Assembly: GCA_021810205.1 (NCBI GenBank)
Contig: JAJZJC010000001.1
Span: 8,533-72,532 of the forward strand
Length of the DNA stretch: 64,000 nt
Direction of reading: 5' to 3'
DNA from: Actinomycetes bacterium
Lineage (GTDB): Bacteria; Actinomycetota; Acidimicrobiia; Acidimicrobiales; RAAP-2
Positions within the stretch are counted from its first letter, which is position 1. Every line of letters begins with the position of its first letter. The position numbers and the translations under genes were made by a program. Below, piece by piece: positions 1-64,000 of the stretch. The notes under the pieces are model-generated. The model did not search any database. It was not told the DNA's origin and worked only from the letters and a program-made list of their open reading frames with translations.

Positions 1-1
1 C

Positions 2-561
<560 letters not shown>

Positions 562-565
<4 letters not shown>

Positions 566-1509
566 CCCAGACCGCGAGCAGCAGGGAGCGCCACGCCCCC
601 CTGGTCGTGCTCGCCGCCGGGCGGGCGACCCGCTACGGGGGCGTGAAGCCGCTCGCGCCCGTCGGCGTAGGTGGCGAAGCCGTCATCGACGTGCTCGCGA
701 GCGACGCGCTCGCGGCGGGGTTCCAACGCATCGTGCTCGTGATCGGAGAGGACACCGGCGCCGCGGTCCGCTACCACGTCGAGCGCACCTGGCCGGATGA
801 CGTCGACGTCCGCTTCAGCGTCCAGCACACGCCCGACGGCACGGTCGGCGCGGTCTGCGCCGCGGCGTCCGCGCTGGACCCTGCAAGTCATTTCGCGGTG
901 GCGAACGCCGACGATCTCCCCAGCGTCGGGGCGCTCGCATCCCTCGCGGCGCACCTCTCGGGTGAGGCGCCAACCGATGTGCTCGTCTCCTTCCGCCTCG
1001 CCGACACGGTCATCGGCTCGTCGCCGGTCACCCGGGGGCTGTGCACGATCGGCGACGACGGGACCCTTCTCGCTCTCGAGGAACGCCGGCACGTCACGCC
1101 CCTCCCCGACGGACGCTTCGTTGCCGACGACGGGCGCCAGCCCAGAGAGCTCGACCCCGACCAGCCCGTCTCGGTGAACCTGTGGGGATTCTCCCCCGCC
1201 ATGCACGAGGTCTTCGCCGCAGCCATGGCGGTGCCGAGCAGCGGCGAAGTGCTCCTTCCCGACGTCGTCCACCACCTGCTCGTCGGCCGCGCGGACGGCG
1301 TGCTCGGCGGGGGCGGGGCACGCCATGGAGGCGCGGGACGCTTCCGCATCGACGTGCTGCGCGCCGCAGGGCGCTGCATCGGCGTCACGCACGCCGACGA
1401 CGTCCCGCTCGTCACCGCCGCCCTCGCCCGGGAAGTGGGCCGTGGGGAGCGCCCCGCGACGCTGTGGACCTCGCGCCCCGCGACGCGCTCGGCGGCCCGC
1501 CTGCCATGA
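562..1509 (+). CDS. Sugar-phosphate nucleotidyltransferase family protein
   Basis: ATG at 562 overlaps the fabH stop (ATGA). N-terminus LVVLAAGRATRYGGVKPLAPV is the NTP-transferase G-x-G-T-R loop, followed by a DDL acidic motif. Confidence 0.75.
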
Positions 1510-2429
1510 CGCGCTCCGCCCGACTGGGGGCGGCGCTCGGCATCAACGTGGCTCTCGTGGCCGCGGAGGTCGTCGCAGGCGGTATCGCCCACTCCTCGGC
1601 CCTCCTCGCCGATGCGGGGCACAACCTCGCCGACGTGGTCGCGGTCGTCGGCGCGCTCGGCGCGCTTCGTTGGACTCTCAGGCCACGGAGCGACGTTCGG
1701 TCCTTCGGGAACCACCGCGGCACGATCCTCGCCGCGCTCGGCAATGCCGCGCTGCTCGCGGTGGTCACCTGCGCGGTCGGCGCGCTCGGCGTCGACAGGC
1801 TCGTTCACCCGCTGCCCGTCGACGGGGCCCTCGAGGCGGTCGTGGCGGGCGCAGCGCTCGTCGCCAACGCGGCCGCCGCCTGGGTGCTACGAGACCCCAC
1901 GGGGGAGCTGAGCATGCGAAGCGTCGCGCTGCACATGTTGGGCGACGCGGCCGCCTCCGGCGCGGCCGTCGTCGCCGGCATCCTGATCGTGGCGGTCGGG
2001 CCGGCAGCCGAACGCGCGGACTCGGCGGCATCGCTTGCGGTCGCGGTCCTGATCGGGCTCCAGGCGGTGCGCCTCGTGCGAGAGAGTGCCGACGTGCTGT
2101 TGGAATCCACCCCCCCCGACGTGGACCTGCCCTCCCTGCGACGCGCCGTGACGGCGGTGCCGGGCGTCGGAGAGGTCCACGACCTGCATGTCTGGAGCCT
2201 GTCGAGCGACTACCGGGCGCTGTCCGCACATCTGGTGCTGGAGGGCCACCCCACGCTAGAAGAAGCCCAGCGGGTGGGCGAGAAAGTGCGTGGGCGGATG
2301 CTGCACGACTTCGGGATCGCGCACACCACCTTCGAGATGGAGTGCGAGCGGTGCGACGAGGAGACGCCCGATCCGTGCGGCATGGACGACCACCACGTCG
2401 GGCCGACGCCCACCGAGCTCTCTCGCTGA
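1506..2429 (+). CDS. Cation diffusion facilitator (CzcD/ZitB-like) metal efflux transporter
   Basis: ATG at 1506 overlaps the upstream stop (ATGA). Six hydrophobic helices carry HSSALLADAGHNLADV and HMLGDAAAS motifs. C-terminal cytoplasmic domain has VHDLHVWSLSS. Confidence 0.9.
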   Translation: MTRSARLGAALGINVALVAAEVVAGGIAHSSALLADAGHNLADVVAVVGALGALRWTLRPRSDVRSFGNHRGTILAALGNAALLAVVTCAVGALGVDRLVHPLPVDGALEAVVAGAALVANAAAAWVLRDPTGELSMRSVALHMLGDAAASGAAVVAGILIVAVGPAAERADSAASLAVAVLIGLQAVRLVRESADVLLESTPPDVDLPSLRRAVTAVPGVGEVHDLHVWSLSSDYRALSAHLVLEGHPTLEEAQRVGEKVRGRMLHDFGIAHTTFEMECERCDEETPDPCGMDDHHVGPTPTELSR

Positions 2430-3096
2430 GCGCACGCGAAGGGCATGCCCGGCCGGGCGTGCACCGTGCCCCCCGCAACGGTGCCCGCGGCCGGTGCCCG
2501 GACGCAGTGCCCGGACGCGGCGAGACCCCGAGTAACCGTCCGGCCGGAACCGTCCAGCTCCTCGGGGCCACGCCCACGGCGACCCGCTGCCGACGTTCCC
2601 GGAGCAGTGTCGGACAGCCCCGTTCCCGCCGACCGCGTCATCGGGCTCCAAGGAACCCTCCGACTCGTTGGACGAGCCACCTCGTTCGAATGGCCTTCCC
2701 CCGCCTGCCGGGCTACGCCTTCCGGCGCCTTCCGGTCCCGTCGGCCGACCTTGCGGCCTTCCGTCGGGGCACCGGGCTTGGCCTTTCGGCCCGCCCTTTT
2801 TCTCGTTCGTCGGTCCGCCTTTCGGCGCCCCTCCGTTCGATGGCGGGTTCGATCACTCGAACAATCGAGAGAGTGCTCCTCCTGCGACAAGAACGCAAGA
2901 GGTGCACGCGAAATCCCGAAGTTGTCCCCATGAATCCGAGCTGGGTCCCCAGGTGGGGATCCTTCATCCCCAATGAAGGCCACCCATGTCCCCAGGCCGT
3001 CCCCAGCTCCAGGAGTGGCGAGGCGGGACAGCACGCGGCAGTGGCGTCACGGGGTCCAGCCGCGAGGCCGCTTGCGGCGCCGTAGAGTCCGCCCCG

Positions 3097-3690
3097 ATGT
3101 CTGCGATGACCGCACAGCACGGCGCGGACGGCAAGCTGCGCTGCCCCTGGGCGATCGGCCCGTGGCTCACCCCCTACCACGACGACGAGTGGGGCACGGC
3201 GCTGCACGAGGACCGGCGCCTCTTCGAGCTGCTGGCGCTCGAGGGCGCGCAGGCGGGTCTCAGTTGGCTCACCATCTTGAAACGCCGCGAGCACTACCGG
3301 CGCGCCTTCTGCGGCTTCGACCCCGCGGTGGTCGCGGGGTTCGGCGCGCAGCAGCTCCGCGAGCTCATGGCGGACCCCGGTGTGGTCAGGAACCGCCTGA
3401 AGCTCGAGTCAGTGGTTGCGAACGCCGCGGGGGTCTCGAGGATCCAATCGGAGCTCGGCAGCTTCGACACGTACCTCTGGGACCGCGTGGACGGTGAGCC
3501 CGTTCGCAACACGTGGCAGTGCGCCACACAGGTGCCTGCGCAGACGCCGCTGTCCGTCGCCCTCGCCAAGGACCTTGCGCGCCGCGGCTTCCGCTTCGTG
3601 GGGCCGGTCACCTGCTACTCGTTCTTGCAGTCCGCCGGGCTGGTCATCGACCACCTCGTCTCCTGCTTCCGCCACTCGCCGAACGACTAG
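3097..3690 (+). CDS. tag: DNA-3-methyladenine glycosylase I
   Basis: RCPWA...YHDDEWG...LFELLALEGAQAGLSW..ILKRRE.YR.AF..FD matches the Tag family. Start placed at the internal ATG (MSAMTAQ) just before the conserved CPW. Confidence 0.9.
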   Translation: MSAMTAQHGADGKLRCPWAIGPWLTPYHDDEWGTALHEDRRLFELLALEGAQAGLSWLTILKRREHYRRAFCGFDPAVVAGFGAQQLRELMADPGVVRNRLKLESVVANAAGVSRIQSELGSFDTYLWDRVDGEPVRNTWQCATQVPAQTPLSVALAKDLARRGFRFVGPVTCYSFLQSAGLVIDHLVSCFRHSPND

Positions 3691-3693
3691 ACG

Positions 3694-4497
3694 CTAGGTG
3701 CCCGAGGTCGAGCTGGCCGACGGCGAGGTGCTCGAGGTCGAGCTGGCCGACGGCGAGGTGCCCGAGGTCGAGCTGGCCGACCCCTTGGCCGTCGGGCTGC
3801 TACCCGCTGTGAGCGACGGGCCTTGGAGGACGGTCACGTCGGCAACCTTCCAACGCCCGGCGACCTGACGCATGGTCACGACCATGCGCAGCACGTCGGT
3901 CTGCGGAGACGTGATCTTGTCGTTCACGTAGAGCTGGTCCACGACGGCGTAGACCGTCGCCTGGCCGCCGCCATAGCTCTGGACGTAGAGCGAGCGAACC
4001 TGCCCGCGCGATGAGGCGAGCGCCTTTTCGAGGTCCTGGCGGATGGCTGAGTTGAAGAACTTCTGGGCCTGAGTGGCGAAGTTGCCCGTCGCCATGGAGG
4101 TGACCGCGCCGAAGTCCGCGTCGACGGTCTTCGCGTCGAAATTGGTGAGATCGATGAGGAACGAGCGCGCGGACGCGCTCGCCTGTGCCTCTCCCGTCTG
4201 ACGTGCGTGAAGCCCGGCCCATGCGATGCCGAAACCGATCGTGCCCGCAAGTCCGAGGGCCGCCAGGACCGCGAGGCCCGCCACCCACGGGCCCGAGCGT
4301 CCACCCGTGACCCACCGCGGGCGGGCGCGCCGGTCCTCGGCCTCGTGGGGCGCCTGCGCCATCTGCTCGTCGGGCGCCTGCGCAGAGATGGTCCCCGACG
4401 CAGTCTCGGGTACGTCGGGCGCGTCGAGCACCCCCGTCGCCGCGGGCTCTTCGTCGTTGCCGGTCGCCGTGCCGACGACCTTCACTCCACTCGTCAT
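3694..4497 (-). CDS. Mce-associated membrane protein (Mas-like) with a Ser/Thr-rich repeat tail
   Basis: ATG at 4497 is preceded by GGAGAGG. One TM segment (GPWVAGLAVLAALGLAGTIGFGIAWAG) followed by the NTF2-like Mas domain (FLIDLTNFDAKTVDADFGAV...VYAVVDQLYVND). Lies directly downstream of mceF. Confidence 0.8.
   Translation of the reverse strand: MTSGVKVVGTATGNDEEPAATGVLDAPDVPETASGTISAQAPDEQMAQAPHEAEDRRARPRWVTGGRSGPWVAGLAVLAALGLAGTIGFGIAWAGLHARQTGEAQASASARSFLIDLTNFDAKTVDADFGAVTSMATGNFATQAQKFFNSAIRQDLEKALASSRGQVRSLYVQSYGGGQATVYAVVDQLYVNDKITSPQTDVLRMVVTMRQVAGRWKVADVTVLQGPSLTAGSSPTAKGSASSTSGTSPSASSTSSTSPSASSTSGT
3697..3780. repeat. 30-bp tandem repeat, about 2.8 copies, inside the 3' end of the Mas-like gene
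   Basis: Unit GGTGCCCGAGGTCGAGCTGGCCGACGGCGA repeats at 3697, 3727 and 3757. It encodes SASSTSGTSP-type decapeptides on the minus strand. Confidence 0.9.
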
Positions 4498-4600
4498 GGT
4501 TCCCCTCTCCTCGTTCCGGTGCGCCACCTCTTGGTGGGGCACTTGCCTCCTCGTCTCGTCGTTCGTCTCGTTCGTCTCCTCGGGTTGCGCGTCCCCGGCA

Positions 4601-5959
4601 TCACGCTCGGCGACGACGGCGCCGGCGAGCTGGGCGGACCCCCCACGCCAGGACGAGCGCCGGAAGGACGACGCCACCCAGCACGAGCAAGGGCACGTCG
4701 GATGGGCCGTGCTCGGAGCGATAGGCGGCGGTGGTCGCTGTCGGGTGGCTCGAGGCGCCCCAAGTCGCCGACGCGGCCTGGTCTCCCCGACCCCGCACCC
4801 GCGCGTCCGCCGGGCTCGGCGGGCGCAGCTGCCCCCCGGCGGCGGGCGTGAACCCCGGCTGGGTCGCCTCCCCGGCGCCGTTGCCGAGCTCGGTCTGGCA
4901 CGCTGCACCGGGGCGTACCGCAGGCAAGCCAGCGGGCGTCGGGTACTGGTCTCCCATCGGCGCGCCCGGCGGCAGGAGCAGACGGGTGCGCAGGAACGTC
5001 TGGTCGGGGTTCGCGCTCACGCCCGAGGTCAGCGGCTTCGCGGTGCCGGTGACCGCGACGGATGTGACGGCGCCGAAGAAGTACCTGTTCAGCCGCAGCG
5101 CCGACGAGAGGTTCGAGAGGTTGGCCGGTGCGTCGAGGTTCGCGTTCAGCTGGGCGAAGTCGTGGATGAGGCAGGCGAAGTCTGGGTTCTGGCTCTGGGA
5201 GAGCTTGGCGAGCTCCCCAGTCGCCGCGCCACCGTTCGTGAGGTCTCCGACGACCGCTGTCTTCTCCGCAGCGAGCACTTTCACGATCGACTCGGTGTTG
5301 GCGAGCGCCTGGGTGAGCTGCGGTCCACCGGCGCTCACCGCGTCCATCACCGGTGGCGCGTTGGCGAGCAGGGCCTCGAACTGGTGCTGGTAGGCCAAGA
5401 AGCGCTGCGAGAAGGCCGTGCTCGCCGAGATGATCGTACGGATGTTGCCGGACTCGCCCTGAAGCGCCTGGGCAAGCTCAGTGAGCAGGTCGTTCAGCTT
5501 GCCCGGCGGGATCGCCCTCAAGAGCTTGGTCGCCTCGGCGATCACCACCCCCACTTGGGCGGGAACGTCGTTTCGGGCCACTGGAACAACGGCCCCCGAG
5601 CGCAGCGGGGGTACGCGCCCGCCATGGCGGGGAGTGAGCTCGACGACCTGCTCACCGAGGTCGTTCGCGATGCCGATGCTCGCGACGACGTCGCTCGGCA
5701 CCGTCACGCCTGACTTGATCGACATGTCGACCTCCGCGCCCTTGCGCACGAGGCGCACCGCCGAGACGTCGCCCACAGGGACCCCGTTCAGCTCGACGGA
5801 GAAGTGTGTGTAGAGCCCAGAAGCGGTCGGGAACACCGCCGAGATCCTCGTCGTGGACAAGAACGGGTTGCCGAGCAGGTCGACCACGCCGTAGGCGACG
5901 AGCGCAGCGGCCACGAGGCCGAACACGACGAGATTGATCGCGAGCCGAGCGTTGCGCAT
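4601..5959 (-). CDS. Mce family protein (MceF position) with an extra C-terminal TM helix and poly-Arg tail
   Basis: N-terminal TM segment plus MlaD/Mce domain (RISAVFPTASGLYTHFSVELNGVPVGDVSAV). Start MRNARL at 5959 sits next to the mceE stop. C-terminus is VPLLVLGGVVLPALVLAWGVRPARRRRRRRA. Confidence 0.85.
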   Translation of the reverse strand: MRNARLAINLVVFGLVAAALVAYGVVDLLGNPFLSTTRISAVFPTASGLYTHFSVELNGVPVGDVSAVRLVRKGAEVDMSIKSGVTVPSDVVASIGIANDLGEQVVELTPRHGGRVPPLRSGAVVPVARNDVPAQVGVVIAEATKLLRAIPPGKLNDLLTELAQALQGESGNIRTIISASTAFSQRFLAYQHQFEALLANAPPVMDAVSAGGPQLTQALANTESIVKVLAAEKTAVVGDLTNGGAATGELAKLSQSQNPDFACLIHDFAQLNANLDAPANLSNLSSALRLNRYFFGAVTSVAVTGTAKPLTSGVSANPDQTFLRTRLLLPPGAPMGDQYPTPAGLPAVRPGAACQTELGNGAGEATQPGFTPAAGGQLRPPSPADARVRGRGDQAASATWGASSHPTATTAAYRSEHGPSDVPLLVLGGVVLPALVLAWGVRPARRRRRRRA

Positions 5960-5961
5960 CG

Positions 5962-6975
5962 TCACCCCTGCTTCGCGCACGTCGTGGCGGGTGTCTGTCC
6001 GGCACCCCCATCGGGCAGACCGCACACGATCAGGTTGTTCAGGATCTGCAGGAAGTTGGCGCGCACGGACTCTGACATCGACGCGTCGTGCGCTGGGAGC
6101 CACTGGAGGAGCTGCGCGAGATCCTGCTGGTGGATGGCCAACTGGCTGGAAACGGCTTCGAGCGCCTTGAGCTGGTCGACGATCTGGGGATACTCGCTCT
6201 GCAGAATTGTCGAACCTTGCTTGGAGACCGCATCGAGCGAGACGAGCAGTTGCTCGAAGCGTGTGGAGTTCTGGGCGAGGACCTTTGCGGTCGATGAGAG
6301 GTTCGAGATCGCCTTCGCGTCCGCTCCCGATGTCGGCGCCAGGGTCGATCCGAGCCGGTCGAGGCTGTGGACCACGGTCGTGATCTGTTTCGTGCGCGTG
6401 GCGTAGCCGGCGACGACTGTCGACAGGGAGTTCAAGAACTGGTGCAATGCGGCAGCCTCGCCCGAGAAGCCCTGACCGCCGGCGTTCACGATCTGAGCAA
6501 GGTCGCTCGCGGAGATCGCGCCGAAGACCTGCGATCCGTAGCCGATCACCTGTTCGACTGTCGGCACGATGCCCGTGCGCGCGATACGTTCCCCGTTCTC
6601 GAGGCGACCGACTGGGTGCCGGGGGACCGCCAGATCGATGAAGCGCTCGCCCAGGATCGTCGTGCGGTCGACCTTGGCGATGACGTTCGCCGGCACGTCC
6701 GCGCTCGTGTCGATCGACATCACCACCTTCGCCCGGTCACCGTCGAGCGAGATGGCGGTCACGCTCCCGACGGGGACGTCGGCCATCTTCACCTGGGCAC
6801 CCTGGGCCAGTGTGCCGACATCGGCGAAGAGCGCGGAGGTGGTGATCGTGCCTGCCGAGCCGATCCCGCAGCCCGACAGACCCAGCGCGAGGAGCGCGGT
6901 CCCGAGCAACGAGGTGACTACGGTCACAAGCCCGCGGCGGGCGGTCACCGGCGCACGGCCTCGCGGGGTGGTCAT
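5962..6975 (-). CDS. Mce family lipoprotein (MceE/LprK-like)
   Basis: Lipobox LALGLSGC after the signal peptide, and a Mce domain (ALFADVGTLAQGAQVKMADVPVGSV). The start overlaps the mceD stop (ATGA). Confidence 0.9.
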   Translation of the reverse strand: MTTPRGRAPVTARRGLVTVVTSLLGTALLALGLSGCGIGSAGTITTSALFADVGTLAQGAQVKMADVPVGSVTAISLDGDRAKVVMSIDTSADVPANVIAKVDRTTILGERFIDLAVPRHPVGRLENGERIARTGIVPTVEQVIGYGSQVFGAISASDLAQIVNAGGQGFSGEAAALHQFLNSLSTVVAGYATRTKQITTVVHSLDRLGSTLAPTSGADAKAISNLSSTAKVLAQNSTRFEQLLVSLDAVSKQGSTILQSEYPQIVDQLKALEAVSSQLAIHQQDLAQLLQWLPAHDASMSESVRANFLQILNNLIVCGLPDGGAGQTPATTCAKQG

Positions 6976-8954
6976 CGATGCGCCTTCCAGTCGGCGCGGA
7001 CGTCGTGGCGGCGGACGTCGTGGCGGCGGACGTCGTGGCGGTGGACGTCGTGGCGGTGGACACGGCTCGCGCCGCGACGCCGAGCGCGTGCGACGCCGCG
7101 CGCCGTCGCGAGATGCGAGCTGGGACGCGACCTGCGACGGTGCGCACCGGGCGCCGTCATCGGCAGCGGTGGCAGCTCGCGTGTGGCCTCAAGGCTGAGC
7201 GACGGCCCGTGGAGCGACGGCCCGTGGAGCGACGGCCCGCGGAGCGACGGCCCGCGGGCGGTGCCGCTCGCCAATCCATGCGATCCGGCGGCGGGGACGT
7301 CGTAGGAAAGGAGGCCGCCGAGCCCGCCGCTGTTCTTCGACGTGCCTGTCGTGGCGCTCTTCGGTGTCGACGACGTGCAGTCGGCTGTCGAGGCCGTCGG
7401 TGTCGTCGACCCCGGGGTCGTGGAATTCGTAGTCGGGGGCTGGGCCGAGCCGGAGCTGGTCCCACCAGCCCTGGTTGTCGGGCAGGCGGCCGAGCACTCG
7501 ATTGCTGTGTGCAACAGGCCGCCCAGGCATGTCTTGGCGGTCGATGTCGGCGTGGACGAGGTCGGGGCGGTGGTGCTCGAGCTTCCCGGCGACGACGCTC
7601 TGGGCGCGCTCGCCGGCGCAGTCTCCTTCGGGTTCGACGGCGGCGACGTGCCCACCCCGGGGATCCGATCGAGCCCCTGGTGGAGCATCTGGGCAGGCGA
7701 GGTCGGCGTCGGTAGCTTGCCGGCACGCACGTCGTTCAAGATCGTGGGCACCTCGCCGATGATCGGGTCGAAGAAACTCGACGCCGGTGTCCCGCACGTC
7801 GCCAGCGTCTGGCGGTCCTTCGATGTGAGCCCCGCCGCGTGGTGGGCGAGGATCCGACGGCACACACCAGCGAGCCTGTCGCGCACCATGCCGGCGAGAA
7901 TGGCCCCAGTGAGCCCCGCCGGCATCTGGGAGTTCAGTGTCAGCCAGTTGTATGTCGATGTGTAGACGCGCCGTGCGCCTGTGAACAGCGTCGTGGAGGC
8001 GGAGAGGATCTGGTCGATCGATGTGAGGTTCCGGTCGATGGTGCGTCCGACAGTGGTGACAGTCCCGATGTCGGACTCGAGGGGCGCGAGGTTCGGCACT
8101 AGCAGCTTGACCAGCTGTGTGCTTGCAGCGGAGAGCTGGGAGATCGCCCCGCCGAGCTGCGCGCCGTGCTGCGCGATCACGCCAGAGACAGTGTCGTAGT
8201 CGGAAATGAGCTGGGTGATCTGGGCCGAGCGCGAATCGAGGGTGCCGGTGAGCTGAGCCAGCGCGCCGTCGAGCTGACCCAGGTCGTTGGCCTTTGTGGC
8301 GAGCAGCTTCAAGGTGCCCGCCGCGCCCGAGATCAGCTGGTGCAGGTTCTTGCCCTGCCCTTGGAAGTCTTGCGCAAGGTTGGTCACGAGGTCGCCGACG
8401 GCGTGCGGGTTCACGCGCTTCAAGTACGTCTCGAGCGATCGCAACACCTGTTCGGTGGAGACGGGAACGGCAGTGCGCGACATGGGGATCACCGCTCCCC
8501 TCCCCAGCGCCGGCCCCCCCGTATAGCCCGGGGCAAGGTCGATGCTCGGCTCTCCCAGGATCTCGGGGCTGACGAGCGACGCGGTGGCGGTCGCCGGGAT
8601 CGCCCGGCCATGGTCGATGGCGAGGCCGACCTTCACCTCGTCGCCTACGTTGCGTACCGAGGTGACCGTGCCCACTGGCACGCCCACCACTTCGACGGCA
8701 GCGCCGGGGAACAGCCCCGGTGCCCGCGCGAAGACTGCGCTCACGGGATAGGTGCTCGTGCCGGTACCGACCTCTACGCCGGTGAGCACGCCAGCGAGGA
8801 GCGTCGCCGCTGCGAGCAGCCATCCCCACCGTCGCCACATGCTGCGCCGTACCCGTCGCAGCGGGGTGCCGCCCCCGTGGCCGACATCCGTCGAGGGCCA
8901 TGTGGTGGTCGGGGCAACCGTCTCGTCTTGGCGCGTCCGGGTGAAGATCGCCAT
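6972..8954 (-). CDS. Mce family protein (MceD position) with a long Ser/Thr/Pro-rich, pentapeptide-repeat C-terminal extension
   Basis: ATG at 8954 overlaps the mceC stop (TGATG). TM segment plus Mce domain (YPVSAVFARAPGLFPGAAVEVVGVPVGTV). The tail has GPSL(R/H) x4 and (H/R)RHDV x4 repeats. Confidence 0.85.
   Translation of the reverse strand: MAIFTRTRQDETVAPTTTWPSTDVGHGGGTPLRRVRRSMWRRWGWLLAAATLLAGVLTGVEVGTGTSTYPVSAVFARAPGLFPGAAVEVVGVPVGTVTSVRNVGDEVKVGLAIDHGRAIPATATASLVSPEILGEPSIDLAPGYTGGPALGRGAVIPMSRTAVPVSTEQVLRSLETYLKRVNPHAVGDLVTNLAQDFQGQGKNLHQLISGAAGTLKLLATKANDLGQLDGALAQLTGTLDSRSAQITQLISDYDTVSGVIAQHGAQLGGAISQLSAASTQLVKLLVPNLAPLESDIGTVTTVGRTIDRNLTSIDQILSASTTLFTGARRVYTSTYNWLTLNSQMPAGLTGAILAGMVRDRLAGVCRRILAHHAAGLTSKDRQTLATCGTPASSFFDPIIGEVPTILNDVRAGKLPTPTSPAQMLHQGLDRIPGVGTSPPSNPKETAPASAPRASSPGSSSTTAPTSSTPTSTAKTCLGGLLHTAIECSAACPTTRAGGTSSGSAQPPTTNSTTPGSTTPTASTADCTSSTPKSATTGTSKNSGGLGGLLSYDVPAAGSHGLASGTARGPSLRGPSLHGPSLHGPSLSLEATRELPPLPMTAPGAHRRRSRPSSHLATARGVARARRRGASRVHRHDVHRHDVRRHDVRRHDVRADWKAHR
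6999..7058. repeat. 15-bp tandem repeat x4 inside the mceD 3' end
   Basis: GACGTCGTGGCGG(C/T)G x4, encoding (H/R)RHDV repeats on the minus strand. Confidence 0.9.
7197..7256. repeat. 15-bp tandem repeat x4 inside the mceD 3' region
   Basis: GAGCGACGGCCCG(T/C)G x4, encoding GPSL(H/R) repeats on the minus strand. Confidence 0.9.
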
Positions 8955-10168
8955 CAGCCCGACCTCCCGGTGAGCGGGCCGAAGAGCTGGGACAGACCGC
9001 CGATCCCCGAGTCTGGGGCTGTGGATGGCAACGCGGTGTCCGAGGTCCGCCCCCCCGAGCCCCCCGGCCGTGTGGCCGCGGCCGCGGAAACCCCTGACGA
9101 CGACCCAGGAATGGGCCCTGTGCGTGTGGCGCAGGGCAGCGGTGTGGGACCGAGCGCGTCGTCGAGCGCGACTGTGAATGCGCCGCAGGAGCCGAGCGGC
9201 CCGGCGATCCCCGTCTCCCCGGTCGTGCTGATGTAGATGTTCGTCCATGTGAGCGGCGTGGACCCCGAATAGCCGATCGACGAAAAGCCCTTGAGCGCGG
9301 CGCCGAGGTACGACACCGCCTGCGCGAGATCGACTTGGTGCGCTCCCACGACGCCGAGCGTCGAGGTCAGGTGCCCGATGAGCGCGTCGATCGCCGGCCT
9401 GTCCTGGCTCAAGAGCCCGTTGGTCTGCGCGGCCATGGCATCGACGTTGTCGATGAGGTCGGCGAGCTGGGTGCTGTGACCGGCGAGACCGGCGGCCACC
9501 GTGTCCAGCTCGCTCACGGCTGTGGCGAGCTGCTGGTCGTGGTGAGCAAGCGTGCTGGCAAGCGCATTGGAGGAGTCGATGAGCTGACTGACCTCGGCGC
9601 TGCGATTGCTCACGGTGGTGGTCAGCTTCCCGAGCCCGTCGATGATCTCAGCAACCTGGCGCTGCTTGCCCTTGGTGATGTTGGCAAGCTGGGTGACGAG
9701 AGTGTTGAACGCTTTCGCGTTCGAGTGCTCGAGCAAGTGACCGGCTTCGTTGTTCAATTGGTAGAACTCGGTGGGGATGCTCGTGTCGGTGAGGACCGCA
9801 CCGCTTCGCAGCGGCTGGCGCCAGCCACCGATCGGATCGAGCGTCACGTCCACCACGCCGAGGAGCGTCTCGACCTCGATGTCTGCCGCCGTTCGTCGCG
9901 GCAGTACGACCCCGTCGTGGATGGTCATCGTCACGTCGACGCCGTTGCCACTGATCGTCGTCGAGTCGACGGTGCCCACCTTCACGCCGGCCAGCAGCAC
10001 CGCGCTGCCCTTGGAGACGCCGGCGGCGTTCGAAAAGCGAGCCGAGATCTGGTAGCCGGAGGCGAAGATGTGCCGGTTGGTGAAGAGCACAGCGGCGACG
10101 ACGGCCGCCATGACGATGACGATGATCGTGCCGATCACCTTTGGGCGACGTTCCGTGAAGGACTTCAC
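8954..10168 (-). CDS. Mce family protein (MceC position)
   Basis: GTG at 10168 overlaps the mceB stop (GTGA). TM segment (VIGTIIVIVMAAVVAAVLF) plus Mce domain (YQISARFSNAAGVSKGSAVLLAGVKVGTV). Confidence 0.85.
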   Translation of the reverse strand: MKSFTERRPKVIGTIIVIVMAAVVAAVLFTNRHIFASGYQISARFSNAAGVSKGSAVLLAGVKVGTVDSTTISGNGVDVTMTIHDGVVLPRRTAADIEVETLLGVVDVTLDPIGGWRQPLRSGAVLTDTSIPTEFYQLNNEAGHLLEHSNAKAFNTLVTQLANITKGKQRQVAEIIDGLGKLTTTVSNRSAEVSQLIDSSNALASTLAHHDQQLATAVSELDTVAAGLAGHSTQLADLIDNVDAMAAQTNGLLSQDRPAIDALIGHLTSTLGVVGAHQVDLAQAVSYLGAALKGFSSIGYSGSTPLTWTNIYISTTGETGIAGPLGSCGAFTVALDDALGPTPLPCATRTGPIPGSSSGVSAAAATRPGGSGGRTSDTALPSTAPDSGIGGLSQLFGPLTGRSG

Positions 10169-11376
10169 GCGCCCTTCCCCCCACTCGATGGTGCCGCCGA
10201 ACCGGCCACCGCTCCGAGAATGTTGGTGATGCTCGACGGTCCTCCTGTGCCTGTCCCGCCGAACGATGTGCCAGCGCCGCTCGAGCCCCCCAGGCCGCTG
10301 GGGCTGGACGGCAGGCCGAGTGACGGGAGGGGCCCGCCGCCCCCGGGCCCCGAGCCGGCCGGCGGGTGTGTCGACTTGTCGAAGGAGCACAGCGTCTGGT
10401 TTGCCAGGCAGTTGTAGACGGTCTGGACCTGGAACCACTGCCCGTACGAGGAGATCTCGACGTATGGGGCGAGACCGGAACCGAGGGTGGCGAGGCTCTG
10501 GGCAAGTTGGGCCTGGTGCGCGACGATGGTCGCGGTCGCCGTGTTCAAGTCGTCGATGGTCGAGGTCAGGGTGGAATGGTTCTGCCCGATGAGCTTGGCC
10601 ATGTCGCCAGCCACAGTCGAGAGGTTGGACACGACCGCATCGAGGAGCGTGTTGCGCGACGCCAGCGACGCGGCCACGCGCTGGAGGTTCGCCACGAGAG
10701 TGCCGACGTCGCCGCTTCGTTGGGCGATCGCGCTGAGCACCCGGTCGAGGCTGTTGATGACACTGCCAACCTGGGAGTCGAGTGCCCCGACGGTGGTGGA
10801 TAGCTTGGCGCCGCTGTTGATGAGCTGGTCGATCTCAGCGGTATCGCCATTGATGGCGCCGGACACATTCGCTACGAACGCATTCGCCTCGCTCGGCCGG
10901 ATTGCCTGGAGGAGCGGTCCCAGGGAATTCAAGAAGGCATTCACCGAGGCGTCGCTCACGTCGTGGCTGAGCGGGATCGTCGCCCCTGCGGAAAGGATGC
11001 GACCGCGTGGAGAGGGATAGAGATAGACATCCTTCTGGCCGATCACGTTCTTCCAGCGAAGTCCCACGTCGGTCCCGGCGTGGAGCGCCACGCTGTTGTC
11101 GACGCTCAAGCCGACGAGCGCGTGTCCTCGCTGCACCGCGATGGACGACACTTGCCCGACCTGTACCCCTGCCACATCGACGGGTGTGCCGGTCGCGAGC
11201 CCAGTGACGTCTGCGAGCTGCGCGTACACCGTGTGGCGCGAAGAGAACAGCGACAGGTTCCCGACTCGCATCGCGAGCACGACCATCAACACGATGCAGG
11301 CCAGCGCGAAGGCGAGGAACTTCCACACCGTCGCGCGCACCCTGGTGAGCCGGAACCTCGGGACTCGCAGCGTCAT
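10165..11376 (-). CDS. Mce family protein (MceB position)
   Basis: ATG at 11376 overlaps the mceA stop (ATGA). TM segment plus Mce domain (HTVYAQLADVTGLATGTPVDVAGVQVGQV). Gly/Ser-rich tail. Confidence 0.85.
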   Translation of the reverse strand: MTLRVPRFRLTRVRATVWKFLAFALACIVLMVVLAMRVGNLSLFSSRHTVYAQLADVTGLATGTPVDVAGVQVGQVSSIAVQRGHALVGLSVDNSVALHAGTDVGLRWKNVIGQKDVYLYPSPRGRILSAGATIPLSHDVSDASVNAFLNSLGPLLQAIRPSEANAFVANVSGAINGDTAEIDQLINSGAKLSTTVGALDSQVGSVINSLDRVLSAIAQRSGDVGTLVANLQRVAASLASRNTLLDAVVSNLSTVAGDMAKLIGQNHSTLTSTIDDLNTATATIVAHQAQLAQSLATLGSGLAPYVEISSYGQWFQVQTVYNCLANQTLCSFDKSTHPPAGSGPGGGGPLPSLGLPSSPSGLGGSSGAGTSFGGTGTGGPSSITNILGAVAGSAAPSSGGKGA

Positions 11377-12668
11377 GGGACTCCTCCAAGGAGCGAGCCG
11401 ATGTAGGAGCCGATCGAGGCCCTCTTCGAGGCCGAGGGCTTTCCCAAGATGCCGTACAGCGCTGTGGTGAGCTTCTGGGCTGCCCTCGAGATCGATGTGA
11501 CCGCGGTGGGCGCCGTAGAGGACGGGGCGGGCGTCGTGGCTGGGGAGACCTGGGTCGCGGGTTGCTGCTGCGCTGCGTCGAATTGGGCGAGCTGCGTGCG
11601 GCATGTGAAGGCCGAGCCGGCACCGGCAAGCGCCTGCTGGAGTGGCTCGAGGTAGGAGAGCCCAGGCGTCGGCGGTGCGACGAGGTCGCAGACGAGCTGG
11701 TTCACATCTGTGAACATCACGAAGGTCGTGAAGTAGATGAAGTGGCTGCCTGTGGGGAGCGTCTCCTGGCTCTTGGCGCTGGCAACCTTGTACGCGTAGC
11801 GGTACGCACCGTCGATCACCTGGCCGAGCTCTGTCTGCTGGGCGACCAGCACGCGGGCAGGGTTCGCGCCGTCGGACAACAGCGTGTCGATTGTCGGGTG
11901 GTAGTCGGCGAGCAGGCGAGCGAGCTCGCTCGAGAACGATGTGAGGTTCGCAAGCAACGTGCCGTACGCGGCGGCCTCCTTGTTGAATGCCGGCAGGGCG
12001 ACGTTCTCCTCACGCGAGATGCCGTTCAACGATGTGCCGTCAGGTGCGAGCGAGGCGGTGAACCTGGAGAACGAGTCGAGCGCCGAGAGCTGCGCGGCGA
12101 GCGTCCGGTCGAAGTAGGCGGCCAAGCTCGCACCTGCGTTCACCGACGCCTTTATGCGTGGCCCCTCGCCGTTCGACGCCTGGGCGAGCTCGCCGACGAC
12201 AGTCGCCAGGCTCTGCTTGTCGATCTTGGACAGGAGGGGACCCGCAGCTGTGAAGAGGTTGCCCAGCTCGTCGGAGGTCGAGGTGTCAGCGAGCACCGCA
12301 CCTGGCGCGAGGTGCCGACCGTGGCTCGGTCCCGTGACGGCCAGTGTCACTTGCTCGGCGCCGAAGAGGTTCACCGGTGCGATCGTCGCCTTGACGGCGG
12401 CGGGCACTTTGAACGACGGGGAGATGAGGAGTGTCACCTTCGCCCGCGTGCCCGACAGCGAGATGGTCGAGACCCTGCCGACCTGCACCCCGCGGTAGAC
12501 GACCTCCGACCCGGGCTGCAGCCCCTCCCCCGCCCGGGGGAAGTAACCGGTCAGCAGGTAATCGCCTGCGTAGTCGCCGTTGGCGGCGCGTACCGACACG
12601 ATGGTGACGAGCACCGCTACACCAAGCACGGCGAGCGCCACCGTCGCGTGCAGCAGTCGCCGGCTCAT
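11373..12668 (-). CDS. Mce family protein (MceA position)
   Basis: TM segment plus Mce domain (YLLTGYFPRAGEGLQPGSEVVYRGVQVGRV). The start overlaps the yrbEB stop. Confidence 0.9.
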   Translation of the reverse strand: MSRRLLHATVALAVLGVAVLVTIVSVRAANGDYAGDYLLTGYFPRAGEGLQPGSEVVYRGVQVGRVSTISLSGTRAKVTLLISPSFKVPAAVKATIAPVNLFGAEQVTLAVTGPSHGRHLAPGAVLADTSTSDELGNLFTAAGPLLSKIDKQSLATVVGELAQASNGEGPRIKASVNAGASLAAYFDRTLAAQLSALDSFSRFTASLAPDGTSLNGISREENVALPAFNKEAAAYGTLLANLTSFSSELARLLADYHPTIDTLLSDGANPARVLVAQQTELGQVIDGAYRYAYKVASAKSQETLPTGSHFIYFTTFVMFTDVNQLVCDLVAPPTPGLSYLEPLQQALAGAGSAFTCRTQLAQFDAAQQQPATQVSPATTPAPSSTAPTAVTSISRAAQKLTTALYGILGKPSASKRASIGSYIGSLLGGVP

Positions 12669-13561
12669 CCCACCAACCTCGCGGTGACGTTGATCCCGCC
12701 GAACATGACCATGGAGAGGAAGAGGTTCAACAAGACGATGACGATGATCGACAGCCGTATGGCCCGACCGGCCGCCACACCCACACCTGCGGGACCGCCT
12801 TTGGCGTTGTAGCCGTAGTAGCAGTGGATGAGGGTGACGACGACGGCGAACACCATCGCCTTCACGAACGAGAACGCGATGTCGATCGGCGGGAGAAAGA
12901 GCTGGAAGTAGTGTTGGTAGGTCCCCGTCGACAGGTGGAAGAACTTCGTGACGATCAGCTCGGTGGCAAGGTAGCTGGAGAACAGCGCCGCGAGGTAGAG
13001 GGGGATCATCGTGATGAGAGCAGCCCAGACGCGAGTAGCGACCAGATAGACGATGCTGCTCACGCCCATGACCTCGAGGGCGTCAACCTCCTCGGAGATC
13101 CGCATGGCCCCGAGCTGCGCGGTGAACCCGGCACCCACTTGTGCAGCGAGGGCAACACCGGCGACGAGCGGGGTGATCTCCCGGGTGTTGGCGAGCGAGG
13201 AGATCACACCCGTGAATGCCTGTGCCCCGATCTGGGAGAGGCCCGTGAACCCTTCGAGCCCCACCTCGGTGCCGGTGAAGAACGAGATGCTCATCACCAC
13301 GAAGAACATCCCACCGCCCACGACCAGGGCACCGGGCCCGATCGCGATGTCCGACATGAGCAGGGCGATCTCGCGCGGATAGCGCAGCGCCTTCGGCATC
13401 GCGCGAATGATGCGGACGTAGAAGCGCAAGTGGTCGTAGAGGTCATCAAAGGGCCCGAGCGACGCCGACAGCGTGGAGGCGACCACGCCACCATCCACGC
13501 CACCGTCGCGTCGGTCACGACGGGGCGGGGTCGGGCGGGTGGACAGCTCGGTGGTCGCCAT
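12665..13561 (-). CDS. MlaE/YrbE-family ABC permease (YrbEB position)
   Basis: ATG at 13561 overlaps the yrbEA stop (TGATG). Permease motifs TREITPLVAGVALAAQVGAGFTAQLGAMRISEEVDALEVMGV are present. Confidence 0.9.
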   Translation of the reverse strand: MATTELSTRPTPPRRDRRDGGVDGGVVASTLSASLGPFDDLYDHLRFYVRIIRAMPKALRYPREIALLMSDIAIGPGALVVGGGMFFVVMSISFFTGTEVGLEGFTGLSQIGAQAFTGVISSLANTREITPLVAGVALAAQVGAGFTAQLGAMRISEEVDALEVMGVSSIVYLVATRVWAALITMIPLYLAALFSSYLATELIVTKFFHLSTGTYQHYFQLFLPPIDIAFSFVKAMVFAVVVTLIHCYYGYNAKGGPAGVGVAAGRAIRLSIIVIVLLNLFLSMVMFGGINVTARLVG

Positions 13562-14445
13562 CACAGTGCCTTCTGGGGGATGAAGTTGAAATAGAAGATC
13601 GTGAGCACGAAGTTCACGAAGAAAGCGAGGATGAAGGTCACCACCACGGCCTGGTTCACCGCATCGCCAACGCCTTTCGGCCCACCCTTGGCGTACATTC
13701 CCTTGTAGCAGGCGACCATCGCGGCAAGGAATCCGAAGATCGCCGCCTTGAAGAGTGCGATCCCGAGGTCTGCAAGCTGGGCCAGCTCCGAGAAGGTGGC
13801 GAAGAAGCTGCTGACGGTGACGTGCACCGCGGCCACGCCGAAGTAGAGGCCCCCGGCGATCCCCGCCACGCTGACGACGGCATCGAGCAGGAAAGCCACC
13901 ACCATCGCCGCCAGGAGCCTCGGTAGGACGAGCCGGTGGATGGGATTGATCCCCATCACCTCCATCGCTGAGATCTCTGTACGTATCCGGCGTGACCCGA
14001 GGTCCGCGCACATCGCCGATCCACCCGCGCCGGCGATGAGCAGCGCGGTGGCGACTGGCGCCTGCTCCCGGACGACGGCGAGCACCATGGCGGCACCGAG
14101 CTGGGATTGCGCCCCGATCTGGGAGAGCAGCGACCCGACCTCGAGCGCGATCACCATGCCGAAGGGGATCGACACGAGGATCAGCGGCAGCGTGGTCACC
14201 CGGGCGAGGAACCAACACTGGTCGAAGAACTCTCCCACCGGAAGGCCCCGGACGAAGAGCTGACGCATCGCCTCCATCGCGACAGCGAACATGCGGCCGG
14301 TCTCGCGCAGGGCACCCGCCACCTTGCCGTCCGAGCGCGCCGGTCGGAGCGGCGCGCGGGGCATGACCGCGGTAGGGTCTGGATGCAACGCGCGAGAGGT
14401 TCTTCCTACCCCTGTCGGTCCTGCGCTCGGACCCACACCGTTCAC
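13561..14445 (-). CDS. MlaE/YrbE-family ABC permease (YrbEA position)
   Basis: REQAPVATALLIAGAGGSAMCADLGSRRIRTEISAMEVMGINP is the MlaE signature. GTG at 14445 is preceded by GGGGGA. Alternative ATG at 14364. Confidence 0.85.
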   Translation of the reverse strand: MNGVGPSAGPTGVGRTSRALHPDPTAVMPRAPLRPARSDGKVAGALRETGRMFAVAMEAMRQLFVRGLPVGEFFDQCWFLARVTTLPLILVSIPFGMVIALEVGSLLSQIGAQSQLGAAMVLAVVREQAPVATALLIAGAGGSAMCADLGSRRIRTEISAMEVMGINPIHRLVLPRLLAAMVVAFLLDAVVSVAGIAGGLYFGVAAVHVTVSSFFATFSELAQLADLGIALFKAAIFGFLAAMVACYKGMYAKGGPKGVGDAVNQAVVVTFILAFFVNFVLTIFYFNFIPQKAL

Positions 14446-14656
14446 CAGGCGTTCCCCCTACTTCACGGCAGTTGGGCCACAAATTGCCCAACGCCGAGTG
14501 AAACGATGCTGAGTCGCCCCTCTTACGCTCGCCTGCGCGCGCCCGCCATTTCCCCCGTGCGTTCCCCCCACGTTTCCCCGCCGGGCCGACAAGATGGACG
14601 GGGGCGACCCCCGGCATGATGCAGGTCGGGCCTGGGTACGGTCCGTCCCGCGGCCT

Positions 14657-14710
14657 ACTGGCCGGTCGCCCACTGGTCGGTCGCCCACTGGCCGGTCGCC
14701 CACTGGTCGG
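14657..14710. repeat. 15-bp tandem repeat, about 3.6 copies, in the yrbEA/mceG divergent intergenic region
   Basis: ACTGG(C/T)CGGTCGCCC repeats at 14657, 14672 and 14687, with a partial copy at 14702. Confidence 0.9.
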
Positions 14711-14960
14711 GCACGGTCCGCAGGGCGAGCTGGACCGTAAGGCGGTACTGGTCGACGAGTTGTCCTGGATGGTGGCGATAAGCCTTTGGGGGAGAAGAAG
14801 GGTGGCACCGGAGGACCAGAGCCGGACCTCTCGCGCAGAGCCGGGCGCGTCAGCGGGCCCGGCAGCGGTCGTGCAGGATCTGCCGGCCGCAACCGCTCGC
14901 GATGTCTCGGGGGAGCACCAGGCAACTCGAACGGCGGCGGCGAAGGCACAGCCGACTGGG

Positions 14961-16238
14961 ATGCGGGCGGCCGGGGAGCCGACCGCAGAGATGCCTACGG
15001 TGACCGGCGTCCACCTGGACGAGCCGGAAGCGCCGCGTGCATGGGTGGCGCCGGGCGAGCCGATCATCTCGCTCCGGGGGGTGACCAAGTCCTTCGGCAC
15101 GCACACCGTGCTCGAAGACGTCTCTTTCGACGTGCCCAAGGGCCGCACCACGGCAATCCTCGGACCCTCGGGGACCGGCAAGTCGGTCCTCTTGAAGAAC
15201 ATCCTGGGCTTGCTCACGCCAGATCGCGGCGAGATCTGGGTGGACGGCGACCAGATTGTCGGCATGCGCGAACGGAAGCTCTACGACGTGCGAAGGAAGT
15301 TCGGCGTGCTCTTCCAAGACGGGGCGCTGTTCGGCTCGATGACGCTCTACGACAACATCGCCTTTCCTCTGCGAGAGCACACCCGCAAGAGTGAGCGGGA
15401 GATACGGGAGATCGTGCTGCGCAACGCCGAGCTCGTCGGTCTCGTGTCCCACCTGAAGAAGCTGCCGGGTGAGGTCTCTGGCGGCATGAAGAAGCGCGCC
15501 GGTCTCGCGAGGGCGATGGTAACCGACCCTGAGATCGTGCTCTTCGACGAGCCCGACTCCGGACTCGACCCGGTGCGGGTCGCCTATCTCGACGACCTCG
15601 TCACGACTGTCCAGCGAGAGACGGGAGCCACGTTCTTCGTCATCACCCACAACATCGCCTCCGTCAAGCGGATCGCGGACTATATGGGCATCCTCTTTCG
15701 TTCTCGCCTCGTAAAGTTCGCGAGCAAGCAAGAGATGATGGCGTCCGACGACCCCATCATCCAGCAGTTCCTCGCAGGCAAGGCAGAGGGTCCGATTGGC
15801 ATGGACGAGATGGCGGACGACACAGAACCGAGCGGGCAGCGGTTCGGTACGCTCGAGTCGCGCACGCAGCCAGCGACTTCGAGCAGCCCAACGGTGCGGG
15901 TCACGGCCGCCGACCGTGCGACATCTGGCATTGCGCCTTGTGGATCTCCAGCTGCCGGACATCCACAAGGCGACTTCCCGGTCATCATCCCGATCCCGAG
16001 CCCAGACACGACCGACCAGCCGGCATCCCTGCCGATCACCGCCGCGCTGGCTGCGGCAAGGGAGACATCGCGGCAGAGGCGGTCGAGGAGCGACGAGCCC
16101 GGCGACGGCATCCAAGGCAATGCAGCGCCGGCCGCCGACGGCGCTGCGTCACACCCGTCGACCTGGAGTCACCCGCGACGCTACGTGTCGACACCGTGGC
16201 AACACGAGCCGCCGGGCACATCGTCTCACAGCTCGTAG
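14961..16238 (+). CDS. Mce/Mla-type ABC ATPase (MceG/Mkl-like) with about 170 aa of low-complexity C-terminal extension
   Basis: Walker A GPSGTGKS, signature VSGGMKKRAGLARA, Walker B ILFDEPDSGLD, and QQFL..GK..GPIGM typical of Mkl. Start is uncertain (ATG 14961, ATG 14991 or GTG 15045). Confidence 0.85.
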   Translation: MRAAGEPTAEMPTVTGVHLDEPEAPRAWVAPGEPIISLRGVTKSFGTHTVLEDVSFDVPKGRTTAILGPSGTGKSVLLKNILGLLTPDRGEIWVDGDQIVGMRERKLYDVRRKFGVLFQDGALFGSMTLYDNIAFPLREHTRKSEREIREIVLRNAELVGLVSHLKKLPGEVSGGMKKRAGLARAMVTDPEIVLFDEPDSGLDPVRVAYLDDLVTTVQRETGATFFVITHNIASVKRIADYMGILFRSRLVKFASKQEMMASDDPIIQQFLAGKAEGPIGMDEMADDTEPSGQRFGTLESRTQPATSSSPTVRVTAADRATSGIAPCGSPAAGHPQGDFPVIIPIPSPDTTDQPASLPITAALAAARETSRQRRSRSDEPGDGIQGNAAPAADGAASHPSTWSHPRRYVSTPWQHEPPGTSSHSS

Positions 16239-17905
16239 TACTCGCCGGTGCGGCGATGTACCGTCACCGCCGCCACGAGGGCGCCGACGGCGAGCAGTCC
16301 ACCGGCGATGTCGAAGGAAAGGTGCAGCCCGGACCCGAATGCCGCATAGGCCGCGTGCACGACGCGCGTCGCGAGGTGCGCGACGTGCACTGTGTGGCTG
16401 TGCTCGGCCTTCGCCGCCGCACCTGAGCTCAGCCCCCCGTTCGAGACGGCGGAGATCACGAGACTCTGGAAGCTCGGCGGGATGCCGAGCGCCTTCAGTC
16501 GAAGGGCAAGCTCTCCGGTCAGCTTGGAGTCGACAACCGCGCCGAGCACAGCCACACCGACCACGGCACCGAGCTCCCGGCTCGTGTTCGTCGCCGACGC
16601 CGCCATCCCCGAACGCGCCGGTGGGACGACGGTCAGTGCCGCCGAGGTGACGGGGACGAGGGCAATGCCAAATCCGAGGCCGGCGATGGGCAGCGTCCAA
16701 CCGAGCGTGCCGATGCCTGAGTGGGGTCCCAACGTCGCACTCGTGGCGAAGATGCCGCCTGCAGCCAGCGCACAGCCGAGGACCATCGGCCAGCGCGCGC
16801 CGACGCGCGCCACCCACGGTCCAGTCAGCGCCGAGCCCAGCACCAGCGCGACGGCCATCGGCAGGAAGTCGAGCGCCGTCTGGTACGCGGACTGCGCGAT
16901 CACCACCTGCACGTAGAGCGCGGTGAAGAAGAAGATCGAGAACGTTCCGAAGAACGTCGCGAAGGCGACGAAGTTGGAGCCGAGGAATGGTGGCTTGCGG
17001 AACAGGCCTACGTCGAGCATCGGGCTCGGGCTCTTGCGTTCGTGCTGCAAGAAGGCGATCGTGAAGAGGACCGCTAGCCCGAACAACGCGTCGATCCACC
17101 ACGTGGCATAGCCGGAGATCTCTCCATCGATGATCGCGAACGACGCTGAACCGAGCGCGACGCCACCGAGGACCAGCCCCAGCCAGTCGAACGTCCGTCC
17201 TTCAGGATCCGACGACTCGGGCACGAAGGCGAGCGCCATGGCGAACGCGAGGAGCCCGAACGCGAGGTTGAACCAGAAGATCGCTCGCCAGCTCGCGGCG
17301 CCAACGAGCGCGCCCGCGATGACGGGCCCGAGGGCGAGCGACAAGCCGGACACCGCCGCCCAGACTCCGAGCGCGTCGGCACGCGTGGCCCGGTCGGGGT
17401 AGACGTGGCGGATCACCGACAACGTGCCCGGCTCTGATGCCGCCGCACCGACGCCCATGATCACCCGCCCGGCGATCAACCAGCCCGAGCTCGGTGCCGT
17501 GGCGCACACCACGGAGCCGGCACAGAAGATTGCGACGCCCGTGAGCATCGTCTTCTTGCGACCGAGCACATCGCCCATGGTGCCGGCGGCGAGCATGAAC
17601 GTCGCAAAGGTGAGCGCGTACCCGTCGACAACCCACTGCAGGGAGGTCACGCCCGCGTGCAGGGAGCTCTGGATGTCGGCCAGGCCGACGCTCACCACCG
17701 TGTTGTCGAGGAAGGTCAGGAAGAGGACGACGCACAACGTCGCGAGCGCGGCCGCCTGTGCCGGCGAGCCGAGCCCGCCGGTGCGCACCTCGAAGTCACG
17801 TCGAGCGGCGCTTGCCGGGACTGTCGCCGCTTGAGCAGGGTGAAGGGAACGTGCCACGGTGCCACCGTTGGCACCGTGGCCACGCAGAGTGGCACGCAGC
17901 CTCAT
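16226..17905 (-). CDS. MFS transporter, 14-TMS drug:H+ antiporter (EmrB/QacA) type
   Basis: LDNTVVSVGLADI, GTMGDVLGRKK (motif A-like) and many TM segments. Start MRLRATL at 17905. Confidence 0.9.
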   Translation of the reverse strand: MRLRATLRGHGANGGTVARSLHPAQAATVPASAARRDFEVRTGGLGSPAQAAALATLCVVLFLTFLDNTVVSVGLADIQSSLHAGVTSLQWVVDGYALTFATFMLAAGTMGDVLGRKKTMLTGVAIFCAGSVVCATAPSSGWLIAGRVIMGVGAAASEPGTLSVIRHVYPDRATRADALGVWAAVSGLSLALGPVIAGALVGAASWRAIFWFNLAFGLLAFAMALAFVPESSDPEGRTFDWLGLVLGGVALGSASFAIIDGEISGYATWWIDALFGLAVLFTIAFLQHERKSPSPMLDVGLFRKPPFLGSNFVAFATFFGTFSIFFFTALYVQVVIAQSAYQTALDFLPMAVALVLGSALTGPWVARVGARWPMVLGCALAAGGIFATSATLGPHSGIGTLGWTLPIAGLGFGIALVPVTSAALTVVPPARSGMAASATNTSRELGAVVGVAVLGAVVDSKLTGELALRLKALGIPPSFQSLVISAVSNGGLSSGAAAKAEHSHTVHVAHLATRVVHAAYAAFGSGLHLSFDIAGGLLAVGALVAAVTVHRRTGEYYEL

Positions 17906-18128
17906 CGCTTCCACCCGCGCTCTCGCATTGCAACTACGGTACCGTCGACGATCGAATTCGATGCACGCTCGAGGACGCGTTCCACCCGTCGAGTGCGCGC
18001 AAGGATTTGGACCCTCCCCCGTCGTCGAACATGGCGCCGCGGGATCGGCGAGGAGCGCGGCGCGGGCACTCACCCGCCGAGCCCCATACGAGTAAACGAA
18101 CGTTCGACTGCTGAGCGCGGTCGCCCGC

Positions 18129-19007
18129 TCAGGCCGCGGCCTCGAGTGCCTTCATCTCGTCGTCGCCGAGCTGCACGAGCGCCGCGGCGGTGTTGTCCTC
18201 CAGATGCGCCACCGTTGAGGTACCGGGGATCGGCAACATGACCGGAGAGCGGTGGAGGAGCCACGCGAGCGCCAGCTGTGACGGCGTCGCGCCACGCCCC
18301 CGGGCGATCTCGTCGAGCGGGCCGCCCGGCTCGGCAAGCTTGCCGGTTGCAAGGGGGAACCACGGTATGAAGGCGATCTGGTGGGCCTCGGCGTAGTCGA
18401 GCACTGGCTCGGCAGCGCGATCCGCGAGGTTGAACCGGTTCTGGACGGAGACGATCGGCACGATCCGCTGGGCCTGCTCGAGCTCGTCGACGTTCACCTC
18501 GCTCAACCCGATATGACGGATCTTGCCTTCTTCCTGGAGCCGCTTCAGCTCTCCCAACTGGTCCTCGAGCGGCACATCGGGATCGATGCGATGAAGCTGG
18601 AAGAGGTCGATGCGCTCGAGCCCCAAGTGACGGAGGCTCAGCTCGAGCTCCTGGCGGAGATAGGCGGGGCGTCCGACGGGCGTCCACTTACCAGGACCCT
18701 GACGGGTGAGCCCGGCCTTGGTCGCGATCACGAGTCCCTCGGGGTACGGGTGGAGTGCCTCACGAATCAATCGTTCGCTGACAAAGGGTCCGTAGGAATC
18801 TGCCGTGTCGATGAAGTCGATGCCGAGCTCGACGGCCCGTCGCAGCACGCGCAGGCACTCGTCACGGTCCTTCGGCTCGCCCCAGACCCCTTCTCCCGTG
18901 AGCTGCATCGCCCCGAACCCGAGCCGATGCACCTCCAGGTCGTCGCCGAGGCGGAACGTACCCGACGCGGTCGCTGGTCGTGTGGAAGAAGCCATGGAAG
19001 AAGCCAT
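18129..19007 (-). CDS. Aldo/keto reductase
   Basis: [10 protein letters not shown]....[34 protein letters not shown] and HIGLSEV are AKR motifs. The N-terminus contains a 12-bp duplication (MASSMASS), so the start may be 18995. Confidence 0.9.
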
Positions 19008-19069
19008 GCACCCCTTCTACCCGTTCGCTCCGCGTCATGCGCGCGGCGACGCACGGGCCATCCGCTCCC

Positions 19070-19137
19070 GTGGTGCCCAGCCACGAGTGGTGCCCAGCCA
19101 CGAGTGGTGCCCGGGCGCCAGTGGTGCCCGGGTCGTA
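19070..19137. repeat. 17-bp tandem repeat x4 (core GTGGTGCCC) immediately upstream of add
   Basis: GTGGTGCCCAGCCACGA x2, then GTGGTGCCCGGGCGCCA and GTGGTGCCCGGGTCGTA. The array ends 11 nt before the add ATG. Confidence 0.9.
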
Positions 19138-19148
19138 CGCTGCTCGCC

Positions 19149-20180
19149 ATGTCGCACCCGCTGCAGTCCTCCGCGCCCGCCGCTGAATGGATCCGGAGCC
19201 TCCCGAAGGCGGAGGTGCACGTACACCTCGAAGGCTGCGTACCCGCTGTGACGATCGGGTTCGACGATCCGTCGCGTGCCGGCGTCGCCTTGGACCCGAC
19301 GACCGGAGCACCGAGCTTCTCGGGGCTCGCCGACTTCCTCGACTATCTCGACCGCTCCTGCGCGCTCGTCACCGAGGGCGACCAACTGCAGTCGATCGCA
19401 CACGCGCTGACCGAGCGGGCGGCCAGAGACGGCGTCCTCCACACCGACGTCATCTTCAATCCCACGCATTGGCCTGCATGGCGCGACGATCTCGGCACGT
19501 TCGTCGCGCACCTCGACGCTGGGCTCGCGGCCGGGGAAGCGGACTTCGGCGTTACCGCCGCATTGTGCCTCAGCCTCACGCGCACGCAGCCACCCGCCGA
19601 TTCCGTCGCGCTCGTCGATTGGCTGCTCGACGCGAGGCCCGAGCGAATCGTCGCTCTCTCGGTCGACGGCAATGAAGCTGCCGCGGGCCCGACCGGTGAA
19701 CGCTTTGCACCGTTGTTCGCCCGTGCCAGGACCGCAGGGCTCCGCACTTGCGCCCATGCGGGCGAGTCGTCGGGGCCCGACGGCGTGCGCGAGGCCATCG
19801 AGCTCCTGGGGGCCGAGCGCATCGACCACGGCATCCGATCTGTCGAAGACCCTCTCCTGGTCGCCACGCTCGCACGCACCGGCGTGCCCCTCGACGTCTG
19901 CCCCACCTCGAACGTGCGCTTGGGTGTCGCCCCTTCGATCGCTGCGCATCCCGTCGAGCGGCTCCGACGCGCAGGAGTGCGGGTGAGCGTGAACACCGAC
20001 GACCCACTGCTCTTCGGAACGACGATGACCGCCGAGTACGACGTCTGCGCGCAGAGCTTCGATTGGGACCACGGCGTGCTCGCGCAGATCGCCCGCACGT
20101 CGATCGAGTCCTGCTTCGCGGCGCCCGAACGTGTGAGCGAACTGCTCGCACTGCTCGACGATGCCCTCGCGCCCTCATGA
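19149..20180 (+). CDS. add: Adenosine deaminase family protein
   Basis: LPKAEVHVHLEG, CAHAGE, ERIDHG and SVNTDDP are the metal-binding motifs of adenosine/AMP deaminases. Confidence 0.9.
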   Translation: MSHPLQSSAPAAEWIRSLPKAEVHVHLEGCVPAVTIGFDDPSRAGVALDPTTGAPSFSGLADFLDYLDRSCALVTEGDQLQSIAHALTERAARDGVLHTDVIFNPTHWPAWRDDLGTFVAHLDAGLAAGEADFGVTAALCLSLTRTQPPADSVALVDWLLDARPERIVALSVDGNEAAAGPTGERFAPLFARARTAGLRTCAHAGESSGPDGVREAIELLGAERIDHGIRSVEDPLLVATLARTGVPLDVCPTSNVRLGVAPSIAAHPVERLRRAGVRVSVNTDDPLLFGTTMTAEYDVCAQSFDWDHGVLAQIARTSIESCFAAPERVSELLALLDDALAPS

Positions 20181-20209
20181 ACGTCCACGAGGGCGCAGTC
20201 TCGGCTCAC

Positions 20210-21253
20210 CTACGTCTCGCGGTCGAGCCAGTTCTCGGTGAGGCGAAGCCAGAAGGCGAGCCCCGCGTAGCGGCCGTATCGGCGGAACTGGTGTTCGATG
20301 GCTCTGTCGGCAGTGGGTCGCCCGCACAGCGCGGCGTAGGTCGGCCGGGTCCACGAGTCGAGCACGAGCCGGCCATAGCGGCCGAGTGAGATGAGCATGA
20401 TGTGCGCTGCAGCGTACGGGCCGATGCCGGGGAGCGCGAGGAGCCGTTTCTCCACTTCCGCGTCGGGAAGCTCGGGATCGGCGAGCGCCTCGAGGTCCAC
20501 CCTGCCGTCCGCGACGTCGCGCGCGAGCGTGAGCAGGTACGGGCCGCGGTACCCGGCGCGCGCGACCTCCCGGTAGAACTCCGTGCCAGCCGCCGCCATG
20601 GCTTCGGGTCCAGGAAAGGCACGCCGGCCCCCGGGAGCAGCATCTCCGAGCTCTCGAACGAGCGCATCGGCCATGCGCACCGTCGCCGACCACGCGCAAT
20701 TGGTCGTGCAGATGGTCTTCACGACGTCTTCGAACACGCTTGGGCTCCGGATCAAGCGACCTGCACCCGTCGTGACCCACGACAGCGTCTCGTCCGAGGC
20801 GCAGAGCGCATAGAAGTCGCTCAAATCCTCGTCGAGCCGCAGGATGTGGCGAGCGGTCTCGAGCAGGCCGCGTCGCGCTCGGTCTCCCGGCGCCCTGCCC
20901 GTCACTTCGACGTCGACACGGCCGGGGGATGCTTCCCGCATGACGATCGTGCGCACCGTCCCACCCGCGCCGATGGTCGTCTCGAGCACTCGGCCCGCGA
21001 CGTCCACGCGGAGGGGGGCAAGCCGCGCGACACCGTGCGACGCCAGCACGCGACGATAGTCGACGGGCTCACCTGCGCCTCCAGCCAGATCGAAGGTGCC
21101 AAGCAATGCCACGGCAAGACAGTCTGGCGCGAACCTCGGCTCGAGACAGCCCCGAGGAATGGAATGAGGAATGGAATACGGCCGTGTAGCCGGAGACACG
21201 GGCCACGCCGACTCGGGCACCGGCGCGTATCCGACCCGGACCCCGATGTGCAT
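20210..21253 (-). CDS. DNA-3-methyladenine glycosylase II (AlkA-like, HhH-GPD)
   Basis: PSVFEDVVKTICTTNCAW plus the HhH-GPD loop LLALPGIGPYAAAHIML, and an AlkA-type N-terminal domain. The start is not verified. Confidence 0.8.
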   Translation of the reverse strand: MHIGVRVGYAPVPESAWPVSPATRPYSIPHSIPRGCLEPRFAPDCLAVALLGTFDLAGGAGEPVDYRRVLASHGVARLAPLRVDVAGRVLETTIGAGGTVRTIVMREASPGRVDVEVTGRAPGDRARRGLLETARHILRLDEDLSDFYALCASDETLSWVTTGAGRLIRSPSVFEDVVKTICTTNCAWSATVRMADALVRELGDAAPGGRRAFPGPEAMAAAGTEFYREVARAGYRGPYLLTLARDVADGRVDLEALADPELPDAEVEKRLLALPGIGPYAAAHIMLISLGRYGRLVLDSWTRPTYAALCGRPTADRAIEHQFRRYGRYAGLAFWLRLTENWLDRET

Positions 21254-21350
21254 GCACGTTGCATGCCTCGGATCCGCTCAGCCGACCGACACGGCAAAAG
21301 GGGTCACCAGCGCCCTGAGGTACTCGAAGGACCGGTGTTACCCTCTGGCG

Positions 21351-22280
21351 ATGGCGCCCGCAGACACCTCGCAGCCGTCGCGCATCCCGCCACTGCGCAC
21401 GCTGCTCACACGGGCCAGGATCATCGGACGCAGGCTCGCAGTGGGACAATCGGAGACGGTGCTCCAGATCGGCTACCGCGCCATCCTCCAGCGTCTGCCC
21501 GACAGCCATGGCAGAGCCGACTACGGACCGAAGCTCCGGTCGGGTGAGCTCACCGTCGAGCAGTTCGGCCGGCGGCTGTTCGAGTCGCGTGAGTTCGAAC
21601 AGGTATCGGTGGGAAAGGACCTCGGGCTCTCGCTGCACCGGAGCCGATGCGCGTTCGTGCGCGGCCTCCCACCCGCCGAGCGCATCCTCGACCTCGGCGG
21701 CACCGACCTCGGCCACGAGTGGGGCGCGATGGTGACGATGGGGTACCCCTACAACTTCGAGGAGCTCGTCATCGTCGACCTGCCACCCGACGAGCGCCAT
21801 CCCATCTACAACAGAGGTGGCCTGCGTCCGACAGTGGAGACGACGCGTGGCACCGTGCGCTACGCCTACCACTCGATGATCGACCTCTCCTCCTTCGAGG
21901 ACGGCTCGTTCGACCTGGTCTACAGCGGGCAGAGCATCGAGCACGTCCCGGTCGACGCCGCGGACACCATGCTCGAGGGGGCATTCCGCGTGCTGCGACC
22001 GGGCGGCTTCATGGGAATCGACACGCCCAACGCTCGCCTCACCCGCCTGCAGCAAGACGAGCTCATCGACCCGGACCACACATACGAGTACACGGTCAAA
22101 GAGCTCGTCGACAAGGTCTCTGCAGTCGGGTTCGAAGTCGTCGAGTGCAAGGGCTTGAACCTGGGACGCGAGAGCCTCGCCCGCGGTCATTTCGATCCCA
22201 TGGAGCTCGCCCGCAACGTCGGCATTTACGCCGACGCCGACTCGTGCTACCTCACTGCGATTCTCTGCAGGAAGCCATAG
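21351..22280 (+). CDS. DUF4214-like domain plus class I SAM-dependent methyltransferase
   Basis: YRAILQRLPDSHGRADYGPKLRSGELTVEQFGRRLFESREF resembles DUF4214. ILDLGG ... FDLVYSGQSIEHV..... LEGAFRVLRPGG are methyltransferase motifs I, II and post-I. Confidence 0.75.
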   Translation: MAPADTSQPSRIPPLRTLLTRARIIGRRLAVGQSETVLQIGYRAILQRLPDSHGRADYGPKLRSGELTVEQFGRRLFESREFEQVSVGKDLGLSLHRSRCAFVRGLPPAERILDLGGTDLGHEWGAMVTMGYPYNFEELVIVDLPPDERHPIYNRGGLRPTVETTRGTVRYAYHSMIDLSSFEDGSFDLVYSGQSIEHVPVDAADTMLEGAFRVLRPGGFMGIDTPNARLTRLQQDELIDPDHTYEYTVKELVDKVSAVGFEVVECKGLNLGRESLARGHFDPMELARNVGIYADADSCYLTAILCRKP

Positions 22281-22304
22281 CCCTCATCCGATGGACCGCG
22301 AGCG

Positions 22305-23693
22305 ATGACACACGCGCCAAGTCCCAGCTACTCCACGACGGCCCGCGTCGAAGCACCCACGTCGGCGCATCTCCTCATGGATCTCGCCCGTTGCATCAAC
22401 GAGCATGGCGGCGACGTCGTCGCGATCGACCTGGTGGAGGCGACCACCACTGGCGTACGAGTCGACGTGACGTTCAACGCCGTCGACGAACCACATGTCG
22501 ACGCCATCACCGCGGGCCTGCGGGCCGACGGCTACCAAGTGCGCAGCGTGTCGGACCGCACGTTCCTCGCACATCTCGGCGGTGCCATCGAAGTGGTGCC
22601 ACGCACGAGGATCCGCACGCGCGACGACCTGTCGCGCGTCTACACCCCCGGCGTGGCCCGCGTCTCTCGCCAGATCGCGACTCGCCCTGACACCGCGTGG
22701 AACCTCACGAGCAAGGGCAATACGGTGGCCGTGGTGACCGACGGCACCGCCGTGCTGGGTCTGGGCAACATCGGGCCGCTGGCCGCTCTCCCGGTCATGG
22801 AGGGCAAGGCGGCGCTCTTCAAGTCCTTCGCCAACGTGAATGCATTTCCGATCTGTCTCGACACCGACGACACGGATCGCATCGTGACAACTGTGCAGGC
22901 GCTCGCCACCAGCTTCGGCGGCATAAATCTCGAAGATATCGCCGCACCCCGGTGCTTCGAGGTGGAGGCCAGGCTGCAGGAGGCCCTCGACATCCCGGTC
23001 TTCCACGACGACCAGCACGGTACCGCGGTCGTCGTGCTGGCCGGTCTGATCAACGCGTGCCGCATCACCGGCCGGAACCTCGAAGACCTCAAGGTGGTAG
23101 TCATCGGGATCGGGGCGGCAGGGACGGCGATCTGCAAGATCCTCCTCGACGCAGGCGTGCGCCAGCTGTTCGCCGTGGACCGTCACGGTCCGCTCCACAT
23201 CGACGACCCCGGGCTCCGTCCCCATCAGCGTGAGGTGGTCGCACGCAGCGCCGCGAACCCCGTCGCCTCGCTCGAGGAGGCCATGACCGGTGCTGACGTC
23301 GTGGTGGGCGTCAGCCGCCGTGGGGCGTGGGACCCGAGCGTGCTGTCCAAGATGGCTTCCGACCCGATCGTCTTCGCCCTCGCGAACCCCGAGCCCGAGG
23401 TCTACCTCCACGAGATCCCGCAAGGGGGCCTCCTCGCCACCGGGCGCTCCGACCTACCGAACCAGGTCAACAATGCCCTCTGCTTCCCAGGCATCTTCCG
23501 CGGCGCGCTGGACGCACGCGCCACCAAGATCACCCCGCGGATGCAAGAGGCAGCGGCGCATGCCATCGCCAACGCGGTGACCGACGCCGAACGAGCCATC
23601 GGGGTGATCGTTCCTTCGATGTTCCACCCTGATGTCCACAAGGTGGTGGCTGCCGCAGTGGAGGAAGAGTCAACCGCGGGCGCGGCCCTCTGA
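22305..23693 (+). CDS. NAD(P)-dependent malic enzyme with an N-terminal ACT-like domain
   Basis: LSRVYTPGVARV, TDGTAVLGLGNIGPLAALPVMEGKAALFK, FGGINLEDI, FHDDQHGTAVV and GIGAAGTA motifs. Confidence 0.9.
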   Translation: MTHAPSPSYSTTARVEAPTSAHLLMDLARCINEHGGDVVAIDLVEATTTGVRVDVTFNAVDEPHVDAITAGLRADGYQVRSVSDRTFLAHLGGAIEVVPRTRIRTRDDLSRVYTPGVARVSRQIATRPDTAWNLTSKGNTVAVVTDGTAVLGLGNIGPLAALPVMEGKAALFKSFANVNAFPICLDTDDTDRIVTTVQALATSFGGINLEDIAAPRCFEVEARLQEALDIPVFHDDQHGTAVVVLAGLINACRITGRNLEDLKVVVIGIGAAGTAICKILLDAGVRQLFAVDRHGPLHIDDPGLRPHQREVVARSAANPVASLEEAMTGADVVVGVSRRGAWDPSVLSKMASDPIVFALANPEPEVYLHEIPQGGLLATGRSDLPNQVNNALCFPGIFRGALDARATKITPRMQEAAAHAIANAVTDAERAIGVIVPSMFHPDVHKVVAAAVEEESTAGAAL

Positions 23694-23768
23694 CGCCGCT
23701 CGAGACACCCCCATCCCTCGTCACCACCCACTGCGCGATGGGAGCGACGGCCCCCATAGCGTGGCGAC

Positions 23769-24599
23769 ATGGACACCGGTGTCGCCATCTTCCCGACCCA
23801 CGACGGCATGGACCCCGCTGCCGTAGCCCGCTTGGTCGAGGGGCGCGGGCACGAGTCGCTCTTCTTCCCAGAGCACTCCCACATCCCGGCCAGCCGCAAG
23901 AGCCCATATCCGGGCGGCGGCGAGCTGCCACGCCGCTACGCGCACACCTACGACCTGTTCGTCGCGATGACCGCAGCCGCGACCGTCACGTCCAAGCTCC
24001 GCATCGGTAGCGGCATCTGCCTGCTCATCGAACGAGATCCCATCACCACTGCGAAGGAAGTCGCGAGCGTCGACGTGCTCTCCGGGGGTCGGGTGGAGTT
24101 CGGAGTCGGCGCGGGCTGGAACCGCGAGGAGATGGCGAACCACGGCACCGATCCCCGCCGGCGGATGGCCCTCTTGAAGGAGCGGGTGGAGGCGATGAAG
24201 GCCATCTGGACGCAGGAGGAGGCGACTTACCACGGGGACCACGTGGACTTCGACCGGATCTGGTCGTGGCCCAAGCCGGCGCAGCGCCCCCACCCTCCGG
24301 TCATCATCGGCGGCAACGGTCCGACGGTCGAAGACAGGGTGCTTGCGTTCGGTGACGCGTGGATGCCGAACTACGAGCCCGACAGCATCGTCACGCGCGC
24401 CGAGAAGCTGCGTGCACGCGGCGCACGGCCAATCGAGCTCATGGTCATGGGGGTCCCTGCCGATGCCCGGGTACTCGAGCGCTTCGAGCGTGCCGGGTTC
24501 AAGCGGGCGCTCCACTGGTTGCCCTCCGCTCCGCGCGCCGGCATCGAAGCTGCGCTCGACCGCTACGAGTCGGCGATCGCGGAGCTGCGCGGGGAGTGA
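23769..24599 (+). CDS. LLM-class F420-dependent (luciferase-like) oxidoreductase
   Basis: ESLFFPEHSHIP, ITTAKEVASVDVLSGGRVEFGVGAGW and PPVIIGG are typical of the TIGR03619-like LLM family. Confidence 0.85.
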   Translation: MDTGVAIFPTHDGMDPAAVARLVEGRGHESLFFPEHSHIPASRKSPYPGGGELPRRYAHTYDLFVAMTAAATVTSKLRIGSGICLLIERDPITTAKEVASVDVLSGGRVEFGVGAGWNREEMANHGTDPRRRMALLKERVEAMKAIWTQEEATYHGDHVDFDRIWSWPKPAQRPHPPVIIGGNGPTVEDRVLAFGDAWMPNYEPDSIVTRAEKLRARGARPIELMVMGVPADARVLERFERAGFKRALHWLPSAPRAGIEAALDRYESAIAELRGE

Positions 24600-24618
24600 C
24601 TCGCCCGGCGCGCGACAC

Positions 24619-25038
24619 GTGACGCCCGAGGACGCCCGCTGCCGGTTCTCGTCCGCGCGCGTGGCGCGACTGGCAACCGTCGACGCGTCCGGGGTGCCGC
24701 ACCTCGTCCCGATCGTGTTCGCCCTCGATCGGGACACCATCTACAGCGCCGTCGACCACAAGCCCAAGCGCACTGCGGCTCTGCGCCGGATCGCCAACGT
24801 CGCGGTCAACCAGCGCGTCGCCCTCCTCGCCGACGAGTACACCGAGGAGTGGGACCGTCTGTGGTGGGCTCGAGCAGACGGGACCGCCACGGTGCACGAG
24901 GGGTCGTCTCCGGCGGGAGCACGCGGCATCGCACTGCTCGTCGAGCGATACGTGCAGTACGCGGCCCAGCCTCCGCAAGGGCCGGTGATCGCCGTCGCGA
25001 TCACACAATGGTCCGGCTGGGCGGCCGACGAGAGATAG
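24619..25038 (+). CDS. PPOX-class (pyridoxamine 5'-phosphate oxidase-like) probable F420-dependent enzyme
   Basis: ARVARLATVDASGVPHLVPIVFALD.DTIYSAVDHKPKRT..LRRI.N ... WDRLWWARADG matches the Rv0121-like PPOX family. A GTG start at 24619 is assumed. Confidence 0.75.
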   Translation: MTPEDARCRFSSARVARLATVDASGVPHLVPIVFALDRDTIYSAVDHKPKRTAALRRIANVAVNQRVALLADEYTEEWDRLWWARADGTATVHEGSSPAGARGIALLVERYVQYAAQPPQGPVIAVAITQWSGWAADER

Positions 25039-25229
25039 CACCACACCACACACCCCGGACCGCGCACGGCCCAGGAGGCGAGCGGCGACGCCGTGTCCCG
25101 CCCCCAGCGACGGGGTATGACCGCCAGTGCGCCGGTGGCACCGCTCGAGTGACGGGCGGAGCTGCACGGCCACCTTGTGTAGGTCCGACGACCCGAAGCC
25201 CTCCGGCACACCAAACGTTGCCCTGCCGG

Positions 25230-25547
25230 CAGATCTTCGGCCCCGTCGCCGCGGTCGCCACCTTCCGAAGCGACGACGAGGCGGTTGAGCTCGCCAACGA
25301 CACGCCGTACGGTCTCGTCGCCGGAGTGCACGCGGGGTCCCTCGGACGCGCGCGAACTGTCGGCGTGCGACTCCAGGCGGGAACGGTCCACTGCAGCGAC
25401 CAGACGGTGAACGACGAGGTGCCCGCGCCGTTTGGCGGCCGGGGTGACTCGGGCACGGGCGCCTTCGGCACCCTTTCGAACCTCGAGGAACCCACGCGCT
25501 GGCAGTGGGTGACGTTGCACGAGCACGCTCGCGACCCTTTCGAGTGA
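25230..25547 (+). pseudogene. Aldehyde dehydrogenase C-terminal remnant (about 105 aa only)
   Basis: QIFGPVAAVATFRSDDEAVELANDTPYGLVAGVH......LQAGTVHCSDQTV.DEV.APFGG...SG matches the ALDH EEIFGPV...YGL...PFGG tail. No ALDH-like N-terminal 350 aa is visible upstream in any frame. Confidence 0.55.
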
Positions 25548-25672
25548 GCCACCCGCCGCCGTGGAACCCGCAGGGGTGGAACCCGACGAGCCAGCGGCGT
25601 GGAGCGACTCGTCTCGAGCGCTGTTCGCTGCACGACGACAAGGACTGACCTCATGGCGCGTAGCAGCTCGCC

Positions 25673-26086
25673 TCACCCCGCGAGGAGGACGCCCATGACG
25701 AGCGCGGCGACCGAGCTGACGCCGGCCACCCCACCCCAGATTCCCAGCCATTTCGAGCTCTTCGCCCGTCCGTGCAGCCATGCCGCGGCGCCAGCCAGCA
25801 CCACGACGGCGATCTTGGCACCAAGGACGGCCTGCCAGGCGGTGGACTGCCCCTCGTCGACCGCCAATACGTTCCAGATCCCGGTGGCAAGCAGCAAGGC
25901 GTAGGCGGGCCAGCTGAGGCGAGCGAACGCGCTCCCGAGCCGCCGAGGCGCGTCGTCGCCAAGGCGCCGCACGGTCGGCAACAGCCCTGCCACCGTGAGC
26001 TGTCCACCCACCCAGATCGTGGCAGCGAGCACGTGCAGCGAGAGCCGGACCGCATCGAGGGCCGGTGCAAGCTGGGCGACCACCAC
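25673..26086 (-). CDS. Small integral membrane protein (4 TM; CopD/DUF2269-like)
   Basis: Four hydrophobic helices (LHVLAATIWVGGQL..., WPAYALLLATGIWN, AKIAVVVLAGAAAWLHG, GVAGVSSVAALVMGVLLAG). Family assignment is tentative. Confidence 0.6.
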   Translation of the reverse strand: MVVAQLAPALDAVRLSLHVLAATIWVGGQLTVAGLLPTVRRLGDDAPRRLGSAFARLSWPAYALLLATGIWNVLAVDEGQSTAWQAVLGAKIAVVVLAGAAAWLHGRAKSSKWLGIWGGVAGVSSVAALVMGVLLAG

Positions 26087-26117
26087 GGCCCGGCACGGTA
26101 CCCGCGTCCCGGCCCCG

Positions 26118-26229
26118 CGCGCTGGAGCCCGAAGCGTGCGCCCAGCGCGCTGGAACCCGAAGCGTGCGCCCAGCGCGGTGGAACCCGAAGCGTGCGCCCA
26201 GCGCGGTGGAACCCGAAGCGTGCGCCCAG
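26118..26229. repeat. 28-bp tandem repeat x4 with no spacers, in a divergent intergenic region
   Basis: CGCG(C/G)TGGA(G/A)CCCGAAGCGTGCGCCCAG at 26118, 26146, 26174 and 26202. Unit junctions create the palindrome CCAGCGCGCTGG. Confidence 0.95.
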
Positions 26230-26355
26230 CGCCTCGGGCCGGGCTACAGGGGCGAAGCGTCTCTGGCGCCCGCCGACCGGGCGGAGCGCTTCTCGCATGC
26301 TACGTTCGCCGCGCAACGAGCCGGCTGTGCAGCGACTTCACCGCCAAGGAGCCCC

Positions 26356-26997
26356 GTGGAACACCTCATCGTGACCGAGATCAGCCGGCACGGCTATCTC
26401 GCGATCTTCGTACTCATGGTGCTCGAATCGGCATGCATCCCGATCCCGAGCGAAGCCGTGATGCTCTTCGGGGGGGCGCTCGCTGGCGGGGTGGTGCTTG
26501 CAGGCGTCCATGTGCACCTCAACGTGGTGGCGGTCGCGCTCGCCGGTACCGCCGGCAACCTCGTCGGATCGTGGATCTCCTATGCAGTCGGGCGTATCGG
26601 TGGCCGGCCCCTCATCGAGCACTTCGGGCGATATGTGCTGCTGCGCCACCATGACCTCGAGCGCGCAGAGCGCTTCTTCTCGCGCTATGGCACGCCCGCA
26701 GTGCTCGTCGCCAGGGTCCTCCCGGTGGTGCGAACGTTCATCAGCCTTCCCGCCGGCGTGGCCGAGATGCCGCTTCCCACCTTCAGCGCCCTCACGCTGC
26801 TCGGAAGCCTGCCGTGGACCTTCGCCTTCGCCTTCGCCGGCGACGCGCTGGCAGCCAACTGGAACAGCGTGTCGTCCGCCTTCACTCCCGTGAGCATTGC
26901 GATCGGCGTCCTCATCGTCGCCGCCATCGCCTGGTGGATCGTCCGCCGCCTGCGCGTAACCGGTCGCCGGGGAGCCTCACCAGAGGTGGCTCCCTAG
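26356..26997 (+). CDS. DedA family membrane protein
   Basis: GTG at 26356 follows AAGGAG. ESACIPIPSE..MLFGG, GRP....FGRY, F.RYG...VLVARVLPVVRTFISLPAGV match DedA/SNARE-associated motifs. Confidence 0.85.
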   Translation: MEHLIVTEISRHGYLAIFVLMVLESACIPIPSEAVMLFGGALAGGVVLAGVHVHLNVVAVALAGTAGNLVGSWISYAVGRIGGRPLIEHFGRYVLLRHHDLERAERFFSRYGTPAVLVARVLPVVRTFISLPAGVAEMPLPTFSALTLLGSLPWTFAFAFAGDALAANWNSVSSAFTPVSIAIGVLIVAAIAWWIVRRLRVTGRRGASPEVAP

Positions 26998-27014
26998 CCC
27001 CCACAGGACGCGTA

Positions 27015-27096
27015 TCGGCGATCGCGCCGGCTCGGCGATCGCGCCGGCTCGGCGATCAGCTCGCTCGGCGATCAGCTCGCTCGCCGATACGCGCGC
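27015..27096. repeat. 16-17-bp tandem repeat, about 5 degenerate copies, at the convergent junction of dedA and the ABC exporter
   Basis: TCGGCGATCGCGCCGGC x2, TCGGCGATCAGCTCGC x2, TCGCCGATACGCGCGC. The last copies overlap the ABC gene 3' end. Confidence 0.85.
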
Positions 27097-28976
27097 ACCG
27101 CGAGCGGCACGAAGACCGACACGATGCCGGCGAGCCACAGCGTGCTCTGCCACGCGTGGAGCGTGAGCGGCCCACCGAGCGCGAGCGCCCGCATCTCGTC
27201 GATCACGATCGTGACCGGCTGGTTCTTCGCGAACGCCTGGAGCCAACCCGGCATGGACTTGATCGTCACGAACGCGGAGCTGACGAAAGTGAGCGGGAAG
27301 AGCCAGACGAGACCGAAGGAGCCGACCGACTCCTCGTCCTTTATGGCGAGGCCCACGTAGGCGCTCACAGTGCACACGACGACACCGAACGCGACGCCGA
27401 GCACCATCATCACGACGGCCGGCCCAGCGCCGTTGCGAAACCGGAAGCCGACCGCATAACCGACCGCCAGAATGACGAGCAGCGTCACCATGAGACGGAA
27501 GGTGTCCGCCGCCAAGCGGCCGAGCAGCACGGCGGAGCGGGCCATGGGCATCGCGCGAAACCGGTCGATCACTCCCTTTTGGAGCTGGCGCGCCAGTGCA
27601 ATGGCGGTACCGAATGAAGCGAACGCTGCAGATTGGGCGATGATGCCCGGCATGAGAAAGCTCACGTAGCCGCCCGGGACGGCAATGTGGATCTCGCCGC
27701 CGAAGACATAGCGGAACAGCAGAACGAACATCACCGGCTGGATGATCGTAAAAAAGATGAACGCGGGATTGCGAAGCCAGATGAGCAGATCGCGCCGCGT
27801 GAGCGTCACCGCATCTGCGACGCCCAGCTTCAAGCGGCGCCCGGTCGACGGGCTCGGCACGTCCAAGAGCTGGAGCATGTCGCCGTCGCTCGATGTCGCA
27901 GCAAGGGTGTCACGCACCGCCGCTTCTGCGTGTCGCCCGGGCGTACGTCGCTTCGCGCGCGACGTCTCGACTTCTTCTTCGTCCGCGCCGTGGCCCGTCA
28001 ACGACATGAACACGTCGTCAAGGGAGGGTCGACGCACCCCGAGGCCCTCGGTCCGGATGCCGAGTTCGTCGAGACGCAGCACCGTGTCGACCAGCGCCTG
28101 CGACCCGTCGGACCCCACCCTGACGCTGACCCTGGCTGCCACGGGGTCGACCGCCGGCGCCGTCGTCACGACCGTGCTGACGGCGTCCGCGGCTTCCTTC
28201 GTACGGGCTCGTTCGACAACGGTGAACTCCAGGACATCTCCGCCGATCTCGTTCTTGAGTTGCTGCGCGGTGCCGGACGCGATCACCTTGCCGTGATCGA
28301 TGACGATGATCTGGTCCGCCAGCTCGTCGGCCTCTTCGAGGTACTGGGTGGTCAGGAGCAACGTGGTCCCGGCCGACACGAGCTCACGTATGACTTCCCA
28401 CATCCCGAGACGGCTGCGAGGATCGAGCCCAGTCGTCGGCTCGTCGAGGAAGACCACCTGGGGGTGCGCGACAAGGCTCAACGCGAGATCCAGGCGGCGC
28501 TGCATGCCGCCCGAGTAGCCCTTCGCGGGCCGATCGGCCGCTTCCTCGAGATCGAAGCGCTCGAGCAGCTCACCGGCTCGGCGGTGCCTGGTCTCAGGGT
28601 CCAGGTGGTACAACCTGCCCATGATCTCGAGGTTCTCGCGACCGGTCAGCTCCTCTTGGATCGCCGTCGACTGACCGGCCAAGCCGATCACCTCGCGCAC
28701 TGCAGCAGCCGACCGCACGACGTCGCGTCCTTCGACGAGCACGCGGCCCGAGTCCGGTCGGAGAAGCGTGGTCAGGATCTTCACCGCCGTCGTCTTCCCC
28801 GCACCGTTGGGTCCGAGGAGCCCGAGCACCTCGCCCCGCTCTACCACTAGGTCGATGCCGCGCAGTGCGTCGACCTCGCCGAACGACTTTCGGACGCCCT
28901 CGACGACGATCGACGGTCCTCTCCACGCGCGCGGCGTCGGCGCGACCTCGGTCGCGACGCGAATATTTCGTCTCAC
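27072..28976 (-). CDS. Fused ABC exporter: DrrA-type ATPase plus DrrB/ABC-2 permease in one polypeptide
   Basis: N-terminal half has GPNGAGKTT, YSGGMQRRLDLA and VFLDEPTTGLD. A linker is followed by a six-TM ABC-2 permease (LIWLRNPAFIFFTIIQP...). GTG at 28976 follows GAAGGATGAGG. No stop separates the two halves. Confidence 0.85.
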   Translation of the reverse strand: MRRNIRVATEVAPTPRAWRGPSIVVEGVRKSFGEVDALRGIDLVVERGEVLGLLGPNGAGKTTAVKILTTLLRPDSGRVLVEGRDVVRSAAAVREVIGLAGQSTAIQEELTGRENLEIMGRLYHLDPETRHRRAGELLERFDLEEAADRPAKGYSGGMQRRLDLALSLVAHPQVVFLDEPTTGLDPRSRLGMWEVIRELVSAGTTLLLTTQYLEEADELADQIIVIDHGKVIASGTAQQLKNEIGGDVLEFTVVERARTKEAADAVSTVVTTAPAVDPVAARVSVRVGSDGSQALVDTVLRLDELGIRTEGLGVRRPSLDDVFMSLTGHGADEEEVETSRAKRRTPGRHAEAAVRDTLAATSSDGDMLQLLDVPSPSTGRRLKLGVADAVTLTRRDLLIWLRNPAFIFFTIIQPVMFVLLFRYVFGGEIHIAVPGGYVSFLMPGIIAQSAAFASFGTAIALARQLQKGVIDRFRAMPMARSAVLLGRLAADTFRLMVTLLVILAVGYAVGFRFRNGAGPAVVMMVLGVAFGVVVCTVSAYVGLAIKDEESVGSFGLVWLFPLTFVSSAFVTIKSMPGWLQAFAKNQPVTIVIDEMRALALGGPLTLHAWQSTLWLAGIVSVFVPLAVRAYRRAS

Positions 28977-29274
28977 GTCCTCATCCTTCGATCGGGCGCC
29001 GTCGCTGTGATCCTGCGGCGACGTGCTGGGTCCCGTCGGTGCGAGTGCCGCAAAGGGGAGACGTGCGACCTGCCCCAAGCTCGCCGGTCGCCGGTCACCG
29101 CCGGTCCTCGTTCCCGCCCTCCGCGCCACCCCGTGCCCCGCACGGTCGGCGATACCGTCAAGATTACCTTGACATCGAACATGGCGTCCTTGACACATGC
29201 TGAATGGGCGCGGCGAACCGGATGACGGCTCAGCTCACGGCCTGGAGCACGCTTCCCGCTCGGTCTCGCACGTG

Positions 29275-29499
29275 ATGACCGCCGCATGGGAAACGGCACT
29301 CCGCGATCCCGACCCCCTGGTCGCGCTCGTAGCAACGAGGGCTCTCGGCGAGCTGTTGTCCACCCGGGAGGTAACCCTCGCCGCCGAAGCAATGGCCGAG
29401 GGTGCCACCTGGGGCGAGATCGGCAGCTCGGTCGGCGTCAGTTGCCAAGCCGCCTGGGAGAGGTTCCACAATGAGTCGCGGAGCTCACCCGCCAAGTGA
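29275..29499 (+). CDS. Small hypothetical protein with a possible C-terminal HTH
   Basis: EGATWGEIGSSVGVSCQAAWERF resembles a helix-turn-helix. Coding status is uncertain. Confidence 0.4.
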   Translation: MTAAWETALRDPDPLVALVATRALGELLSTREVTLAAEAMAEGATWGEIGSSVGVSCQAAWERFHNESRSSPAK

Positions 29500-29565
29500 A
29501 GACAGCGACGACGATCTGAACGACTTGGAACGCGGCGAGCGCGGCAAGGGGTTCGCTTCGACATC

Positions 29566-30723
29566 TCAGTGTCGACCCGGACGCTGGCCCGCGGGCGATG
29601 CGGAGTCCGCCAAGGACATCGCGGACTCCGCGGGCGCGAAGGGCTCCCAGCGATCGGCGAGACGTTTCGCCACCGAGGGCATGGTGGTGTACTCGAGATC
29701 CGAGAGCGGCAGCCGGTGCGGCTCGAAGGGGCCGTGGCGACGGAAGTAGTCCATCACCTCATTGGCCTGGGCCCGCGCTCGATCGAACGCGGGGTCGGCG
29801 AACATGTCGCGCGGCCCGACGAGACGCCCTTCGTGAACCTGGTAGCCGAGGCAGATGACCCTTGGCGGACCGTCGAAGCGGCTCGGGTGCGCGTCGGCTG
29901 CTGCGACGGGCATGAGCGGGGCGTGGTGCGACCCGCGCATGCACCCTGCGACCGCATGAGGGAACGAAAAGGGCTCCAGCGCTTCCCCCACTGCAGGGAG
30001 ACCTGACTGGCAGCGCACGATCATCACGGGGTCGTCCTTGCCCACGTAGCGACCCGCGATGAGCGACAGGCGCTGGGTGCTCGTGGCAGCCGCGGCCTCC
30101 TGGAGCGTCTTCGAGACGACCTGGTGAACGACGAAGCGAGCGGGCGCGCCGATGAGCATCAGCAAGTCGTACAACTCGGTCGGGCAGTCCAGGACGAGCC
30201 GCTTCTCCTCGAAGAGGTCGTAGACCTCGAAGAGGAAGCCGTCGTGCATGTGCGGGTCGATGATCAGCCCGGCAGTGTTGAAGGGATCCGCGAACATCTT
30301 GTAGAGCGGCAAGTTCCAGGCACCTGGCTCCGTCTTGTCGGCGAGGAAGCAGAGGACCGGTTCCGATGGCCGCTCGGTGAGGTCCAACTCCGCGTAGCCC
30401 GGCCCCATGCCACGCAGGTTCCCCGAGAAAGCGTCGGACAACAGGTCCTGGCCGGCCCCATAGAGGCCGAGCCCTCGAGCGACCTCGGTGGTCTGCAAGA
30501 AGACATCCCAGGCAAAACGGTGCACCGCGTCCGCGTCGCGTCCGTGCTCGTGGGTCATGATCAACGACAGGTCGTCGCCGCAGGTGGCCACCTGTCCATC
30601 CAAGAGCAGGTCTCCGCGCGCGGCGTCGACGGCCTGCTCGGCGCGCGCCACCATCGCGGGATGGACGGCCGAGTGGCCGACCCATCCGCCGGTATCGGCT
30701 TTGATGACGCTCAGCGTCAGCAT
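29566..30723 (-). CDS. fbp: Fructose-1,6-bisphosphate aldolase/phosphatase (class V FBPase, archaeal type)
   Basis: MLTLSVIKADTGGWVGHS..HP, GDDLSLIMTH, FLADKTEPGAWN.PLY..F.DP.NTAGL and YVGKDDPV.IVR are highly characteristic of the FBP aldolase/phosphatase family. GAGGAGGAGGG lies upstream of the ATG at 30723. Confidence 0.9.
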   Translation of the reverse strand: MLTLSVIKADTGGWVGHSAVHPAMVARAEQAVDAARGDLLLDGQVATCGDDLSLIMTHEHGRDADAVHRFAWDVFLQTTEVARGLGLYGAGQDLLSDAFSGNLRGMGPGYAELDLTERPSEPVLCFLADKTEPGAWNLPLYKMFADPFNTAGLIIDPHMHDGFLFEVYDLFEEKRLVLDCPTELYDLLMLIGAPARFVVHQVVSKTLQEAAAATSTQRLSLIAGRYVGKDDPVMIVRCQSGLPAVGEALEPFSFPHAVAGCMRGSHHAPLMPVAAADAHPSRFDGPPRVICLGYQVHEGRLVGPRDMFADPAFDRARAQANEVMDYFRRHGPFEPHRLPLSDLEYTTMPSVAKRLADRWEPFAPAESAMSLADSASPAGQRPGRH

Positions 30724-31053
30724 GTCACCCTCCTCCTCACCGCCGCCGCGCGGCGGCCCCGGTACACCCGCGGCGGGCACGCCGCGGCGCAGGTTGACGA
30801 TTCCTGCGCTCGCCGGGTGCGAGTAGGGCCGATGGTCACCGGCTCGTCGCAGGTAGCCGGTTCGTCGCAGCGGACGGCACCAAGGCGTGTCCGTCACCGG
30901 GCGGGAAGAGATCGTCGCCTCCTCGATCCGGAAATGAGAGCGCAAGCTCGACCGAGGAGTGCTCGCGCACACGCCGCGCTGAGCACGACGGGCGGTTCCA
31001 CATGAAGGTCCCGTCTGCCGCGCCACACCGTCTCGCTCGAGCTCGGCCAGCTC

Positions 31054-32325
31054 CTAGCGGCGTTGACGGGGCAGGCAGCACTGCTTGTACTTCTTGCCAC
31101 TCCCACAAGGGCAAGAAGCGTTGCGCGGGGTCATCTGCCACCGACGTCGCAGGTCGCGCTCGGCGACCTCGAGCTCGCCGACGATGTCGGCGACCGGACG
31201 ACCGCGCACAGCAAGGCTGCGCATGCGCGCGAGATGAGGCCGTGCGTGCTCGTAGAAGCGGCGGTAGCCCACGCACAAGTAGTTGAGGCCCGGGTCGCCG
31301 CCCGGCGCGATCGCGAAGCGGTCCTTCGGGCAGCCTCCATTGCACATTGCAAGGACCGGGCAGGATCGGCAGGCTCCCGGAAGGTCGTCGCGTTTGGCGG
31401 TCGCGAACGCCGACTGATCGAGCGACTCGACGAGGGCGCCGAGGTCGTCGACGACGACCGTTCCCAGTCGATGGGCAGGTTCGACGAAGTGGTCGCAGGA
31501 ATAGACGGACCCGTCGTGCTCGAGCGCCAAGGCCCGTCCGCAGGTCTCGGCCATTACACAGAGGTTCGCCGGCGTGCCGCTCACGACGAGGAATGGCTCG
31601 AGGAAATTCTGCACGCCGATCCGTCCGACGTCGTGACGAACCCACTCGTCGAAGACGGTGCAGAGGAACTCCCCCATGGCCTCGGGCACGACCGACCACG
31701 AGTCCAACCGGCCGCGCTCGTCGCGGCGCACGACAGGGAGGAACTGGAGCCAGGTGACGCCGAGCTCCAAGAAGAAGCGATAGGTCTCGAGGGGATGGCG
31801 AACGTTGCGCGCGTGGAGTGCGCACAGCACGTCCGGATCGATGCCGTGCGCTCGGAGCACGCGCAGGCCCCGCACCGCGCGGTCGTGGCTCGACCGACCT
31901 CTCCGGTCGCGTCGGCCCTCGTCGTGCAGGTGCGCAGGACCGTCGATGCTCAGACCGACGAAAAAGCCGTGCTCCGCAAGGAAGGTGCCCCACTCGTCGT
32001 CGAGGCGCGTGCCGTTGGTCTGCAGGCTGTTGAGGCACTGCCAGCCTTCGGGCAAGTAGCGTCCTTGGAGCTCGACGGCGAGCCGGTAGAAGTCGAGCCC
32101 CGCAAGCGTGGGCTCGCCGCCGTGCCACACGAAATGCACGAGGGGCCCGGGGCTCGCACCGATATAGCGCGCGACATAAGCCTCGAGCACCTCAGGGCTC
32201 ATGCGGAACCGCTCTCCTCGAGGAAACAGCGCTCGCTTCTCCAGGTAGTAGCAGTACGCGCAGTCGAGGTTGCAGACCGGGCCTACGGGCTTCGCCATCA
32301 CGAGGAATGGCTCTGCTACCCGCAT
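31054..32325 (-). CDS. Radical SAM/SPASM anaerobic sulfatase-maturating-enzyme-like protein with a C-terminal SEC-C motif
   Basis: KPVGPVCNLDCAYCYY (CxxxCxxC), WHGGEPTL, LQTNGT, SIDGP, a SPASM Cys cluster (CRSCPVLAMCNGGCPKDR), and a terminal CPCGSGKKYKQCC. Confidence 0.85.
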   Translation of the reverse strand: MRVAEPFLVMAKPVGPVCNLDCAYCYYLEKRALFPRGERFRMSPEVLEAYVARYIGASPGPLVHFVWHGGEPTLAGLDFYRLAVELQGRYLPEGWQCLNSLQTNGTRLDDEWGTFLAEHGFFVGLSIDGPAHLHDEGRRDRRGRSSHDRAVRGLRVLRAHGIDPDVLCALHARNVRHPLETYRFFLELGVTWLQFLPVVRRDERGRLDSWSVVPEAMGEFLCTVFDEWVRHDVGRIGVQNFLEPFLVVSGTPANLCVMAETCGRALALEHDGSVYSCDHFVEPAHRLGTVVVDDLGALVESLDQSAFATAKRDDLPGACRSCPVLAMCNGGCPKDRFAIAPGGDPGLNYLCVGYRRFYEHARPHLARMRSLAVRGRPVADIVGELEVAERDLRRRWQMTPRNASCPCGSGKKYKQCCLPRQRR

Positions 32326-32448
32326 CGCTTGCTCGCTCACCTCGCGCGTTCTCCCTTCGACGAGCAGTCTACGCACGTCAAAGTTGACTTAGTTGGTCGA
32401 CTTTTATAACGTTGAGGGAAATGGTCAGGATTTACGAGAGGAGGACCG

Positions 32449-33642
32449 ATGCACCACCGGATCGTCATCATCGGCGGGGGAAGTGCTGGGATCAGCGTCG
32501 CCGCCCGCCTGCGGCGCGCTGGCGAGGACGACATCGTCCTCGTGGATCCCGCGTCCTGGCACTACTACCAGCCCCTTTGGACCCTCGTTGGCGCGGGTGT
32601 CGTTGCCATCGCCAAGACTCGCCGGCGACAGGCCGACATCGTCCCCAAGGGGGTGGCCTGGGTGCGCGATGCCGCGGTGGAGATCGACGCGGACGCTCGC
32701 GTCGTGGCCACCGCCGGCGGCATGCGGATCGGCTACGAGGCCTTGGTCTTGTGCCCTGGCATCGAGCTCGCCTTCGACCTCGTCCCGGGCCTCGCCGACG
32801 CCATGGCTGGCCCCAACGGCGCGACCAACTACGCCGCGGCGCTCGCCCCGAAGACTGCCGAGCTCGTCCGTCGCTTCCGGGGTGGCCAGGCACTCTTCTG
32901 CGCCCCGGGATCGCCGATCAAGTGCCCGGGCGCGCCGCAAAAGGCGGCATACCTGGCCTGCGACCTGTGGCAGCGACGCGGGATCCTCGGAGGGGCCCAG
33001 GTCACGTACGCCACGGGCGCCGGAGGGATCTTCGGCGTGCCCGAATTCGCCCGGGTCCTCGAAGACGTCGTCGCGCGCTATGGCATCGCGACGCGCTTCT
33101 CCTCGGAGCTGGTGGAGGTCGACCCCGGCGGCCGCACGGCGACCTTCGAGACGACCGGGCCAGACGGCAAGACCCGCACGCGCCTCGATTACGACCTGTT
33201 GTGGGCGGCTCCCCCCCAGCGCGCGCCCGAGTTCGTCCGGGAGAGCCCGCTCGGAGGAACGAGCGCGTACGGCTGGGTCCCCGTCGACCGCCACAGCTTG
33301 CGCCACGTCGCCTTCCCCGACGTCTTCGCCCTGGGGGACGTCTGCGACGCCCCCACCTCCAAGACCGGTGCGGCCATTCGCGCCCAGGCGCCCGTCGTCG
33401 TCGCGAACGTCCTCGCCACGCTGCGTGGGGAGGAGCTTCCTGGTCGCTACGACGGCTACGCGGCCTGCCCCTTCACCACGGCCTACGGCAAGATGCTCCT
33501 CGCGGAGTTCGACTACAGCCTTGCGCCGCACCCGACGCTGCCCTTGATCGATACCACTCGCGAGCGCTACGACATGTGGCTCCTGAAGCGCTACGGGCTG
33601 CCGGCCTTCTACTGGAACCTCATGCTGCGCGGCCTGGGCTGA
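32449..33642 (+). CDS. sqr: Sulfide:quinone oxidoreductase (type II, SQRDL-like)
   Basis: HRIVIIGGGSAG, YYQPLWTLVGAG, GSPIKCPGAPQKAAYLA, GWVPVD and LGDVCDAPTSKTGAA match type II SQR. Confidence 0.85.
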   Translation: MHHRIVIIGGGSAGISVAARLRRAGEDDIVLVDPASWHYYQPLWTLVGAGVVAIAKTRRRQADIVPKGVAWVRDAAVEIDADARVVATAGGMRIGYEALVLCPGIELAFDLVPGLADAMAGPNGATNYAAALAPKTAELVRRFRGGQALFCAPGSPIKCPGAPQKAAYLACDLWQRRGILGGAQVTYATGAGGIFGVPEFARVLEDVVARYGIATRFSSELVEVDPGGRTATFETTGPDGKTRTRLDYDLLWAAPPQRAPEFVRESPLGGTSAYGWVPVDRHSLRHVAFPDVFALGDVCDAPTSKTGAAIRAQAPVVVANVLATLRGEELPGRYDGYAACPFTTAYGKMLLAEFDYSLAPHPTLPLIDTTRERYDMWLLKRYGLPAFYWNLMLRGLG

Positions 33643-33889
33643 ACGGCGCGGCGGCACACTTGCGCCGAGCGGCTGCGAAGCGCGGCGGCGTCATCTGGTG
33701 CGTCGAAGTCCCCATGAGCTGCTGGAGGCGAGCAGGCGCGAGTGCAACCGGGTGTCGATTTCGGTTCGGCAACGCTCTTCCCACCACGTCACCGGCTGCC
33801 CTCCCGCCCTGCCGATGTCTCAAGGCCAACGCCATCGATGCCGATCTTGATGGACGGGCACCTGCGTTGGGGCGCTCGGAGGAGCACAT

Positions 33890-36214
33890 ATGCACGACAA
33901 CACGCCGGCTAGAGGTCCTGGCGCATGGAGGATCACCGCACTGGTGGTCCTCGCCGTCCTGGTGGGAGGAACGCTCACGGCGATCGCCCTCGTTTCCGTC
34001 GCCTTCAAGAGCCAGGCCACCCGTGCGCTGCGCACCGAGCTCGCCCTCGAACAGGCATCGCTCTACGTCAACTCCTACCGCTACTACGGCCAGAGCTTCG
34101 CCGAGGGGGCAGCATACGGCCCGAGCCAGCGCAGAGAGCAGGCTCTCCTCGCCGACGCGGGCCGGCAGCGCACGGCGCAGTTCGCGCAGCAGACCACCCT
34201 GGGGAAACCGCTCGTCGCACTGAACGACCGGCTGGAGCGCCTGATGAGCCACGAGCTGCAGCTCGTCGGAGCCCACAGGCTCCACGCCGCAGCAGCGTTC
34301 GACGCGCGGACGGTCTCCCCCGTCTTCGGCGCTTTGACCGGCGCCATGGCCGCGGACGTGCCGAAGCTCGACCGACGTGCCGCTGCCGCCAGCGCGGACG
34401 CCTCCGCCGGGATCCTCGTCTCGGTACTCGGCGCCGGCGCCTTGCTCCTCGTGGGGATCGCCACCTACGAGCGAACCCGGAGGCGCCGCATCCGCCACCT
34501 CGCAGCAGCCGCCGAACGTGAGCACAGCAGGGCGCGCTTCGCCACCCTCGTCCGCCATGCCAGCGACATGGTCGTCGTGGTCGGCGTCGACGGCACGGTC
34601 AGTTTCGAGACGCCCTCGACGGGCCGCATCCTCGGCCACGCTGAGGGCAGCCTCCTCGGCCGGAACCTGGCCGAGCTGGCCCACCCCGACGACCGCCCGT
34701 TGCTTGGTCTCCTGTGCCAAGGAGGCGGCCATGAGCACGGCGAGCTCCGCCTCCAGCGGGCTGACGGTGCGTACCGCTGCTTCGAGATACGCGCGACTCA
34801 CCTTCTCGAGGACCCCGAGGTCGAGGGCGTGGTCCTCAACGGCCGCGACGTGACCGACCGCAAGCAGCTCGAGCAAGAGCTGCGGCACCAGGCGCTCCAC
34901 GACGCGCTCACGGGCCTCGCCAACCGGGCCCTCTACAGTGACCGAGTCGCCCATGCGCTCGCCCGCCACGACCGCTCCGGGGCGGACCTCGCCGTGCTGC
35001 TCATCGACCTCGACGACTTCAAGTCCGTGAACGACGTCTTCGGGCACGGCACCGGCGACGAGCTTCTCGTCGAGGTGGCACGCCGTCTCTCGGGCGCGGT
35101 GCGCCGCGGCGACACCGTCGCCCGCCTCGGAGGCGACGAGTTCGCCGTCCTGCTCGACGAACCGCTCGTCGGGGGTGAGCCTCAGAGGATCGCCCGGCGG
35201 ATCCTCGAGGCGATGACGGCACCCGTCGACCTGCACACTGGAGCCCAGGTGGTCGGTGCCAGCATCGGGATCGCATTCGCTCGAGCCCGAACGACCGCCG
35301 AGGAGCTCCTACGAGACGCCGACCTGGCCATGTACGTGGCCAAACAGCAGGGCAAGGGGCGCATCGTCACCTTCGACGAGGGCATGCATCTCCAAGCCCA
35401 GGAGCGGCTGGCACTGACGAGCGAGCTGGCATCAGCCCTAAGAGCAGGTGACCAGCTCACCTTGCATTACCAGCCGATCGTCCGCCTGGAGACCGAGGAG
35501 ATCGTCGGCGTCGAAGCGCTCGTCCGTTGGCAGCATCCGACGCGGGGCATGCTCCCCCCGCTGTCTTTCATCCCGCTCGCCGAGGAGAGCGGGCTCATCG
35601 TCGAGCTCGGTCGCTGGGTGCTGCGCGAGGCCACCCGTCAGCTCGCGAAGTGGGCGGCGCTGGACGCTTCTCTCGACGGGCTCACCATGAGCGTGAACGC
35701 ATCGGCTCGACAGCTCGACGAGCCGCACTTCGTCGAAGACGTGCGGGCGGCACTCGAGCAGGCCGGGCTTCCCCCGGCGGCGCTCGTCATCGAGATCACC
35801 GAGAGCCTCATCATGCAGCAAGCCGAGGCCGTGGTCGACCGCCTCGTCGAGCTGCGCACACTCGGAGTCCGGATCGCCATCGACGACTTCGGCACCGGCT
35901 ACTCCTCGCTCGGCTACCTCAAGAGGCTCCCGGTCGACCAGCTCAAGGTGGACCGGGGGTTCACCGTGGACCTGTGTGCAACGGGGCGCCCCCACGCGCT
36001 CGCCGAAGCCATCGTACGCATCGGCGCGAGCCTCGAGATCGAGACGCTGGCAGAGGGCATCGAGCGGCCCGTGGAGCTCGAACACCTACTGGCGCTTCGC
36101 TGCACCTACGGTCAGGGGTACCTCTTTGCCAAGCCGCTGCCTGCAGACGACTGCTTCGAGCTGCTGCGAGCCGGCGACCCCCAAAGCGCCGTGGAGCGGG
36201 TGAGCTCGACCTGA
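33890..36214 (+). CDS. Membrane sensor PAS-GGDEF-EAL protein (c-di-GMP turnover)
   Basis: Two TM segments flank a periplasmic region. PAS (VVVVGVDGTVSFETPS..ILG), GGDEF (RLGGDEFAVLL) and EAL (VGVEALVRWQHP ... DDFGTGYSSL) motifs are present. Confidence 0.9.
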   Translation: MHDNTPARGPGAWRITALVVLAVLVGGTLTAIALVSVAFKSQATRALRTELALEQASLYVNSYRYYGQSFAEGAAYGPSQRREQALLADAGRQRTAQFAQQTTLGKPLVALNDRLERLMSHELQLVGAHRLHAAAAFDARTVSPVFGALTGAMAADVPKLDRRAAAASADASAGILVSVLGAGALLLVGIATYERTRRRRIRHLAAAAEREHSRARFATLVRHASDMVVVVGVDGTVSFETPSTGRILGHAEGSLLGRNLAELAHPDDRPLLGLLCQGGGHEHGELRLQRADGAYRCFEIRATHLLEDPEVEGVVLNGRDVTDRKQLEQELRHQALHDALTGLANRALYSDRVAHALARHDRSGADLAVLLIDLDDFKSVNDVFGHGTGDELLVEVARRLSGAVRRGDTVARLGGDEFAVLLDEPLVGGEPQRIARRILEAMTAPVDLHTGAQVVGASIGIAFARARTTAEELLRDADLAMYVAKQQGKGRIVTFDEGMHLQAQERLALTSELASALRAGDQLTLHYQPIVRLETEEIVGVEALVRWQHPTRGMLPPLSFIPLAEESGLIVELGRWVLREATRQLAKWAALDASLDGLTMSVNASARQLDEPHFVEDVRAALEQAGLPPAALVIEITESLIMQQAEAVVDRLVELRTLGVRIAIDDFGTGYSSLGYLKRLPVDQLKVDRGFTVDLCATGRPHALAEAIVRIGASLEIETLAEGIERPVELEHLLALRCTYGQGYLFAKPLPADDCFELLRAGDPQSAVERVSST

Positions 36215-36367
36215 TCCGAGGAACGTGCACCGGCAGGTTTGGGCTATGGAGCCTCTGAACGGTGCAGTGGCCCGCGCTCTTCAGACGGCGCGCGCTGCGT
36301 CGGGCAGGCCGGGGTCGCCAGGCACACCGAGCCAAGAGCTCCAATGGCCAAGGGCTGACGTCGGCGC

Positions 36368-37084
36368 TCATGCGGACTTCCCGCCTGCTTCGTCGTCCCG
36401 CGCGTGTGCGAGGGCAGCGTCGGCGTCGTCACGATGGAGGAGCCCGCGCAGGCGTCCCTCGGGGTCGGTGACGAGGATCGCAACGGCCTTGCGTTCGTGC
36501 ATGCGGCCGACGAGCTCGTGCAGGTCTTCGTGCGCACGCACGGTGGGTGGGCCGGCCCGCATGGCATCCACGGCGAGGGCGTGGTCATCGCCGGCCAGCG
36601 CGGCCTGGTCGAGGACGCCGAGCACGACGCCATCACCGGCAGTGACGATGCAGCGGTCCTCGCCGGATGCGGCGACACGTCGGCGCGCCGTGGCGACGGT
36701 GTCGTCGGGCGTGCACGTGGGGACGCCGGTGCGTGCCACGGCACCGGGGCGCAACGGCGGCACTGCGGCACCCTCGGTTGGGAGCCCCGCGGCCAGCCAG
36801 TCGGTCTTGCCGGCGGTGTAGTCGAAGACCGTGCTGAAGCCGAGCGTCTCGAGCCGACACGCGGCTCGCGGGCTCATGTCTCAAAGACCATCCCAGCAGT
36901 AGACGATCACTGGGCGTGCCCGGTCGAGCCCAGCGATCGTCTCGGGTCCGAGCGTCTTCAGCGGGATGCTGATGGCCCCGGGGAGGTGCTCGTCTTCGTA
37001 CTCGGCAGCTGGCAGCACCTCGACCAACTGCGCCCCCTGCGCCATCAAGCGGCGAACGTCGTCCCGATGCACCGAGCCGGTCAT
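36368..37084 (-). CDS. Rhodanese-CBS pair protein interrupted by one in-frame TGA (36883-36881): candidate selenoprotein, or a nonsense-disrupted gene
   Basis: ORFs 36881..37084 and 36368..36877 share one frame. The joined sequence reads ...[11 protein letters not shown][TGA][37 protein letters not shown] followed by two CBS motifs. The TGA aligns with the second Cys of YCRGPLCLLAPEA in the paralogous rhodanese at 39878..40642. Confidence 0.55.
36837..36875 (-). other. SECIS-like stem-loop downstream of the in-frame TGA
   Basis: RNA: UGA-GACAU-GAGCC-CG-CGAGCCG-CGUGU-CGGCUCG-AGACGCUC-GGCUU. The 7-bp upper helix starts 13 nt after UGA, the apical loop CGUGU lies 20-24 nt after UGA, and there is a 5-bp lower helix. 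Confidence 0.35.
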
Positions 37085-37095
37085 CGGTCAGGTTC

Positions 37096-37407
37096 CTACC
37101 CGGCAGTGAGGGCGGCCACGATCTGATCGACCGAGGGAGCCCCTTCGGAGCCGGTCTCGCTGCGATAGATGCGGCAGGCGAACGCCGGAGGAGTCCCGGC
37201 CGTCGTGAAGAGGTCGACGCCGTCGATGAGCACGGCCGGAGAGCCGTGGAAGTTGCGCCGGCTGGCCTCGTCCGCATCGGCGACCTCTTCGACCAGGACT
37301 CGAGGAGCAGGACCGGAGAGCCGCGCGAGAGCGTCGGCGAGCCGCTGGCGGACCAGGGCGACGTTTGGGCACCCTGGGGTGTGCAAGATGGTGATCGTGT
37401 CGGCCAT
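37096..37407 (-). CDS. Thioredoxin-fold (glutaredoxin-like) small protein
   Basis: ITILHTPGCPNV ... GSPAVLIDGVDLF has the beta-alpha-beta Cys-Pro layout of Trx-fold proteins. It is the first gene of the MerR-controlled minus-strand unit. Confidence 0.55.
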   Translation of the reverse strand: MADTITILHTPGCPNVALVRQRLADALARLSGPAPRVLVEEVADADEASRRNFHGSPAVLIDGVDLFTTAGTPPAFACRIYRSETGSEGAPSVDQIVAALTAG

Positions 37408-37410
37408 GTA

Positions 37411-37450
37411 CCGAGCCTAAAGCCTCCCCTCCAGGGGAGAGTCAAGGGCT
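37411..37450 (-). promoter_or_regulatory. MerR-type promoter/operator: TTGACT, a 19-20-bp spacer containing a dyad, then TAGGCT
   Basis: Minus strand reads cTTGACTCTCCCCTGGAGGGGAGGCTTTAGGCTcgg. The dyad CTCCCCT-GG-AGGGGAG sits inside an over-long spacer, which is the hallmark of MerR-family activated promoters. It lies between divergent merR and the Trx-fold gene. Confidence 0.5.
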
Positions 37451-37468
37451 AGCGTGGTGACGATGGCG

Positions 37469-37870
37469 ATGAGAATCGGCGAGCTCGCCGAGCGAGTGGG
37501 CACGTCGGTCAAGACGATCCGCTACTACGACCGCATCGGCGTGCTGTGCCCGGAGGAGCGCAGCGAGTCCGGCTACCGCCTCTACGGAGAAGACGCCCTC
37601 GATCGCTACCGGTTCGTGCGCGCCGCCCAGGCGGTCGGGCTGCGCCTCGGAGAGATCCGAGAGGCCATCGCACTTCGGGACCGGGGCGAGACGCCATGTG
37701 GCTTCGTGGTGGACCTGATCGGGCGCCGGGCCGCCGAGCTCGATGCCCGCATCGCCGAGCTGGTGGCGCTGCGCGACGAGCTGCGAGGCCTCGATCGGCG
37801 GGCACGACGACTCGATCCTCGCCGCTGCGACCCGCGGCTCGTCTGTCACGTCATCGATCCAGGGTCTTGA
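37469..37870 (+). CDS. MerR-family (heavy-metal/redox-responsive type) transcriptional regulator
   Basis: MRIGELAERVGTSVKTIRYYDRIGVL....RSESGYRLY is the MerR HTH. A coiled-coil dimerisation helix and C-terminal Cys residues follow. Alternative upstream starts at 37454 and 37463. Confidence 0.85.
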   Translation: MRIGELAERVGTSVKTIRYYDRIGVLCPEERSESGYRLYGEDALDRYRFVRAAQAVGLRLGEIREAIALRDRGETPCGFVVDLIGRRAAELDARIAELVALRDELRGLDRRARRLDPRRCDPRLVCHVIDPGS

Positions 37871-37939
37871 CCGTCGACCACGCACGAGCACGTCGACGCC
37901 TCTCCCAGGACGCCGACGTGCTGGCCGCTCGTGCAGTCC

Positions 37940-39157
37940 TCACCATCCGAGTGCCGTCGGCACCAACTTCCCTCGCCGGGCGAAGGCCAGGTAGGCGCGC
38001 TCGAAGGCCATCTTGGCGATGAGCCACTGCCGTCCGTCGGAGACCGAAGGGATGCGGTTGCGTGGTGGGCGGACAGGGTCGACGGCGAGGTAGGCGGCGC
38101 GGTCGCCCATGCCGAGGATGCAGCGCGCCGACAGCTCGTCGGTGGGGGCTTCGTGGCCCTCGAGGCGCGCCGCGAGGTCGGCGGCGGCGATCTTCGCCAT
38201 CTGCTCGGTCATGTGGCCGGTCTTCGGGAAGTTGACCGGCACTGCGGTGGCGTCGACCGGGGGGAGGGCGACGGCGACCCCGACCGCGTAGACGCCATCG
38301 GCCGCCTGGTGGCGGTAGTGGTCGTCGACGGGCACGAAGCCCTTCGGGTTCGCCAGGCCGGGGCTGCTGGCGACCGCGTCGACGCCGGCGAGGGGCGGGA
38401 TGACGATCGAGCACACCGAGGAAGTGGGGGCCGCATCGGCCGTCTCCACGGACTCCCCCGTGATCCGCGTGATCGCGGCCGAGGTGCGATACGCGATGTC
38501 TCGCTCCTCGAGCGCGCCCTCGAGGAGCTGGCGGATCGTGCCGGCGCCGCCCATGCCCATGTGGCCGAGGAACGGCTCAGGGGTGAGCAGGCGTATCGGA
38601 ACCTGGTGGCGAAGCCCGCGGCGGCGCAGCAGATGGTCGAGCTCGAATGCAAGCTCGTAGACCGGCCCGATGCAGCTCGCTCCGGGCGCCGCGCCGACGA
38701 CGACAGGGCCGGGGTCGGCGAGCAGCGCTTGGATTGCGCCGGCGAGCTCGGTGGTCTCTTTCGCCGACATCGGCGAGTGGCCGGGCCCGTCGAAGGGACC
38801 TAGCCCCGGGACGGCCTCGTTGGCGCTGCGGTGCCCGGTAGCGACGACGAGGAAGTCGTATGGGTGATCGCCGGCGTCGGTCGAGACCACCTTGGAAGCG
38901 GTGTCGATGCCGGTGACGGTCTCCTGGGCGAAGCCCACGTGCTTGTTGGCAAGCGGGCCGGCGAGGGGGAAGGAGATCTGCTCGAGGCGCCGCCGGCCCA
39001 TCGCCACCCAGGGGAAGGACGGGACGAAGCGGAACTGGCCGTCTTTGGCAACGAGGGTGATCTCGGCGCGCTCGGGGGAGAGGTGCCGGCGCAGCTCGTA
39101 GGCGGTGGTCAGTCCGCCGAAGGAGCCGCCGACGATGACGATGCGCACGGCGCCCAT
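37940..39157 (-). CDS. sqr: Sulfide:quinone oxidoreductase (second paralogue, different SQR type)
   Basis: RIVIVGGSFGGLT, FVPSFPWVAMG, GASCIGPVYELAFE, GFVPVDDHYR, VYAVGVAV and KTGHMTEQMA are typical of FCSD/SQR flavoproteins. The start overlaps the dsrE stop. Confidence 0.85.
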   Translation of the reverse strand: MGAVRIVIVGGSFGGLTTAYELRRHLSPERAEITLVAKDGQFRFVPSFPWVAMGRRRLEQISFPLAGPLANKHVGFAQETVTGIDTASKVVSTDAGDHPYDFLVVATGHRSANEAVPGLGPFDGPGHSPMSAKETTELAGAIQALLADPGPVVVGAAPGASCIGPVYELAFELDHLLRRRGLRHQVPIRLLTPEPFLGHMGMGGAGTIRQLLEGALEERDIAYRTSAAITRITGESVETADAAPTSSVCSIVIPPLAGVDAVASSPGLANPKGFVPVDDHYRHQAADGVYAVGVAVALPPVDATAVPVNFPKTGHMTEQMAKIAAADLAARLEGHEAPTDELSARCILGMGDRAAYLAVDPVRPPRNRIPSVSDGRQWLIAKMAFERAYLAFARRGKLVPTALGW

Positions 39158-39507
39158 CAGAAGCTCACCACCTTGTCGGCCCAGATCGTCCAGTCGGTCA
39201 CCTCTTCCAAGGTGGAGCGACGGGCGCCGTCGACGAGCAGCTCGTCAGCGAGTCCCCGGGCGTCCATGCACGTGCCGCAGCAGCCGATCTCCCCGCCGTG
39301 GCGGATGACAGCGGTGACCATGCGGTCGAGGTGGTAGTAGCCGTCGGGAACCTTCTGGTTTCCGATCGCGCAGCCGACGGCGTCGCCGAAGAGGAAAACC
39401 CGCACCTCGACCCCCTCGCGTTTGGAGAGCGCGCCGGCGAGGCGCAGCCCGTTGTAGGAGCGCTCAGTGCCGTAGGGCGGGTCGTTCAAGACGACGAGGA
39501 TCTTCAT
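39157..39507 (-). CDS. DsrE/DsrF-like sulfur-relay family protein
   Basis: MKILVVLNDPPYGTERSYNGLRLA......V.VFLFGDAV and CGTCMDARG match DsrE-family motifs. AAGGAG lies upstream of the ATG at 39507. Confidence 0.85.
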   Translation of the reverse strand: MKILVVLNDPPYGTERSYNGLRLAGALSKREGVEVRVFLFGDAVGCAIGNQKVPDGYYHLDRMVTAVIRHGGEIGCCGTCMDARGLADELLVDGARRSTLEEVTDWTIWADKVVSF

Positions 39508-39878
39508 TGGGGCGCTCCTTCGCTTGTACTGGATCCGTTGGCCGTGCTGGATCTGGTCGGTGACGGAGTGGTGGGGACAGGGGCCCGATGAGGCCAATCG
39601 CCTGGGCGGCGTCGATGTGGGCGAGCGTCCCACCGGTCCGAGCGCCGACAAAGAGCCCGGCGACGGCGATGAGGGCACCGGTCTCGTTCTGGACGGGCTT
39701 CACGGCCATGCGTGCCACCCCGTCTCGGGGCGAGGCAAGCCCGGCGACGAGTGGCAGGCGACAGCGCGCCAACAACTCGGATTACGAGGCTGTTGGGCAT
39801 CATGGCCCGTGCGGCCCCGGGCAAGATCGACGCCGCCGCAAATTGGTCGAAGAAGCCGACGCGCAACCGTTCGCTCAT
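39504..39878 (-). CDS. Unresolved ORF between arsR-rhodanese and dsrE; possibly frameshifted small membrane protein
   Basis: The ATG at 39878 overlaps the upstream TGA (TGATG) and the TGA at 39504 overlaps the dsrE ATG (ATGA). The central third looks non-coding in this frame, while another frame is GC3-rich and membrane-like. Confidence 0.3.
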   Translation of the reverse strand: MSERLRVGFFDQFAAASILPGAARAMMPNSLVIRVVGALSPATRRRACLAPRRGGTHGREARPERDRCPHRRRRALCRRSDRWDARPHRRRPGDWPHRAPVPTTPSPTRSSTANGSSTSEGAPQ

Positions 39879-40642
39879 CACGGCCGCCCCCCAAGTGCTC
39901 GCGACGATCGCCGGGGGCGCCGGGGGCGCCGGGAGCTGCGAACATCGCCGTGCCCGCTCGATCCTGCGTCCGTGCCGCTGCCCTCTTCCACCGGGAGTCC
40001 GGCCTGGCGCCACTCGGGCAGGCCGTCTTCCAGACAGTGCGCGCGTCGCCCCCGGCCCCGAAGCAGCGCGACGGCCTCTGGGGCAAGGAGGCACAGCGGC
40101 CCTCGGCAGTAGGCGACGACCTCGACGGCGGGGTCGAGCTCGTCGAGGCGGGCCTCGAGGTGCTCCAAGGGGAGCGAGCGGGCACCGGGGATGTGCCCGG
40201 CCGAGTACTCCTCAGCGGGGCGCACATCGAGCACCACGACCTCCCCGGCCTGCACGCGAGCCAAGAGCTCGTCTCGGCTGACCCGCTCGGCGCCTGCCGC
40301 GTCGGTGCCGAGCGAGCGGAGGATCTGGTCGACCTCCGCGAGGCGGGCTCGGGCAAGATCGCCCAGCGCCCCGACGAAGCGACAGACCTCCTCGCCCGCG
40401 GCGCGGTAGTAGACGCGGGTCCCATCCCGGCGGGTCTCGACGAGGCGCGCCTGGCGCATCACCTGGAGGTGCGCGGAGGCCGTCGTGAGCTTGAGCCCCG
40501 TCGCCTCGGCGAGCGCCTCCACGCTGCGCTCGGCCTGGCAGAGCAGGTCGAGCAGCTCGATGCGCTTGGGGTGGACGACCACCTTGCCGATGCGCGCCAG
40601 CTGCTCGTAGAGATCGGTACGCCGTTCGGCATCATGCTCCAT
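39878..40642 (-). CDS. ArsR/SmtB-family HTH regulator fused to a rhodanese domain (persulfide-sensor-like)
   Basis: HPKRIELLDLLCQAERSVEALAEATGLKLTTASAHLQVMRQARLV is the ArsR wHTH. VVLDVRPAEEYSAGHIPGARSLP...VVAYCRGPLCLLAPEAVALL is the rhodanese part. Confidence 0.85.
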   Translation of the reverse strand: MEHDAERRTDLYEQLARIGKVVVHPKRIELLDLLCQAERSVEALAEATGLKLTTASAHLQVMRQARLVETRRDGTRVYYRAAGEEVCRFVGALGDLARARLAEVDQILRSLGTDAAGAERVSRDELLARVQAGEVVVLDVRPAEEYSAGHIPGARSLPLEHLEARLDELDPAVEVVAYCRGPLCLLAPEAVALLRGRGRRAHCLEDGLPEWRQAGLPVEEGSGTDAGSSGHGDVRSSRRPRRPRRSSRALGGRP

Positions 40643-41098
40643 AGATCCATAGAATACCACGCGCCGAAAGACCCACTGCGGCGGGGGAGCTGGACCACGA
40701 GAAGGACCGGCGTGCGGGCACGAGCCAACCGGACCGCACAGGCTTTCGACGGCCTCGCCGAGCGCTACGGCGCCTGGCACGACACGACGTCCGGACAGGT
40801 CCTGTTCGGCCTCAGCTCGGTGGCCTGCAGTCGCGTGTCAGTTTCCACCTACCTAAGTAGGTACTGATTGTGACGTTCCGTTGCCAGAACAGCCCTCCGC
40901 CGACGGTTTCACCTTGCAAGGCTGCTCGCTACGGGGATGCCGCCGCGGGCACAACACTGGGCAACGCCTGGTCGCTGGCTTGCACGCCCTGACAGACGTG
41001 GAGTGCACGTGCCACAGCCGTACCGGCGTCAGGCATTGTGGCCCGCGCGACTCGTGAGCTACACTACCGACCGGAGTGGGTTGGAAAGGAACTCGGCC

Positions 41099-41941
41099 AT
41101 GAGACGCATCGATCTCCACTGCTACCCGGGCACTGATGTGTGGATCAGGTCGCAGGGGCCGTACGTGGCTGCACTCGAGAAGTACTGGTCGAAGCCCTGG
41201 GTGCCGCGAACCGAAGAGGCAGTGGTCGCCGAGATCAGCGAGGCCGGAGTCGAGGCCGTACTGGTGGCCTTCGACATCGAGTCGACCACGGGCGCACCTC
41301 CTTGCTCGAACGCCTACGTGGCCGAGTTGAGAGATCGGCATCCGGAAGTCTTCCTCCAGGCGTGGGGCGTGGTCGACCCACTCAAGGGAACGGAGGCGAT
41401 CGTCGAGATCGAGATGGCGGTCAAGGAGCAAGCGGTCCTCGGCTTCCACTTCCACCCCATCATGGGCCATTATTCCGTCGACGACCCCAAGTTCAGCGAG
41501 CTTTTCGAGGCGATCGCTGGTCTGCATCGCCCGGTGCTCGTCGATGTCGGCACCACGGGAATGGGCGCAGGCATGCCCGGAGGAATGGGAGCCATCTTGC
41601 GTCATGCACATCCGGCCGCGCTCGACTTGCTCGCTGCGAGATTCCCGTCGCTCACGATCGTGGCGGCACATCCCGGCTGGCCCTGGGTCGACGAGATGAC
41701 TGCCGTCGCGCTCCACAAGGGGAACGTCTTCTGGGAGCTGTCCGGCTGGGCACCGAAGTATTTCCCCCCGAGCCTTCGCACCGACATTCGAGGCAGGCTC
41801 CAGGACAAGGTCATGTTCGGAAGCGACCATCCGAGCATGACCTACGAACGGGTCCTTGGAGAGTGGGACCAGCTTGGCTTCGACGAGTCAGTGATGCACA
41901 AGGTCTTCCACGAGAACGCCGAGCGGATCCTCGGCTTGTGA
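41099..41941 (+). CDS. Amidohydrolase-2 (ACMSD/TIM-barrel metal hydrolase) family protein
   Basis: IDLHCYP, GFHFHP, AAHPGWPW and MFGSDHP are metal-ligand motifs. GGAAAGGA lies upstream of the ATG at 41099. Confidence 0.8.
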   Translation: MRRIDLHCYPGTDVWIRSQGPYVAALEKYWSKPWVPRTEEAVVAEISEAGVEAVLVAFDIESTTGAPPCSNAYVAELRDRHPEVFLQAWGVVDPLKGTEAIVEIEMAVKEQAVLGFHFHPIMGHYSVDDPKFSELFEAIAGLHRPVLVDVGTTGMGAGMPGGMGAILRHAHPAALDLLAARFPSLTIVAAHPGWPWVDEMTAVALHKGNVFWELSGWAPKYFPPSLRTDIRGRLQDKVMFGSDHPSMTYERVLGEWDQLGFDESVMHKVFHENAERILGL

Positions 41942-42036
41942 GCTTTCGGCCGCCCCGGTCCGATCCGCGAACCGACGGTGTTCGGGCCGATACCGGTGCT
42001 CGACATGTGTACGACTGCGGTCGCAGTCCCACGGAG

Positions 42037-42828
42037 CTAGGTGACCGAGGTGAACCCCCCGTCGACGACCACGATGTGGCCCGTGACGAAAGGGTGCCCG
42101 ACGGCGAGTGAGACCATGGACTCCGCGACGTCGTCTGGAGTGGCCACGCGCTTGAGCGGCGTCATCTTGGCGCGGCGCTCCATCAGGCGGTCGTAGTTCT
42201 CGCCGAGCTGGTGCTCCATCCACTCGCCGACCATCCAGCCTGGCGCCACCCCGTTCACGCGGATGCGAGGGCCGAGCGCGCCGGCCAGGGTCTTGGTCAA
42301 GTTCGCGACGGCGCCCTTCGACGCCGCGTATGGCAGTGGCTGAGGTCCTGGTCGAATACCTGCGACGCTGCAGGTCGTGACGACCGACGCGATCGGCGAC
42401 TGCGCGAGCAGGGGAACGCAGGCGCGAACCGTGACGAACAGGCCACGAACATTCACCGCGAACACTCGGTCCCAGGCCTCGACGCTCACGCCCTCGAGAT
42501 CGGTCGGCACGGTATCGATCGTGGTTCCGGCGTTTGCAACGAGCACATCGAGACGCCCGAAGGAGTCTTCGACTTGCGCGATCATGCGACGGACAGCCGC
42601 GTCATCGGCGACGTCGGCACCAAGCGCAAGAGCCGACACACCGAGCTTCTCGACATCCGAGACGACCCCAGACGCCTGGTCGGCACTCGTCGCGTAATTC
42701 ACCACGACGTCGAACCCGGCACGGGCGAAGGCGAGGGCAGCGCTGCGACCGATACCCCGGGACGCGCCCGTCACCAGGACGACCGACCGTGAGCCGCTCA
42801 CTTCGCGGCCATGCGCCACAGACGACAC
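42037..42828 (-). CDS. SDR-family oxidoreductase (FabG-like)
   Basis: VTGASRGIG, NAG and YAASKGAV (YxxxK) motifs. Confidence 0.9.
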   Translation of the reverse strand: MSSVAHGREVSGSRSVVLVTGASRGIGRSAALAFARAGFDVVVNYATSADQASGVVSDVEKLGVSALALGADVADDAAVRRMIAQVEDSFGRLDVLVANAGTTIDTVPTDLEGVSVEAWDRVFAVNVRGLFVTVRACVPLLAQSPIASVVTTCSVAGIRPGPQPLPYAASKGAVANLTKTLAGALGPRIRVNGVAPGWMVGEWMEHQLGENYDRLMERRAKMTPLKRVATPDDVAESMVSLAVGHPFVTGHIVVVDGGFTSVT

Positions 42829-43026
42829 CTCGCAAGTGCGCCTGCGTCGCTCGAGCGCACTGAAGCGTCACTACTCCAGTAACCAGCCATGGGGCTCCAC
42901 GCTATGGACCGCCTGACTTGATGTCAAATAGCGCCTTGACCGGAGTTCGCGAGCCAAGGATGCGAAGGTGCCCCGTCATCGTCCGCGAGCCACGGGCTGA
43001 CCGCCCTATCCGATACCTGACCGATC

Positions 43027-43098
43027 CAAGCAGCGTTTGTGGAGCAAGCAGCGTTTGTGGAGCAAGCAGCGTTTGTGGAGCAAGCGGTGTTTGTGGAG
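43027..43098. repeat. 18-bp tandem repeat x4 upstream of the DUF3494 surface-protein gene
   Basis: CAAGCAGCGTTTGTGGAG x3 plus CAAGCGGTGTTTGTGGAG, located 163-234 nt upstream of the 43261 start. Confidence 0.95.
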
Positions 43099-43260
43099 AA
43101 GGCGCTGAGGGTAAGTGTGAGCTCGGAACAGGCCGAGGAAGTCCTCGACCAGAGCGGAGCCATATCGTCCGTTTGTTCCTTTTTGTTTTCGCGACTCCTG
43201 GGCGTGAGCTGCCGATGCCGTCGACGGTCATCGTAGGGGGTTCCTGGCCGGAGGAGTGCC

Positions 43261-44634
43261 GTGAGCTCGATGATCGGCGTAGCCCGCAAGTGTTGGTTGT
43301 CCAAGTCGTTCCCAGGGGTCTGCGCTGTCGCACTGTTGGCTCTCGGGTCCGTCGGCCTGCTCGCGGGGTCGACTGCGGCGGCAGCCACCACCGCACCCAC
43401 ACTCGGCAAGGCAGCGCCCTTCGCGGTGCTCGCGGGCTCGACCGTCACCAACACGGGTGCCACGGTCGTCTCCGGGGATCTCGGGGTGTACCCAGGCAGT
43501 GCAGTGACCGGTTTCACGACAAGCACGACACCCGGAACAGGAACGGTTGTCAACGGGAAGCAGTACAAGGCGACATCGGTCGCCAAGACAGCCCAAGCGA
43601 GCCTGTCTGTCGCCTACACAGATGCTGCTCACGCACCGTCTACGCAGAACGTCACCGGTGAGAACCTGGCATCCAAGACCTTGACGGCGGGCGTGTACAC
43701 GTCGACCAGCTCGATGACACTCACAGGGACGCTGACCCTGTCGGGGACCACAAGCTCGGTCTTCATCTTCCAGGCGGCGTCCACGCTCATCGCTGGCACT
43801 ACAAGCGCGGTGGTGCTGACCGGAGGGGTGCAGGCGTGCAACGTGTTCTGGCAGGTCGGCTCTTCTGCGACCTTGAAGACCGGGACGAAATTCGACGGTA
43901 CTGTCATGGCCCTCACGTCGGCGTCGCTGACAAAGACAGTCGTCGTCTCCGGCCGTATTCTCGCGAAGACAGGTGCGGTCACCCTGCTCTCGGATCATGT
44001 GACCGTGCCGACGTGCAGTGCGCCGCCGAGCACCACGACCACCACGACCACCACGACTGCCACCACGAAGACGACGACCGCGCCCTCCTCGACGTCGGTC
44101 GTGCTGGGCGCAAGCGTCGACGACGTGGCGACGGTGACGGGCAACACAGCCGACGGGGTGCCGACGGGGTCGGTCCAGTTCTACCAGTGCGGCCCGGGCA
44201 GCACCCTGTGCGCGTCCACCACCGGTGCGGTGCTCACTCCGGCAGCGACCTTGAACGGCGGGGTGGCGACCTCGCCGAGCTTCACCCCGAGTGCGATCGG
44301 GACCTACTGCTTCGCGGCGGTCTACGCGCCGGCGAGCGCCAGCCCGTACAGCGCCTCCTCAGAGGCAGGTACTGCCACAAATGGTGAGTGCGTGACCGTG
44401 ACGGCCGCTGCGGTGCCGGTGACGACGACGACACCCCTGCTCCCGGCGGCGAGCACGCATACGGCGCCTCTCCCCGCCACAGTGACCTCTGCGACGGTGC
44501 CGTCTGTCCACACTGGTGAGCCGTGGGCGGGATGGCTCTACTGGGTGCTGGTGGCGATCCTCGGTGCAGTCGGGATCGGGTTGGTCGCCGACCGAGCACG
44601 TCGACACCGCCTGGGCCGCTCGGACGACGTCTGA
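43261..44634 (+). CDS. Secreted DUF3494 (ice-binding-like beta-solenoid) protein with a Thr-rich linker, an Ig-like domain and a C-terminal sorting-type signal
   Basis: Signal peptide, then LGKAAPFAVLAGSTVTNTGATVVSGDLGVYPGSAVTGF ... VFIFQAAS ... ACNVFWQVGSSATL ... GRILAKTGAVTL (DUF3494 hallmarks). C-terminus is PSVHTGEPW plus a TM segment plus RARRHR. Confidence 0.8.
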   Translation: MSSMIGVARKCWLSKSFPGVCAVALLALGSVGLLAGSTAAAATTAPTLGKAAPFAVLAGSTVTNTGATVVSGDLGVYPGSAVTGFTTSTTPGTGTVVNGKQYKATSVAKTAQASLSVAYTDAAHAPSTQNVTGENLASKTLTAGVYTSTSSMTLTGTLTLSGTTSSVFIFQAASTLIAGTTSAVVLTGGVQACNVFWQVGSSATLKTGTKFDGTVMALTSASLTKTVVVSGRILAKTGAVTLLSDHVTVPTCSAPPSTTTTTTTTTATTKTTTAPSSTSVVLGASVDDVATVTGNTADGVPTGSVQFYQCGPGSTLCASTTGAVLTPAATLNGGVATSPSFTPSAIGTYCFAAVYAPASASPYSASSEAGTATNGECVTVTAAAVPVTTTTPLLPAASTHTAPLPATVTSATVPSVHTGEPWAGWLYWVLVAILGAVGIGLVADRARRHRLGRSDDV

Positions 44635-44638
44635 GCCG

Positions 44639-45691
44639 GTGAGGTCCAGGGCGCGCGGCGTCGGCCGTGCCCTGCAGCTCCGCCTCGTCGCCGGCATCGT
44701 CTTGGTGGCACTGGCCGGGGTTGCCGTCGTCTACCCGTTGTGGTGGGACCACCGCTCGAGCACGAACGGTCATGTGCTGCTCCAACGCGGCCTCGACGCC
44801 AGCGGGCGCCGTACCAGTCGTGGCACACGCGGCCGGTGCGGTGCACCAGCGGGCGAGCCGACGGCTGCGACGCCGGAGCACCCGGCGGTACTCGAGATCC
44901 CGTCCATCGGTCTACGTGCACCGGTCATGGGCGGCATGAGCACATCGGTGCTCGACGTGGCGGTGGGGCACGATCCTTCGACGGTCTGGCCCGGTGCGCG
45001 TGGGGAGAGCATCCTGGTTGCTCATGACGTGAGCTATTTCTCCGGGCTGCGCCGCGTCCGTCCCGGTGCCCTTGTGATCTGGGTACTGGGCTGCAAGGAG
45101 ATGGACTTCCGCGTGCGCACCACTGCGGTGACCACGCCCGGCACCCGATTGGAGACGCCGCCGTCGGGATCGGGCATTGCGCTCGTGACCTGCTGGCCCA
45201 CGAACGCGCTGTTCTGGACTACCCAGCGCCTCGTGGTGGAAGCGACCCTCGAGACGGTTCGACGTCTCCGGGCTCCTGCGAACGAAGTGGCACCGCCGCT
45301 TGTCCACCTTCGGGTGCCTGCACCTCCCGCGCTCGCTGCGACGGGACTCGCGCTCGGCAAGTCCGGGGTCGTCGTCGGAACGCTGAGGATCACCGGGGCT
45401 CCTTCTCGCGCCTTCACCGAGGGCCCCCAGGTGCTCGCTATCGAAGGCGCCGCACTCGAGGATTACGCCGCTGCCGCCAAGACCGCCGCAGCGGCCAACC
45501 CGTCATGGTGGTCTGCGCTTGCCGAAGCCGGGGTCGGTCTCCCGGCGCCGTGGCCGATCGGCTACGTCACGAACGTCACCGTCTCCGTCGACGGCTCGGC
45601 GGTGCAGCGCGTGGTCCTCGCTTCTGCAGCCGCGACGGTGACCCTGGTGGTGCGCGGCGACGAGCTCCTCGTGGCGGCAGTCGGTCCGTGA
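44639..45691 (+). CDS. Sortase-family transpeptidase with about 170 aa of C-terminal extension
   Basis: N-terminal TM segment; His (ESILVAHDVSYF), Cys (IALVTCWP) and Arg (TTQRLVVEA) catalytic motifs. The GTG at 44639 lies 5 nt after the substrate gene stop. Confidence 0.75.
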   Translation: MRSRARGVGRALQLRLVAGIVLVALAGVAVVYPLWWDHRSSTNGHVLLQRGLDASGRRTSRGTRGRCGAPAGEPTAATPEHPAVLEIPSIGLRAPVMGGMSTSVLDVAVGHDPSTVWPGARGESILVAHDVSYFSGLRRVRPGALVIWVLGCKEMDFRVRTTAVTTPGTRLETPPSGSGIALVTCWPTNALFWTTQRLVVEATLETVRRLRAPANEVAPPLVHLRVPAPPALAATGLALGKSGVVVGTLRITGAPSRAFTEGPQVLAIEGAALEDYAAAAKTAAAANPSWWSALAEAGVGLPAPWPIGYVTNVTVSVDGSAVQRVVLASAAATVTLVVRGDELLVAAVGP

Positions 45692-45805
45692 CCGCCCTCG
45701 ATGGAATGCTCGGCGCCTTCTCGCTCGTCTCGGGCGACCTCGGCGCCGATGCGGTGGCGAAGTGTGTGCGACAGGGCTGCATGGCCCATCGACGGGCAAT
45801 CAGGG

Positions 45806-46708
45806 TCAGAGGAGACCATGCGATGCCATTTCCTCGACGGCCCTGACCTCTTCGAGCGCGACGTGTCGCCCTACCCCGGCACTCGAGGCCGGCACGAACT
45901 CCTTGGCCCGCTGGCTCCGGACCGTCTCGCGCTCGCCCCAGTAGTGCTCGACGATCTCTGTTTCCCAACCGTTCTCGGGCCATCGGAACGGCAGGTCGAC
46001 GATGGTGCCGGGTTCGAGAGATCGCTCGGCGAGGGAGAGGACCTCGGTGACGATGGTCCGCTGCTCGCGCTCGTCACCGGGATGCCCGACGCAATAGCCG
46101 AGCGGAAAGTCGAGGTACGCGGCACGAGGTGGCCGAACCCGCTCGGTGATGTCCCGAGCCCCGCTCACCGTGACGGTGGGGATGCCGCTCCGCTCCACGA
46201 CACGGGCGAGAATTCCCATCGCCTGATGGCACGCGGGACACAGCGGGACGACCATCACGAGGTCGGCCCCAGCCTCGTGAGCAGCAGCCGCGACGGCGGG
46301 TCCGAGCTCGGTCACGATGCGGGTGACCTTCTTGATCGCACCCAAGGTGCTCACGTGGAATGGCGAGGGAGCCCCGATCAGTCCCGCCGTCGCGAGCTCG
46401 ACCAACCGCCGGTAGGGGTGTACGACGTTCACGTCCTGGCGACCCGGCCGCCTGATCGGGCTGGGATGGCACGGCCGCAGCGCTGTGGTCGGGAGTGTCT
46501 GTGCGAGTCGCCGGCAGGTGAGGTCGTCGACGAATTCGAACGGTGGGTCCGCCCGCAAGTGGACGCCCGCGGAGCTGACGATCATGACGGTGGACTGCGA
46601 GAGAGGGCGCTGGAGCGGCACCAATGGCGGCGGACCCAGCCGCACCATCGGGAGCGGCGGCATCGGCTCGGTGATCTCGCTCATGAGCTCGAGATAGCCG
46701 ACGGGCAT
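45806..46708 (-). CDS. Glycine/sarcosine/betaine reductase component B (GrdB)-family protein, Cys form
   Basis: ADLVMVVPLCPACHQAMGILARVVERSGIPTVTV resembles the GRDB-family core, where selenoprotein members carry U. The start overlaps the upstream stop (TGATG). Confidence 0.65.
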   Translation of the reverse strand: MPVGYLELMSEITEPMPPLPMVRLGPPPLVPLQRPLSQSTVMIVSSAGVHLRADPPFEFVDDLTCRRLAQTLPTTALRPCHPSPIRRPGRQDVNVVHPYRRLVELATAGLIGAPSPFHVSTLGAIKKVTRIVTELGPAVAAAAHEAGADLVMVVPLCPACHQAMGILARVVERSGIPTVTVSGARDITERVRPPRAAYLDFPLGYCVGHPGDEREQRTIVTEVLSLAERSLEPGTIVDLPFRWPENGWETEIVEHYWGERETVRSQRAKEFVPASSAGVGRHVALEEVRAVEEMASHGLL

Positions 46709-47460
46709 CAGGACCTCGACGAGATCCGGCGTCGGAGGGCCGCGACGCTTTCCTTGAAGTAGGGCTGTTCGACCGACCAGAGCTGCGCGTGGAGCTCTTC
46801 TTCGAGCACGGCTTCGTAGGTATCTGCGCACTCGAAGGATCTCGCGAGCGTCGACTTCGTCCTCGCCAGTAGCTCCGTCGGCGCCGACGCGATGCGCGCG
46901 GCCAGCTCGTGGGCGGCCGGTACAAGCTCGTCGCTCGGGACGCAGCGGTGAGCGAGGCCGATCCGCTCCGCCTCATCGCCGGTCTTCACCTCGCCCGCCA
47001 AGAGGAGCGCCGCCGCGGTCGAGTAGGGCACGGCACGGCGCAGCAGCCACGTGTGCCCGCCGCCGGGATGGAGACCGAGCGCGAGGAATCGGGTGTCGAA
47101 CCTGGCGTCGGGAGCAGCGAGACGGACGTCGCACGCCAGGGCCAAGTTCATCCCTGCACCGACTGCCGCGCCGTTCACCGCAGCCACGGTGAGCATCGGG
47201 CTGCGCACGATCCGCTGGAAGCCCGCGTAGATGGACCGTAGTCCCGTTTCGTCCGAACCCTCGAGCTGCGCAAGGTCGGCACCTGCACAGAAGGCCGGCG
47301 GGGCACCGGTCACGACGAGCACCCGCACGTTGCCCGAAGATTCCATGGTGTCGATGGCGCGGACCAGCTCCGCGGAGGATTCGACCGAGAGCGCATTGCG
47401 CCGTGCCGGATCGTCAAGGACCAGCACGGCGTACGAACCGTGGTCCTCGACGCGGATCAT
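46708..47460 (-). CDS. Enoyl-CoA hydratase/isomerase family protein
   Basis: LDDPARRNAL, VLVVTGAPPAFCAGADL and AAVNGAAVGAGMNLALACD are crotonase motifs. Confidence 0.9.
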   Translation of the reverse strand: MIRVEDHGSYAVLVLDDPARRNALSVESSAELVRAIDTMESSGNVRVLVVTGAPPAFCAGADLAQLEGSDETGLRSIYAGFQRIVRSPMLTVAAVNGAAVGAGMNLALACDVRLAAPDARFDTRFLALGLHPGGGHTWLLRRAVPYSTAAALLLAGEVKTGDEAERIGLAHRCVPSDELVPAAHELAARIASAPTELLARTKSTLARSFECADTYEAVLEEELHAQLWSVEQPYFKESVAALRRRISSRS

Positions 47461-47518
47461 CGAGCGACTCGATACACGGTGCGCGGATGTAGAGCGGGGC
47501 CGCTGCCCGTCGTGCCTG

Positions 47519-47671
47519 TCATGCCAATCCCACTCTCTTGCCGAGGAAGATCTCGCCCACTTGGTCGTTGTGCAAGATGTCGAGACCGTTGCCCGACAGG
47601 ACGATCTTTCCATCGACGAGCACCGCCGCGTGATGGGCCACCTTCAGTGCGGCCTCGGCCTTCTGCTCGAC
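47519..47671 (-). pseudogene. Remnant of a LivF/LivG-type branched-chain amino-acid ABC ATPase (last ~50 aa only)
   Basis: VEQKAEAALKVAHHAAVLVDGKIVLSGNGLDILHNDQVGEIFLGK resembles the EQN...AL..AD.GYVLE.G.IVL.G....L..N..V...YLG tail. No Walker motifs are present upstream. Confidence 0.45.
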
Positions 47672-47687
47672 GTCTCCACCAGACCCG

Positions 47688-49370
47688 TCAACCGACGACG
47701 GGCAGCAGCAAGTGACTGGGGTGTGCCGCGTCGTGGTAGAAGGTGTCGGTCGCCCGAAGATGACCCAGGTAGTGCTGACCGAGCTGGTCAAGAGCCGCCA
47801 GGTCCAGCCGGATCCGGTGGCCCTTTTCGAACACCCAGCAGGTTGGCCAGATCTCGACGTTGAACTCATAGATCGTGCCCGGCTCGAGCGGCTGGGGATC
47901 GACGTGGGTGTGATAGGGGCTCGTCGGCGTCGCGCGGGCGGGATCCAAGGCTCGGTGGGACGCCCGGAGCCACCCCTCAGTCACCTGGCGCGCCGGGACG
48001 GCGACGTCGAGCATCTCGATCGCCTGCGCCAGCTCCGTGGTCACCGGCGGGACGTCCATGACGTTCACGATGAACTGGGTCTCGTCTGCAGACGACGATG
48101 CCCACAGGTTCAAGACGACCGGACCCGTGACCTCGGTGTCTTCTTCGAAGGGCTCGCTCGTGAAGGTGAGGATCTTGCGAGTGGTGTGGAGCATCCCGGA
48201 CTTGCCGCGAACCGACGTGCCGGTTCCGGGGAACGTCCATCCAGGGTCGGGATAGGTGTAGCTCGTCGGTTCGGCGTCGACGGGCGGTTCTTCCCAGCTG
48301 AGCCGCCCGTCGTTGAGCGACTCGGCCGCACCGGATGGACCACTCGCGAGGTACAGCTTGCGGAACTCGGTGCGCGCGAGCGGCCACTCGTGCTCATCGC
48401 GGTAGCCTTGGCCGTTGCGGACGAAGATCCGAATGGGTGGCTCGTCCATGACTCCGTTTTCCACGCCCTTGAGCCAGTAGTCGTACCAGCGGGTGAGCTG
48501 CTCTTCGACGTATGGGTTCAAGAAGAGCATCTGGGCGTCGCCGACGTTCACGAGGAGCTTCTTCGGACCCTTCACCTCGCAGAAGCCCTGGATGTTCCCG
48601 AGCAGATGGACCATCGTGCCCATCCAGTTGCCGATCGAGAACACCGGGACCTCGATCTCGGACAGCTCGGCGCGCCGACCCTCCCAGAACTCGTCGAACG
48701 TCGGGTGCAGAGCCTGTTCGCGCAAATAGTCGAAGGACATGTAGTCCTCACGCTCCGGACGGCCCTTGTAATCCATGAGGTGGCGATTGCGCACGCTGTT
48801 CGAGTACCAGTGGTTCTGGAACCCGGTGAAGTAGATGCCGCCCTTGAAGCAGAAGTGGCGGTAGAGGTCGAAGCATCCGTCATAGGGTGCGACGCAGGCG
48901 AGGTGCGGCGGCTTCTGTGCCGCAGCGAACCACTGGACCATCGCCAGGTAGGACTCGCCGATCATCCCCACCTTGCCGTTGGACCACTGCTGCACCCCGC
49001 ACCATTCGATCATGTCGTAGAGGTCCTGCAGGTCCTCCTCCGAGAACATGCGGTAGACACCCTCGGACTGGCCCGAACCCCGCGCGTCGGCGAGCACGTA
49101 CACGTAGCCCTTCGACACCCACTTCGCGATGTTGCCCGTCTCCCGGTACCGGTAGACGCCCATCGTCGGCAGGTCCACCGAGTCCTTGATGTACGGCGAG
49201 ACGGCATAGAGCACCGGATGGCGTCCCGATGCCGCTGGCCGGTAGACGTCGCACGCGATCCTGAGCCCGTCGCGCATCGACACCATGACGTTGCGGTCCA
49301 CCGTCGCATCGGCGCCGAGGTCACCGTCGCCGAGCTTCACCGGCGTCGCTTCCGATGCGTCGCCAGTCAT
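47688..49370 (-). CDS. CocE/NonD-family hydrolase (X-Pro dipeptidyl-peptidase S15 fold)
   Basis: DGLRIACDVYRP, ARGSGQSEG, NGKVGMIGESYLA (nucleophile elbow) and a C-terminal beta-sandwich region. Confidence 0.85.
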   Translation of the reverse strand: MTGDASEATPVKLGDGDLGADATVDRNVMVSMRDGLRIACDVYRPAASGRHPVLYAVSPYIKDSVDLPTMGVYRYRETGNIAKWVSKGYVYVLADARGSGQSEGVYRMFSEEDLQDLYDMIEWCGVQQWSNGKVGMIGESYLAMVQWFAAAQKPPHLACVAPYDGCFDLYRHFCFKGGIYFTGFQNHWYSNSVRNRHLMDYKGRPEREDYMSFDYLREQALHPTFDEFWEGRRAELSEIEVPVFSIGNWMGTMVHLLGNIQGFCEVKGPKKLLVNVGDAQMLFLNPYVEEQLTRWYDYWLKGVENGVMDEPPIRIFVRNGQGYRDEHEWPLARTEFRKLYLASGPSGAAESLNDGRLSWEEPPVDAEPTSYTYPDPGWTFPGTGTSVRGKSGMLHTTRKILTFTSEPFEEDTEVTGPVVLNLWASSSADETQFIVNVMDVPPVTTELAQAIEMLDVAVPARQVTEGWLRASHRALDPARATPTSPYHTHVDPQPLEPGTIYEFNVEIWPTCWVFEKGHRIRLDLAALDQLGQHYLGHLRATDTFYHDAAHPSHLLLPVVG

Positions 49371-49867
49371 TGTCCCCTACCTCCGATCATCGGCAGAGCC
49401 GGAGCGAACGTATCGGCACCCTGCGCCTCGATCCGCTGCCATACGACCTCTCCATCAGCCGTGTCGATATCCTCACTACCAGGGTACTGAGTCAACAGGC
49501 TACGGCCGGCACAACGCGCCGTCAAGGGACAGCCCTTTCGGGCCCCGACCACGCCGCCGCCGCGGGCATGCACTCCTTCTCGTCACGTGACGCGCTGGTC
49601 GTGGCGCACACCCACGGTCGGCGCGCCGGATATCGGTGCGGGGCTCGAGCACGACGCAGACCACGCCGCGCCGTGCGAGCTCCAAGACTGCGGCCAGGCC
49701 CGACGTTCACCCCGACGCGACCTCGGTCGCGCGAGAGGTGCCCACCACGATGGTAGGTTCGGACGTCTACCGTAGGCAACGCTCGGGCGCCAATCGTAGG
49801 CAACGCAGGACGGGGCCCCGCTTCGTCTCGCGAGCCGAATGTGGCGACGAACTGATGAGGTCCTCCA

Positions 49868-50809
49868 ATGCGCGTGATCGCACTCGAAGAGCACTACACG
49901 ACCTCAATGCTCCCGGTGGCCGGGCCGGCGCGACGTCCCGACATCGGTGCGAAACTGGAAGACCTGGGCACCGGCCGACTCGCCGACATGGACGCCGCTG
50001 GCATCACCCTGCAAGTCCTCTCGCCGTCATCGCCGGGTACGCACCTGCAGGCGCCTGCAGACGCCATCGCGACGGCGCGCGATGCGAACGACCGGTTGGC
50101 CGAGGTCGTCACCGCCCACCCGACCCGCTTCGCCGGCTTCGCCGTCCTACCGATGCCCGATCCGGATGCGGCCGCCGCAGAGCTCGACCGGTGCGTGACG
50201 GCACTGGGCTTCAAAGGAGCGATGGTCCACGGCCACGTCGCGGGCACCTTCCTCGACGATCCCGCGTTCTCGCCTGTGTTCGCGTGTGCAGAGAACCTGG
50301 GAGTGCCCGTGTACCTGCATCCCACTCCGCCGACGCCAGCGGTCTTCGAGGCCTACTTCTCCAATCTCCCCGGCCGCACGGGTGAGGCGCTGGCCGGCGC
50401 GGCGTGGGGGTGGCATGCAGAGACCGGCCTCCACGCGTTGCGTCTCGTCCTCGGGGGCGTTTTCGATCGCTTCCCGAGGCTGACGGTGGTCATCGGGCAC
50501 ATGGGCGAGAACATCCCGTTCTCACTCGCCCGCGCCGACTCGGTGCTCTCACCGATGGCCACCCACCTGAAGCGCCGGGTGGCCGAGTATTTCCATGAGC
50601 ACTTCTACGTCACGACGAGCGCCTACTTCACCCTCCCGCCGTTTCAGTGCGCCCTGGGGGTGTTCGGCATCGATCGGCTTCTCTTCTCGGTCGATTATCC
50701 GTTCTCTGACAACCTCGACGGGAGACGGTTCCTCGACAACGTGCCGCTCAGCCCCCACGATCTCGAGAAGCTGGCGCATGGAAACGCCGAGCAGTTGCTC
50801 GGACTCTGA
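49868..50809 (+). CDS. Amidohydrolase-2 (ACMSD-like) family protein
   Basis: VIALEEHY, VPVYLHP, VIGHMGE and FSVDYPF are metal-ligand motifs. Confidence 0.85.
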   Translation: MRVIALEEHYTTSMLPVAGPARRPDIGAKLEDLGTGRLADMDAAGITLQVLSPSSPGTHLQAPADAIATARDANDRLAEVVTAHPTRFAGFAVLPMPDPDAAAAELDRCVTALGFKGAMVHGHVAGTFLDDPAFSPVFACAENLGVPVYLHPTPPTPAVFEAYFSNLPGRTGEALAGAAWGWHAETGLHALRLVLGGVFDRFPRLTVVIGHMGENIPFSLARADSVLSPMATHLKRRVAEYFHEHFYVTTSAYFTLPPFQCALGVFGIDRLLFSVDYPFSDNLDGRRFLDNVPLSPHDLEKLAHGNAEQLLGL

Positions 50810-50842
50810 ATAGGCTTTCTAGAAGTTCGATAAGGAGAAACG

Positions 50843-52054
50843 ATGCGAGACGCCGTCATCTGCGAGCCCGTGCGCACCCCCGTGGGGGGCTACGGCGGAG
50901 CGTTGCGCGACACCAGCGCCGCCGAGCTCGCGACGGTGGTGGTGAACGCAGTGATCCAACGAACCGGGATCCCGGCTGCCCGAGTGGACGAAGTGGTCCT
51001 GGGGCACTGCTACGCGAACGGAGAGACGCCGGCGATCGGGCGCATCGCCGCCCTCGACGCGGGGTTGCCCGTCGAGAGTGCCGGCATGCAGCTGGACCGC
51101 CGGTGCGGCTCCGGCCTCCAGGCGGTGGTGTACGCGGCGATGGAGGTCCAGACCGGCGCCGCGGACCTCGTGCTCGCCGGCGGGGTGGAGAGCATGAGCC
51201 AGGCCGAGTACTACACGACTGCCACGCGGTGGGGCGCGCGGGCCGGCAACGTGGAGCTGCTCGACCGTTTGGCGCGCGGCCGCGTCACGGCCGGAGGCGC
51301 CCGCCATCCGATCCCCGGGGGGATGATCGAGACGGCGGAAAACCTCCGCCGGGAGTACGGCATCAGCCGTCACGAGCAGGATGAGCTTGCACTCCGCTCC
51401 CACGAGCGCGCTGTCGCCGCGCAGAAGTCGGGCATCTTCGCCGAAGAGATCGTCCCGGTCCCCGTGCGCCGGGGCCGCGAGGAACTCGTCGTCGACACCG
51501 ACGAGCATCCACGTGCCGATACGACCCTCGAAGCCTTGGCTGCGCTGCGCCCGATCTTGCAGCGCCAGGACCCTGAGGCGACCGTGACTGCCGGCAACGC
51601 GTCCGGGCAGAACGACGGCGCGGCGGCGTGCATCGTGACGCATCCCGACCTCGCTCGAGATCTTGGTTTGCGGCCGCTCGGCCGGCTCCTATCGTGGGGC
51701 GTGGCCGGCGTCGAACCAGAGCGAATGGGCATCGGGCCGGTGCCCGCCACCGCCAAGGCGCTCGGGCGCGCCGGGTTGTCGCTGAGCGACATGGACCTCA
51801 TCGAGCTGAACGAGGCGTTCGCCGCACAGGTGCTCGCGGTCCTGCGCGAGTGGCGCCTTCCCGACGAGGCGCTCGACCGGCTGAACGTCCACGGATCTGG
51901 GATCTCCCTCGGCCACCCGATCGGTGCGACGGGATGCCGCATCCTCACCACCCTTCTGCGAGAGATGGACCGCCGCGAAGCCCGATTCGGGCTCGAGACC
52001 ATGTGCATTGGCGGCGGCCAGGGGATCGCCGCGGTGTTCGAGCGGATGGAGTAA
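50843..52054 (+). CDS. Acetyl-CoA C-acyltransferase (thiolase)
   Basis: LDRRCGSGLQA (active-site Cys), NASGQNDGAAA, NEAFAAQ, GSGISLGHPIGATG and CIGGGQG. Confidence 0.95.
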   Translation: MRDAVICEPVRTPVGGYGGALRDTSAAELATVVVNAVIQRTGIPAARVDEVVLGHCYANGETPAIGRIAALDAGLPVESAGMQLDRRCGSGLQAVVYAAMEVQTGAADLVLAGGVESMSQAEYYTTATRWGARAGNVELLDRLARGRVTAGGARHPIPGGMIETAENLRREYGISRHEQDELALRSHERAVAAQKSGIFAEEIVPVPVRRGREELVVDTDEHPRADTTLEALAALRPILQRQDPEATVTAGNASGQNDGAAACIVTHPDLARDLGLRPLGRLLSWGVAGVEPERMGIGPVPATAKALGRAGLSLSDMDLIELNEAFAAQVLAVLREWRLPDEALDRLNVHGSGISLGHPIGATGCRILTTLLREMDRREARFGLETMCIGGGQGIAAVFERME

Positions 52055-52219
52055 GCGAAGGGGGACCGCTGTCGGGGTGCGAACGGCTGGGTGGCGTGAG
52101 CGTGCAGCCTTGAGGTGCGCCGACGATCCGCAGTCACCTTTCTGGCGCGGGCTGTCGCCGCAGCAGAGCACCACCCGGTGCGAGAGGCACCGCGGTGCTG
52201 ACGGAGGCTCTGACCGGGG

Positions 52220-53350
52220 CTACACCAAGACCAGCGCAGGGTCGTCCGGCCGGGCTCTTGCAGATAGCTCCCGTCCCTCCACCACCGCTCGGTAGGACGC
52301 CTCGTAGCCCTCGACCATGCGGGCGTTGTCGAATAGCTCGGCACGGGCTCGGCAGCGCCGGCGGTCCAGCAGGGCGACGGCATCAATCGCCCGAACGAGC
52401 CCCTCTTCATCGTCAACGACGAACCCACTCTCACCGTCGGCGACGATCTCGGGAACGCTCCCGCGGCGAAGGGCGACGACCGGAGTCCCGCATGCCATCG
52501 CCTCCACCATCACGAGACCGAACGGCTCGTCCCACTGCACCGGGAAGAGGAGCGCCTCTGCCCCGGCGAGAAGCTCCCGCTTGGTGGCGGCGTCCGCCTC
52601 TCCCACGTACTCGACGCACCCTCCGAGTCGTGGCGCGACCGCGTCGGCGAAGTACGCCCGCTCGGCAGGCTCGTTGAGCTTGCCTGCGAGAAGAAGCCGG
52701 CGCCCAGCGACGCTGGCGGCATCGATCGCCAGGTGTGCACCTTTGTCGGGGCTGAAGCGGCCGAGGAAAAGCAGATAGCCCCCATCGCCCTTCCCCAGGG
52801 GGAACGAAGCGACGTCGATGCCGTTGTGCACGGTGGTGAGCCAGTTCACCTCGGGACGCAGCCGCCGCTGCGCCTGCGAGATGGCGACGACGTCGACAGA
52901 GTGGTCGAGGGCAACGAGGTAGTCACCGGCTTCGCCGCTCACCGGACCGTGCGCGGTCACGACCGTCGGGAGGGACCTGCCCCGGGCGAGAAGCGGTCCG
53001 GCGAGGGTGTGGTCGTGGACAAGATCGAGCTCCTCGCGCTCGAAGAGCGCGGCGGCTACGGCAGCGTGGAGCACCTCGGGCATCGGCTCGCCAAGGCGCG
53101 CAGAGGGAGGATCGGAGAAGACGGCGTGGAAGCGCTGCGCGGCCGTCTTGGGCTCCCCGGCGCCGACAAGCACCACGTGGTGGCCACGGGCGACGAGCCC
53201 ATCTACGAGCCCGGCCACCATCGCTTCGATTCCGCCATAGCCCGATGGGGGAACGGCGTACCAGGGGGGCGCGACCATGCCAATGCGAAGGGGCCGCTCG
53301 GCGGCTGCCGGCGGTCGACCGTCAAGACTTCCTGGTGACACCGCCACCAT
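52220..53350 (-). CDS. GT4-family glycosyltransferase
   Basis: RIGMVAPPWYAVPPSGYGGIE, FLGRFSPDKG and EPFGLVMVEAMACGTPVV (E-x7-E region). The exact start is uncertain. Confidence 0.85.
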   Translation of the reverse strand: MVAVSPGSLDGRPPAAAERPLRIGMVAPPWYAVPPSGYGGIEAMVAGLVDGLVARGHHVVLVGAGEPKTAAQRFHAVFSDPPSARLGEPMPEVLHAAVAAALFEREELDLVHDHTLAGPLLARGRSLPTVVTAHGPVSGEAGDYLVALDHSVDVVAISQAQRRLRPEVNWLTTVHNGIDVASFPLGKGDGGYLLFLGRFSPDKGAHLAIDAASVAGRRLLLAGKLNEPAERAYFADAVAPRLGGCVEYVGEADAATKRELLAGAEALLFPVQWDEPFGLVMVEAMACGTPVVALRRGSVPEIVADGESGFVVDDEEGLVRAIDAVALLDRRRCRARAELFDNARMVEGYEASYRAVVEGRELSARARPDDPALVLV

Positions 53351-53477
53351 TGCTTCCTTCCTTTCTGCCTTCCTTTCTCCTTCGAGTGACGTCGCTGGTT
53401 GCTTCCAGCGACGTCGTTCGCCGCGACGAAGGTCGTGGCCGTGCCAGCTCCCAGCGACTCGTCGAGCGCCTTGTCGC

Positions 53478-53852
53478 CTATCGACGCTTTCGAGCCGTCC
53501 GCAGCGCCTCTTCGAGCTCGACCACCCTGTCTTTCAGCTCGAAGACGTGACGGACTCCCGCGACGCTCACTCCGTCGCGCATGAGGGCACGCGCGTCGAG
53601 GAGGCGTCGGATGTCGGCCCTGCTGTACCGGCGGTGGTCTCCCCCACTGCGAGTGGGGCTCACCACCCCCATCGAGTCGAGGCGACGCAGGAATCCCGGC
53701 TGGACCCCCACGAGCTCGGACACCTGCCCCACGCTGAACATCGGCGCCTGCTCGTCGTCGAGAACGGCGTCCAGCTCGGCCATCTCAGCGCCGTCAGAGA
53801 CGCCAAAGGCGCCGGCTCGGTCGCCTCCACGAGTCGTCCCCGCAGCTCTCAC
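53478..53852 (-). CDS. MerR-family regulator, HspR-like
   Basis: MFSVGQVSELVGVQPGFLRRLDSMGVVSPTRSGGDHRRYSRADIRRL is a MerR HTH of the HspR subtype. The GTG at 53852 follows GGAGGGAG. Confidence 0.75.
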   Translation of the reverse strand: MRAAGTTRGGDRAGAFGVSDGAEMAELDAVLDDEQAPMFSVGQVSELVGVQPGFLRRLDSMGVVSPTRSGGDHRRYSRADIRRLLDARALMRDGVSVAGVRHVFELKDRVVELEEALRTARKRR

Positions 53853-53909
53853 GTTCTCCCTCCGCTGGGTGTCCAAAGTTACGACTCCAATAGTAGCTAT
53901 TCTGTCACT

Positions 53910-56102
53910 GTGATCGCACAGCGGTCGTCGGACATCCCGGACTCGACGGCGGGCCATCCCCTTGCACATAGCGACGCGCGCCAGCGGGCAGGCTCGGGCT
54001 TCGGCGCCGAGTCCTCAGAGCGGGGCGGCCAGATCCTCGTCGAAGGGACTTCGTTCTCCGTCAGCGGGCCCGGTGGCGACATGGACGGTCCGGCCGAGGG
54101 ACTCTTCGTCCGTGACGCCAGGATCATCTCGCGCTGGCGCCTTCGCGTCGATGGAGCCCCGCTCGATCCGCTCGGCGGCTACACGGCGGAGCCGTTTGCA
54201 GGCACCTTCATGGCCCGCAGCCGCCTGCGAGACGGCCATGTCGAGCCGACCGTGCTCGTCGAGCGTCGTCGCTACGTCGCAAGCGGGATGCGAGAGGACC
54301 TCTGCGTGCACAACTACGGGAACGAGCCGGCAGGACTGACCCTCAGCCTCGAAGTTGGCGCGGACTTCGCCGACCTCTTCGCAGTGAAGGCGGGGCGATC
54401 AGCGGAGGCAGCGCCGGTCGCCGTCGTCGCCGGCGTCGAAGTCTGGTCGGCCTCGGCCCGCTACGGCCAGAACGAGAGGGCCGTGCACGTGCTCGCCCCT
54501 GGGGCCACCGTGGCAACCGACTCCCTCTTCTACAAAGTAGTGGTCCCGGCGCACGGCCAATGGCGAACGTCGATCGCCGTGGTGGCAGCGATAGACGGCG
54601 AAGAGATGCCCATGCGCTTCCCGCTCGGAGTGCCGGTCGACCAAGCGTCGCCGTCGCGCGAGATCGCCGAGCGGCATCGGACGAGCCCGACGCTCCGCTC
54701 GGACTCATTGCCCTTGACCCTGACGATCGCTCGTAGCAGGGAAGACCTGGCCGCCCTCCGCCTCTCGGACCCCGCGGAGCCAGGTCTCGACGTGGTCGCA
54801 GCAGGCGCGCCCTGGTTCATGGCACTCTTCGGGCGAGACTCGCTCGTCACGAGCTCGCTCGGTCTCGCCCTCGATCCCGACCTCGCCCTCGGCACGTTGC
54901 GCGCGCTCGCCCGCCATCAAGGAAGGGCCATCGACCCGATGAGCGAGGAGGAGCCAGGCCGCATCCTCCACGAGCTGCGGTTCGGCACCGACGTGTCGCT
55001 CGCCCTAGGCGGCGCTGAGCGCTATTTCGGCTCCGTCGACGCGACGCCCCTCTTCGTGATCGTGCTTGGGCAGCTCGCTCGCTGGGGGGCCGCCCCCGAC
55101 GTCGTCGACGAGCTCTTGCCCGCCGCCGACGCGGCGCTCCGCTGGATCGAGGACTACGGCGACAAGGATGGCGACGGCTACGTCGAGTACCTACGCTCGA
55201 CCGACCGCGGACTGCGGAACCAAGGATGGAAGGACTCGGCCGACGGCATCAACTATGCCGATGGCACCGTCGCCCACCCGCCCATCGCCCTCGTCGAGGT
55301 TCAGGCCTACGTCTACGCGGCCTACGCAGCGCGTGCGGAGCTCGCCCAGCGCCGCGGCGATGCCGAGAGCGCCTCCTACTGGAAAGAGCGTGCCATCTCG
55401 TTCAAACGCCGCTTCAACGAGGACTTCTGGCTCGCCGACCGAGGCTTCTTCGCCGTCGGCCTCGATGCGGAGAAGCGCCCGATCGACGCACTGGCGTCGA
55501 ACATGGGCCACGCGCTTTGGGCAAACGCTGTCGAGCCCGAAAAGGCGACGCTCGTGGCAGAGCGCCTCCTGTCGCCCGAGCTATTCAGCGGCTACGGCAT
55601 CCGCACGCTCGCGACCACCATGGGTGCCTACAACCCGGCGAGCTACCACAACGGCTCGGTGTGGCCTCACGACACGGCCCTGTGTGCAGCAGGCCTCCGT
55701 CGCTACGGCTTCGTGCGCCACGCTCAGCTGGTGGCGGTGGGCTTGCTCGAGGCGGCCGCCTACTTCTCGGGACGGCTACCCGAGCTCTTCTGCGGGTTCG
55801 GCAAGGAGGAGGTCCCTGGCCCCGTGCCCTATCCGGCTGCGGGCTCCCCCCAGGCGTGGGCGTCGGCCGCACCCGTTGGCGTCCTCAGCGCGCTCCTTGG
55901 CATCGACCCCGACGTCCCACAGCGGACTGTCCGGTTTGCACCCGCGCTCCCTTCCGAGTGGGGAGCCGTCGAGCTCGACGACATCCCGCTCGGCAGCGAG
56001 CGCCTGAGCGTCGTAGTGCGCGACGACGGTAGGTTCTCGTGGACCGGGGCACAAGGTCTTTCAGTTGCAGTCGACGAGAGCCGCGTGCTCGCGACCTCCT
56101 GA
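53910..56102 (+). CDS. Glycogen debranching enzyme-type protein (GDE_N_bis plus amylo-alpha-1,6-glucosidase domains)
   Basis: EGLFVRDARIISRW.L.VDG, GAPWFMALFGRDSL, GRILHELR, GYVEY....GL.NQGWKDS, EVQAYVY and YHNGSVWPHDT. The start (GTG 53910) is tentative. Confidence 0.8.
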   Translation: MIAQRSSDIPDSTAGHPLAHSDARQRAGSGFGAESSERGGQILVEGTSFSVSGPGGDMDGPAEGLFVRDARIISRWRLRVDGAPLDPLGGYTAEPFAGTFMARSRLRDGHVEPTVLVERRRYVASGMREDLCVHNYGNEPAGLTLSLEVGADFADLFAVKAGRSAEAAPVAVVAGVEVWSASARYGQNERAVHVLAPGATVATDSLFYKVVVPAHGQWRTSIAVVAAIDGEEMPMRFPLGVPVDQASPSREIAERHRTSPTLRSDSLPLTLTIARSREDLAALRLSDPAEPGLDVVAAGAPWFMALFGRDSLVTSSLGLALDPDLALGTLRALARHQGRAIDPMSEEEPGRILHELRFGTDVSLALGGAERYFGSVDATPLFVIVLGQLARWGAAPDVVDELLPAADAALRWIEDYGDKDGDGYVEYLRSTDRGLRNQGWKDSADGINYADGTVAHPPIALVEVQAYVYAAYAARAELAQRRGDAESASYWKERAISFKRRFNEDFWLADRGFFAVGLDAEKRPIDALASNMGHALWANAVEPEKATLVAERLLSPELFSGYGIRTLATTMGAYNPASYHNGSVWPHDTALCAAGLRRYGFVRHAQLVAVGLLEAAAYFSGRLPELFCGFGKEEVPGPVPYPAAGSPQAWASAAPVGVLSALLGIDPDVPQRTVRFAPALPSEWGAVELDDIPLGSERLSVVVRDDGRFSWTGAQGLSVAVDESRVLATS

Positions 56103-56193
56103 CAACACACAAGAGGCGTTCGGGCGGGCGACCTTCACAGCCGCCCGCCCGAGGAGCGTTGCTGAGGTTCCTGCCGGGAAACCGCGGCAAGCA

Positions 56194-56622
56194 CTACGAA
56201 ACCGCGGCAAGCTCCTTCTGTCGGTCACCTGAGGTGATCTCCACCTTGCGAGGCTTCGCCGCCTCGTGGACGGGGATGGTGAGGGCGAGAACGCCGTCGC
56301 TGTAGCTGGCCTCGATGCGGTCGGCGTCAAGCGTGTCGCCGAGGAACAGCTGCCGGGTGAAGGTTCCCGACGGGCGCTCGGCGACGATCGTCTCTACGCC
56401 GTCTTGACCCACAGGGGACCGCTCAGCTTTCACCGTGAGGACGTTCTTCTCGACCGTGAGATCGATCGAGTCGCGGTCCACCCCTGGGAGGTCGAAGTGC
56501 ACGAAGAACTGGTCGCCCTTTCTGAAGGCGTCCATCGGCATCACGCTCGGTCGGCCAGCGGCTCCGAAGACCTGCTGGGTCAGTCGATCGAGCTCACGAA
56601 AGGGATCGGTGCGCATCAGCAT
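56194..56622 (-). CDS. Hsp20/alpha-crystallin small heat-shock protein
   Basis: PMDAFR.GD.F.V.FDLPGV....IDLTVE.NVLTV.AER ... F.R...LG..LD...I.A.Y.DGVL.L.IPV. AAAGGAGGAG lies upstream of the ATG at 56622. Confidence 0.9.
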   Translation of the reverse strand: MLMRTDPFRELDRLTQQVFGAAGRPSVMPMDAFRKGDQFFVHFDLPGVDRDSIDLTVEKNVLTVKAERSPVGQDGVETIVAERPSGTFTRQLFLGDTLDADRIEASYSDGVLALTIPVHEAAKPRKVEITSGDRQKELAAVS

Positions 56623-56660
56623 CTTGGCTCCTCCTTTCATCGAAAGAGCTGGCGCAGCAC

Positions 56661-56690
56661 TGCCCAACTTGCATGCCCAACTTGCATGCC
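56661..56690. repeat. 13-bp tandem repeat, about 2.3 copies, in the hsp20 / J-protein divergent region
   Basis: TGCCCAACTTGCA x2 plus TGCC, which gives GCATGC-N7-GCATGC. Confidence 0.85.
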
Positions 56691-56791
56691 TCTCCTCACA
56701 GCGCCCTTGCGAGCGCTGTCTCGGTGACTATGATAGGCACAAGGAAGGAAATCTGTCAATCGTCACTTAGATCATCTGTGAAACGTTCGGC

Positions 56792-57277
56792 ATGGGCTCC
56801 AACCGCACCAACGACTACTACACCCGCCTCGAGGTGGACCGGCGCGCCTCCCGTGACGATATCGTCGGCGCCTACCGGCGCCTCGTGATGGGTGTTCACC
56901 CCGACTCCCACCCAGAAGACCCCGACGCCGTCACCCGCTTCCGGGAGATCACCGAGGCCTATGAGGTCTTGGGCGATCCGAAGCGCCGCGCCGCCTACGA
57001 CCGCCAACTTGGGCGTACTCGAATCGAGGTGCAGGTACACGACGTCTCGCGCGCTGACGCCAGCGGGATAGGAGGGGGCGCGCGTCGCCTCCACGAGGGC
57101 GCACCCGTCTATTTGGACACGTCGCGACCTCGGCGTCGCGGGGTCCCTCTGGGCGTCTGGCCGGCGGAGCACGAGCACGTCGGCGGACAGCCATACGAAG
57201 CTTCAACTCCAGACCGCTGGCTCTCCGAGGTCTCGGACCTCCTGCGCTGGATCACCGAGTCATGGTGGGAAATCTGA
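56792..57277 (+). CDS. J-domain protein without the Zn-finger or C-terminal DnaJ domains
   Basis: DYYTRLEVDRRASRDDIVGAYRRLVMGVHPDSHPEDPDAVTRFREITEAYEVLGDPKRRAAYD is a J domain with the HPD motif. The remaining ~90 aa are unrelated to DnaJ. Confidence 0.8.
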   Translation: MGSNRTNDYYTRLEVDRRASRDDIVGAYRRLVMGVHPDSHPEDPDAVTRFREITEAYEVLGDPKRRAAYDRQLGRTRIEVQVHDVSRADASGIGGGARRLHEGAPVYLDTSRPRRRGVPLGVWPAEHEHVGGQPYEASTPDRWLSEVSDLLRWITESWWEI

Positions 57278-57597
57278 TGGAGTGGCCCGAAACCAGCCAC
57301 GGCGTCTTCGCTATCTCGGTCGCGGCCGAGCTGGCGGGTGTCCACCCCCAGACGCTGCGCATCTACGAGCGCGAAGGACTGGTCCAGCCAGCGCGCAGCG
57401 AGGGTGGCACCCGTCGCTACAGCGGCGAAGACGTCGAACGCCTGCGCCTCATCGCCGCGCTCACGGGGGACGGGCTCAACATCGCCGGGGTGAAAAAAGT
57501 CTTGGCCCTCCAACAAGAGCTCGCCAAGCTACGGGCCACGGTCGAGCACCTCGAGGAAGAGCTCGCACGAAGTCGCTCGAGGGCGCACACTCGGTAG
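57277..57597 (+). CDS. hspR: HspR heat-shock repressor (MerR family)
   Basis: VFAISVAAELAGVHPQTLRIYEREGLVQPARSEGGTRRYSGEDVERLRLI matches HspR. The ATG overlaps the J-protein stop (TGATG). Confidence 0.85.
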   Translation: MEWPETSHGVFAISVAAELAGVHPQTLRIYEREGLVQPARSEGGTRRYSGEDVERLRLIAALTGDGLNIAGVKKVLALQQELAKLRATVEHLEEELARSRSRAHTR

Positions 57598-57603
57598 GCC
57601 GAG

Positions 57604-58116
57604 ATGTCGGGGCAAGAGCAAACCACAGCTTTCACCGAGGAACAACGAAGCGGTCTTCGCGCCCGCCAGGTCGACCAGGACCGAACCCTTTCAGCCATGC
57701 ACCGCCTCGAGGCGGCCCTTGCCGATGCTGCCCCACGAAGAGAGGGACCCTGGCTCGACGCCGTCTTGGGCGCCCTCGGCGAGTTGCAGGCCGTTACCGC
57801 CGAGGAGATCGCCAACGCCGAGCGCCCCGACAGCCTCCTCTCCGATCTCTCCCGCAGCCAGCCGCGGATGCGCAACCGCGCCCGGGCCCTCCGCCTCCAG
57901 TACGTCAAGCTGCGCGAGACGATCTCGGGCCTTCGCCAAGAGCTCAGCGCACACGGTGACGACGTCGACTTCGCTGACGTCCGCCAGCGTCTCGGCTGGG
58001 TGCTCACCGCTCTCCGTCACCAACGAGCGAGGGAGTCCGACCTCATCTACGAGGCGTACTACGACGCCTTCAGGCTCGAGCTCCGCCACGCCGAGCCAGG
58101 GACCGGAACGCCATGA
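57604..58116 (+). CDS. Hypothetical all-helical protein
   Basis: An ORF with good third-position GC lying 6 nt after hspR. I recognise no family. Confidence 0.6.
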   Translation: MSGQEQTTAFTEEQRSGLRARQVDQDRTLSAMHRLEAALADAAPRREGPWLDAVLGALGELQAVTAEEIANAERPDSLLSDLSRSQPRMRNRARALRLQYVKLRETISGLRQELSAHGDDVDFADVRQRLGWVLTALRHQRARESDLIYEAYYDAFRLELRHAEPGTGTP

Positions 58117-58155
58117 AAGCAATGCGGATTCAGTTTCGAACCACACCAAGGGCGT

Positions 58156-58174
58156 CGCGAGTTCTCGCGTTTTT
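58156..58174 (+). terminator. Intrinsic terminator after the hspR-linked unit
   Basis: CGCGA-GTTC-TCGCG followed by TTTTT, 40 nt after the 58116 stop. Confidence 0.55.
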
Positions 58175-58188
58175 CCTGATGAAAGGGC

Positions 58189-58217
58189 TTGCACGACGCG
58201 GTGTCAGTGGATATCAA
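58189..58217 (+). promoter_or_regulatory. Sigma-70-like promoter candidate (TTGCAC-N17-TATCAA)
   Basis: -35 TTGCAC at 58189-58194, a 17-nt spacer, and -10 TATCAA at 58212-58217, about 60 nt upstream of a strong-SD mini-ORF. Confidence 0.35.
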
Positions 58218-58276
58218 TTGCTCGTAGACGCACGTCCATCGACGGAGGAAGCAACCTCTTGAAGGAGGTTTCCGCC

Positions 58277-58312
58277 ATGACCCGAGTTGCCATCGAGCGT
58301 GCTCCGCCTTAG
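58277..58312 (+). CDS. 11-codon mini-ORF (MTRVAIERAPP-stop) with a strong Shine-Dalgarno; candidate leader or arrest peptide
   Basis: GAAGGAGG lies 8 nt upstream of the ATG. The peptide ends Pro-Pro-TAG. Confidence 0.3.
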   Translation: MTRVAIERAPP

Positions 58313-58539
58313 GACTTCGGGGATGCCGGGTCACCGGCCAGAGAAGCTCTTCGGTCCCATCGCTTTGCGCCTTTCAGCCAGAAACGGCGAGAGGGAGTCG
58401 AGTGCAGCCGCAGGGAGGAGGTGAACGAACGTCGCCAGGAGGGTCCTGGCAGGGCGCTTCTCGGCTCCGTACCGCGTTTCTCCAACCACGCAGGGTGGGC
58501 GATGGCGTCTGAAGGGCGAAAACAACTGAATAATCGTTC

Positions 58540-58568
58540 GAAACGGGGACCCAGCGGGTCCCCGTTTC
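58540..58568. other. Perfect 13-bp-stem hairpin (GAAACGGGGACCC-AGC-GGGTCCCCGTTTC)
   Basis: Read directly from the sequence. On the minus strand it is followed by a T-rich tract (GAACGATTATTCAGTTGTTTTCG); on the plus strand there is no T-run. Confidence 0.6.
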
Positions 58569-58762
58569 CTCTGTGGGCTCCTGACCGTTGCTCTACCGCT
58601 CCTGTGCCGCACTGGCCTCTTGCGCGATAGATCGACGATGGCGGATATCGGCGCGACAAATGACGGTCCACGCGCTGGCACTCACCGATCGGGAGTGCTA
58701 ACAATTCGAATCAGCGGCAACGCCCTGTCGAAAAGGAGGACATCGAGCGCGGGAGGTTCCCG

Positions 58763-59272
58763 ATGACGATCACGTCGCCACTCACCCCCTCGCAAGAGGC
58801 AGAGAGCCCGGTCGACGCGGCTGGCTCCAACATCGAAACCGAACCTGGAACCATCGACGTCAGCTGGTTGGACAACGCCCTGCGCGACGCACGGCGCCCA
58901 AGGCCGATGGCAGTCCGGGAGGCCGCCCGAAGACGCCCGTGGTGGAAGATCCTTGTTGCGGTGGTCGTCTTGTGCGCCTGTGGGGCGATCGGTGCGATCG
59001 TGAACGCTGCCGGCCCCGGCCCACGAGGACAGGCAAACGAGCATCGGGCCGCGCCGTCCGCCGTTCACCGCGAACCCGAGTCCGCTGGTCCGGCATACCC
59101 GAGCTCTTCGGCGTTCGTCAGTTGTCCGTTCTCACTGCTCTCGCATACAGCAGCTCGTGGCGGGACCGCCAACTCGCTCGACCCACTGTCGTGCACAGAC
59201 ACTTGGCCTGCGCTGACCCCCGTCTCGCCGCCCGCTGGGACGCAGACCCCCCACCCGAGGAGGCCCCGATGA
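58763..59272 (+). CDS. Hypothetical single-pass membrane protein
   Basis: GGGAGG lies upstream of the ATG. TM segment WWKILVAVVVLCACGAIGAIV, and a Cys-containing C-terminal region. Confidence 0.5.
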   Translation: MTITSPLTPSQEAESPVDAAGSNIETEPGTIDVSWLDNALRDARRPRPMAVREAARRRPWWKILVAVVVLCACGAIGAIVNAAGPGPRGQANEHRAAPSAVHREPESAGPAYPSSSAFVSCPFSLLSHTAARGGTANSLDPLSCTDTWPALTPVSPPAGTQTPHPRRPR

Positions 59273-59622
59273 ACGGGGTCACCCTGTTGCTTGGGCTCGC
59301 AGCTGTGTCGACCTGCGTCGCTCTCGTCCGGGTGTTCGCCGGCATCACTCGAAGCAAACGAGAACCAAGGACCGAAAGACGGATCTCCGAGCCGCGCTCC
59401 CTCGTCACCGTGCTCCGCAGCAGCGCGGAGCTCGAGGCCGCGGTCGACCGTGCCCTCCGGTTCGAGGCCCCAGCCGGCGAACTGCTCCGACGACGAGTCG
59501 AGCGATATGCCGCCACCGCGAGTTCGCGCTCCGTGTCCGGTGCCGTCCTCGACTTCCCGACGTGGTCCGAACCGGGCGCGCAAAGCGATGCGGGCGCGGG
59601 CAGTGGCCGACGAAGCGCGTGA
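59269..59622 (+). CDS. Hypothetical protein with an N-terminal TM helix
   Basis: The ATG overlaps the upstream stop (ATGA) and is preceded by GAGGAGG. TM segment VTLLLGLAAVSTCVALVRVFAG. Confidence 0.5.
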   Translation: MNGVTLLLGLAAVSTCVALVRVFAGITRSKREPRTERRISEPRSLVTVLRSSAELEAAVDRALRFEAPAGELLRRRVERYAATASSRSVSGAVLDFPTWSEPGAQSDAGAGSGRRSA

Positions 59623-59639
59623 GCCCGCGGTCGCCCCAA

Positions 59640-59957
59640 GATGGGGCCGACTGGGGAGCCGACGATACGACGATGCCGAAGAGATCCTCGAGGCCCAGTG
59701 CAGCTGCCATCACCCCGACAATGGCCGCCACCTCGAGCGGGGTAAGAAGACCGGTTGCCACCAAGACGTCACCCACCACCTCGGCCATCCCTGCCGCGAG
59801 CGCGTAGGGACGGCCCGGGCCGAAGTCCGATCCCCTCGAACAAGCGGCCCGTTGCGGTGATACCGCCGCCGGAAGATCAGCCGAGCAGCATCTGGATCCC
59901 GTGCGCCGCAGCGACCAGGGCGACCGCCGGGCGCAGGATGAGGATGCCAAGTGCCAT
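59640..59957 (-). pseudogene. DoxX-family membrane protein pseudogene (nonsense plus frameshift plus 3' truncation)
   Basis: AAGGAGG-N7-ATG at 59957, then MALGILILRPAVALVAAAHGIQMLLG[TGA 59879-59877]SSGGGITATGRLFEGIGLRPG. The frame then shifts (about 59812-59820) to RPYALAAGMAEVVGDVLVATGLLTPLEVAAIVGVM. The TGA sits where DoxX proteins have Trp (KLFGWFGG). Confidence 0.6.
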
Positions 59958-60372
59958 CTTCAACCTCCTTGTTGCCACGGTTCGGTCAATGCCGTGCGCC
60001 ACGAACCACTACTCGGTGCTGCCAACCGGCACAACGGCGAGGGGCGCCTTCTTGTTCCCGGCGCGCCATCACTTTCGTTCCACGCGCCGCGCCATCTCAT
60101 CGTGAGCGCCTTCATGACTCGGTGATAACGGCCGCTCCCGCGGCGGTACCACGACGTGCGAAACCGCGATACATTCGGGGCTTCGCTGGTTGAGCCTGCA
60201 GCCGGCCATGCCAGGGCGTGCTGTGCGCTCATCGAGAACGGCCATCGCAGGTTTTCACGCGCACAAGATCTCCGGTCTGTTGCTCGCGCGTATCGCGCGG
60301 GTACCGTCCGCACCTCGTCGCCCGCCCGCATTCTGTTCGGTTCAATTTCCTGCGGAGGAGGACGAACGCCTA

Positions 60373-60939
60373 GTGCACGACTCGAGCGATGAGTACAGCG
60401 ATCTCCGGGGGACTGCGACAGGGCCCTCGCTCGTCCGTCGTCTCCGAGAGGAGCGCAACCGCTTCATCGAAGGCCTACGACGGATCGCGACGATCCAAGA
60501 GGCGCTGCGATGCTGCCTTCTCGAAGAGCAGTGTTCGCCCGCACACGACGCACCGGAGCGGCTCTTGGAACTGCTAGGTCGTGCGCAGATGGCCGCGACG
60601 GCGGTCGTCGATCTCGTAAACGAGCTCTTGTCGGCCCCGCCGGAGCTCTCGGCATGGATCGAGCACCACAACGGCGCCGCCCATCTCTTCCTCGTGGGCG
60701 AGCTCGACATCGCGACGAGGAGCCACATCCTCGCGGCGCTGGACTCCGTCGCGAAGGAGAACGTAAAGGAGGTCGTCGTGCACATGGACTTCCTCAAGTT
60801 CCTCGACTGTGCGGGTATCACCCCGCTTGTCACGCTGGCGAACGAACTGTCGGCGCACGGTGGCTCGGTTCGGGTCATCGGCGCGAGCCCACAGCAAAAG
60901 AAGATCCTTTCCTTGACGGCGATCGTCTTCGACGAGTGA
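60373..60939 (+). CDS. STAS-domain protein (anti-sigma-factor antagonist-like) with a helical N-terminal extension
   Basis: The C-terminal 100 aa (HLFLVGELDIATRSHILAALD......EVVVHMDFLKFLDCAGITPLV.L..EL.AHGGSVRVIGASPQQKKILSLT) is a SpoIIAA-like STAS fold. The GTG at 60373 follows GGAGGAGGA. Confidence 0.75.
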   Translation: MHDSSDEYSDLRGTATGPSLVRRLREERNRFIEGLRRIATIQEALRCCLLEEQCSPAHDAPERLLELLGRAQMAATAVVDLVNELLSAPPELSAWIEHHNGAAHLFLVGELDIATRSHILAALDSVAKENVKEVVVHMDFLKFLDCAGITPLVTLANELSAHGGSVRVIGASPQQKKILSLTAIVFDE

Positions 60940-61038
60940 CACGATGCGGCGCGGCGCGGATCTGCAAGCAGGGAACTACATGCTGGCCCACGATTGGCCG
61001 GTGCGAGAAGGAACGTTCGGCCGCCGAATGGGGATAGC

Positions 61039-61719
61039 GTGATCGGCGACCCCCAGTCCGAACCGCTCCGTATCGCTTATCACGCGACGCCACTTACGGC
61101 CGTGCTCGACACCGTCGTTCGCTCAGCGGAGCTTCGCCTGCTCCCGCTCGTCCGGGGCACCGGCCTGGTCGTGCTGCGAACGGGATGGGGAGGCGAGCTT
61201 CGCGCGGCCACGGCCGGGGCGGAGCATCTCGAGCTCTTTCAGTCCGCCAGCGCGGGCGGCCCCGCGTTCGAGGCGATCGCCGACAAGCAGCCGGTCACCG
61301 TCCCGAACCTCGACGAAGAGCGGCGATGGCGTGAGCTCATGACGGCGGCACGACGGGCGCACATCACGGCGATCCTGGCCATCCCGCTGGATGCAGAGCC
61401 GGTTGGGGCAGCGATCACGTTCTACCTTGGAAGACGGCTGCGATCCGAGTTGCTCGAGGAGCTGCGCCCCGTGATCGACGACGCGAGCCTCGCCGTCGCC
61501 AACGCGGTGGCCTTTGCCCGCCACGAGCTCGTCGCCGCGCATTTGAAGGATGCCCTCGAGAGTCGAGATCTGATCGGCCAGGCGAAGGGCATGCTGATGG
61601 CGCGGCGCGCCATCAGCTCGGAGAAGGCCTTTGCCGTGCTGCGCGAGATGTCCCAGCGCACCAACCGCAAGCTCCGCGACGTTGCCCAAGACCTCATCGA
61701 GAACGGAGAGCTGCCATGA
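61039..61719 (+). CDS. GAF-ANTAR RNA-binding antiterminator-type regulator
   Basis: C-terminal ANTAR helix pattern LESRDLIGQAKGMLMARRAISSEKAFAVLREMSQRTNRKLRDVAQDLI, and an N-terminal GAF-like region. Alternative TTG start at 60994. Confidence 0.8.
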   Translation: MIGDPQSEPLRIAYHATPLTAVLDTVVRSAELRLLPLVRGTGLVVLRTGWGGELRAATAGAEHLELFQSASAGGPAFEAIADKQPVTVPNLDEERRWRELMTAARRAHITAILAIPLDAEPVGAAITFYLGRRLRSELLEELRPVIDDASLAVANAVAFARHELVAAHLKDALESRDLIGQAKGMLMARRAISSEKAFAVLREMSQRTNRKLRDVAQDLIENGELP

Positions 61720-61982
61720 GCACCCCACAGCTCCAGACGCTCATGCGCGAGACGCTCGCCGGTGCGATGCAAGGCATGGGCCTCGACGCAGACAGCCTGT
61801 GGCGCGGCTACGTGGCGGTCGGTGGTTCAGAGCTTCCACGTGTCGTCGACGACTTGCTGGCCGGCCGGCAGACGTTGGAGCCCAACGAGTACGACTTCTT
61901 GGCCCAGGCGATCAACGACCACGCTGTCAGTCTCGGCCAGCGGAGCGTCGTCCCGTACTTCCACCAGCTCGGTGGTGACTGA
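61716..61982 (+). CDS. Small hypothetical protein translationally coupled to the ANTAR regulator
   Basis: The ATG overlaps the ANTAR gene stop (ATGA). 88 aa, acidic; no family recognised. Confidence 0.55.
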   Translation: MSTPQLQTLMRETLAGAMQGMGLDADSLWRGYVAVGGSELPRVVDDLLAGRQTLEPNEYDFLAQAINDHAVSLGQRSVVPYFHQLGGD

Positions 61983-62447
61983 ACGCGTGAGCGAGCACGT
62001 CCTCACTTCAACAGATCGCCGGTATCGAACCCCAGGGAGATGTCCCTCTCGAGCACCTCACATGCCTGTTCGGCGAGCTTCGAGAACGCCGCGTTGGCCC
62101 GACCGGTCAGCGGCTCTCGAGCATCGGTTCTCACTCACACGTCTGCGCGCTACTCGCATCATGGACCGCTTCACCGTTCCCGACCCCAAGGTGGTCGCAG
62201 ACGCGCACAGCATGAAGACCAACGGGCCGCATAGAGCACCTCGCCGAGCGCGTTCGCCGAGGCCGGGCTCAAGACCCAACGGCTACAGCTCGCATAGCTC
62301 GTGGACCAACGAGGGGGGTCCGGTCACGACGGACCTGTGTCCGTCAGTGCCACCTTGCACATGCTCGGGACGCCGCCATGCTCCCTCTTCACCCGTCGGA
62401 AGTGGATACGGAGCGCGCCTCCGTCAGCCTGGTCCAGCACACATCGA

Positions 62448-62726
62448 TCACTCGTCCTGCGGGCCGCAGACTGCCGTGACGAGATCACCGACCGATCGCT
62501 CGGGATGACGTCCGCGCGCGACGCCGACCAGATAGGCGACGAGGGGCGCGTTCGTCCGGTCTCCACTGCCATGAGCCGCCTCCCTGGCGAGCCGGAGGAT
62601 CGCGTCCACATCGCCCGCTTCAAGGTTAAACTCCACCGGGTTCTGCCCGGCAGCGTCCGCCAGACGCTGCCGGGCCATCTCGAGCCACGCGCCCTTCGAC
62701 GCTGCTCCGGTTCCTGCCACGGTCAT
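62448..62726 (-). CDS. DUF6457-like small protein (commonly linked to molybdoenzyme or MobA genes)
   Basis: WLEMARQRLADAAG......VDAILRLAREAAHGSGDRTNAPLVAYLVGVARG fits my recollection of the DUF6457 pattern. The ATG overlaps the nrfD-like stop (ATGA). Confidence 0.55.
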   Translation of the reverse strand: MTVAGTGAASKGAWLEMARQRLADAAGQNPVEFNLEAGDVDAILRLAREAAHGSGDRTNAPLVAYLVGVARGRHPERSVGDLVTAVCGPQDE

Positions 62727-63637
62727 GCCCCTACGGCCTCCGCCAGCTCCGGTTCCGACACGGGACGAAGCGGCGGATGAAGGCCGACGCGCAGGAGCGA
62801 GAAGAAGACGAAGAAGTGCCCGCACAGGTCGGTTGCTGCCGCAATGGCGAGCGCAACGACGCTTCCAGTGGCGATCGACACCCCAACCAGGGCGAGCGTC
62901 CCGCCGATCCCGAGCCCGACGGCCACACCCAGGAACAGACGAGTCAATGGTCCCCGAGTGAGCAGTGAGACGGCCGCCTGCACCGCCGCCTGGCGAGCCT
63001 GGGCCGTAAAGATCACGAGGCCCACGAGCACAGCATTCAACGCGAGTAGTGCAATCTCCAGCCATTCGAGCTGTGCGTGCCTGGTGGCACCCAAGCCTGC
63101 CTCCACGACCAAGGTCAGCGTCGTGCCCCCGAGAAGTGCATAGAAGAGCGCGAGCACCGGCATGAGGTACGTGTCCCACAGCGGAGTCCCGCGGCTCGCC
63201 TTCAGGACGAACCCGTCGTAGACCATCACCACCACAGCCACGATCGCAGCGGCGACGCCGAAGCCGGCCGTCACACCGTGGGGAACGAAGGACGCCTGGA
63301 GATAGCGCGCGAGATAGACGACTCCGAACACGAGGAAGAGGCCCATCGCGATCAGGCCGCGAGAGATCCATGACGTCCGCCAGCGAACGATCACGCGCAG
63401 GAAACGCTCGGGTCGGCCGAGGTACAGCAGGTGAGCGGTGCTCTTCCCAACTCCGACGATCAGTAGGCCGATGCCGGCACCGAGGTAGAGCCCATTGAAA
63501 TACGAGATGAGAAAGAGACCTGCTCCGACATTCCCGAGGAAGAATGCCGTCGTGATCAGCCACGACCACTCCCCCTGCCGTCGATACCCCATCGTGAATT
63601 GGTTACGACCAATGACCACCACGTTCGTCGCGGACAT
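62723..63637 (-). CDS. NrfD/PsrC-family membrane anchor subunit of a molybdopterin oxidoreductase
   Basis: Eight predicted TM helices. W..LI..FFFLG..GAG and RPERF....RW.TSWISRG are NrfD/PsrC motifs. GAAGGAA lies upstream of the ATG. Confidence 0.85.
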   Translation of the reverse strand: MSATNVVVIGRNQFTMGYRRQGEWSWLITTAFFLGNVGAGLFLISYFNGLYLGAGIGLLIVGVGKSTAHLLYLGRPERFLRVIVRWRTSWISRGLIAMGLFLVFGVVYLARYLQASFVPHGVTAGFGVAAAIVAVVVMVYDGFVLKASRGTPLWDTYLMPVLALFYALLGGTTLTLVVEAGLGATRHAQLEWLEIALLALNAVLVGLVIFTAQARQAAVQAAVSLLTRGPLTRLFLGVAVGLGIGGTLALVGVSIATGSVVALAIAAATDLCGHFFVFFSLLRVGLHPPLRPVSEPELAEAVGA

Positions 63638-63651
63638 GAGCGGTTCCTTCT

Positions 63652-64000
63652 CTACTCGACGTAGTACACGGACGGGTTCGTGCCCATCTCGGGAAGCGGC
63701 TGCTTGCCGTTGCGCTTCCGGATCATGACGCTCGGCTTGCTGTCGGGGTCTTCGAGGTCACCGAAGACTCGTGCTTCGGTCGGGCACGTGACCACGCAGG
63801 CGGGCTCGAGACCCTTGTCGACGCGATGCACGCAAAAGGTGCACTTGGTGACAGTTCCTCCGATGAACCATTTCCATTTGGCATCTTCGTAGGCGGTACG
63901 CTCACCGTAGTAACCCGTCTTGAGGGCGCGCTTTCTCAAGAAGAAACGATTGTTATACGGGCAAGCCATCATGCACGCACGGCAACCGATGCACTTGTCA
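63652..64000 (-). CDS. 4Fe-4S ferredoxin-type electron-transfer subunit (PsrB/DmsB-like); 5' end lies outside the window
   Basis: CIGCRACMMACPYN (runs into the window edge), KCTFCVHRVDKGLEPACVVTCPTEARVFGDL. Confidence 0.85.
   Translation of the reverse strand, partial: DKCIGCRACMMACPYNNRFFLRKRALKTGYYGERTAYEDAKWKWFIGGTVTKCTFCVHRVDKGLEPACVVTCPTEARVFGDLEDPDSKPSVMIRKRNGKQPLPEMGTNPSVYYVE

What the first reader, a model, noticed from the sequence alone, without database searches (positions are those of the whole stretch)
36368..37084. In-frame TGA at the conserved rhodanese Cys column plus a SECIS-like hairpin: candidate selenocysteine rhodanese-CBS protein
- **One frame, one stop:** the listed ORFs 36881..37084 and 36368..36877 (minus strand) are in the same frame and are separated only by TGA (36883-36881) and one GAC codon.
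- **Read-through product:** reading through gives one rhodanese-CBS protein: ...[11 protein letters not shown][TGA][37 protein letters not shown], then two CBS motifs.
- **Alignment to a paralogue:** the paralogous rhodanese in this window (ArsR fusion) reads VVAYCRGPLCLLAPEAVALLRGRG, so the TGA aligns with a conserved Cys. A Cys/Sec pair at such a position is the classic signature of a selenoprotein.
- **Downstream structure:** the RNA can fold into a 5-bp lower helix (GAGCC/GGCUU), an internal loop, a perfect 7-bp upper helix (CGAGCCG/CGGCUCG) and a 5-nt apical loop CGUGU. The loop lies 20-24 nt after the UGA, within the spacing I recall for bacterial SECIS elements, and has G at its second position.
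- **Prior reports:** I recall rhodanese-type sulfurtransferases being listed among predicted bacterial selenoprotein families, but I cannot verify that here.
- **Alternatives:** a recent TGC/TGT-to-TGA nonsense mutation, or a sequencing error.
Basis: partly seen in the sequence, partly recalled or inferred. Interest (0 to 1): 0.8.

Follow-up and report, generated by a model that had tools for sequence, protein, structure and literature searches.

The report
Unannotated selenocysteine rhodanese-CBS gene
The in-frame TGA is almost certainly a selenocysteine codon in a rhodanese-CBS protein that is widespread in soil Actinomycetota and Chloroflexota, is annotated in public genomes as two separate small genes, and is absent from the selenoprotein catalogues I could check.

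Summary
On the minus strand, 37084..36368 is one reading frame interrupted only by TGA at 36883-36881. Read through, it gives a rhodanese domain plus a CBS pair.

- **Conservation:** the TGA is not a mutation or an error. 155 of 160 homologous loci fetched from species-representative genomes and soil metagenomes have TGA at exactly this column. They span four phyla and include cultured Micromonospora and Pseudonocardia. The sampling favours relatives of the query.
- **Cys homologues:** DNA-verified homologues (for example Streptomyces) carry TGC or TGT at this column.
- **Position:** the column is the second Cys of a C-X4-C active-site loop, so the motif here is C-X4-U.
- **SECIS:** a 7-bp hairpin with a 5-nt loop (36850-36868) starts 12 nt after the UGA and meets every published bacterial SECIS criterion. 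Its synonymous sites are nearly frozen in 147 distinct TGA genes, while neighbouring codons vary freely.
- **Genetic code:** TGA is still the ordinary stop in these genes.
- **Annotation:** RefSeq annotates the two halves separately. No NCBIfam model and none of the five rhodanese forms in a 2026 selenoprotein review matches.
- **Open point:** Sec machinery in the same genome could not be tested; only genus-level literature supports it.
- **Context:** a recurrent MerR / MerB-like / DF-protein neighbourhood hints at a metal-detoxification role.

The parts
36368..37084 (-). Complete coding sequence of the rhodanese-CBS selenoprotein candidate: 238 codons including the Sec codon, then the terminator
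   Evidence: Single frame with one internal TGA. Pfam Rhodanese and two CBS matches. Full-length Cys homologues align end to end.
36881..36883 (-). UGA read as selenocysteine (residue 68), last position of the C63-W-D-G-L-U68 active-site loop
   Evidence: TGA at this column in 155 of 160 fetched homologous loci. TGC or TGT in DNA-verified Cys forms. Aligns with the second Cys of YCRGPLC and YCWGPAC.
36850..36868 (-). SECIS-like hairpin. Stem 36862-36868 pairs with 36850-36856 (7 bp). Apical loop CGUGU lies at 36857-36861. The hairpin starts 12 nt after the UGA.
   Evidence: 96.7% of cells pair over 139 distinct sequences and all variation is wobble-compatible. Synonymous sites are nearly frozen. 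Folds at -10.8 kcal/mol. Meets the bSECIS criteria quoted in PMC13188914.
36791..37063 (-). Rhodanese domain (aa 8-98), interrupted by the UGA
   Evidence: PF00581, 47.8 bits. Closest solved relative is BH2092 (3NHV), both by profile and by fold of a Cys homologue (rmsd 1.4-1.5 A).
36410..36757 (-). CBS pair (about aa 110-225)
   Evidence: PF00571, two stretches. The model of a Cys homologue matches nucleotide-binding CBS pairs such as CBSX2-AMP, AcuB and MgtE.
36368..36370 (-). True terminator of the gene, also TGA
   Evidence: Sequence GCA TGA. 121 of 144 TGA-form genes end in TGA. TGA is therefore not reassigned in these genomes.
37096..37407 (-). Upstream co-oriented gene: a 103-aa two-Cys thioredoxin-fold protein related to the 'DF family (seleno)protein'. 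Its stop lies 11 nt before the rhodanese ATG.
   Evidence: NF049942 at 59.2 bits (cut-off 70) and PF13192 weak. The orthologue in L081 scores 103 bits. Found upstream in 27 of 81 informative TGA loci.
37414..37445 (-). MerR-type promoter for the DF / rhodanese-CBS operon. -35 TTGACT at 37440-37445, perfect dyad CTCCCCT/AGGGGAG at 37424-37439, -10 TAGGCT at 37414-37419, spacer 20 nt.
   Evidence: Sequence and inverted repeat. Conserved in L001, L002, L016 and L020. The standard sigma-70 scan missed it because it allows only 16-18 nt spacers. That this architecture is typical of the MerR family is established knowledge, not a test run here.
37454..37870 (+). Divergent metal-type MerR-family regulator
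   Evidence: PF13411, PF09278 and PF00376. ZntR, CadR, MerR and CueR models score 78-87 bits, all below their cut-offs.

Best explanation
The region 37084..36368 (minus strand) is one gene for a ~25 kDa selenoprotein. It has an N-terminal rhodanese domain whose active-site loop reads C63-X4-U68, followed by a CBS pair.

**Decoding**
- During translation the UGA at 36883-36881 is read as selenocysteine.
- The mRNA hairpin at 36850-36868 (7-bp stem, loop CGUGU) starts 12 nt downstream of the UGA. In the standard bacterial mechanism SelB-GTP carrying Sec-tRNA(Sec) binds such a hairpin and delivers it to the ribosome.
- Shown here: the conserved TGA, the Cys/Sec pairing, the conserved hairpin, and ordinary use of TGA as a stop in the same genes.
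- Inferred: SelB binding and actual selenium insertion.

**Protein function (inferred)**
- The canonical rhodanese Cys and the Sec five residues later lie in the same loop. They probably act as a thiol/selenol pair, either forming a selenenylsulfide or chelating a soft metal, rather than acting as a simple persulfide carrier.
- The CBS pair probably binds an adenosine-type ligand and regulates the catalytic domain.

**Operon context**
- In this window the gene is the second gene of a two-gene operon, after a DF-type thioredoxin-fold protein.
- The operon is driven by a MerR-type promoter with a divergent metal-type MerR regulator.
- In related genomes a MerB-like lyase gene joins the cluster.
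- The likeliest role is therefore mercury/organometal or reactive-sulfur stress defence.
For: **1. Conserved TGA**
- All 23 close protein hits (60-100% identity) begin at [10 protein letters not shown], directly after the stop.
- Their DNA shows [18 protein letters not shown], preceded by a separately called 47-67 aa rhodanese ORF.
- 76 of 80 species-representative genome loci and 79 of 80 metagenome loci have TGA at this column.
- The taxa are Actinomycetota (Micromonospora, Pseudonocardia, Acidiferrimicrobium, Gaiellales, Thermoleophilia), Chloroflexota, Dormibacterota and Rokubacteria.

**2. Cys homologues**
- 88 full-length proteins have Cys at this column.
- Ten of them were verified as TGC or TGT on DNA.
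- Nine proteins with 'W' are TGA translated under code 4; two of these were checked on DNA.

**3. RNA-level constraint in 147 distinct TGA genes**
- Hairpin codons: GCC 143/147, GCG 147/147, CGG 146/147, CTC 143/147 (the other 4 are CTT). The first Arg codon ends in a purine in 146/147.
- Elsewhere in the same genes the frequencies are GCC 0.48, GCG 0.36, CGG 0.36, CGC 0.36 and CTC 0.43.
- The flanking Ser, Pro, Glu, Leu and Gly codons vary freely.
- The helix is 96.7% paired, and every change is A-U to G-U or G-C to G-U.

**4. SECIS criteria**
- The published criteria are a 3-9 nt loop, a 4-16 bp stem, G within the first two loop positions, 16-37 nt spacing and MFE <= -7.5 kcal/mol (PMC13188914).
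- All are met: 5-nt loop, 7-bp stem, loop CGU.., 19-nt spacing, -10.8 kcal/mol.

**5. TGA is still a stop**
- The gene ends in TGA, as do 121 of 144 relatives.

**6. Taxonomic fit with the Sec trait**
- Isolates with TGA belong to genera recorded as SelD+/SelA+/SelB+: Micromonospora 5/5, Pseudonocardia 4/5, Thermomicrobiales 3/3.
- Isolates with TGC are Streptomyces, most of which lack the trait (Peng 2016, Table S1).

**7. Context**
- DF protein, MerB-like lyase or a MerR-family regulator lies within 3 kb in 32 of 81 informative loci.
- In P. nantongensis the gene order is merR, merB-like, DF, rhodanese(U)-CBS.
- The MerR-type promoter is conserved.
Against: - No selA, selB, selD, tRNA-Sec or fdh selenoprotein gene lies in the 64-kb window or in about 0.9 Mb of held related loci. 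Sec competence of the source organism is therefore unproven.
- The single ARAGORN tRNA-SeC call (L026) is a false positive.
- There is no compensatory (double-sided) covariation in the helix. It overlaps a protein motif (RAAxRLE) that is also conserved in Cys forms.
- Six of 10 Cys-form DNAs still carry the canonical hairpin codons. The hairpin is therefore not exclusive to TGA forms.
- Folding energy is not better than shuffles.
- No selenium incorporation has been shown for any member.
- The functional reading is context-based only, and 49 of 81 loci lack that context.
Confidence: 0.87

Rival explanations
1. The gene is a pseudogene or an assembly/sequencing error: a recent TGC/TGT-to-TGA change truncates the rhodanese.
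For: A single-base change from TGC or TGT gives TGA. Gene callers and RefSeq treat the locus as two ORFs.
Against: - The same TGA is present in 155 of 160 fetched loci from four phyla, down to about 47% protein identity.
- 16 independent contigs carry the identical gene.
- Both halves remain under protein-level conservation.
Confidence: 0.01
2. The locus holds two real, separately translated proteins. Translation stops at UGA and restarts at the AUG three bases later (UGA-GAC-AUG), giving a 67-aa half-rhodanese and a 169-aa CBS protein.
For: In the window, and in 91 of 147 distinct relatives, the second codon after the TGA is ATG. This is how all public annotations read the locus.
Against: - The position is Met or Leu in Cys forms as well.
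- In 35 of 147 TGA genes it is CTC, ATC, CTT, ATT, CTA, ATA or GTC, which are not start codons, and in 19 it is CTG.
- The cut would fall inside the active-site loop of a compact domain. That domain is modelled as one unit in the Cys homologue (pLDDT 92).
- The frozen synonymous sites downstream remain unexplained.
Confidence: 0.04
3. The UGA is read through without selenium. This could be near-cognate Trp or Cys insertion, or a local recoding signal other than SECIS, and would give a full-length non-seleno protein.
For: - Sec machinery was not shown for the source organism.
- The hairpin could stimulate read-through in general.
- Cys forms function with an ordinary Cys at this position.
Against: - A TGA kept at a redox Cys column, interleaved with Cys forms in a crude tree (at least 29 switches), is the standard Sec/Cys signature.
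- The hairpin fits the SelB-type consensus, including the loop G.
- The taxa that carry TGA match genera recorded as having the Sec trait.
- TGA is a normal stop in these genes.
Confidence: 0.07

Closest known systems
[quoted passage not shown]
   Same: It has a rhodanese domain with a Sec at the +5 position of the active-site loop. The TsoB model aligns to aa 28-106 here. It shares the spacing of the two redox residues.
   Different: - The score is 24.2 bits against a cut-off of 805.
- TsoB has Sec at both positions, whereas this protein has Cys then Sec.
- TsoB carries a DsbD-like fusion, whereas this protein carries a CBS pair.
- TsoB comes from different genomic neighbourhoods and taxa.
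Other catalogued rhodanese-type selenoproteins. In PMC13188914 these are form 1 (UxxS, WP_010941598.1, Geobacter), forms 2 and 4 (UxxG) and form 3 (rhodanese_LYCAU, NF041203, CxU). Earlier surveys list 'Sulfurtransferase COG0607/COG2897' from Sargasso and GOS data.
   Same: They have a PF00581 domain with an in-frame UGA in or near the active-site loop, Cys homologues and a coding-region SECIS.
   Different: - None is listed with a CxxxxU motif or a CBS fusion. 'CBS' does not occur in the review at all.
- NF041203 scores 15.8 bits against a cut-off of 115.
- The four residues U-D-M-S literally fit 'UxxS'. I could not obtain the Geobacter sequence, so identity with form 1 is untested.
BH2092 of Bacillus halodurans (PDB 3NHV/3O3W) and the rhodanese domain of ArsR-rhodanese fusions (YCRGPxC)
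   Same: They belong to the same C-X4-C single-domain rhodanese subfamily: YCWGPAC compared with YCWDGLU. The profile E-value is 1.5e-14 and the fold match has rmsd 1.4-1.5 A. A paralogue lies in this window.
   Different: They have Cys, not Sec, at +5 and no CBS pair. The function of BH2092 is unknown.
E. coli fdhF/fdnG-type bacterial SECIS
   Same: It is a hairpin inside the coding region just 3' of the UGA, with a small apical loop that has G near its 5' side. The spacing lies within 16-37 nt.
   Different: There is no sequence similarity and no bulged U. The stem here is built on the conserved peptide RAAxRL. SelB binding has not been tested.

Membership tests
Bacterial selenoprotein gene (Sec-UGA plus coding-region SECIS) | In-frame UGA inside an ORF that is conserved as protein on both sides | tested here: met
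   one frame, Pfam domains spanning the stop, and the coding GC pattern on both sides.
Bacterial selenoprotein gene (Sec-UGA plus coding-region SECIS) | Homologues with Cys aligned to the UGA | tested here: met
   88 proteins have Cys at the column. Ten were verified as TGC or TGT on DNA.
Bacterial selenoprotein gene (Sec-UGA plus coding-region SECIS) | UGA conserved at the same column in orthologues of other species | tested here: met
   76 of 80 genome loci and 79 of 80 metagenome loci.
Bacterial selenoprotein gene (Sec-UGA plus coding-region SECIS) | Stem-loop meeting the bSECIS consensus: loop 3-9 nt, stem 4-16 bp, G in the first two loop positions, 16-37 nt from the UGA, MFE <= -7.5 kcal/mol | tested here: met
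   Criteria from PMC13188914. Here the loop is 5 nt (CGUGU), the stem 7 bp, the spacer 19 nt and the energy -10.8 kcal/mol. The bSECISearch program itself was not run.
Bacterial selenoprotein gene (Sec-UGA plus coding-region SECIS) | selA, selB, selC (tRNA-Sec) and selD present in the same genome | not testable with these tools
   None found in the window or held loci. Support is at genus level only, from Peng 2016 Table S1.
Bacterial selenoprotein gene (Sec-UGA plus coding-region SECIS) | Selenium shown in the protein (75Se labelling or mass spectrometry) | not testable with these tools
   This needs an experiment.
Rhodanese-like domain (PF00581), C-X4-C subfamily | Domain match above the gathering score, with the catalytic Cys at the start of the active-site loop | tested here: met
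   47.8 bits against 22.2. C63 aligns with the catalytic Cys of solved rhodaneses and with YCWGPAC of 3NHV.
CBS pair (PF00571) | Two tandem CBS motifs above the gathering score | tested here: met
   47.3 bits against 24, two stretches. The fold of a Cys homologue matches CBS pairs.
TsoB selenoprotein (NF045694) | Model score above cut-off, UxxxxU motif and DsbD-like fusion | tested here: not met
   24.2 bits against 805. The motif here is CxxxxU and the C-terminal part is a CBS pair.
rhodanese_LYCAU (seleno)protein (NF041203) | Model score above cut-off and CxU motif | tested here: not met
   15.8 bits against 115. Sec lies at +5, not +2.
Rhodanese-like selenoprotein form 1 (UxxS, WP_010941598.1) | Sec at the same alignment column as the Geobacter protein | tested here: inconclusive
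   U-D-M-S fits the printed motif. The reference sequence and the original paper were not obtainable.

The most novel reading that the evidence does not exclude
This is a sixth, uncatalogued form of rhodanese selenoprotein (C-X4-U loop fused to a CBS pair). It is common in soil Actinomycetota, Chloroflexota and Dormibacterota and systematically mis-annotated as two genes. In this reading it is also a working component of MerR-controlled organometal/mercury modules (MerR, MerB-like lyase, DF thioredoxin-fold protein, rhodanese-U-CBS). Its Cys-Sec pair would serve as the high-affinity acceptor or hand-off site for Hg(II) or another soft metal released by the lyase.
Probability: 0.25. Interest if true: 0.75.

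Novelty: new member of a known kind. Interest (0 to 1): 0.62.

Why it matters
- **Catalogue:** if confirmed, this adds a widespread family to the bacterial selenoproteome. It would come from aerobic, high-GC soil lineages, where most catalogued organisms are credited with a single selenoprotein (Peng 2016 supplement).
- **Annotation:** it would correct a recurrent error, a 66-67-aa 'rhodanese-like' protein plus a 'CBS domain-containing protein', in RefSeq genomes of cultured Micromonospora, Pseudonocardia and Acidiferrimicrobium.
- **Experimental access:** those cultured strains make the claim directly testable.
- **Chemistry:** the Sec sits beside the catalytic Cys rather than replacing it. 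Only the UxxxxU protein TsoB shares this arrangement, which points to selenenylsulfide or metal-chelating chemistry in a rhodanese fold.
- **Biology:** the link to MerR, MerB-like and DF genes gives a concrete hypothesis connecting selenium use with mercury/organometal defence.

Tried and rejected
- **tRNA-SeC next to the gene in L026 (ARAGORN).** Rejected. It lies inside a 431-aa MFS-like ORF and Rfam finds nothing.
It is not conserved.
- **Thermodynamic significance.** z = -0.45, which is uninformative in 68% GC DNA.
- **Rfam.** No hits on the window at gathering thresholds, and only chance snoRNA hits on the region at E <= 10.
- **tblastn with E. coli SelA, SelB, SelD and FdnG against the window and all loci.** The only hit was a CysN-like GTPase in L004.
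- **Scan of the window for other split ORFs across TGA.** It returned only off-frame artefacts and, at the GC3 threshold used, did not flag this gene either, so it says little.
- **Looking up U-containing full-length proteins.** The tool refuses the letter U.
- **The original bSECISearch paper and Haft & Tolstoy 2025.** Neither is held.
- **Type III SQR selenoprotein subtype for the neighbouring 405-aa oxidoreductase.** It scores 103.8 bits against a cut-off of 525, so it is not a member.
- **Sec versus Cys ratio.** It cannot be estimated. The collection scans keep the 80 best matches and are biased, whereas the protein search favours unsplit (Cys) forms.
Full report
**Observation.** On the minus strand the ORFs 36881..37084 and 36368..36877 share one frame. 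They are separated only by TGA (36883-36881) and a GAC codon. Read through, the 238-codon product has a rhodanese domain (PF00581, aa 8-98, 47.8 bits) and two CBS motifs (PF00571, 47.3 bits). Codon-position GC on both sides of the TGA is typical of coding sequence in this window. BLASTP against the ArsR-rhodanese paralogue in the window aligns the TGA with the second Cys of YCRGPLC. A profile search of the PDB aligns it with the second Cys of YCWGPAC in BH2092 (3NHV). The motif is therefore C63-X4-U68: the candidate Sec lies five residues after the canonical catalytic Cys and does not replace it. The 7-bp helix CGAGCCG/CGGCUCG with loop CGUGU is present at 36850-36868, and the loop lies 20-24 nt after the UGA.

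**Is it more than chance or error?** A protein search returned 23 hits of 158-179 aa at 60-100% identity, and all of them begin at [10 protein letters not shown], immediately after the stop. Their DNA shows the same arrangement, [18 protein letters not shown], preceded by a separately called 47-67-aa rhodanese ORF. The identical gene occurs on 16 independent metagenome contigs.

A scan of species-representative genomes gave 80 loci. Of these, 76 have TGA at the column and 4 have TGC or TGT. A scan of metagenomes seeded with Cys forms gave 79 TGA and 1 TGC. The carriers include:
- Micromonospora sp. U21 and NPDC050200, Pseudonocardia nantongensis and Acidiferrimicrobium sp. IK;
- Streptosporangiaceae, Gaiellales and Thermoleophilia;
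- Chloroflexia/Thermomicrobiales and a Dehalococcoidia MAG;
- Dormibacterota and a Rokubacteria MAG.

Eighty-eight full-length homologues have Cys at the column and nine have 'W'. The two 'W' entries checked on DNA are TGA translated with code 4. Ten Cys forms were confirmed as TGC or TGT on DNA. These collection scans keep only the best 80 matches, and the protein search favours unsplit proteins. The true Sec:Cys ratio is therefore unknown. A crude NJ tree of 155 Sec and 95 Cys forms needs at least 29 switches, so the two states are interleaved.

**The hairpin.** In 147 distinct TGA genes the codons that form the stem are nearly invariant at synonymous sites:

| Stem codon | Count at the hairpin position | Frequency elsewhere in the same genes |
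|---|---|---|
| Ala GCC | 143/147 | 0.48 |
| Ala GCG | 147/147 | 0.36 |
| Arg CGG | 146/147 | 0.36 |
| Leu CTC | 143/147 (the other 4 are CTT) | 0.43 |
| first Arg, ending in a purine | 146/147 (CGC once) | CGC 0.36 |

The flanking Ser, Pro, Glu, Leu and Gly codons vary freely in the same alignment. On 139 distinct sequences the upper helix is 96.7% paired, and every substitution is wobble-compatible. There is no two-sided compensatory change.

The published bacterial SECIS model requires a 3-9-nt loop, a 4-16-bp stem, a G in the first two loop positions, 16-37 nt between UGA and loop, and MFE <= -7.5 kcal/mol (PMC13188914). The window hairpin has a 5-nt loop (CGUGU), a 7-bp stem, a 19-nt spacer and -10.8 kcal/mol.

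Three caveats apply:
- The hairpin overlaps the conserved peptide RAAxRLE.
- Six of 10 Cys-form DNAs still have the canonical hairpin codons. Relaxed codons (GCC or GCA for the second-Ala GCG, CGC for CGG, CTG for CTC) were seen only in Cys forms, apart from single deviant Sec genes at other hairpin positions. The counts are 144/147 against 6/10 canonical.
- The 71-nt segment is no more stable than shuffles, with z = -0.45.

**TGA is not reassigned.** This gene ends in TGA (36368-36370), as do 121 of 144 TGA-form relatives. Re-initiation at the ATG after the stop is not a general solution. That codon is a non-start codon in 35 of 147 genes and CTG in 19 more, and it is Met or Leu in Cys forms too.

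**Sec machinery.** None was found in the window or in about 0.9 Mb of held loci. There are no tRNAs and no Rfam hits in the window. E. coli SelA, SelB, SelD and FdnG gave no relevant tblastn hits. An ARAGORN tRNA-SeC call in L026 lies inside an MFS-like ORF, has no Rfam support, and is rejected.

Indirect support comes from Peng et al. 2016, Table S1. It lists SelD, SelA and SelB in 5 of 5 Micromonospora, 4 of 5 Pseudonocardia and 3 of 3 Thermomicrobiales genomes, while most Streptomyces lack them. This matches TGA in the first three groups and TGC in Streptomyces here. It remains the main untested link.

**Protein and context.** A Cys homologue (P0047) models confidently, with pLDDT 92.4 and pTM 0.82. 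Its N-terminal half superposes on BH2092 at rmsd 1.4-1.5 A. Its C-terminal half superposes on nucleotide-binding CBS pairs such as CBSX2-AMP, AcuB and MgtE. No solved structure has both domains.

In the window the gene follows, after an 11-nt gap, a 103-aa two-Cys thioredoxin-fold gene related to NCBIfam's 'DF family (seleno)protein' (59.2 bits, cut-off 70). The pair sits behind a MerR-type promoter: TTGACT, a 20-nt spacer containing the perfect dyad CTCCCCT/AGGGGAG, then TAGGCT. That promoter is conserved in relatives, and a metal-type MerR regulator lies divergent to it.

Among 81 distinct TGA loci with at least 1.5 kb upstream, 27 have a DF gene, 13 a MerB-like lyase gene, 13 a MerR-family gene, and 32 at least one of these. 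In Pseudonocardia nantongensis the order is IS110 transposase, merR (125.7 bits to TIGR02051, cut-off 150.85), merB-like, DF (103 bits), rhodanese(U)-CBS. Beyond the MerR gene the window carries an ArsR-rhodanese, DsrE-like and SQR-like cluster. The functional reading, a Cys/Sec redox or metal-binding pair acting in metal or reactive-sulfur defence, is inference from this context.

**Comparison with what is known.** Rhodanese-type selenoproteins have been predicted since 2005. A May 2026 review lists five forms, with motifs UxxS, UxxG, CxU, UxxG and UxxxxU (TsoB). None has a CxxxxU motif or a CBS fusion, and 'CBS' does not occur in the text. No paper in the library combines selenocysteine, rhodanese and CBS domain.

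No NCBIfam model reaches its cut-off: TsoB scores 24.2 against 805, and rhodanese_LYCAU 15.8 against 115. RefSeq annotates the halves as separate proteins. Examples are WP_210910265.1 plus WP_210910257.1 in Micromonospora sp. U21, and WP_405419928.1 plus WP_405419930.1 in Pseudonocardia.

The tetrapeptide U-D-M-S literally fits the 'UxxS' of form 1 (Geobacter WP_010941598.1). I could not obtain that sequence, so identity with form 1 is not excluded.

**Verdict.** The mechanism is ordinary bacterial Sec insertion. What is new is the family: a widespread, mis-annotated C-X4-U rhodanese-CBS protein, best classed as a new member of a known kind. Sec machinery in the same genome and selenium in the protein remain to be shown.

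Noticed in passing
window 37096-37407 (-): The gene immediately upstream is a two-Cys thioredoxin-fold protein related to NCBIfam NF049942 'DF family (seleno)protein'. That family was only named in 2025 from one Desulfosediminicola selenoprotein. All copies seen next to this gene have Cys, not TGA. The conserved motifs are (D/G)CPN, GSPT.R.DG and xCR(L/V)Y.
   Followed up: partly
window 37414-37445 (-); also L001, L002, L016, L020 upstream of their DF genes: A conserved MerR-type promoter lies here. It has TTGACT, a 20-nt spacer holding a perfect 7-nt dyad, then TAGGCT. The ATG follows about 7 nt downstream, so the transcript is near-leaderless. The standard promoter scan missed it because of the long spacer.
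   Followed up: partly
L081:188-4885 (Pseudonocardia nantongensis); L005:7827-10507; L043, L032, L054, L109, L114, L129, L142, L030, L039: A MerB-like organometal lyase gene lies directly upstream of the DF gene or of the rhodanese(U)-CBS gene in many relatives. In P. nantongensis the whole merR, merB-like, DF, rhodanese-CBS set follows an IS110 transposase. Cys-form loci L181 (MerB) and L180 (ArsR plus DF-like) share the context.
   Followed up: partly
window 37940-40642 (-): This is an ArsR-rhodanese (C-X4-C type), DsrE-like, SQR-like flavoprotein cluster, apparently a sulfide/persulfide module. It sits back to back with the MerR gene. The SQR-like protein scores only 103.8 bits against 525 for the 'type III SQR, selenoprotein subtype' model.
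   Followed up: partly
L026:1490-1572: ARAGORN calls a tRNA-SeC here, 1.1 kb from the rhodanese gene. It lies inside a 431-aa MFS-like ORF and Rfam finds nothing, so it is a false positive typical of high-GC DNA.
   Followed up: yes
proteins P0035, P0056, P0080, P0083, P0091, P0094, P0095, P0112, P0118; loci L013-L015: Nine JGI metagenome gene calls show Trp at the Sec column because the contigs were translated with genetic code 4. In L014 and L015 this also fused an upstream ORF across a second TGA.
   Followed up: yes
window 57316-57510: A second, weaker MerR-family tblastn hit (41% over 66 aa to the L081 MerR) lies elsewhere in the window.
   Followed up: no
L001:1802-4263; L002:378-1778; L004:8555-9199; L081:188-1561: Transposase genes (IS66, DDE_Tnp_1, IstB and IS110 types) lie within a few kb of the gene in several relatives. 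In L001 two of them are inserted between the DF gene and the rhodanese gene. This suggests the module is mobile.
   Followed up: no
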